The notes: a model not told the origin generated them from the letters alone. A DNA stretch of 58,774 nucleotides from an uncultured Rhizobiaceae bacterium (GCA_964484785.1 CAZAFD010000001.1:6671-65444), one strand, 5' to 3'. Counted from the first letter of the stretch, positions 1-58,774 are shown. Numbers and translations: made by a program.

Positions 1-304
1 ATCAGGAAGTATTTCTAAAGTTTTATCTGTAGAATCTACAACCTGTGTATTTTGAGAAAGTTCTTCTTCTACTGTATCCTGAACTGGAGTTACGTCTGGT
101 TCTGTGGTATGAACCTTATATTCTATGGCTGCTATAGGTGCCTTGTTTACATGTAATATGTTCATTGCCTCTAGCATTCCTGCAAAATCAGGAGAAATTT
201 GTCTAGTCATTAATACACGATTAAGTTTTGAGAACAATATAACTTTTATATCAGGAAGTATTTCTAAAGTTTTATCTGTAGAATCTACAACCTGTGTATT
301 TTGA
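1..304. repeat. in-frame tandem repeat, period 249 nt (83 codons), inside the partial CDS
   Basis: Bases 1-55 are identical to 250-304 (atcaggaagtatttctaaagttttatctgtagaatctacaacctgtgtattttga). Shared blocks continue beyond this (ttcttctactgtatc, ctggttctgtggta). More copies may lie beyond the window edge. Confidence 0.85.
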
Positions 305-804
305 ACTGAAGCTGCTTCTTCTACTGTATCTTGAGAAAGCTTTTCTTCTACTGTATTCTGAGTTGGTTCTGCTTCTGGTTCTGTGGTACTAATTTTAGAA
401 GATTCCTCTAATTCGCTTTCATGGGTTGGAGTCACTTCTGGTTCTGTACTAGGTTCTTGTGATAAATCGTGAGTTTCATGAGGTACCTCTTCAGGCTCAC
501 TATTTCTATTACGCGCAAAAAGAGTTCTGAATAAAGTTTTGAAACTATTTCTAATTTCAGAAAAAGATTCCTTTATTATGGACCATAATCCACTAAATTC
601 TACCTTTAATTCTGCTACTCTTTCGTTTTTGCTAAGGTTTGCATATTCGCCTTTACGAAATAACAGTGCAATAATTGTGTCACATTGTTCTGCACTATTA
701 TGAAATAAATTCTTTATTGCTCCCCACACATTTTGCAAAGCTTCTTTTCTTTGAAGTGTAGATGTCTGCGAATTTGTGTTTCCGCTTATACTCTCGTTTG
801 TCAT
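1..804 (-). CDS. hypothetical acidic tandem-repeat protein, N-terminal part only (the ORF runs off the window start)
   Basis: My translation of the minus strand from the ATG (complement of cat at 802-804) stays open to base 1: MTNESISGNTNSQTSTLQRKEALQNVWGAIKNLFHNSAEQ... It is missing from the ORF track only because no stop lies in the window. It contains an in-frame 249-nt repeat and E/T/P-rich TEPE/TVEE segments. Confidence 0.6.
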   Translation of the reverse strand, partial: MTNESISGNTNSQTSTLQRKEALQNVWGAIKNLFHNSAEQCDTIIALLFRKGEYANLSKNERVAELKVEFSGLWSIIKESFSEIRNSFKTLFRTLFARNRNSEPEEVPHETHDLSQEPSTEPEVTPTHESELEESSKISTTEPEAEPTQNTVEEKLSQDTVEEAASVQNTQVVDSTDKTLEILPDIKVILFSKLNRVLMTRQISPDFAGMLEAMNILHVNKAPIAAIEYKVHTTEPDVTPVQDTVEEELSQNTQVVDSTDKTLEILPD

Positions 805-965
805 TTTCTTATATTATATTATTAGTAATATTGTATTTAAACAACACTACTATAACACAAAAAATAGTCTTGGTCAAGATTATATTAATGATACAATTAA
901 ATAATATTGTTTTTAAAAAAAGGAACAGGTATAATCCGTTGTTATATGTTAATTTTCTGAGATAA

Positions 966-1895
966 ATGACCTGTTTTGATGTTTTAATTTTGGGTTCCGG
1001 CCCAGGCGGAGATACGGCCGCTATATATACTGCAAGAGCTGGCTTAAAAACATGCTTAATCACAGGGCATACCTTAGGTGGTCAATTGACAATTACTTCT
1101 GAAGTAGAAAATTTTCCTGGTTTTTCAGAACCGATTATGGGCTTTGATCTAATGGACAGGATGTTAAAACAAGCTATAAATTGTGGAGTTGAGGTAATTT
1201 ATGATACAGTTGCATCTGTGGATTTAAATCAAAGACCATTTAAATGTGTTACAGAAAATCAAGTAGAATTTTTAGCGAATAATATAGTTATAGCTACAGG
1301 CGCCTCGACGAAATGGCTTGGTCTGAAATCTGAACAAGAATTTATTGGACATGGAGTCTCTGGTTGTGCTATTTGTGACGGTAACTTTTTTAGAAATAAA
1401 ATAGTGGCAGTTATAGGAGCTGGCGAATCGGCCGGTATAGAAGCTTTACACATGTCCAAACTAGCTTCTAAAGTCTATTTAATTTGTAGAAAGTCTAAAA
1501 TTACTAGAATGACAAAAACCATACAGGACAGGGTTTTCAATAATAATAAAATTGACTTGATCTTCAATTCGGAAGTTTTAGAAATCTATGGAGATGATAA
1601 CCCAAAGAGGGTTTCTGCTTTAAAAATTATGAATAACCAAAGTCAAGAGATTAGAGTTATTGACCTAAGTGCTGTTTTTGTGGCTATAGGGCGAAGTCCT
1701 CAAAGCGAAATTTTTACCCAGTCTGATTTAAAGATAGATGAATTTGGTTATATAAAAACTAAGCCTGATAGTACTAGAACTAATATTCCAAATGTTTATG
1801 CCATAGGAGATGTTGCTAATAAAAGGTATAAACAAGCTGTTTTGGCAGCTGCCCAAGGTTGTGTCGCGGCCTTTGAAATCCAGGAAGATAACTAA
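966..1895 (+). CDS. trxB: thioredoxin-disulfide reductase
   Basis: 309 aa. It has an N-terminal FAD motif (GSGPGGDTAAIY), a redox-active CAICDG, an NADPH motif (GAGESAGIEA) and a C-terminal GDV motif. Confidence 0.93.
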   Translation: MTCFDVLILGSGPGGDTAAIYTARAGLKTCLITGHTLGGQLTITSEVENFPGFSEPIMGFDLMDRMLKQAINCGVEVIYDTVASVDLNQRPFKCVTENQVEFLANNIVIATGASTKWLGLKSEQEFIGHGVSGCAICDGNFFRNKIVAVIGAGESAGIEALHMSKLASKVYLICRKSKITRMTKTIQDRVFNNNKIDLIFNSEVLEIYGDDNPKRVSALKIMNNQSQEIRVIDLSAVFVAIGRSPQSEIFTQSDLKIDEFGYIKTKPDSTRTNIPNVYAIGDVANKRYKQAVLAAAQGCVAAFEIQEDN

Positions 1896-2002
1896 ATAAA
1901 CTTATTACTAATTTTATAGGTAAATAGCTTTTAAAGCTTGAATTGTTTTTAAAAATGTACTTTTTGATATAAAACTATCAGGAATTTTCTATTGCGAAAA
2001 AT

Positions 2003-2265
2003 ATGCGTAAAGTAGATTTAAGGAGGGTTATTGCACAAAAAACAGGTTTTTTAAAGGATTAAGAACTCTTTATGGATTCTTTTTTAGAAACAGTACAAGA
2101 GGTTTTAAAAAATAAAGGAACAGTTATTTTACTGGTTTTGGGAGTTTTAAAGTATTAGAAACTAAAGATGGGCTTGGCAGAAATCCTCAAACAGGCAAAC
2201 AAATTAAAATTACTGGTCATAACAAGGCGAAATTTACACCAGGTCGCGAACTTAAGGAAATCTGA
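2003..2265 (+). pseudogene. HU/IHF-family DNA-binding protein pseudogene (in-frame stop plus frameshift)
   Basis: The ATG at 2003 gives MRKVDLRRVIAQKTGFLKD, then TAA at 2060-2062. The same frame continues as ELFMDSFLETVQEVLKNKGTVIL. After a 1-nt frame change just before 2134, the other frame reads GFGSFKVLETKDGLGRNPQTGKQIKITGHNKAKFTPGRELKEI and stops at 2263-2265. GFGxF...GRNPxTG...F.PG..L is the HU/IHF arm signature. Confidence 0.7.
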
Positions 2266-2278
2266 AAATAAGATTATA

Positions 2279-2303
2279 AAAGTTCATCTTAAAGATGAAC
2301 TTT
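2279..2303. terminator. bidirectional hairpin between the convergent HU remnant and the mutase gene
   Basis: Near-perfect inverted repeat aaagttcatctt / aagatgaacttt lying just 3' of both genes. Confidence 0.5.
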
Positions 2304-2306
2304 CCA

Positions 2307-3689
2307 TTAAAAAGTTAAATTAATTCCACTAAGTTTTAATTGCTGAATGACTTCTTTTTTACATTCTTCTAGACCACTTTCTGTTCGAGCCTCGCATCTA
2401 ACTGTGATTTTATCTTCGGTGCAGTTGTCTCTTATTAACCACCAACCATCGGCTTTATTTACTCTAACGCCATTTACTGTTATAAGATCTCTACCTTGTT
2501 GTTGTAATCTAGCTATTATTTCTTGAGGAATATTTATCTTCTCTTGATAAGAACATGCAATACCGATTTTTGGAGTGCTATAGTATCTAGGGAAATGTTC
2601 TACAATATCGCTCAGGGTGGATTGAGAATTTTCTAAAATATTTATTAACTTTATAGATGCGTACAAAGCATCGTCATAATTATAATTTTCTCCAAAAAAC
2701 ATATGGCCACTGGTCTCGCCGGCAAGTCCTATATTCTCAGAAGACATTAAATCTTTAATAAATGAATGGCCGGGTCTACACATTACTGGTTGTCCACCGT
2801 ATTCCTTGATCTTATCTATAAGTAACTGGCTAGATGATACTTCAAAGGCTACCTTGGCCCCTGTATTGTCCTTAAGATAATCTTCTGCGAAAATACACAA
2901 TAATTGATCTCCATATAGTGCGCGACCTTTATGATCTACTACAGCGAGTCTATCTCCGTCACCATCGTAGGCTATACCCAAATCGAAACCACCTTCAAGT
3001 ACTTCTTTTTGCAGATCTTTTAAATTTTTTGCTATAGATGGATCTGCTGGATGGTTTGGGAATGTACCATCTACATTTCCATAAATAATTCTGTTTTTAC
3101 CAGGCAATCCTTGAACTATATTTTGTAGGACTGTTGCCGTAGCTCCATTACCAGCATCAAAAACAACATTTAGTGTTTTTGTATTATTTTTATTATATTG
3201 TTGTAGTATATATTCAATATAAAGGCTATTTATATTTATTGTTTCATTCTTACCTGTCCCATTAATGAAGTGACCAGAGGCTGCTATTCTGCCCAAGTCT
3301 TGTATATCATTTCCCCATATTGGTCTATCGTTGGTGAGCATCTTAAAGCCGTTAAATTCCGGTGGATTATGAGAGGCCGTTATTATTAGCCCCGCATCTT
3401 TTTTTAATTGTTGAACCGCAAAGTATACCATTGGAGTTGGACACAAACCTATATTGGTTGTATTAATTCCTGTTTCATTGAGACCTTTACAAACATGATG
3501 ACAGTAAGTTTCTGATGTTATTCTTCCATCATAACCAACAATACATGTTTTTTTATTTAATTTATGCAAAAGACTGCCATAGCTCCTACCAACAAAATAC
3601 GCGTCTTTTTCTGTTAATTCCTTATTAACTATACCTCTTATGTCGTAAAATTTTAAAACATTCTGATCAAATTTATGTGTCCCATGCAT
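2307..3689 (-). CDS. phosphomannomutase/phosphoglucomutase family enzyme
   Basis: 460 aa. It has the phosphoserine loop ITASHNPPEFNGFK, the Mg site AYDGDGDRLAVVD and the sugar loop GETSGH. The TASHNP..NGFK form fits PMM/PGM better than GlmM. Confidence 0.85.
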   Translation of the reverse strand: MHGTHKFDQNVLKFYDIRGIVNKELTEKDAYFVGRSYGSLLHKLNKKTCIVGYDGRITSETYCHHVCKGLNETGINTTNIGLCPTPMVYFAVQQLKKDAGLIITASHNPPEFNGFKMLTNDRPIWGNDIQDLGRIAASGHFINGTGKNETININSLYIEYILQQYNKNNTKTLNVVFDAGNGATATVLQNIVQGLPGKNRIIYGNVDGTFPNHPADPSIAKNLKDLQKEVLEGGFDLGIAYDGDGDRLAVVDHKGRALYGDQLLCIFAEDYLKDNTGAKVAFEVSSSQLLIDKIKEYGGQPVMCRPGHSFIKDLMSSENIGLAGETSGHMFFGENYNYDDALYASIKLINILENSQSTLSDIVEHFPRYYSTPKIGIACSYQEKINIPQEIIARLQQQGRDLITVNGVRVNKADGWWLIRDNCTEDKITVRCEARTESGLEECKKEVIQQLKLSGINLTF

Positions 3690-3778
3690 TCTTAAATATC
3701 CTTATTTGTTTGGACCGAAGATAAAGATTTAATATAAAAAATCAATTACGTATAAGGTGGTAATTAGACAATATATAT

Positions 3779-4510
3779 TTACATATGTTTGCCTCTACCG
3801 CCAATTTTTGGGATTATCTTCTTGTTAACCAAAGTATCTTTTGCATATTTTGAATATACACTATAAAGAGTACATTCGATGTTATCAGAGTTTTTATCAA
3901 ATATATCTATTTGTAACAAGATATCAGCATAGCTGTTATATGTGAGATCAGCTTCTATTAGAGATTGTATATGCAAGACTTTATTATCTATATGTCTAGT
4001 AACCAATATTTCATTTTGATTAAAGATATTTACAGTGATTAACTTCTGCGTGGATAAATCTTTTAAGCTTGGATATTTGCCTATTAGATTATTGATTCTT
4101 GCACTTTCTTCTTTGCTTGGTTTGGTACAAGATTCCTGTAGAGCTAACTGTGAAGACCATATACTTAATCGTAATAAATCACATCCATCTACAAGAGATT
4201 TAGTATGTAGTTTTGCCTTACGAAGTATGGATAATAGAACACATTTTTTAGCATAGCTTGATATAAGAGTTTTTTCGTAAGCATTACTCGGTTGTGGTCT
4301 ATATTTAAAATATGATTGACAACTGTTAATTAAATAATCTTTTTGACTTAAAAAGAGACTATCTTCATTTTCTATAAAGGCTTCTGTGCGCATCCTTAAG
4401 TTATCGATCTTTTCTCTCTGAAATTTAAAATCTGAAATAGTGTAGTCACTAAAGATAAAATCAAAAAATACATACACCAATATGACTACAAGTAATAAAA
4501 AACGCTTCAT
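3779..4510 (-). CDS. hypothetical exported or membrane-anchored protein, last gene of the four-gene operon
   Basis: 243 aa with an N-terminal hydrophobic segment (MKRFLLLVVILVYVFFDFIFS). It starts 3 nt after the upstream stop. I recognise no motif. Confidence 0.55.
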   Translation of the reverse strand: MKRFLLLVVILVYVFFDFIFSDYTISDFKFQREKIDNLRMRTEAFIENEDSLFLSQKDYLINSCQSYFKYRPQPSNAYEKTLISSYAKKCVLLSILRKAKLHTKSLVDGCDLLRLSIWSSQLALQESCTKPSKEESARINNLIGKYPSLKDLSTQKLITVNIFNQNEILVTRHIDNKVLHIQSLIEADLTYNSYADILLQIDIFDKNSDNIECTLYSVYSKYAKDTLVNKKIIPKIGGRGKHM

Positions 4511-4513
4511 TAA

Positions 4514-5242
4514 TTAAAAACTCCTTAATAATTCGTCCAACTCAACATCATAACTTTCGTATTGTCCACTATTATTAATAGATGTGCTTTTGGTTTTTTG
4601 ATTCTTATTCATAAAGCTATTATTCTCGAATTTACCTTCTATAATTTTATCAAGCATAGGAATATAAGTTTGATTAACCGATAAATGTATAGTTAGCTCA
4701 TACTTACCATCTGCATTGGCTTTATAATTGTCGTTTTGTATGTTATTATGAATATACTCGTGCTTTATCTTTGATATAGTCCATAAAATGGTAGCAGAGT
4801 TTTTATCTAGGTTAAGAATTTTATATTCTCCTTTAGCAGCCTTGTTTGAAGTATTACTAATTTTTTTATCATTAATCCACAAGGTCCAGCTATCATCTGA
4901 CGAATAAATAATGGACTTTAAATATATATTGAAGTTTTGTATATTGTTTGTACTCGGGGTGGTAATTACATCTTCTACATTACCGCCAGCTTCTTTGCTC
5001 TCTATATTTTGATAACTAGCGTAGGCATTTAATACCTTTTTGAGTATTAAAATCTGTTTTTCTAAGAAAAATATACTATCTAAACTGGAGTAGTAATTAT
5101 CATCTAATGACTTAGGTATGATTTGAGTTTTTTTATCACTGTTTGAATTATTCTCATTTGACGCTTGTGTTTCTTTACTTAAACAAATGCCTGTTTTTGT
5201 TGTAAAATATAGTAATGTAAAAATTATGAGACATTTTTTCAT
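4514..5242 (-). CDS. hypothetical secreted protein, PilP/GspC-like by position and topology
   Basis: I moved the start to MKKCLIIFTLLYFTTKTGIC (ATG at 5242, 1 nt after the upstream stop at 5244-5246). It has a signal peptide with a non-canonical lipobox-like TGIC. The C-terminal segment SWTLWINDKKIS...GEYKILNLDKNSATILWT recalls the PilP/GspC beta-domain pattern. This is inference only. Confidence 0.55.
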   Translation of the reverse strand: MKKCLIIFTLLYFTTKTGICLSKETQASNENNSNSDKKTQIIPKSLDDNYYSSLDSIFFLEKQILILKKVLNAYASYQNIESKEAGGNVEDVITTPSTNNIQNFNIYLKSIIYSSDDSWTLWINDKKISNTSNKAAKGEYKILNLDKNSATILWTISKIKHEYIHNNIQNDNYKANADGKYELTIHLSVNQTYIPMLDKIIEGKFENNSFMNKNQKTKSTSINNSGQYESYDVELDELLRSF

Positions 5243-5243
5243 T

Positions 5244-5879
5244 TTAATTTCCCAAGTAAAAAGCATTTAAATTTAAATCTACCTCAAGTAATGGTAATAA
5301 ATTGTTATTTAGTGTGTTTTGAACAAAGACCTTATCTATTTGTCTTAGCTTAATAATTTGTATGCTATCTATAGTAATAAAACAATTCAGCTTGTCTTTG
5401 AGGTTTTTAATAAAACTAAAAATATCATGTTCACTAAAACATTTAAACTTTAAACTTATATCTTTAGAATAAATCTTATTTTTATAAGTACTTTCATGTA
5501 AAAGTGTAGCTTCACTGGTTTTTACATTTAAATCAAAAATATTAAATTCTTGCGCGTTTGTTGAGATCAGTTTGACTAAATTAGTGGTGTCTAGTTTAAA
5601 AAAATCTTTTTTCCTTAAGTCTTGATAATTAAATACCTTAGCATACTTTTCTGCTAAGGATACCTCTTCGGTTATTTTGATTAAATCCCCATCTAGTTGT
5701 TGATTCTTTTGTTTTAAATTAATTAAGGAATCCTTCTTACTAACCTTTTGTTTTTTGTTTAAAAAATAAAGACCAAAATTGGCGCCAATAATTAAAACAA
5801 GTAATATACTAATATATATGTTTGTATTGATAAGAAGTTGTTTTTTATCTCCAACCTTATTTTTTCTTTTAAAAATCAT
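5244..5879 (-). CDS. bitopic membrane protein, PilO/GspM-like
   Basis: 211 aa. It has a short basic N-terminus, one TM (NIYISILLVLIIGANFGLYFL), a coiled-coil-like stretch, then a strand-helix-strand pattern (ISLKFKC..HDIFSFIKNLKD..FITIDSIQII..LEVDLNLNAFY) typical of PilN/PilO/GspM ferredoxin-like domains. Its start overlaps the upstream stop (ATGA at 5876-5879). Confidence 0.55.
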   Translation of the reverse strand: MIFKRKNKVGDKKQLLINTNIYISILLVLIIGANFGLYFLNKKQKVSKKDSLINLKQKNQQLDGDLIKITEEVSLAEKYAKVFNYQDLRKKDFFKLDTTNLVKLISTNAQEFNIFDLNVKTSEATLLHESTYKNKIYSKDISLKFKCFSEHDIFSFIKNLKDKLNCFITIDSIQIIKLRQIDKVFVQNTLNNNLLPLLEVDLNLNAFYLGN

Positions 5880-7399
5880 AAAGACTCCAACTCAAAAGTT
5901 ATTGGTGCGCTGGAATAAAACTTATTAAAGTCAATTTTATTCTTATCAAAGGTCAATGTTTTAATCTGCAGCTTCTTTTTTATTCCTTTTTCTAAAGACG
6001 ACTTAAAGCTTTCATAATTTTCCAATAAAGTTTCAGCTGATCCAGAATCATAATTGTTCATTAGTGATCCACTAAAATGCCAAGTAGCCTTAACTACGTA
6101 ATCGTTCTTAAAATTCTTTGCATCAAAACCACTTTGTTGCCACTTAAATTTTGATAAAGTAACTTTACCCGGCATAAGTTGTGCGAATAATTTGAAATCG
6201 TCAAAAGGAGTTAGTTTGTTTTTTTGTAAAAATTCGTGGATAAGTCCTAGGTCTATTATTGAGTGGATATTGTCCTTTTTCAAAATTGCAACATTCTTTT
6301 TAGTATCAAGTTCTGTAGTCTTGGTTTTTATGGATTGATTAACCTTTCTCATATCAAAAAAGTACGACATATATACAATACAGAAGCCTACGGCCAAATA
6401 GGTAAAGATAAGTAGGGCTAAATAAATTAAATTTTTTAAAATATGATCTATTTTTAATAGAAGATTAATTAGTCTAGTAGATGGTGTAAAAAATTTAAAA
6501 ATATTTCGCTTAAATGTGACCAGGTTGTTATAAACAATATCAGCGTATTCATAATCAATTTCCTTTTCTCTATTGAACTTTGTTTTAAATAATCTAGCGA
6601 GGATTTCGCTGGTATCAAAGTACATGGAATTAATAGTCTTTAAATCAGATCTGTTAAAAACATTCTTTATAAGCGAGGTCGTGATTCCTATTATCGATAG
6701 ATTTTCAGATTTAAAATCTGCATCAAAACGTTTAATAAAGCCATTGGTTCTGGCTATATCGTTTTCAAATAGCATTGTTTTTGTCTTAATATCAGATTCT
6801 GCATTGTTAATATCATACAAGAATCTCGTAAAAACTAACTTTTGATTTCTAAAGGCTATTTGTCTTATTCCACTAACCTTTGTTTCTACTAGCAGTAGTA
6901 TCCACTTCTTTTTCTTTAATATAGGAAACTGTTTTAAAAGTTCCTTTAGTATTCTCGTGCTTTCCAGGGGCGCCATATATATGCCAGCCAATAAATTTGG
7001 AACAGTCTCTATAAATGCTATTATATCATTAAGAATTGGCTCGACAGGAGAAGATACGAAGAGATATTCCCATTCTTTTGTAGTATCATTCTTACCAAGA
7101 AAGAGCTTGGTACGTAGATCTTCGCTTGGTGTTTCAAAATTGAATTTCCTATTTACAACTTTATGCAAGTCAAAGATATTTATACTTTTAGGAAACTTTT
7201 TTAAACTATAGTTTTGTCCAATGTTATCCAATAATACATAAACCTTAGCCCTGCTATGTTCTAATAATAATGATCGTAATTCTTCTTTAACTTGGTCATT
7301 AAACTCCTTAAAGAACTTTTCATGAACGACCATTTTAGACTTGTTAAGTCTAAAATACAGTCCATAATTACCAATTAGAATTGTAAAATATGTGGCCAT
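5876..7399 (-). CDS. bitopic membrane protein, GspL-like (PilM-PilN fusion architecture)
   Basis: 507 aa. It has a ~320-aa cytoplasmic part, a single TM (LIYLALLIFTYLAVGFCIVYMSYFF) and a ~150-aa C-terminal part with a PilN-like pattern (ATWHFSGSL...LQIKTLTF...PITFELE). The assignment rests on architecture only. Confidence 0.5.
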   Translation of the reverse strand: MATYFTILIGNYGLYFRLNKSKMVVHEKFFKEFNDQVKEELRSLLLEHSRAKVYVLLDNIGQNYSLKKFPKSINIFDLHKVVNRKFNFETPSEDLRTKLFLGKNDTTKEWEYLFVSSPVEPILNDIIAFIETVPNLLAGIYMAPLESTRILKELLKQFPILKKKKWILLLVETKVSGIRQIAFRNQKLVFTRFLYDINNAESDIKTKTMLFENDIARTNGFIKRFDADFKSENLSIIGITTSLIKNVFNRSDLKTINSMYFDTSEILARLFKTKFNREKEIDYEYADIVYNNLVTFKRNIFKFFTPSTRLINLLLKIDHILKNLIYLALLIFTYLAVGFCIVYMSYFFDMRKVNQSIKTKTTELDTKKNVAILKKDNIHSIIDLGLIHEFLQKNKLTPFDDFKLFAQLMPGKVTLSKFKWQQSGFDAKNFKNDYVVKATWHFSGSLMNNYDSGSAETLLENYESFKSSLEKGIKKKLQIKTLTFDKNKIDFNKFYSSAPITFELESL

Positions 7400-7472
7400 T
7401 CATTAATCATGTATTAGTCATACCAATAGCTAAGCAGAAAAATATAAAAATTCAAGAAAATTATTTTATATT

Positions 7473-17283: not shown

Positions 17284-18720
17284 ATGGATATGGATATATC
17301 AGCAAGCTTGAGTACAGGGTGGAAAAAAAGAGAGATAAATATTTCAGAGCAGCTAACGAATATATTATCATGTTCAAGAGAAAGTGTAGAAGAACTATTA
17401 AAATGGTTATCAGAGTTTAATGTGCAATTTTTCAAGACGATTAATAAAAATGATTCACAAATAGGAATCGAATGGTCTTTTTTTGGTCAAAATGAGAACT
17501 CATACACACCTGATGTGATAGATAAGTTCTATTTAATAGCCCAATGTAAGTTTTATAGTGGAACAGGTGAAGGGATAGATACAGCGGCATTAAATACAGA
17601 GTTAAATACCTTTCTTAGATCAATTGATACTGATAATTACAAACAAATTAGCTCTTGTTGCTATCTAGCTTTAATAGGGCAAACAATTTCAAGACATATA
17701 GAAAACAAGTCATTACAGAAGCCTGTTGATATAAAGTTGACTTTTAGGCCGAAAAATAGGGATATTCCAAATCCTAGTGATAGCAGCAGCCAAGATGTTA
17801 CAAAGACTATTAATTTTAAATTTAATGAAAAAGAATGTTCTATAGATATTTCTCCTATAGAGGAAAATTTGTTAAATCGTGATGAATTATTAGGACTAAG
17901 GGGAAATGAAGTGTATGAAATTTTACTAGAGACAGGCGATGGTAGAGAAATAAATAAAAGCGAATTGATTTCCGCCATACAAGAATCTATTAACGACTAT
18001 GTACAGAACATGCCAGGTATCATGCTTGACTTAATTAATGGTCTTTCCGGTATTAGAAGACCGGTTCCAAGCTCTGGGCAAATACCTACTATGACAGTAC
18101 GAAATGATGCAATATCACCACAACCTTCGTCACAAACTAGTCAGAGCCCTACTTTCATGGCTGTACCATATATACCTTCTTCTTCAGAAGAATCCGAAGC
18201 GGAAAAGGACTCAATAAATAACATACTAAAACTAGATAATATTCCAAGCGGGGTTTTCACGAGTGGAGCAACAATAAAAAAATTCTTTGATAATTCTAGT
18301 CCAAAGTATAATAGAGAAATGTCAAAAAAGTTATTGAATGTTAAAAATAATTATCCTAGTGGTTTTAGTGTATATGAATATGGAGAAGAAGGCGGTGAGG
18401 AACTAGAGCCGTATTCAATTGATGAAGTTGTTGAGGAATTGTTTGATTTTTTCAACTCTGAAGAAGAGCCTATTTCTTTAAGTATAAGTGAAATGGAAAA
18501 ATCGATAGTAATTAATGCACCAAACTTATCAGAAGAAGAGCAAGAAAACATAAGACTGGCTATAGCTACGGAACTATGTATAAGAGTTAACGCTAAAAAA
18601 AAAGAAAAAGACCCAAAAGATAATAAGCTCTTGAAAGCCGCGATAAGAAGGGATAAGCAGCTGCGCAAAAGGAAACAATCGACAAAAGGTGCAGAACTGG
18701 CAGATATGCTACATCTTTAA
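17284..18720 (+). CDS. orphan acidic/Ser-rich protein with a strongly basic C-terminal tail (candidate T4SS substrate)
   Basis: 478 aa. It has no signal peptide or TM, a low-complexity S/P/Q/E middle (SPQPSSQTSQSPT, SSSEESEAEKD) and the C-terminus KKKEKDPKDNKLLKAAIRRDKQLRKRKQSTKGAELADMLHL. I recognise no domain. Confidence 0.6.
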   Translation: MDMDISASLSTGWKKREINISEQLTNILSCSRESVEELLKWLSEFNVQFFKTINKNDSQIGIEWSFFGQNENSYTPDVIDKFYLIAQCKFYSGTGEGIDTAALNTELNTFLRSIDTDNYKQISSCCYLALIGQTISRHIENKSLQKPVDIKLTFRPKNRDIPNPSDSSSQDVTKTINFKFNEKECSIDISPIEENLLNRDELLGLRGNEVYEILLETGDGREINKSELISAIQESINDYVQNMPGIMLDLINGLSGIRRPVPSSGQIPTMTVRNDAISPQPSSQTSQSPTFMAVPYIPSSSEESEAEKDSINNILKLDNIPSGVFTSGATIKKFFDNSSPKYNREMSKKLLNVKNNYPSGFSVYEYGEEGGEELEPYSIDEVVEELFDFFNSEEEPISLSISEMEKSIVINAPNLSEEEQENIRLAIATELCIRVNAKKKEKDPKDNKLLKAAIRRDKQLRKRKQSTKGAELADMLHL

Positions 18721-18810
18721 AAAATTTTATGTAGTACAGTATAATAAACAGTATTTTAATATTTACATTTTAAATAATATCTTTACTTTAAAGTAAAGAT
18801 ATTATTTATA

Positions 18811-20058
18811 TTGTATAATGTGCCAACCTATCAAGTTTTAGCTAGAAAATATAGACCACAGAAGTTCTCGGAATTAGTGGGCCAAGATGCTTTGGTTCGT
18901 ACTTTAACGAATGCCATAAGTAGTAATAAGGTGGCACACGCTTTTATTCTAACTGGAATTAGAGGTGTTGGTAAAACATCTACGGCCAGATTGATAGCTA
19001 AATCTCTTAACTGTATAGGATTAGACGGGCAAGGGAAAGAAACTATAGACCCCTGTTTACAGTGTGTACATTGTAGGGCTATCGCTAATTCCATTGATCA
19101 AGACGTAGTAGAATTTGATGCTGCTAGTCATACGGGCGTTAATGATATTAGAGACATCATTGACAGCATAAATTATCCACCAGCTTATTCTAGATATAGG
19201 ATATTTATAATAGACGAAGTACACATGTTATCAAATAGTGCATTTAATGCATTACTGAAAACATTAGAAGAACCACCCAATCACGTTAAGTTTATTTTTG
19301 CGACAACCGAGATCAGAAAGGTACCGATTACCATTTTATCGAGATGTATTAGATTTGATTTAAATAGGATTAACCATGATATCTTGACTAATTATTTGAT
19401 TGATATTGCCAAAAAAGAGGGGATCAAATTAGCAGAAAGCTCTGCTGCATTAATAAGTTTTAAAGCTGAGGGCTCTGTACGCGACGCATTATCCTTACTA
19501 GATCGCATTATTTCTTTTAATGAATTTAAAGAAGAAATAAGAGATGAGCTGGTTTGCGATGCTCTAAATATTGGAAACAAGGAACAAAATTTTAGGCTAT
19601 ATAGTTTTTTGTTAAAGAATGATATTAATAGTACATTAACGTGTTTTGATGAGATATATTTATCTCTATCAAATTATGAAGATTTTATTAATGATCTCAT
19701 GGATATTACACATAAACTCTTGTTAAAAAAGAACAATATACGTATAAATTACATTACTCCTTTTGAGGAGCAGTGGTTAGAAAAGTCTTATGAGACAATT
19801 AGTTCAAGCGCCCTGTTTAGGATCTGGCAATTTTTAGTAAAAGGTTTACAAGATATGAAATATATTAGTAATCATAGAATTTTTCTTGAGACTTTGTTGT
19901 TAAAAATACTATATGGAAGTGATATACCTGAGATAACAGATATAATAAAAAAATTGCAAAATAATTCACGTAATCCTAACATTCCAGTGGACAATACTGG
20001 AAAAGACGATTTGTTGAATAAGGTATTGAATAAATTCGAAGGTTCAAGGCTAGTGTAG
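18811..20058 (+). CDS. dnaX: DNA polymerase III subunit gamma/tau (short form)
   Basis: 415 aa with ARKYRPQKFSELVGQD, the Walker A GIRGVGKTSTAR, a Zn module (CxxC...CxxC) and DEVHMLS. The track start is a TTG. There is no tau-specific C-terminal extension. Confidence 0.9.
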   Translation: MYNVPTYQVLARKYRPQKFSELVGQDALVRTLTNAISSNKVAHAFILTGIRGVGKTSTARLIAKSLNCIGLDGQGKETIDPCLQCVHCRAIANSIDQDVVEFDAASHTGVNDIRDIIDSINYPPAYSRYRIFIIDEVHMLSNSAFNALLKTLEEPPNHVKFIFATTEIRKVPITILSRCIRFDLNRINHDILTNYLIDIAKKEGIKLAESSAALISFKAEGSVRDALSLLDRIISFNEFKEEIRDELVCDALNIGNKEQNFRLYSFLLKNDINSTLTCFDEIYLSLSNYEDFINDLMDITHKLLLKKNNIRINYITPFEEQWLEKSYETISSSALFRIWQFLVKGLQDMKYISNHRIFLETLLLKILYGSDIPEITDIIKKLQNNSRNPNIPVDNTGKDDLLNKVLNKFEGSRLV

Positions 20059-20096
20059 CCTAGTGCGTATATTATTAGTATACTTGTATAGCGTGT

Positions 20097-21665
20097 ATGG
20101 TTGAAGAGAATAAGGTTGTTAATGATGATCCTACTATAGTTGAAAGTGATGGTATAAACCAGGATTCGAGTATTGTTGATAAGGGTACAAGCGTGGGTCT
20201 AATGTCAAACAATAAGACGTTAGTCATAATGGTTTGTTCTGTGTTTGGGGCTATTATCTTTTATTTATTTTTTTTTAAAAAATCTAATAAAGAAGATGTT
20301 CTATCTGATGCTAATTTATTAGTTAGAGATAATCAAACTACAAACCCTAATCGTCCCAGCTATAGTGATTTAGATACAGCATTGGATAATACCACTAAAC
20401 AAACAAATGATTATTTATTTGATGAAAAACCAGTCGATCTAGTGCCAGATATTCCAGATAGTAAGCTGGACATGCAAATACAAATACCTGAATTGTCACA
20501 TAATACAAAACAACAAATAGAGAAAGATCTCTCAGAAAGTCTTTTAGAAAACAATATAGCGGACGGCAAGAATTATTTTACTAAAGAACAAGTTGATTCG
20601 CTGATAAATGAAAAATTACAAAACTTTGAATCCACTCTTAAATCTATGCAGAGTGAGAGCTCTAGGTTGGCTGAAGAATTGAAAAAACGAGATGAAGAAG
20701 CGGCTGCCGAGAAGAAAAAGGATAACAGGATTACGAGTAATTTATTTTCTGATTCAAAAAACAAAAATGAAGTATCCCCTAATAAGGCTGCAGTTAATCC
20801 ATTTGCTAGCGATAGTGGGTTAGATAAAGACAAAGAGGATAATGAGGAAAAGAAACAAGAAGATCTATTAAAGATGGCTCAAAGGAATAGGGTTATGGTA
20901 GAAAGAAGAGCTGCTCCGATGTTTAAAATGCAGGGCGGCGGTGGAGGCTCTTCCGCAATGGATCAAGAGAGTATTATCATTATGGATAAGAATCTTCTCA
21001 CAGGAGTTAAGGAGACTCAGCAGAATGTGGTTGCTACTAAAACTTCTGACCTGACACGGGTTATACTACAAGGAAAAATTATAGATGCTGTATTAGAAAC
21101 AGCTATTGATACTGATATTGCAGCCCAAGTGCGAGCTGTGGTTACGAGAGATGTTTACGCCGAATATGGCAAGAATGTATTAATACCAAAAGGATCTAGG
21201 GTAGTAGGGACCTTTCAGAGTCAGGTAACAACTGGAGTTGCTCGACTAGGTATAGTCTGGAATAGAATTATTAGAGTAGACGGCCTTAGTCTAAATATCG
21301 CTGCTAATACTACAGATGAGCTAGGCCGTGGCGGTGTAGCCGGTGATTTAGATAATAAATATTTTCAAACCCTTAGAAATGCTTTTTTGTCTAGTATGCT
21401 AACCATTGCGACAGCACATCTAGTGGAAAAAGTAACAGATAGTAGTGGTTTAACAGTTGTGAAGGATAAAGATGGAGCTATCACAGATGTGGGTGGAAGT
21501 GCAACTTCTTTTGCTATAAGAGATGCCACTCAAGATTTTATGGATGAAGCTAAGGATATAGTTGATAATATGAAGGAAGAAAAACCTACTATCCGTATAG
21601 CGCAGGGAACAAAAATAATTATTATGGTAAATCAAGATTTGAATTTACCAGTATATAAAAAATAG
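20097..21665 (+). CDS. virB10: type IV secretion system protein VirB10
   Basis: 522 aa. It has an N-terminal TM (LVIMVCSVFGAIIFYLFFF), a charged linker and a C-terminal TrbI/VirB10 barrel (VILQGKIIDAVLETAIDTDIAAQVRAVVTRDVY...LIPKGSRVVGTF). Confidence 0.88.
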   Translation: MVEENKVVNDDPTIVESDGINQDSSIVDKGTSVGLMSNNKTLVIMVCSVFGAIIFYLFFFKKSNKEDVLSDANLLVRDNQTTNPNRPSYSDLDTALDNTTKQTNDYLFDEKPVDLVPDIPDSKLDMQIQIPELSHNTKQQIEKDLSESLLENNIADGKNYFTKEQVDSLINEKLQNFESTLKSMQSESSRLAEELKKRDEEAAAEKKKDNRITSNLFSDSKNKNEVSPNKAAVNPFASDSGLDKDKEDNEEKKQEDLLKMAQRNRVMVERRAAPMFKMQGGGGGSSAMDQESIIIMDKNLLTGVKETQQNVVATKTSDLTRVILQGKIIDAVLETAIDTDIAAQVRAVVTRDVYAEYGKNVLIPKGSRVVGTFQSQVTTGVARLGIVWNRIIRVDGLSLNIAANTTDELGRGGVAGDLDNKYFQTLRNAFLSSMLTIATAHLVEKVTDSSGLTVVKDKDGAITDVGGSATSFAIRDATQDFMDEAKDIVDNMKEEKPTIRIAQGTKIIIMVNQDLNLPVYKK

Positions 21666-21677
21666 TCAGAGGTTACC

Positions 21678-22670
21678 ATGTCAAATTTTGAAGCTCTCGA
21701 TATATATCTTAAACCAATTACTATGCTTTTAAGTAAGGAGGGTATTAACGAGGTTTCAATTAATGAGCCAAATGAGGCTTGGGTAGAAAAACGTGGAGAC
21801 ATGTATAAAGTAAGAATTGATGGATATGACCTTAGATATTTAAAGTCTCTAGGTAGATTAATTGCCCAATCAACAGACCAAAAAATAAGCGAAGAGACAC
21901 CTTTGCTGTCTGCTACTCTGCCTGCTGGTTATCGTATACAAGTTGTTTTTCCTCCGGCATGTGAAAATCACACCGTCATAATGTCTATCAGAAAGAAGAA
22001 TGATTTAGTTTGGACTCTTGATGACTATGAAAGAATGGGAGCCTTCGCTAATACAAAAATTAAAGAAGAGCAGGAAGAAAGCGTAAAGGTATTATCTCGC
22101 TTAATGAAAGAGAATAAAATAAAAGAGTTCCTGAATTACGCAATTTTAAAAAAGAAAAATATTATAATTAGTGGTGGTACCTCTACTGGTAAAACCACTT
22201 TCACAAATGCTTGTTTACAAGCTATACCAAAGGTTGAAAGATTAATAAGTGTTGAAGATGCTCGAGAAATTGATTTCAGTGGTCACCCAAACAAGGTGCA
22301 TTTGTTAGCTTCTAAAGGAGGACAGGGTAGGGCTAATGTTACCGCTCAGGATTTGATTGAGGCATGCTTACGTTTAAGACCAGATAGAATTATTGTTGGT
22401 GAATTAAGAGGTAGTGAGGCCTTCTCTTTTTTAAGAGCCATTAATACTGGACACCCAGGATCCATTTCTACTTTACACGCTGATACACCTAAAATGGCAC
22501 TACAACAGCTAAAATTAATGGTTATGCAAGCAGGCCTTAATATGCCGCCAGATGATATATTTAACTATATCAGAAATGTGGTTGATATTGTTGTCCAGTT
22601 AAAACGTGGAGAAAAAGGTGTCAGGTTTGTTTCTGAAATATATTATAGAGACTATGATGAAAATGCTTGA
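21678..22670 (+). CDS. virB11: type IV secretion ATPase VirB11
   Basis: 330 aa with the Walker A GGTSTGKTT, RPDRIIVGELRG and TGHPGSISTLHA. It sits between virB10 and virD4. Confidence 0.9.
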   Translation: MSNFEALDIYLKPITMLLSKEGINEVSINEPNEAWVEKRGDMYKVRIDGYDLRYLKSLGRLIAQSTDQKISEETPLLSATLPAGYRIQVVFPPACENHTVIMSIRKKNDLVWTLDDYERMGAFANTKIKEEQEESVKVLSRLMKENKIKEFLNYAILKKKNIIISGGTSTGKTTFTNACLQAIPKVERLISVEDAREIDFSGHPNKVHLLASKGGQGRANVTAQDLIEACLRLRPDRIIVGELRGSEAFSFLRAINTGHPGSISTLHADTPKMALQQLKLMVMQAGLNMPPDDIFNYIRNVVDIVVQLKRGEKGVRFVSEIYYRDYDENA

Positions 22671-22739
22671 AGTTTTATTATTAACTAGTACATTCCATAT
22701 GTCTAGGTATTAATTTATTGATTTAAGAGAGTTAGGTAT

Positions 22740-24512
22740 ATGGCAAACAGCAATGAATCAAGGATGACTGCATTGAGGAACTTTTTAGTAAATGTGTTGC
22801 TGCATTTATTGGTCCTTGGTTTTTGTTTTTACATATCAAGTCTTTTAATTGTCTATTTAAGATATGGTTCTAAGAGTTTAAAAGTGGTGTTAGCGCGAGG
22901 TTTATTAGATCAAGTCCTCGTGGGAAAGGGCCAATTATTCCAAGTTTGGGATATAATGCTTCATAATTTTGATAAAATTTCGAGTTTATATGTTGATTAT
23001 ATTAAATATATTGGAGCCACTATTTTACCTTTTGGTGTGTATTGTTATGTCTTTTATAAAAATAGGGAAAGTATATTAAGTTGGAAACCCTTTAAAAGCG
23101 CGGAGAGTCAGTTTGGAGATGCACACTGGGCAACAGAGAAAGAAGTTAAACAAATGGGTCTACGGAAGGCCAAGGGTATGCTATTGGGCATATATAAAGG
23201 AAAGTATCTTGTTGAATATACTTTTCAACATGCCTTATTGTTTGCCCCAACTGGTTCCGGTAAGGGTGTTGGATTTGTGATTCCAAATTTATTATTTTGG
23301 GAAGAGTCCGTGATTGTTCATGATGTTAAGGCGGAGAACTATGAACTCACGAGTGGTTATAGATTTACAAAGTTAAAGCAAAAAGTATTTGTTTGGAGTC
23401 CAGCTGATCAACAGGGTGTTACTCACTGTTATAATCCTTTAGATTGGGTTTCTAGAAATACTGGTGGTCTAGTTGATGATGTTCAGAAGATATCTAAGTT
23501 TTTGTTACCAAAACAAGAATTTTGGGAGAGCGAGGCCAGATCTTTTACTACAGGAATTATATTATATCTATTTGCAGACGAAGCTAAGCCTCATACTTTA
23601 GGTCAAGCCTTACGTGAGATGAAGAGCGATGATGTAGCCTATAATTTAGCTGTTGTTTTAGATACGCTTGGCGGTAAGATGCACCCTCTTGCTTATATGA
23701 ATATTAGTGCTTGGTTACAAAAAGCAGAGAAGGAACGTTCTGGTGTGACGTCGACAGCTACGTCGGCTTTGGAGTTGTGGTCTAACCCTTTTGTAGACGC
23801 TGCTACTTCCAGAAGCCACTTTAATATAGGTAAGTTTAGAACTATAGCCCATACATTATATGTATGCATATCTCCTAATAATATTGAACGTTTGAAACCT
23901 TTATTACAGATCTTTTATCAACAGTGTGGTTCTATTTTTACAGCTAAATTACCAAACAAGAAAATAGAAAAATTAGGTGTTTTAATGTTGTTAGATGAGT
24001 TTCCTACTTTAGGCAAAATGGAGGAAATAAAGGTCGGTATAGCTTATTATCGTGGTTATCAAGTGAAGTTATTTTTAGTTGTTCAGGATACAGAGCAATT
24101 AAAAGCAATTTATGAAGCTTCGGGTATGAACTCATTTTTATCTAACTCTACATACAGAATAACTTTTGCAGCAAACAATAATGATACAGCTAAGTTAATA
24201 TCTGACTTATTAGGAAATAAAACTATTATTAATGAAAGTTATAGTAGACCAAAGTATCTAGATTTAAATCCAAGCTCTAGAAATGTAAATATTAGTAAGA
24301 GTTCAAGAGCCCTCTTACTACCTCAAGAGATTATTACTCTATCTAGGGATGATGAGATTATTCTAATTGAGTCCAAACCTCCAATTAGGTGTAAGAAAAT
24401 AGTACATTACAAAGATCCTATGTTCTTAAAAAGAGTTTTACCAAAGATACCTGTTCCAAAACAGGAACCTGTTGGGGCAACGACCAATAAAAAAGCCCCG
24501 GCTCAAAACTAA
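22740..24512 (+). CDS. virD4: type IV coupling protein VirD4/TraG
   Basis: 590 aa with N-terminal TM helices, the Walker A FAPTGSGKGVGFVIPN, MLLDEFPTLGKM and the VVQDTEQL motif. Confidence 0.9.
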   Translation: MANSNESRMTALRNFLVNVLLHLLVLGFCFYISSLLIVYLRYGSKSLKVVLARGLLDQVLVGKGQLFQVWDIMLHNFDKISSLYVDYIKYIGATILPFGVYCYVFYKNRESILSWKPFKSAESQFGDAHWATEKEVKQMGLRKAKGMLLGIYKGKYLVEYTFQHALLFAPTGSGKGVGFVIPNLLFWEESVIVHDVKAENYELTSGYRFTKLKQKVFVWSPADQQGVTHCYNPLDWVSRNTGGLVDDVQKISKFLLPKQEFWESEARSFTTGIILYLFADEAKPHTLGQALREMKSDDVAYNLAVVLDTLGGKMHPLAYMNISAWLQKAEKERSGVTSTATSALELWSNPFVDAATSRSHFNIGKFRTIAHTLYVCISPNNIERLKPLLQIFYQQCGSIFTAKLPNKKIEKLGVLMLLDEFPTLGKMEEIKVGIAYYRGYQVKLFLVVQDTEQLKAIYEASGMNSFLSNSTYRITFAANNNDTAKLISDLLGNKTIINESYSRPKYLDLNPSSRNVNISKSSRALLLPQEIITLSRDDEIILIESKPPIRCKKIVHYKDPMFLKRVLPKIPVPKQEPVGATTNKKAPAQN

Positions 24513-24576
24513 ATAATATTGACTTATCATAGGGCTGAAACTAAATTAGTAAGCAACTAATTTAATGTGATGTTGT

Positions 24577-26991
24577 ATGAAATTCACCATATCCTGGTTA
24601 AAAGATTACCTAGATACCGAAGCTAATCTAAGCGAGATAGTTGATACTTTGAATAGAATTGGTTTAGAAGTTGAAGAAGTTATTGATAAATATGAAGAAT
24701 TAAAATATTTTAATTGTGTTAAGATAGAAGAATGTGTAGATCATCCGGATTCGGACCATTTACATATTTGTCATGTTAGAATTTCTAATGATATAGAACC
24801 TATTACTGTTATTTGTGGGGCACCAAACGTACGAGTTGGGATGAAGACAATATTAGCTCCTGTTGGTTCTGTACTACCGGATGGTACACAAATTAAGAAA
24901 GCTAAAATTCGTGGTGTTGAAAGTAGTGGGATGTTATGTTCAATAAGAGAACTAGGGCTTGGAGAAAATCACGATGGTATAATTGAAGTAGATAGCAACA
25001 TTCCTTTAGGTACAAATATTTGTACAATATTAAACTTGAATGATCCAGTGATCGAAATATCTATTACTCCAAATAGAGGAGATAGTTTAGGTGTTTATGG
25101 TATAGCTAGAGATCTAGCTGTTGCTGGATTGGGTGAGTTAAAAAAATTAGAAGATCTAAAGTTAGAGACTAGTTTTAAAAGTCCAATCACTCTCTCTGTG
25201 CGCGATCCAGATTGCTATCAATATGCTTTTAGGTATTTAAGAAATTTACAGAATGTTCAATCTCCTGTCTGGTTACAAAATAGGTTGTCCGCTATTGGAA
25301 TAAATCCAAAGAATGTTTTGGTTGATGTAACCAATTATGTTATGTTTAGTCTAGGGCAGCCATTACATTGTTACGACTATAGTAAGATAGAGGGTAATCT
25401 TATAGTTAGATCTGCACTAGAGAATGAACAATTTCTAGATCTATTTGGCAAATGTCATACCCTCTCAGGAGATGAAACTTTAATTTGTGACGATAACAAA
25501 GTTTTGTGCTTAGGTGGGGTCTTAGGTGGAAATACTTCAAGTACATCTATAGAGACCAAAGACGTTATACTTGAGGCAGCTATTTTTAATCCAATAAATA
25601 CCGCAAAAACTGGTAGGACTTTGGGTATAGAAAGCGATGCTCGTTATAGATTTGAGCGTGGTATTGATTGTGGATTACTACATTATGCACTAGATTTAAG
25701 TACACAATTAATTCTTGATATTTGTGGTGGTGAAGCCAGCAATATTGTTGAATATATTGATAAGTCTTATTTAGCCTCTAGACAAAGAAGTATTGATTTA
25801 AATATTAATAAAATTGAAAAGATTTTAGGCTTGGCTCTTGATAGAGGAGATGTTTTAAATATTTTGAGTAAATCCGGTTATAAAATTATTGATCAAGACA
25901 ATAATATACTGAATTTATTAATTCCAACTTGGAAAAATAGCGTACTTGTTCCAGAAGATATAATTGACGATATACTTAGAATTTATGGCTATGATAGTTT
26001 AGAAGATAATGATTTTATTAATGGAACATGTTTTAAAAAACCTGGTAATGATCTTATCCAAATTAAGCAAGATAAATTATTTGCGATTAGAAAGAAAATG
26101 GCTGCCAATGGCTTGACAGAATTGGTTAGTTATGTCTTTACAAATAAGAACGATTTGGAATTTTTTACTGATGCTAATCCAAATTTACAGATATTAAACC
26201 CCATTATTTCTGATTTAAATTATGTGCGTCAAAGTTTATTACCAAATATATTAACTGCTATTAAGAAAAATAGTAGTCGTGGCGTTAAAAACATTTGTCT
26301 TTTTGAATTCGGCAAAGTTTTTAATAGTAATGTGCCAGGCGATGAAGTAAGTGTTCTTTCTGGAGTGAGATATGGTTGTAACCAAAAGGAAGATATCTAT
26401 ACCTCAAAGAGGTCCTTTGATATTTTTGATGTTAAGAAAGATATTATGGATGCCTTAAGTGTTTTAAATATTGATCTTGATAAATTAGTTTATACCAGAG
26501 ATGTTCCTAAATACTATCATCCTAATAAAAGTGGAGCTGTATATATAGGTAAACAGGTTGTTGGATTTTTTGGCGAACTACATCCAAGCGTTATAGAACA
26601 TTTTGACTTAGATAATAAAGTTAATGTGTTTGAACTATATATAGATAAAATACCAAAAAAACTATTAACCATAGATACAGTTAGTCGCACTGGCTTTAAC
26701 CCAAATGATTTATTACCAATTACGCGAGATTTTGCTTTTGTTGTAGACTCTGACATAGAAGTAGGAAATATCTTAAAAGAAGTTGGTAGTTTAAATAAAT
26801 CTTTGATTTCAAATGTGTGGTTGTTTGATATTTACAAAAATCCATCTGAACCAAGGAAGAAATCAGTAGCTTTTAGTATTACCTTACAGCCCTCAGGAAA
26901 AACCATGGTAAAGGATGAAATAGACCAAATTTGCAATGAAGTAATTAATTTAGTTGAAATTAAATATAATGGTATATTAAGAGATAAATGA
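24577..26991 (+). CDS. pheT: phenylalanine--tRNA ligase beta subunit
   Basis: 804 aa. It has MKFTISWLKDYLDT, a tRNA-binding OB domain (GVESSGMLCS), B3/4 and B5 regions and a C-terminal anticodon-binding domain. No pheS lies upstream. Confidence 0.92.
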   Translation: MKFTISWLKDYLDTEANLSEIVDTLNRIGLEVEEVIDKYEELKYFNCVKIEECVDHPDSDHLHICHVRISNDIEPITVICGAPNVRVGMKTILAPVGSVLPDGTQIKKAKIRGVESSGMLCSIRELGLGENHDGIIEVDSNIPLGTNICTILNLNDPVIEISITPNRGDSLGVYGIARDLAVAGLGELKKLEDLKLETSFKSPITLSVRDPDCYQYAFRYLRNLQNVQSPVWLQNRLSAIGINPKNVLVDVTNYVMFSLGQPLHCYDYSKIEGNLIVRSALENEQFLDLFGKCHTLSGDETLICDDNKVLCLGGVLGGNTSSTSIETKDVILEAAIFNPINTAKTGRTLGIESDARYRFERGIDCGLLHYALDLSTQLILDICGGEASNIVEYIDKSYLASRQRSIDLNINKIEKILGLALDRGDVLNILSKSGYKIIDQDNNILNLLIPTWKNSVLVPEDIIDDILRIYGYDSLEDNDFINGTCFKKPGNDLIQIKQDKLFAIRKKMAANGLTELVSYVFTNKNDLEFFTDANPNLQILNPIISDLNYVRQSLLPNILTAIKKNSSRGVKNICLFEFGKVFNSNVPGDEVSVLSGVRYGCNQKEDIYTSKRSFDIFDVKKDIMDALSVLNIDLDKLVYTRDVPKYYHPNKSGAVYIGKQVVGFFGELHPSVIEHFDLDNKVNVFELYIDKIPKKLLTIDTVSRTGFNPNDLLPITRDFAFVVDSDIEVGNILKEVGSLNKSLISNVWLFDIYKNPSEPRKKSVAFSITLQPSGKTMVKDEIDQICNEVINLVEIKYNGILRDK

Positions 26992-38486: not shown

Positions 38487-40583
38487 ATGCCAAATAAAAA
38501 GAAACAGCCATCAAACTCAATTGCTTTACAAAAGTTGGAAGAGGTAATAAGTCGTAGTAATTTACCAGCTCAGCTCAAAGGAGCACTTAAGGATAGAGTT
38601 TCTAGTAGTATTGGAACACAGAGCAGAAGTAATATTCAAGAATATATCGACTTGCTACAGAAAGATATAAACCGTGTTGTTCAGGAGATGGAAGCTTTAG
38701 TTGGGTCAATAAAGACGATGACTGATGCTTATCAAGATTTTATATCAAAAAACGTACTAACGATATTTACTAATAACGTTTATGAATGGCTTACTATAGT
38801 AGATTTAGATCAGAGATCTGCCGATAGCATTTCATCTATAGCAAAATGCATAGGAGCTGTGAATAATATACGGGAGGAAACCAAACCTTTATCTGATATA
38901 AGAGACAAAGGTCTTAGAGAAGAGATATACAAAATATATGCAAAGGACCTCGAAACTATATTAAGTAAAAATTCTAGTGATATACAAGTCACTTTGGCTG
39001 CAATTATTGAACTAGAAAAAAACCTTAATGAAACTATATCTTTAATAACCAAAGAATCTTTAATAACTGAAGAATCACTAGAAGAGCGGGTTCTAACATA
39101 TTTAAACGAGCAATCCCCTGGGGACACAACTATAAGCGAATTGGAAAGGCTTATGCAAAGCTTACTACGAGAAGACGAACGCGAGTTACAAGTGACAGAT
39201 CAGCAATTGGCTGCTGCGTCCTTGATAAATGAAGGCCATTTACCAAAACAATGGAAAGATGCTCTTAGGGCAAGCGCTAATTTAAGTCTTGAAGAATACA
39301 AAGCCTTTCTTGCAGCAGGAGAGTTGGAGCTTGCCGCAGAGCATGTAGGATCATTACGTGGTAATATAATCGCTAGTATATACAAGATCGATTTATTGAT
39401 AAAAACACTAGAAAATGTAGTTGCTAACAGTTCTGGGATAATATCTCAAACTACTAAGGATAAATTCAGCGAAAATATTTGTGCATTGTTTACAGAAAAC
39501 AAATTAGAGTCTGTAGTTTCATCCGAATGGATATTGGCCTTGAATGATGCACTAGCATTTAGGATGACAGACCAGAAACTTGGATTGTCTGATACTGATA
39601 TAAAAGATGCAGAACTCAAACAGCTTATATGTGATTTATATCGAAGAAGTGTTGATACCATATTAAGAGAAAATCCTATAAGGATAAATGAGGTTATAAA
39701 TAAAATTAGTGATTTAAATGATGATTTTAATGCAGTTATAGCTTCAGTCAAAACAACTGATCTAGATCTCAAGGGTGTATTAGAGGGAAGAATGATTACA
39801 GTTTTAGAAGGCCAACCTTCTATAACTATGGCTGAGTTACGGCAGATTGTGCGGGCATCGGGAAGAGAAAGAACCACCACGTTAAATGGTGTAATACAGA
39901 AACGATATGAAGAATTCATACAAATAATAAGGAATCTGTATTCTGGCACTGAAATTCCAACAATGGCTATTACTATGATTCAGAATGTTTATTCCACATT
40001 AAGGAATAATAAGCAAAGAAATACATTAGAGTTAATAGCTGCTCTTCCAAATGGACTTGGCAATTTAGATCGTAATTTGGAAACATTAAATAAAATACTT
40101 GGAGAACAAAGCCAAGAATATGCGTTAACAAAAAAGAGAATAAAGGCACAACAAAATCCAATACGTATGATTGCAGCATCCGTGGTGGCTATTGCAGCTG
40201 TAGCAGTTGCTGCTGTAGCCAGTGTGTTTTTAGCACCAATGGCATTTATACCAGTAATTGTAGCAGCTAGTTTATGCGGTATTGCAACGGCAGCGTACGC
40301 CGCATTGCCATTTACAAAAACCCGGAAAAATATGGCATATAAGGCTCTAGATAAAAAGATTATTAAAGAGTTAGAAGCTGCTATAGGCATAGAACCATCC
40401 CGTACTGATGATATATTGGTACTAGCTACTGAGCGAGATCAGACTACACGCATTGAAGTGGCTGATCAGCTTACACAAGGTTCCTCAGTTGATGGTCGTA
40501 GTCAAGGTCAGACTGCTTTGAGCGTAAATCTTAGCCAGGCTATCGAACAAATGTCAGCTCCTGAAGTAACGCGAGAACTGTAG
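38487..40583 (+). CDS. orphan large protein, paralog B: duplicated module plus bilobed hydrophobic hairpin (candidate secreted membrane effector)
   Basis: 698 aa. LPAQLKGALK is at nt 38562 and LPKQWKDALR at 39240 (678 nt apart, in frame). The hydrophobic stretch IAASVVAIAAVAVAAVASVFLAPMAFIPVIVAASLCGIATAAYAALPF and the tail are shared with paralog A. Confidence 0.75.
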   Translation: MPNKKKQPSNSIALQKLEEVISRSNLPAQLKGALKDRVSSSIGTQSRSNIQEYIDLLQKDINRVVQEMEALVGSIKTMTDAYQDFISKNVLTIFTNNVYEWLTIVDLDQRSADSISSIAKCIGAVNNIREETKPLSDIRDKGLREEIYKIYAKDLETILSKNSSDIQVTLAAIIELEKNLNETISLITKESLITEESLEERVLTYLNEQSPGDTTISELERLMQSLLREDERELQVTDQQLAAASLINEGHLPKQWKDALRASANLSLEEYKAFLAAGELELAAEHVGSLRGNIIASIYKIDLLIKTLENVVANSSGIISQTTKDKFSENICALFTENKLESVVSSEWILALNDALAFRMTDQKLGLSDTDIKDAELKQLICDLYRRSVDTILRENPIRINEVINKISDLNDDFNAVIASVKTTDLDLKGVLEGRMITVLEGQPSITMAELRQIVRASGRERTTTLNGVIQKRYEEFIQIIRNLYSGTEIPTMAITMIQNVYSTLRNNKQRNTLELIAALPNGLGNLDRNLETLNKILGEQSQEYALTKKRIKAQQNPIRMIAASVVAIAAVAVAAVASVFLAPMAFIPVIVAASLCGIATAAYAALPFTKTRKNMAYKALDKKIIKELEAAIGIEPSRTDDILVLATERDQTTRIEVADQLTQGSSVDGRSQGQTALSVNLSQAIEQMSAPEVTREL

Positions 40584-40958
40584 GGAATAATAAGCCTAAC
40601 ACAAAACGTATATACATTATTAAGTAATTAATAAAGTATAATACTTTTTGTGTTAGGTTGGTGCTTATATTTCTAAAAGAATTATTTAATCTATCCAAGG
40701 TGATGATGTTAGTTTTGAAAAGATAAAGAGATGTGGGGTTGTATGTTTCTAGTTACTATTATGATACTTTTATAAAATTATCGCACCGCTTTTATTAATA
40801 GAATTTTTTGCGTTATTCACCAGGAGTGTTAAGTACAGCTCTTTTTAAGATAATATAGAGATCATTAATCAAACAATAAAACCAACTTGAATAACAATAT
40901 ACCGGTCTCTTGGTTGAATTGAAATAAACTTGAATACAAGGCATATAAAAACAAAGAC

Positions 40959-41043
40959 TGGTGGGGAGAGAAGGATTCGAACCTTCGAACACAATGTGGG
41001 CAGATTTACAGTCTGCTGCCTTTGACCGCTCGGCAATCTCCCC
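40959..41043 (-). tRNA. tRNA-Tyr (GUA), class II long variable arm, CCA encoded
   Basis: The reverse complement is GGGGAGATTGCCGAGCGGTCAAAGGCAGCAGACTGTAAATCTGCCCACATTGTGTTCGAAGGTTCGAATCCTTCTCTCCCCACCA. It has the anticodon loop CTGTAAA and is close to the E. coli tRNA-Tyr pattern. Confidence 0.9.
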
Positions 41044-41562
41044 CACCTTAGTGACCGATTCTACCAGAGTATTTTTTAGAATCAAGTATAAATTTGCTTT
41101 ATATTGCTAAGATATTTAACAAACTGGTCCCTTTTAGAGTTAATAATCTGATGTTATACGAGTTATAGATTTATTTATAGCTTTCTTAATATTTTTTATA
41201 TCTATTTAATTTTCTACAAAATCATTCTTTATTATGACGAATTTTTTACGATGATATAGGTTTGTTTTTACTCTGATATTAGTTAAATCGACCTTTTGGT
41301 GAGTTTTTTGTCTATTTTGTCTAACCAAGTTTTCTTATAAATTTAATTTTCCAAATATTTTTAGTATTTTAAAATATAAACTTTGTGTACTTTGCTATTG
41401 TGGCGAACCTAAAACAGCTGTTATAGTAGTAATGCGATATTGTTCTGGCGTTTTTTATAACATAAAATACATTCTTATGTGATGGCATACCTAGTGGTTT
41501 TATAAAAATCATTTAATGTTTTAATTTTAGATTATTGTGCTTGTCTATTTTATATTGGCGAC

Positions 41563-41588
41563 CAATAGCACATATCAATAGCACATAT
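41563..41588. repeat. perfect tandem duplication of a 13-mer (caatagcacatat x2)
   Basis: Read directly from the sequence. It lies ~135 bp upstream of the putative kdsA promoter in a 700-bp non-coding spacer. Confidence 0.8.
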
Positions 41589-41720
41589 AATTATTGACTT
41601 TGTTAAAATGTGGACTTTCTGAGTTTTTATTTTATAGCTTGAAATTTTATGTAAAGTCTTGGGGAAGAATATAAAATAGAAGTTTATTAGTATAACTATA
41701 AAATTACGCTTATTTCTTAT

Positions 41721-41749
41721 TTGACTTGTATAAAATACACCAATAATAT
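41721..41749 (+). promoter_or_regulatory. putative sigma70 promoter of kdsA
   Basis: TTGACT (41721-41726), a 17-nt spacer and TAATAT (41744-41749). If this promoter is used, the TTG start at 41749 is impossible and the ATG at 41761 would have a very short leader. Confidence 0.35.
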
Positions 41750-42645
41750 TGGATCGAAAAATGATTATTAAAAACACTTATAGAAGTATGATAAATGATA
41801 AGGTTATAAAGGTTGCTGATATAGAAATAGGAAATAGTAAACCTATTTTTTTAATAGGAGGACCTTGCCAATTAGAAAATTTAGATCATTCGCTATATTT
41901 AGCTGAAGCTATAAATAAGATTTGTAAGAAACTTAAAATATCTTATATTTTTAAAGGATCTTTTGATAAAGCAAACAGGACTAGTTTAAAATCAATGAGA
42001 GGTGTTGGATGTGAAAAAGGTTTAGAAATTCTTGCACAAGTTAAGAAACAAATTGGTATTCCAGTTGTAACAGATATTCATTTACCGGATCAAGCTAAAT
42101 TAATTGCTGAGGTTTGTGATATATTGCAAATCCCTGCATTTTTATGTAGACAATTAGATTTGATAGAGGCTGCAGCCAAACAAGGTAAACCAATGCATAT
42201 TAAAAAAATGCAAAACTTGGCTCCTTGGTCTATGGAGAGTGTCGTAAAAAACTGTGAAGCCTATGGTAATGATAAGGTAATTTTGTGTGACAGAGGTACC
42301 GCTTTTGGTTACGGGTCTCAAGTTATTGATATGAGATCTTTTCCAATTATGGCTCAATGGGCTCCTGTGTCAGTGGATTGTACCCACGCTGTTCAACATC
42401 CTGGTAGTAGTAATACAACTGGCGGTAACAGAGACATGGCTCAAGTTATAGCTAGTGCTGCTGTTGCTGTTGGAGTTGCTGGAGTTTTTGCGGAAATTCA
42501 TCAAGATCCAAAAAATGCACCATCTGATGCTGCAACAATGATAGAATTAGATCGTTTGGAAACTATTTTGCATAGACTAAAATTATTGGATGATATTGCA
42601 AAATCTAATCCTATAGAGATTAGGGATTATACCGTTGTTATGTAA
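41749..42645 (+). CDS. kdsA: 2-dehydro-3-deoxyphosphooctonate aldolase (KDO-8-P synthase)
   Basis: It has LIGGPCQLEN, FKGSFDKANRTS, VVTDIH, QIPAFLCRQ and DCTHAVQHPG motifs. The likely true start is the ATG at 41761 (MIIKNTY). Confidence 0.9.
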   Translation: MDRKMIIKNTYRSMINDKVIKVADIEIGNSKPIFLIGGPCQLENLDHSLYLAEAINKICKKLKISYIFKGSFDKANRTSLKSMRGVGCEKGLEILAQVKKQIGIPVVTDIHLPDQAKLIAEVCDILQIPAFLCRQLDLIEAAAKQGKPMHIKKMQNLAPWSMESVVKNCEAYGNDKVILCDRGTAFGYGSQVIDMRSFPIMAQWAPVSVDCTHAVQHPGSSNTTGGNRDMAQVIASAAVAVGVAGVFAEIHQDPKNAPSDAATMIELDRLETILHRLKLLDDIAKSNPIEIRDYTVVM

Positions 42646-42673
42646 TTAGTAAAAGACCTTAAGAAAGAGTATA

Positions 42674-43009
42674 ATGGATAGAAGTATTAATGATCAGAAA
42701 CTTGACGTTTTGCACGAAGATGTTTTGGCACCAAAAATGGTAGCGGTAGGCAATAAAAACGTTGCATCTTTAATAACTTTTATCATTAAGACAAGTCTTT
42801 TAATTATATTCTTTCCACTACTTCTTTTAAGAAAGATTTTTTCTATAAAAATTGTTTGTAGTCTCTTTAAAGATATATGTATTGCTGTGTATATAGCAGT
42901 TATAATAATTGGCGTATTGTTGATTATAAAAAATTCCAACAAAAAGACTACAAACGAGTTTTACAGCGATAAGATAGATTATATTAATAAAATAAAAAGT
43001 TTTAATTAG
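42674..43009 (+). CDS. hypothetical small membrane protein (two predicted TM helices)
   Basis: 111 aa with the hydrophobic segments LITFIIKTSLLIIFFPLLLL and ICIAVYIAVIIIGVLLII. I recognise no motif. Its coding status is uncertain in AT-rich DNA. Confidence 0.4.
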   Translation: MDRSINDQKLDVLHEDVLAPKMVAVGNKNVASLITFIIKTSLLIIFFPLLLLRKIFSIKIVCSLFKDICIAVYIAVIIIGVLLIIKNSNKKTTNEFYSDKIDYINKIKSFN

Positions 43010-43018
43010 GTTTTTAGA

Positions 43019-44002
43019 ATGAAGTATCAAGAATCTTTCTTAAATTATTTGTATAGTGCGAAAGGATATTCGCAAAATACCATATCATCTTATCAATCTG
43101 ATCTTAATAAACTCCAGGTTTTTCTATCAAGCATAAAGAAACCGTTCACGCAGGTAAAGGTGGAGGATTTGGAACATTATTTAGTGTGGTTAAGGGGTTT
43201 GGTTTCGAATCGCAGTATAGCACGTAATATATCTAGTATTAAACATTTTTATGATTTTCTTCTCACAAAAAATCTAATTACTGATAATCCAGCGAGTTTG
43301 ATAGAGCACAGTAAGACAGTTAATAAATTACCAAATTTTTTATCGGAAAGTGAAATAGCTTCTCTTTTACATGTAGCTGGTCAAGATAACAGTAATTTTG
43401 GTATTTTTATTAATTGTATGATCAACATACTATATGCTACTGGTTTACGCGTTTCTGAATTGGTTACCTTGAAGATTGGGGCTATAGAAAAAGAATTTTT
43501 GTCAGATGGCACAAATTATACCTTAAGAGAATATATAAAAATAAAGGGCAAAGGATCTAAAGAAAGATTGGTTCCACTAAACCAAAGTAGCTTAAAGTCA
43601 TTATATATATATTTGTCATTGAGAGATAAGTTATTGCAGAATGACTTTTCTGAATATTTATTTACAACAAAAATTTCATTTGCCAAACAAGGTAAAAGTC
43701 AAAAAATAGCGATTAATGCAAACAAAAAGGACAATCATATTTCAAGACAAGTTTTTGCTAAGATGCTAAAATCTTTAGCGCTAAAGGCTGGTATTGACCC
43801 AGCTAAAATTTCCCCTCATACAATTCGACATTCAATAGCAACACACTTACTTAAGAACGGAGCTGATTTAAAAGTGATCCAAGAGATTTTAGGTCATTCC
43901 GATATTAGTACTACGCAAATTTATACCCACATTATAAATGATAAACTGATTGATACAGTTAAAAAACACCATCCTTTATCAAGAATCAAAAATAGATTTT
44001 AA
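43019..44002 (+). CDS. xerD: site-specific tyrosine recombinase XerD-like
   Basis: 327 aa. It has the N-terminal SAM-like domain (KGYSQNTISSYQSDLNKL) and the catalytic residues ATGLRVSEL...HTIRHSIATHLLKNGADLKVIQEILGHSDISTTQIYTH. Confidence 0.75.
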   Translation: MKYQESFLNYLYSAKGYSQNTISSYQSDLNKLQVFLSSIKKPFTQVKVEDLEHYLVWLRGLVSNRSIARNISSIKHFYDFLLTKNLITDNPASLIEHSKTVNKLPNFLSESEIASLLHVAGQDNSNFGIFINCMINILYATGLRVSELVTLKIGAIEKEFLSDGTNYTLREYIKIKGKGSKERLVPLNQSSLKSLYIYLSLRDKLLQNDFSEYLFTTKISFAKQGKSQKIAINANKKDNHISRQVFAKMLKSLALKAGIDPAKISPHTIRHSIATHLLKNGADLKVIQEILGHSDISTTQIYTHIINDKLIDTVKKHHPLSRIKNRF

Positions 44003-44139
44003 GTTCTAAGGCAATTTTTAGAAAATATGTTGACTATGTCTAAATTTAAAGTAATATACTTGAGTGCGTCCTATAATCTATGGGAATTATTTATACTATT
44101 ATGATGGCGCAGCGGATTATCAATTAATTAAAATTTTAC

Positions 44140-45210
44140 ATGTTAAATATAAGTGATTTTATTACCGCTGACACTTTGTTGATGTCAGGGGTGATGAAGG
44201 TTAGTATTAGATTTTTAATGGTAATTTTTGTTACTATTTTATTAGAATATCTTTTTAAATACATTAACAAAAAAACAGAGAGTGGAAAGTTTGGTGCCAA
44301 TATTCAGTTAATATCTGCACTCAAGAATCCGCTTATATTTTTTTTATGGGGTTTTTTTGCGATTTCAACATTTACCTTGATTGAGACGAGTTTTGATTTT
44401 AATGTATATAACTTTTTATTCTTTCTTAAAACGATAATTGTTGGTTGTGGTTCTGTATGGCTAGCATCTAGCTTTATTAATCAATATGCTAAGATTGTTG
44501 TCGAAAAGAGAGAGGTTGCTCAACAAAGAGTTGATTATGGTTTTGTAGAGTTTACCAAAAAAATCTGCCTAATGATAACCATTATGTTGGTTTTGATGAT
44601 GTCATTGCAGCGCTTAGGCATTAAACTGGGAGCCATCCTAACAATAGGAGGTATTGGTGGTTTAGCAGTTGGTTTTGCTGCAAAAGATTTTTTATCCAAT
44701 CTATTTGGTGGTTTAGTACTTTATTTAGACAAGCCTTTTACTGTTGGAGACTGGATATCTTCTCCAGAGAAACACATTGAAGGTATAGTGCAGGAGATTG
44801 GTTGGAGAGAAACTAAAATTGCTACTTTCTCAAATTATCCTATCTATTTACCAAACTTCATTTTTACTGGAATTATTATTGAAAATAAAAGCAGAATGCC
44901 TTCTCGTAAAATTACAGACACTTTTAGTATCAGGTTTTGTGATGCTGATAAGGCTAGCACTATTGTAGAAGAAATTAAAGCATTCTTAAATACAAATCAG
45001 TGTCTTAATAAGAAAATGGGTAACGTTGTAATCATAGAAAGTATTAGTAACTCCGCACTAGAAATCTACTTACAAGCTTATTCTAATCTTATTAGCTTTG
45101 CTCAATATAAACAAGTTAGACACGATATTTTTCTAAAAGTTATTGAAATAATAAAGAAGAATGGCGCAGAGTTAACATCTAATACAGTTGTTGCTTTAAA
45201 ACAAAATTAG
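44140..45210 (+). CDS. mechanosensitive ion channel, MscS family
   Basis: 356 aa with several N-terminal TM helices, then the pore/beta-domain signature GLAVGFAAKDFLSNLFGGLVLYLDKPFTVGDWI. Confidence 0.85.
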   Translation: MLNISDFITADTLLMSGVMKVSIRFLMVIFVTILLEYLFKYINKKTESGKFGANIQLISALKNPLIFFLWGFFAISTFTLIETSFDFNVYNFLFFLKTIIVGCGSVWLASSFINQYAKIVVEKREVAQQRVDYGFVEFTKKICLMITIMLVLMMSLQRLGIKLGAILTIGGIGGLAVGFAAKDFLSNLFGGLVLYLDKPFTVGDWISSPEKHIEGIVQEIGWRETKIATFSNYPIYLPNFIFTGIIIENKSRMPSRKITDTFSIRFCDADKASTIVEEIKAFLNTNQCLNKKMGNVVIIESISNSALEIYLQAYSNLISFAQYKQVRHDIFLKVIEIIKKNGAELTSNTVVALKQN

Positions 45211-45251
45211 TATTAAATAAAGATTTGTAAAAATATAGATATATATTTTAT

Positions 45252-45872
45252 ATGAATAATGATATTAAGCGAAAGATACCAAACTATTTAACTATACTTA
45301 GGATAGTACTTATACCAGTTATAGTAGGTTTATTCTATATTCCAGGAAAAATAACTAGTTTAGTTATAGCTTTATTGTTCATGTTGGCTAGTATAACCGA
45401 CTATTTTGACGGTTATCTAGCAAGATATTATAAGGTACAATCTAACTTTGGTGTTTGCTTTGATCCAATAGCTGATAAACTATTGGTAGCAGTTGTGCTA
45501 ATTATGCTCGTTGGTTCTTATGATGGCGCTATATATATTCTTATGCCTAGTATTATTATTATATGTAGGGAAATTCTAGTGTCAGGATTAAGAGAGTTTT
45601 TAGCAAACTTTAAAGTGAGTATGCCCGTTACTAAATTAGCTAAGTGGAAAACCGCTATACAAATGATAGCAATTACGATACTTTTACTAGTTAACAAAAA
45701 TTCTTTATATTCTCTTGATATTTTAACCTCCGTTTTGGGTATAGGTAATACTACGAAATTATTTCTTAGTGAATTAATACAGACTACGGGGGTGGTCCTA
45801 CTAAATATAGCTTCCATCTTAACAATCATTACGGGTTACGCTTATTATAGGTTATTTTCAAAAAAGATATAG
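45252..45872 (+). CDS. pgsA: CDP-diacylglycerol--glycerol-3-phosphate 3-phosphatidyltransferase
   Basis: 206 aa with the CDP-alcohol phosphatidyltransferase motif DYFDGYLARYYKVQSNFGVCFDPIADKLL. Confidence 0.85.
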   Translation: MNNDIKRKIPNYLTILRIVLIPVIVGLFYIPGKITSLVIALLFMLASITDYFDGYLARYYKVQSNFGVCFDPIADKLLVAVVLIMLVGSYDGAIYILMPSIIIICREILVSGLREFLANFKVSMPVTKLAKWKTAIQMIAITILLLVNKNSLYSLDILTSVLGIGNTTKLFLSELIQTTGVVLLNIASILTIITGYAYYRLFSKKI

Positions 45873-46607
45873 ATGTCGGTTATAAATGATCGCGGAATCA
45901 TTTTTTATACCAAAAAATATAACGAAAGATCGCTTTTAGTAAAAATCTTAAGCGAAAGCCATGGAGTGGTAATTGGTTATATCACGAATGCGCTTAGTAA
46001 GTATAATTCTTTTAAAAATCAAATTGGAAATTATGTATCCTTTAATCATGTCAAAAAAACTGATGATAGTATAGGTTTGTTGACGACAGAGGTAATCTAT
46101 TCCAATATAGAGGCTTTTTTTACCAGTAAGGGAGGAATGATTTTATTAGAGTCACTTACGTTTTTTTTAGATTCCTTTATTAAGGAAAATCTCTATGAGC
46201 AAAAATTGTATAATTTATTTAAAAATATTATTTTTGCTATAAAAAATAATGCTAAGGATATAATACTTTATTATTTAGATTTTATTTTATATCTATGCGA
46301 GTATTTAGGTATTAATATAAATTATGATATATGTTGTATAACTCATACAAATAAAGACCTATGTTATATTTCGCCAAAAACTGGTAATGCTGTATGTAAA
46401 ACTGTAGGTTATAAATACAGAGCTAGCCTTTTTAAAATTCCTATGTGTTTTACAAAATATTGTACAGATTCAGAAGATATACGAAATGCTCTACATATTA
46501 TTTTTTATTTTCTTCATAAATTTCTTTTAGAACAAAATTTAATTTACCTAGAAAAGAATTTTCTCTTTTTAAGAGATAGAGTTTTATCCTTGTTAGATAA
46601 AGAATAA
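45873..46607 (+). CDS. recO: DNA repair protein RecO (divergent)
   Basis: 244 aa. It has an N-terminal OB-like region (DRGIIFYTKKYNERSLLVKILSESHGVV) and a Cys cluster (CCITHTNKDLCYISPKTGNAVC) like the RecO Zn finger. It starts immediately after the pgsA stop. Confidence 0.55.
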   Translation: MSVINDRGIIFYTKKYNERSLLVKILSESHGVVIGYITNALSKYNSFKNQIGNYVSFNHVKKTDDSIGLLTTEVIYSNIEAFFTSKGGMILLESLTFFLDSFIKENLYEQKLYNLFKNIIFAIKNNAKDIILYYLDFILYLCEYLGININYDICCITHTNKDLCYISPKTGNAVCKTVGYKYRASLFKIPMCFTKYCTDSEDIRNALHIIFYFLHKFLLEQNLIYLEKNFLFLRDRVLSLLDKE

Positions 46608-46969
46608 AAACATAAAATCCATTATTTTGCCTAGGCCAATAGGGGTTATAAGCATCTCAAGTCAAATTATAGGAATTATTATTTATACTGATAGAAGTCT
46701 GAGTTTTCTAATTTATTGGGTGAGTTGATTATTTTTAATAAAAATTATTAAATTCATAGAATAAATTGGTTATTATTTAGTTCATAATATTATAAGAATA
46801 TAAAGATACTTTTTTATTTAGGTTTTAATGCTTTCTTTATCGGTTTCAATACACAGTGTTTCAAATATAATAAGAATGTCATTTAAATGTTCTTTTTATA
46901 AAAGAAAAGAATTTTTGTATAAAAATATTAGGACTATCCTTAACCATTCAAATACTATAAATAATTTGC

Positions 46970-46998
46970 TTGAAAATTAAAATGGTTCTTATTAGAAT
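46970..46998 (+). promoter_or_regulatory. putative sigma70 promoter for tRNA(CAU)-rpmI-rplT
   Basis: TTGAAA (46970-46975), a 17-nt spacer and TAGAAT (46993-46998). It lies ~20 nt upstream of the tRNA. Confidence 0.5.
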
Positions 46999-47019
46999 CA
47001 ATCTTGCAAAGTCAAAAAT

Positions 47020-47095
47020 GGGGCTGTAGCTCAGTGGTGAGAGCAGGACGCTCATAACGTTTTGGTCGTGGGTTCAAATCCTACCAGCCCCACCA
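47020..47095 (+). tRNA. tRNA with anticodon CAU (elongator Met or Ile2-lysidine type), CCA encoded
   Basis: GGGGCTGTAGCTCAGTGGTGAGAGCAGGACGCTCATAACGTTTTGGTCGTGGGTTCAAATCCTACCAGCCCCACCA folds by hand as a cloverleaf. It has no initiator features. Confidence 0.85.
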
Positions 47096-47122
47096 TTTAT
47101 TAAAATCGATAATTTTTATAAA

Positions 47123-47344
47123 ATGCCAAAACTAAAGACTAAAAGTATCTGCAAGAGAAAATTTAGAATTACTGGTACAGGTAAAATTAGGTATAAAACC
47201 ACTAATAAAAGACACGGAATGGCAAAAAAAAGCTCTAGACAAAATCGAGAGAATTCAAAGCCTAGTTTTCTAGATCAAAGTACTTCGAAATATGTATTGA
47301 AGAACTTTTTGAGTTATTTTAAGAAATTGAAAAAAACATTGTAG
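47123..47344 (+). CDS. rpmI: 50S ribosomal protein L35
   Basis: [37 protein letters not shown] matches the L35 pattern. The 73-aa product has a somewhat extended C-terminus. Confidence 0.88.
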
Positions 47345-47353
47345 GTATTACCG

Positions 47354-47701
47354 ATGACGCGATCAACAAATAATGTTGCTGCTAAGGCTAGAAGAAAAAA
47401 GATATTGAGCTTAGCTAAGGGTTTTAGAGGACGTGCTAAGAATTGTTATACTATTGCTCGGGAAAGAGTAGAAAAGGCATTGCAATATGCTTATAGAGAT
47501 AGAAAAACCAGAAAGAGAGATTTTAGAGCGCTATGGATACAACGAATTAATGCCGCTGTAAGATCATATGGTATCGTATATTCTGATTTTATTAATGCTT
47601 TGAAAAAAAATAAGGTGTTAATTGATAGAAAGATGCTGGCAAATCTTAGTGTAAGAGAGCCTCAGGCTTTTGCCAACATAGTACATTTTGTTACCAAATA
47701 A
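47354..47701 (+). CDS. rplT: 50S ribosomal protein L20
   Basis: 115 aa. [58 protein letters not shown] is typical of L20. Confidence 0.93.
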
Positions 47702-47719
47702 CATATTCAAATAAGTGGT

Positions 47720-48427
47720 ATGAATCTTGACTATAACATAGTACATATACAAGAAACCGATTCTACCATGAACGAAATACGTAAATATAGCGCACCGGTT
47801 GCGCTATATTCTGACCGACAAACTGCTGGTAGAGGTAAGGGTGACCGTAAATGGGACTGTAGTAGTAATAATAATTTATACATGTCTATCAAAATTAAAG
47901 CGGATAATCCAAGTTATAATTACTTTCAATTAACGTTCTTAATAGCTGTTGCAATTTCCAACGCTCTCAGACGTTTGACTGATGGTAAAATTGAACTTCA
48001 TAACAAGTGGCCTAATGATGTCCTATTATCTGGTAAGAAGTTGGTGGGTATTCTTCTCGAAAATGATCCTCTAAGTAAAGAACTAGTAATAGGTTTTGGT
48101 GTTAATATAGATTATTGTCCTGAAACAGCATTGTTTTCTGCTACATCATTGCTGGCGGAGGGTTTTAAAATTGATAAAAACGATCTTGCTAAAGCGATTG
48201 TTCTTGAATTTGATATACAATTGCGGCATTGGAAAAATTTTGGTTTTAAACCTATTAAGGAACTATGGGTGTCTAATGTTTATAATTTTAAACAAGAGAT
48301 AACTGTGAAGAATTCAAAATATCCTGATCTGAAAGGTATATTTGCAGATTTTACCGATGATGGTGTTCTAGTTTTGGAAATGCCAGATGGTCAACTTGTA
48401 AATATTCATTCTGGTGATATTTTCTAG
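47720..48427 (+). CDS. birA: biotin--[acetyl-CoA-carboxylase] ligase (group I, no HTH domain)
   Basis: 235 aa with the biotin-binding loop QTAGRGKGDRKWDC, KWPNDVLLSGKKLVGILLE and a C-terminal SH3-like end. Confidence 0.82.
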   Translation: MNLDYNIVHIQETDSTMNEIRKYSAPVALYSDRQTAGRGKGDRKWDCSSNNNLYMSIKIKADNPSYNYFQLTFLIAVAISNALRRLTDGKIELHNKWPNDVLLSGKKLVGILLENDPLSKELVIGFGVNIDYCPETALFSATSLLAEGFKIDKNDLAKAIVLEFDIQLRHWKNFGFKPIKELWVSNVYNFKQEITVKNSKYPDLKGIFADFTDDGVLVLEMPDGQLVNIHSGDIF

Positions 48428-48506
48428 AATTCTAATTATATTTTAGTACTTTAACTTTTTAAGATTATAGATAATATATCTTCTATAGAAGATATTATAA
48501 ATTTTT

Positions 48507-58774: not shown

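What the first reader, a model, noticed from the sequence alone, without database searches (positions are those of the whole stretch)
3779..7399. Tightly coupled four-gene operon with GspL(PilM-PilN fusion)/PilO/PilP-like topologies but no secretin: possible minimal or novel type IV filament assembly platform
Seen in sequence: four same-strand ORFs have junctions of -4 nt (ATGA overlap at 5876-5879), +1 nt (stop at 5244-5246, ATG at 5242) and +3 nt. The first is 507 aa, with a large cytoplasmic part, one TM near residue 330 and a ~150-aa C-terminal domain. The second is 211 aa, with an N-terminal TM, a coiled coil and a strand-helix-strand-strand pattern ending LEVDLNLNAFY. The third is 250 aa, with a signal peptide and a beta-rich C-terminus. 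The fourth is 243 aa and signal-anchored, with no recognisable motif. Established knowledge: GspL is the fused equivalent of PilM+PilN; GspM/PilO are bitopic with ferredoxin-like periplasmic domains; PilP/GspC follow and contact the secretin. Inference: this is the alignment subcomplex of a T4P/T2SS-like machine. The position normally held by the ~700-aa secretin PilQ is taken by a small unknown protein. Two pilin-like genes elsewhere in the window support a functional filament system, which is unexpected in so reduced a genome.
Basis: partly seen in the sequence, partly recalled or inferred. Interest (0 to 1): 0.72.

Follow-up and report, generated by a model that had tools for sequence, protein, structure and literature searches.

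The report
Divergent type IV pilus alignment-complex operon
These genes most likely encode the inner-membrane scaffold (a fused PilM-PilN/GspL-like protein, a PilO-like partner and a PilP-like periplasmic protein) of a type IV pilus in a Rickettsiales-like bacterium, in a form so diverged that no family database recognises it; it is a new version of a known machine, not a new machine.

Summary
The four tightly packed minus-strand ORFs exist as described. One correction: the third gene probably starts at ATG 5242 (242 aa), not 5266.

None of the four matches any Pfam or NCBIfam model or any PDB sequence. The first three nonetheless form a conserved module (g1-g2-g3):
- The 507-aa family has 623 clusters at 50% identity, found in uncultured Rickettsiales and alphaproteobacterial MAGs.
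- In 3 genome loci and 45 of 73 informative metagenome loci, the module sits directly behind a PilB/MshE-type ATPase gene and a PilC/GspF-type platform gene (median gap 9 nt).
- PilT/PilU genes often lie nearby. Sister clusters carry an MshL-type secretin.

The AlphaFold model of the 507-aa protein shows an actin-like cytoplasmic domain (Foldseek hits include PilM, PulL and FtsA), one TM/coiled-coil helix and an alpha-beta-beta-alpha-beta-beta periplasmic domain. The third protein has a confident beta domain that resembles PilP only weakly.

The fourth gene (243 aa) occurs in only 5 of 44 loci and does not stand in for a secretin. The window also holds two prepilin-like genes.

Verdict: this is the alignment subcomplex of an MSHA/T4aP-like pilus, a new variant of a known kind. 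"No secretin" and "minimal machine" are not shown. Type IV pilus/T2SS parts are already reported in Rickettsiales.

The parts
5876..7399 (-). g1, 507 aa. A GspL/MshI-like fusion: actin-like (ASKHA) cytoplasmic domain (about 1-300), one TM plus coiled-coil helix (about 306-367) and a periplasmic alpha-beta-beta-alpha-beta-beta domain (about 398-506).
   Evidence: ORF. AF2 model: pLDDT 70. Foldseek against PDB: PilM (5eou, 2ych, 3jc8_Ma), PulL cytoplasmic domain (5tkw), FtsA and other ASKHA proteins at E 3.5e-5 to 1e-3. TM span 319-348. Family size: 623 clusters. No Pfam or NCBIfam hit. Homologues lie directly after PilB/PilC genes.
5244..5879 (-). g2, 211 aa. Bitopic protein with an N-terminal TM (about 13-41), a predicted coiled coil and a C-terminal globular domain. 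Inferred PilO/GspM/MshJ equivalent.
   Evidence: ORF with a 4-nt overlap with g1. TM. It follows g1 in 41 of 45 sources, the window included. Clade-only profile A2 hits 18 ORFs in the same position in PilC-linked loci. No family or PDB sequence match. Fold not tested.
4514..5242 (-). g3, 242 aa from ATG 5242 (250 aa if from 5266). Signal peptide, disordered linker, conserved helix (about 61-76) and a confident beta-rich domain (about 106-202). Inferred PilP/MshK/GspC-HR-like periplasmic component.
   Evidence: Start site. AF2 with 46 sequences: beta domain at pLDDT 85-97. Foldseek: nothing significant. PilP entries rank 5 and 7 (3jc8_Pa at E 0.26; 2lc4 at E 0.36, probability 0.47). Conserved after g2 in 35 loci. 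Clade-only profile A3 hits 20 ORFs in PilC-linked loci.
3779..4510 (-). g4, 243 aa. Lineage-specific accessory protein with an N-terminal signal or anchor and a roughly 215-aa domain with four conserved cysteines. Function unknown; not part of the conserved core.
   Evidence: ORF. Homologues only in L002, L003, L007 and L010. Its HMM hits nothing in 80 PilC-anchored loci. No Pfam, NCBIfam or PDB match. Invariant C64, C90, C128 and C213.
34589..35428 (-). Prepilin-like gene 1 (279-aa ORF). Class III signal ...KSA|FSLVELSIVLIIIGLL at residues 44-66. Probable filament subunit.
   Evidence: TIGR02532 at 19.3 bits, above the 16.3 cut-off. Pfam N_methyl at E 0.0024. Sequence.
57649..58410 (-). Prepilin-like gene 2 (253-aa ORF). 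Same N-terminal 65 residues as gene 1, with a different C-terminal domain.
   Evidence: TIGR02532 at 19.5 bits, above the 16.3 cut-off. Pfam N_methyl at E 0.0021. Shares a 299-nt 5' repeat with gene 1 at 92% identity.

Best explanation
The operon encodes the inner-membrane alignment (assembly-platform) subcomplex of a type IV pilus of MSHA/T4aP type, in a highly diverged, Rickettsiales-typical form.

Proposed mechanism:
- g1 is a single-chain equivalent of PilM+PilN (as in GspL or MshI). Its actin-like cytoplasmic domain would dock the hexameric extension ATPase (PilB/MshE type) and the PilC platform.
- The TM/coiled-coil helix and ferredoxin-like periplasmic domain of g1 would pair with the bitopic g2 (PilO/MshJ equivalent).
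- g3, a secreted periplasmic protein, would bind the g1-g2 dimer through its N-terminal conserved helix. Through its beta domain it would reach the outer-membrane conduit, as PilP/MshK/GspC do.
- The two prepilin-like proteins in the window would be the filament subunits.
- g4 is a lineage-specific periplasmic accessory protein, not a core part.

Shown: the ORFs and their topology; the fold of g1; conservation of the module; homology of g1-g3 to ORFs encoded directly behind pilB-pilC.

Inferred: all protein contacts; the PilO and PilP roles; and that the window's genome still has the ATPase, platform, peptidase and secretin.
For: 1. Structure of g1: an ASKHA-like N-terminal domain, a helix at 306-367 and a C-terminal H398-407/E413-421/E439-447/H455-473/E477-483/E497-506 pattern. 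To my knowledge (not tested with a tool here) this a-b-b-a-b-b order is that of PilN, PilO, GspM and the periplasmic domain of GspL. Foldseek hits include PilM (5eou_B has the best TMq, 0.36), PulL and FtsA at E about 1e-4.
2. Context in genomes: in MAG loci L041, L042 and L044 the module directly follows T2SSE+MshEN (E 1e-121 to 1e-125) and T2SSF genes.
3. Context in metagenomes: among loci fetched with a PilC query, 45 of 73 informative loci have a g1-family gene as the next gene (median gap 9 nt). 39 of those 45 also have the ATPase gene directly upstream of PilC, and 28 carry the full g1-g2-g3 order.
5. PilT/PilU genes lie beside the cluster. In L060 they score 397 and 478 bits against TIGR01420 (cut-off 319). 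13 loci have PilT-sized T2SSE ATPases.
6. The ATPases carry the MshE-type c-di-GMP motif (NF053729, 57-60 bits against a cut-off of 38).
7. The sister cluster in L125 has the order AAA_22 ATPase, MshL secretin (273 bits against a cut-off of 250), TPR protein, ATPase, platform, g1-like gene. L116 and L123 carry overlapping parts of the same arrangement.
8. The window has two prepilin-type genes.
9. Gene sizes match my recollection of MshI/J/K and GspL/M (507 and 211 aa). E. coli GspL is 387 aa and GspM 153 aa.
Against: - No sequence-level link to any known PilM, PilN, PilO, PilP or GspL, GspM, GspC family. Pfam and NCBIfam give nothing. Profile searches against PDB sequences give nothing better than PilN at E 0.56. 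hhalign against E. coli Gsp and Hof proteins is negative.
- The g1 fold match is to the ASKHA superfamily in general. The top hits are BT_3980 and type III pantothenate kinase, and TM-scores are low (0.2-0.5).
- The g3 match to PilP is not significant.
- The fold of g2 is untested, and g2 shows no significant similarity to the g1 C-terminal domain.
- In the window, and in most Rickettsiales genome loci (36 of 39), the module is not next to pilB/pilC but next to housekeeping genes. Whether those genomes still have the motor is unknown.
- No prepilin peptidase or secretin is found in the window.
Confidence: 0.78

Rival explanations
1. The proteins are the GspL-GspM-GspC part of a type II secretion system, with pseudopili and protein export rather than a surface pilus.
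For: - The gene order E-F-L-M recalls gsp operons.
- The platform protein scores best against GspF (304 bits, below the cut-off of 424). The ATPase scores almost as well against GspE (494 bits) as against PilB (516 bits).
- The window's pilin-like N-termini weakly match GspG.
- Deianiraea was described as having a 'core T2SS set including three pseudopilins' (bioRxiv 10.1101/479196).
Against: - PilT/PilU retraction ATPases lie beside the cluster in many loci. To my knowledge T2SS do not use retraction ATPases.
- The ATPase has the MshE-type c-di-GMP domain.
- The secretin of the sister cluster passes the MshL equivalog cut-off, not the GspD one (149 bits against 351).
- No gspG-K pseudopilin block lies between F and L.
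- The window's pilin-like proteins are 250-280 aa, far larger than GspG (145 aa in E. coli).
- No curated T2SS cut-off is reached.
Confidence: 0.12
2. The module is an envelope complex unrelated to type IV filaments, for example an FtsA-like or other actin-fold membrane scaffold for division, envelope biogenesis or the rvh type IV secretion system. Its adjacency to pilB/pilC in some lineages would then be incidental.
For: - In 36 of 39 Rickettsiales genome loci, and in the window, the neighbours are housekeeping genes (acpS, gpsA, guaA, pyrC, thiD).
- FtsA is among the Foldseek hits.
- The window carries virB10, virB11 and virD4.
- There is no sequence similarity to Pil or Gsp proteins.
Against: - Immediate, same-strand adjacency with a median gap of 9 nt occurs in 45 independent metagenome loci, 3 MAG loci and MSHA-like sister clusters. 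That is far beyond chance.
- The three-protein architecture matches the PilMN-O-P/GspL-M-C pattern part by part: fused actin-fold bitopic protein, small bitopic protein, periplasmic beta-domain protein.
- The operon is 12 kb from the vir genes and shows no similarity to VirB proteins.
Confidence: 0.06
3. The module belongs to a DNA-uptake (competence) pilus rather than an adhesion or motility pilus.
For: A comEC gene (Pfam Competence) follows the module directly in the three closest relatives with long contigs: L003, L004 and L005. E. coli HofMNOPQ are annotated as DNA-utilisation proteins.
Against: - comEC is not adjacent in the window or in the other roughly 120 loci.
- No other competence gene was seen nearby.
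- This rival concerns the pilus's use, not the identity of the module, so it is compatible with the main explanation.
Confidence: 0.15

Closest known systems
MSHA-type pilus assembly proteins MshI / MshJ / MshK (Vibrio). From my own knowledge: MshI is a PilM-PilN fusion, MshJ is PilO-like and MshK is PilP-like.
   Same: - A fused actin-fold-plus-bitopic first protein of about 500 aa, followed by a bitopic protein of about 215 aa and a small periplasmic protein.
- The associated ATPase carries the MshE-type c-di-GMP-binding N-terminus.
- Sister clusters have an MshL-equivalog secretin, a TPR (MshN-like) protein and an AAA_22 (MshM-like) protein.
   Different: - No detectable sequence similarity.
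- Gene order is ATPase, platform, g1-g2-g3, whereas the order I recall for the Vibrio msh locus is I-J-K-L-M-N-E-G.
- The secretin is not in the locus in the Rickettsiales-type clusters.
- PilT/PilU genes are adjacent.
- g3 is much longer (240-450 aa), with a low-complexity linker and an extra conserved helix.
- g4 has no counterpart.
T4aP alignment subcomplex PilM-PilN-PilO-PilP (Pseudomonas, Myxococcus, Thermus; PDB 5eou, 2ych, 3jc8, 2lc4)
   Same: - The actin-like fold of the g1 N-terminal domain matches PilM structures.
- The TM, coiled-coil and a-b-b-a-b-b layout is that of PilN and PilO (from my own knowledge).
- The g3 beta domain weakly resembles PilP.
- The system includes a PilB-like ATPase, PilC and PilT/PilU.
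   Different: - PilM and PilN are fused into one chain.
- The module is encoded after pilB-pilC, not as pilMNOPQ with the secretin.
- g3 has a cleavable signal peptide rather than a conserved lipobox.
- The ASKHA phosphate-2 motif appears to be replaced by a conserved 'NKVSGxRQ' (read by eye from the alignment), so ATP binding as in PilM is doubtful.
- No Pfam PilM_2, PilN, PilO or PilP hit.
T2SS assembly platform GspL-GspM-GspC (PDB 5tkw, PulL cytoplasmic domain)
   Same: - GspL is the classic single-chain protein with an actin-like cytoplasmic domain, a TM and a ferredoxin-like periplasmic domain. PulL is among the Foldseek hits.
- The L-M gene pair follows E-F.
- The platform protein is nearest to GspF.
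   Different: - No pseudopilin block and no GspD-type secretin.
- Retraction ATPases are present.
- g1 is about 120 aa longer than E. coli GspL (387 aa).
- g3 lacks the TM anchor and the PDZ domain of GspC.
- No sequence similarity.

Membership tests
GspL / MshI / fused PilM-PilN | Cytoplasmic N-terminal domain with an actin-like (ASKHA) fold | tested here: met
   AF2 model. Foldseek probability about 1.0 to PilM (5eou, 2ych, 3jc8_Ma), PulL (5tkw) and FtsA at E 7.5e-5 to 5e-4. It matches non-pilus ASKHA proteins equally well, so this shows the superfamily, not the specific family.
GspL / MshI / fused PilM-PilN | A single TM helix, then a coiled coil and a periplasmic ferredoxin-like a-b-b-a-b-b domain | tested here: met
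   One hydrophobic span at 319-348. Continuous helix 306-367, then H398-407, E413-421, E439-447, H455-473, E477-483 and E497-506 (pLDDT 58-79 in this part, so moderate confidence). The domain was not searched on its own against PDB.
GspL / MshI / fused PilM-PilN | Sequence match to the family models (Pfam GspL, PilM_2, PilN; PDB homologues) | tested here: not met
   No Pfam or NCBIfam hit for the window protein or for 42 diverse family members. Profile against PDB sequences: PilN 3jc8_Na only at E 0.56. hhalign against E. coli GspL, HofM and HofN: P>0.15.
GspL / MshI / fused PilM-PilN | Encoded with, and functionally tied to, a T2SSE-family ATPase and a T2SSF platform protein | tested here: met
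   Met for homologues: 3 MAG loci and 45 of 73 informative metagenome loci, with a median gap of 9 nt. Not met in the window itself, where no such genes occur within 59 kb.
PilO / GspM / MshJ | Small bitopic protein (N-in TM, coiled coil, C-terminal ferredoxin-like domain) encoded directly after the PilN/GspL gene | tested here: inconclusive
   Position and single N-terminal TM are confirmed. No sequence match to PilO or GspM. hhalign against the g1 C-terminal globular domain: P=0.18.
PilP / MshK / GspC HR domain | Periplasmic beta-sandwich domain of PilP/HR type | tested here: inconclusive
   Confident beta domain at 106-202 (pLDDT 85-97). Best Foldseek E is 0.12. PilP entries rank 5 and 7 of 350,542 chains (E 0.26 and 0.36; TM to target 0.28-0.37). 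Suggestive only.
PilP / MshK / GspC HR domain | Inner-membrane anchoring by a lipid (PilP lipobox) or a TM helix (GspC) | tested here: not met
   N-termini look like cleavable signal peptides. No cysteine is conserved at the cleavage region across orthologues, and no 19-residue hydrophobic span is present.
Type IV pilus system (T4aP/MSH class) | Prepilin-type subunits with an N-terminal cleavage/methylation motif | tested here: met
   Two window ORFs pass TIGR02532 (19.3 and 19.5 bits against 16.3). Ala rather than Gly sits at position -1.
Type IV pilus system (T4aP/MSH class) | Extension ATPase, platform protein and prepilin peptidase in the same genome | not testable with these tools
   None lies within the window. 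The rest of the genome could not be read. Relatives have the ATPase and platform. No peptidase was seen in any fetched locus.
Type IV pilus system (T4aP/MSH class) | Outer-membrane secretin | tested here: not met
   No secretin in the window or in about 120 related loci by phmmer with E. coli GspD and HofQ. The exceptions are sister clusters L125 (TIGR02519 MshL, 273 bits against a cut-off of 250) and L116. It may be encoded elsewhere in the genome.
Type II secretion system | GspD secretin, a GspG-K pseudopilin block, and curated GspE/GspF equivalog scores | tested here: not met
   The ATPase scores 494 bits (cut-off 630) and the platform 304 bits (cut-off 424). There is no pseudopilin block between the platform gene and g1. 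The sister-cluster secretin scores 149 bits against GspD (cut-off 351).

The most novel reading that the evidence does not exclude
In the window's lineage the g1-g2-g3 scaffold has become uncoupled from a secretin, and possibly from the canonical motor genes. It would work with the lineage-specific, cysteine-rich 243-aa periplasmic protein (g4) as part of a secretin-independent, reduced envelope-spanning filament device used for host attachment or DNA uptake. That would be a real architectural departure from all diderm type IV filament systems.
Probability: 0.07. Interest if true: 0.8.

Novelty: new variant of a known kind. Interest (0 to 1): 0.42.

Why it matters
Three protein families, each annotated only as "hypothetical protein" where a source name was given and covered by no Pfam or NCBIfam model, can now be assigned to the type IV pilus alignment complex. 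The first alone has 623 clusters at 50% identity.

- Surveys that score T4P/T2SS completeness in Rickettsiales and related Alphaproteobacteria with standard profiles will miss these parts. Systems will be called incomplete or "generic", as was noted for the chlamydial T2SS, which apparently lacks GspLM (PMC6668835).
[quoted passage not shown] Knowing the full machine gives concrete targets for cryo-ET, localisation and interaction studies.
- It also gives markers for tracing gain and loss of pili along the evolution of host association.
- The locus type (MshE-like c-di-GMP-sensing ATPase, platform, fused L-like protein, M-like, P-like, with pilT/pilU alongside) may deserve its own model in TFF classification tools.

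Tried and rejected
1. Direct family assignment. Pfam and NCBIfam scans of the four proteins gave only noise (SecY at E 0.076, SpoIIM, SrfF). A scan of 42 diverse g1 homologues also gave nothing.
2. Sequence and profile searches against PDB sequences, with shallow and deep alignments of g1-g4. Nothing significant. The hits were coiled-coil or compositional, plus PilN at E 0.56.
3. hhalign of the g1, g2 and g3 profiles against E. coli GspC/D/E/F/G/L/M/O and HofM/N/O/P/Q. All P>0.1.
4. Test for PilN/PilO-style paralogy between g2 and the g1 C-terminal half. The TM/coiled-coil parts align (P=2.7e-4), but that could be compositional. The globular domains do not align (P=0.18).
5. Word-index homologue searches found only 8 (g1) and 4 (g2) relatives, wrongly suggesting a tiny family. 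The exhaustive HMM search corrected this.
6. g4 as a conserved fourth member or secretin substitute: rejected. It occurs in 5 of 44 loci. The roughly 245-aa ORF after g3 in PilBC-linked loci is an ABC ATPase.
7. acpS, gpsA, guaA, pyrC and thiD upstream of g1 in many MAGs were first taken as possible system parts. They are housekeeping genes.
9. The promoter/terminator scan of the operon was uninformative: fewer promoter-like sites than in shuffles.
10. Supplementary files of PMC10847448 held no per-gene pil/gsp table.
11. The organism could not be named. Cluster look-ups carry no names, and no identical locus was returned from the GTDB representative genomes (best 32% identity).

Full report
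**Observation**

The region holds four consecutive minus-strand ORFs: 7399..5876 (507 aa, g1), 5879..5244 (211 aa, g2), 5266..4514 (250 aa, g3) and 4510..3779 (243 aa, g4).
- g1 and g2 overlap by ATGA.
- The g2 stop (5246-5244) is followed one base later by an ATG at 5242. That ATG begins MKKCLIIF..., the point where all orthologues begin. g3 is therefore most likely 242 aa.
- g3 and g4 are 3 nt apart.
- Hydropathy confirms one TM in g1 (about 319-348), one N-terminal TM in g2 (about 13-41), a signal-peptide-like N-terminus in g3 and a hydrophobic N-terminus in g4.
- Flanking genes are housekeeping: an ADP-forming acyl-CoA synthetase-like gene, a phosphomannomutase, a thioredoxin-reductase-like gene, pyruvate kinase and FabI.

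The window also carries virB10, virB11 and virD4 and a 23S-5S rRNA unit without 16S. G+C is about 30%. All related genome loci come from uncultured Rickettsiales or alphaproteobacterial MAGs. The organism is therefore Rickettsiales-like, but I could not name it.

**No sequence-level identity**

None of the four proteins matches a Pfam or NCBIfam model. Profiles of shallow or deep alignments do not match any PDB sequence. The best relevant hit is PilN 3jc8_Na at E 0.56, over the TM/coiled-coil part. hhalign against E. coli GspC/L/M and HofM/N/O/P is negative.

**The family is large and uncharted**

The word-index search found only 8 relatives of g1. An exhaustive HMM search with that 8-sequence profile found 623 clusters (50%-identity representatives) at E<=1e-3 and 235 at E<=1e-30. 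Nearly all are full-length proteins of 500-600 aa. None of 42 sampled members has a Pfam domain. Homologues of g3 are annotated "hypothetical protein" where a source name was given.

**Structure**

- g1. The AlphaFold2 model (8 sequences, mean pLDDT 70) has an alpha/beta N-terminal domain, a long helix at 306-367 containing the TM, and a C-terminal alpha-beta-beta-alpha-beta-beta unit. Foldseek against PDB gives 34 hits at E<=1e-3, all actin-like ATPase-fold proteins. They include PilM from P. aeruginosa, T. thermophilus and M. xanthus, the cytoplasmic domain of the T2SS protein PulL, and FtsA. They also include type III pantothenate kinase, Ppx and sugar kinases. The fold is therefore ASKHA, and assignment to PilM/GspL is not unique by structure alone. 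The whole architecture (ASKHA domain, TM/coiled coil, ferredoxin-like a-b-b-a-b-b domain) is that of GspL, MshI or a PilM-PilN fusion; this comparison rests on my own knowledge of those families.
- g3. The model (46 sequences) has a confident beta domain at 106-202 (pLDDT 85-97) preceded by a conserved helix and disordered linkers. Foldseek finds nothing significant. Two independent PilP entries rank 5 and 7 (E 0.26 and 0.36). That is a hint, not a result.
- g2.

**Genomic context: the decisive evidence**

ORF maps of 44 related loci show g1-g2-g3 as a conserved unit. g2 follows g1 in 41 of the 45 sources that have g1 (the 44 loci plus the window), and g3 follows in 35.

In three MAG loci (L041, L042, L044) the unit directly follows genes with T2SSE+MshEN and T2SSF domains (E 1e-121 to 1e-125 and 1e-45 to 1e-53).

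I then fetched 80 metagenome loci using only the PilC-like protein as query.
- In 45 of 73 informative loci the next gene is a g1-family member (median gap 9 nt).
- 39 of those 45 have the ATPase gene directly upstream of the PilC-like gene.
- 28 carry the full g1-g2-g3 order.
- 13 have PilT-sized ATPases on the opposite strand just beyond.
- In L060 these pass the PilT/PilU subfamily cut-off (397 and 478 bits against 319).

To avoid circularity I rebuilt HMMs from the window's nearest clade only (A1, A2, A3). With Z set to 1.84e9 they still hit 42 g1, 18 g2 and 20 g3 ORFs in those PilC-anchored loci, with a best score of 184.6 bits.

The ATPases fall between the PilB (516 bits) and GspE (494 bits) equivalogs without reaching either cut-off. 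They carry the MshE-type c-di-GMP-binding motif (57-60 bits against a cut-off of 38). The platform is nearest to GspF.

More distant g1 relatives (E 1e-12 to 1e-15) sit in clusters that together read AAA_22 ATPase, secretin, TPR protein, ATPase, platform, g1-like, 207-aa, 151-aa, pilins. L125 covers the first part, through the start of the g1-like gene. L116 and L123 cover the rest. The secretin passes the MshL equivalog cut-off (273 bits against 250). From my own knowledge of the Vibrio msh locus, this is an MSHA-like parts list with the I/J/K-like genes moved behind the platform gene.

**Pilins**

The window has two prepilin-type ORFs (34589-35428 and 57649-58410, minus strand) that pass TIGR02532. 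No other such motif occurs in the six frames.

**The fourth gene and the secretin question**

g4 has homologues in only four other loci (L002, L003, L007, L010). It is missing in the close relatives L004 and L005, where comEC follows g3 directly. It is not found in any PilC-anchored locus. It has a hydrophobic N-terminus and four invariant cysteines and no recognisable family. It is a lineage-specific accessory, not a substitute for PilQ.

No secretin or prepilin peptidase gene occurs in the window or in the roughly 120 fetched loci, apart from the MshL-type genes in L116 and L125. In this family the secretin, if present, is encoded elsewhere. Its absence from a 59-kb window is not evidence of a secretin-less machine.

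**Interpretation**

The best explanation (confidence about 0.78) is that g1-g2-g3 are the alignment/assembly-platform subcomplex of an MSHA/T4aP-like pilus.
- The g1 cytoplasmic domain couples to the extension ATPase and platform.
- g1 and g2 pair in the periplasm as PilN and PilO, or GspL and GspM, do.
- g3 links them to the outer-membrane part as PilP, MshK and GspC do.

These contacts are inferred, not shown.

Rivals:
- A T2SS reading (0.12) is weakened by adjacent PilT/PilU genes, the MshL-type secretin in sister clusters, the lack of a pseudopilin block and the large pilins.
- An unrelated envelope scaffold (0.06) is hard to reconcile with dozens of independent, tight pilB-pilC-g1 junctions.
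- A competence-pilus role, suggested by comEC adjacency in three relatives, is compatible with the main reading and remains open.

**Caveat for the window itself**

Here, and in 36 of 39 Rickettsiales genome loci, the module lies among housekeeping genes. guaA is nearby both in these loci and in the pilBC-linked ones. Whether these genomes keep the motor genes could not be checked.

**Comparison with what is known, and novelty**

T4P/T2SS components have been reported in basal Rickettsiales, in the clade those authors call DDG (which includes Deianiraea) and sporadically elsewhere, with a proposed role in attachment to host cells (PMC10847448, PMC9352585). Deianiraea was said to have a core T2SS set with three pseudopilins (bioRxiv 10.1101/479196). 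A filament system in such a bacterium is therefore not surprising.

What is new is the identification of the alignment-complex genes in a form that no profile detects, and a locus type (MshE-like ATPase, platform, fused L-like, M-like, P-like, with pilT/pilU alongside) that does not meet the curated cut-offs of T4aP or T2SS and departs in gene order from MSHA. Denise et al. note that diverged systems are classed "generic" when GspLM-type proteins are not recognised (PMC6668835).

I rate this a new variant of a known kind, of moderate interest (0.42).

Noticed in passing
window 20097-24512 (+): Genes of an rvh-type type IV secretion system: VirB10/TrbI (522 aa), VirB11 (330 aa, T2SSE family) and VirD4 coupling protein (590 aa). 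They lie directly after dnaX, with no virB8 or virB9 upstream.
   Followed up: partly
window 29851-32828 (+): 23S and 5S rRNA genes with no 16S gene beside them. To my knowledge a split rRNA operon is typical of Rickettsiales.
   Followed up: no
window 35174-35472 and 58156-58454: The two prepilin-like genes share a 299-nt 5' repeat (92% identity) covering the upstream 44 nt and the first ~85 codons. The predicted leader is unusually long (43 aa) and contains an (AG)n dinucleotide tract (codons RERERE). An in-frame TTG lies 12 codons before the cleavage site, and the -1 residue is Ala rather than Gly. This could mean a mis-called start, or phase variation by repeat slippage.
   Followed up: partly
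window 14549-16810 (+) and 38487-40583 (+): Two large paralogous proteins (753 and 698 aa) with internally repeated 'SNLPDQ(F/L)KEALK...' segments and a C-terminal pair of hydrophobic helices. Neither matches a Pfam family. They look like secreted or membrane-inserted effector candidates.
   Followed up: no
L003 13680-15662; L004 3696-5651; L005 3626-5590: A comEC (Pfam Competence) gene follows the g1-g2-g3(-g4) module directly in the three closest relatives with long contigs. This hints at a link to DNA uptake.
   Followed up: partly
L049-L095 (e.g. L060 12561-13292, 13296-15553, 15869-17143): In pilB-pilC-linked loci the module is followed by a conserved ABC-transporter ATPase gene (~245 aa). 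A PilT/PilU pair then lies on the opposite strand, and in L060 a TPR protein follows.
   Followed up: partly
L098-L126 (e.g. L106 8001-9194): More distant PilC relatives (39-45% identity) sit in a different cluster type. Three or four ORFs of 180-230 aa lie upstream, ORFs of 206-235 and ~320 aa lie downstream, and there is no g1-family gene. The cluster was not characterised.
   Followed up: no
window 7473-9551 (-) and 9752-11155 (+): An ADP-forming acyl-CoA synthetase-type protein (CoA_binding + Succ_CoA_lig + ATP-grasp_5) and a pyruvate kinase flank the operon. Together with the gut and colon origin of some related MAGs (e.g. the water-deer colon MAG behind L007), this suggests fermentative ATP generation.
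   Followed up: no
L012, L025, L037, L038, L043 record titles: Several freshwater MAGs that carry the module are deposited as 'Rickettsia typhi' or 'Rhizobium sp.'. These labels look like taxonomic mislabels of environmental Rickettsiales-like genomes.
   Followed up: no
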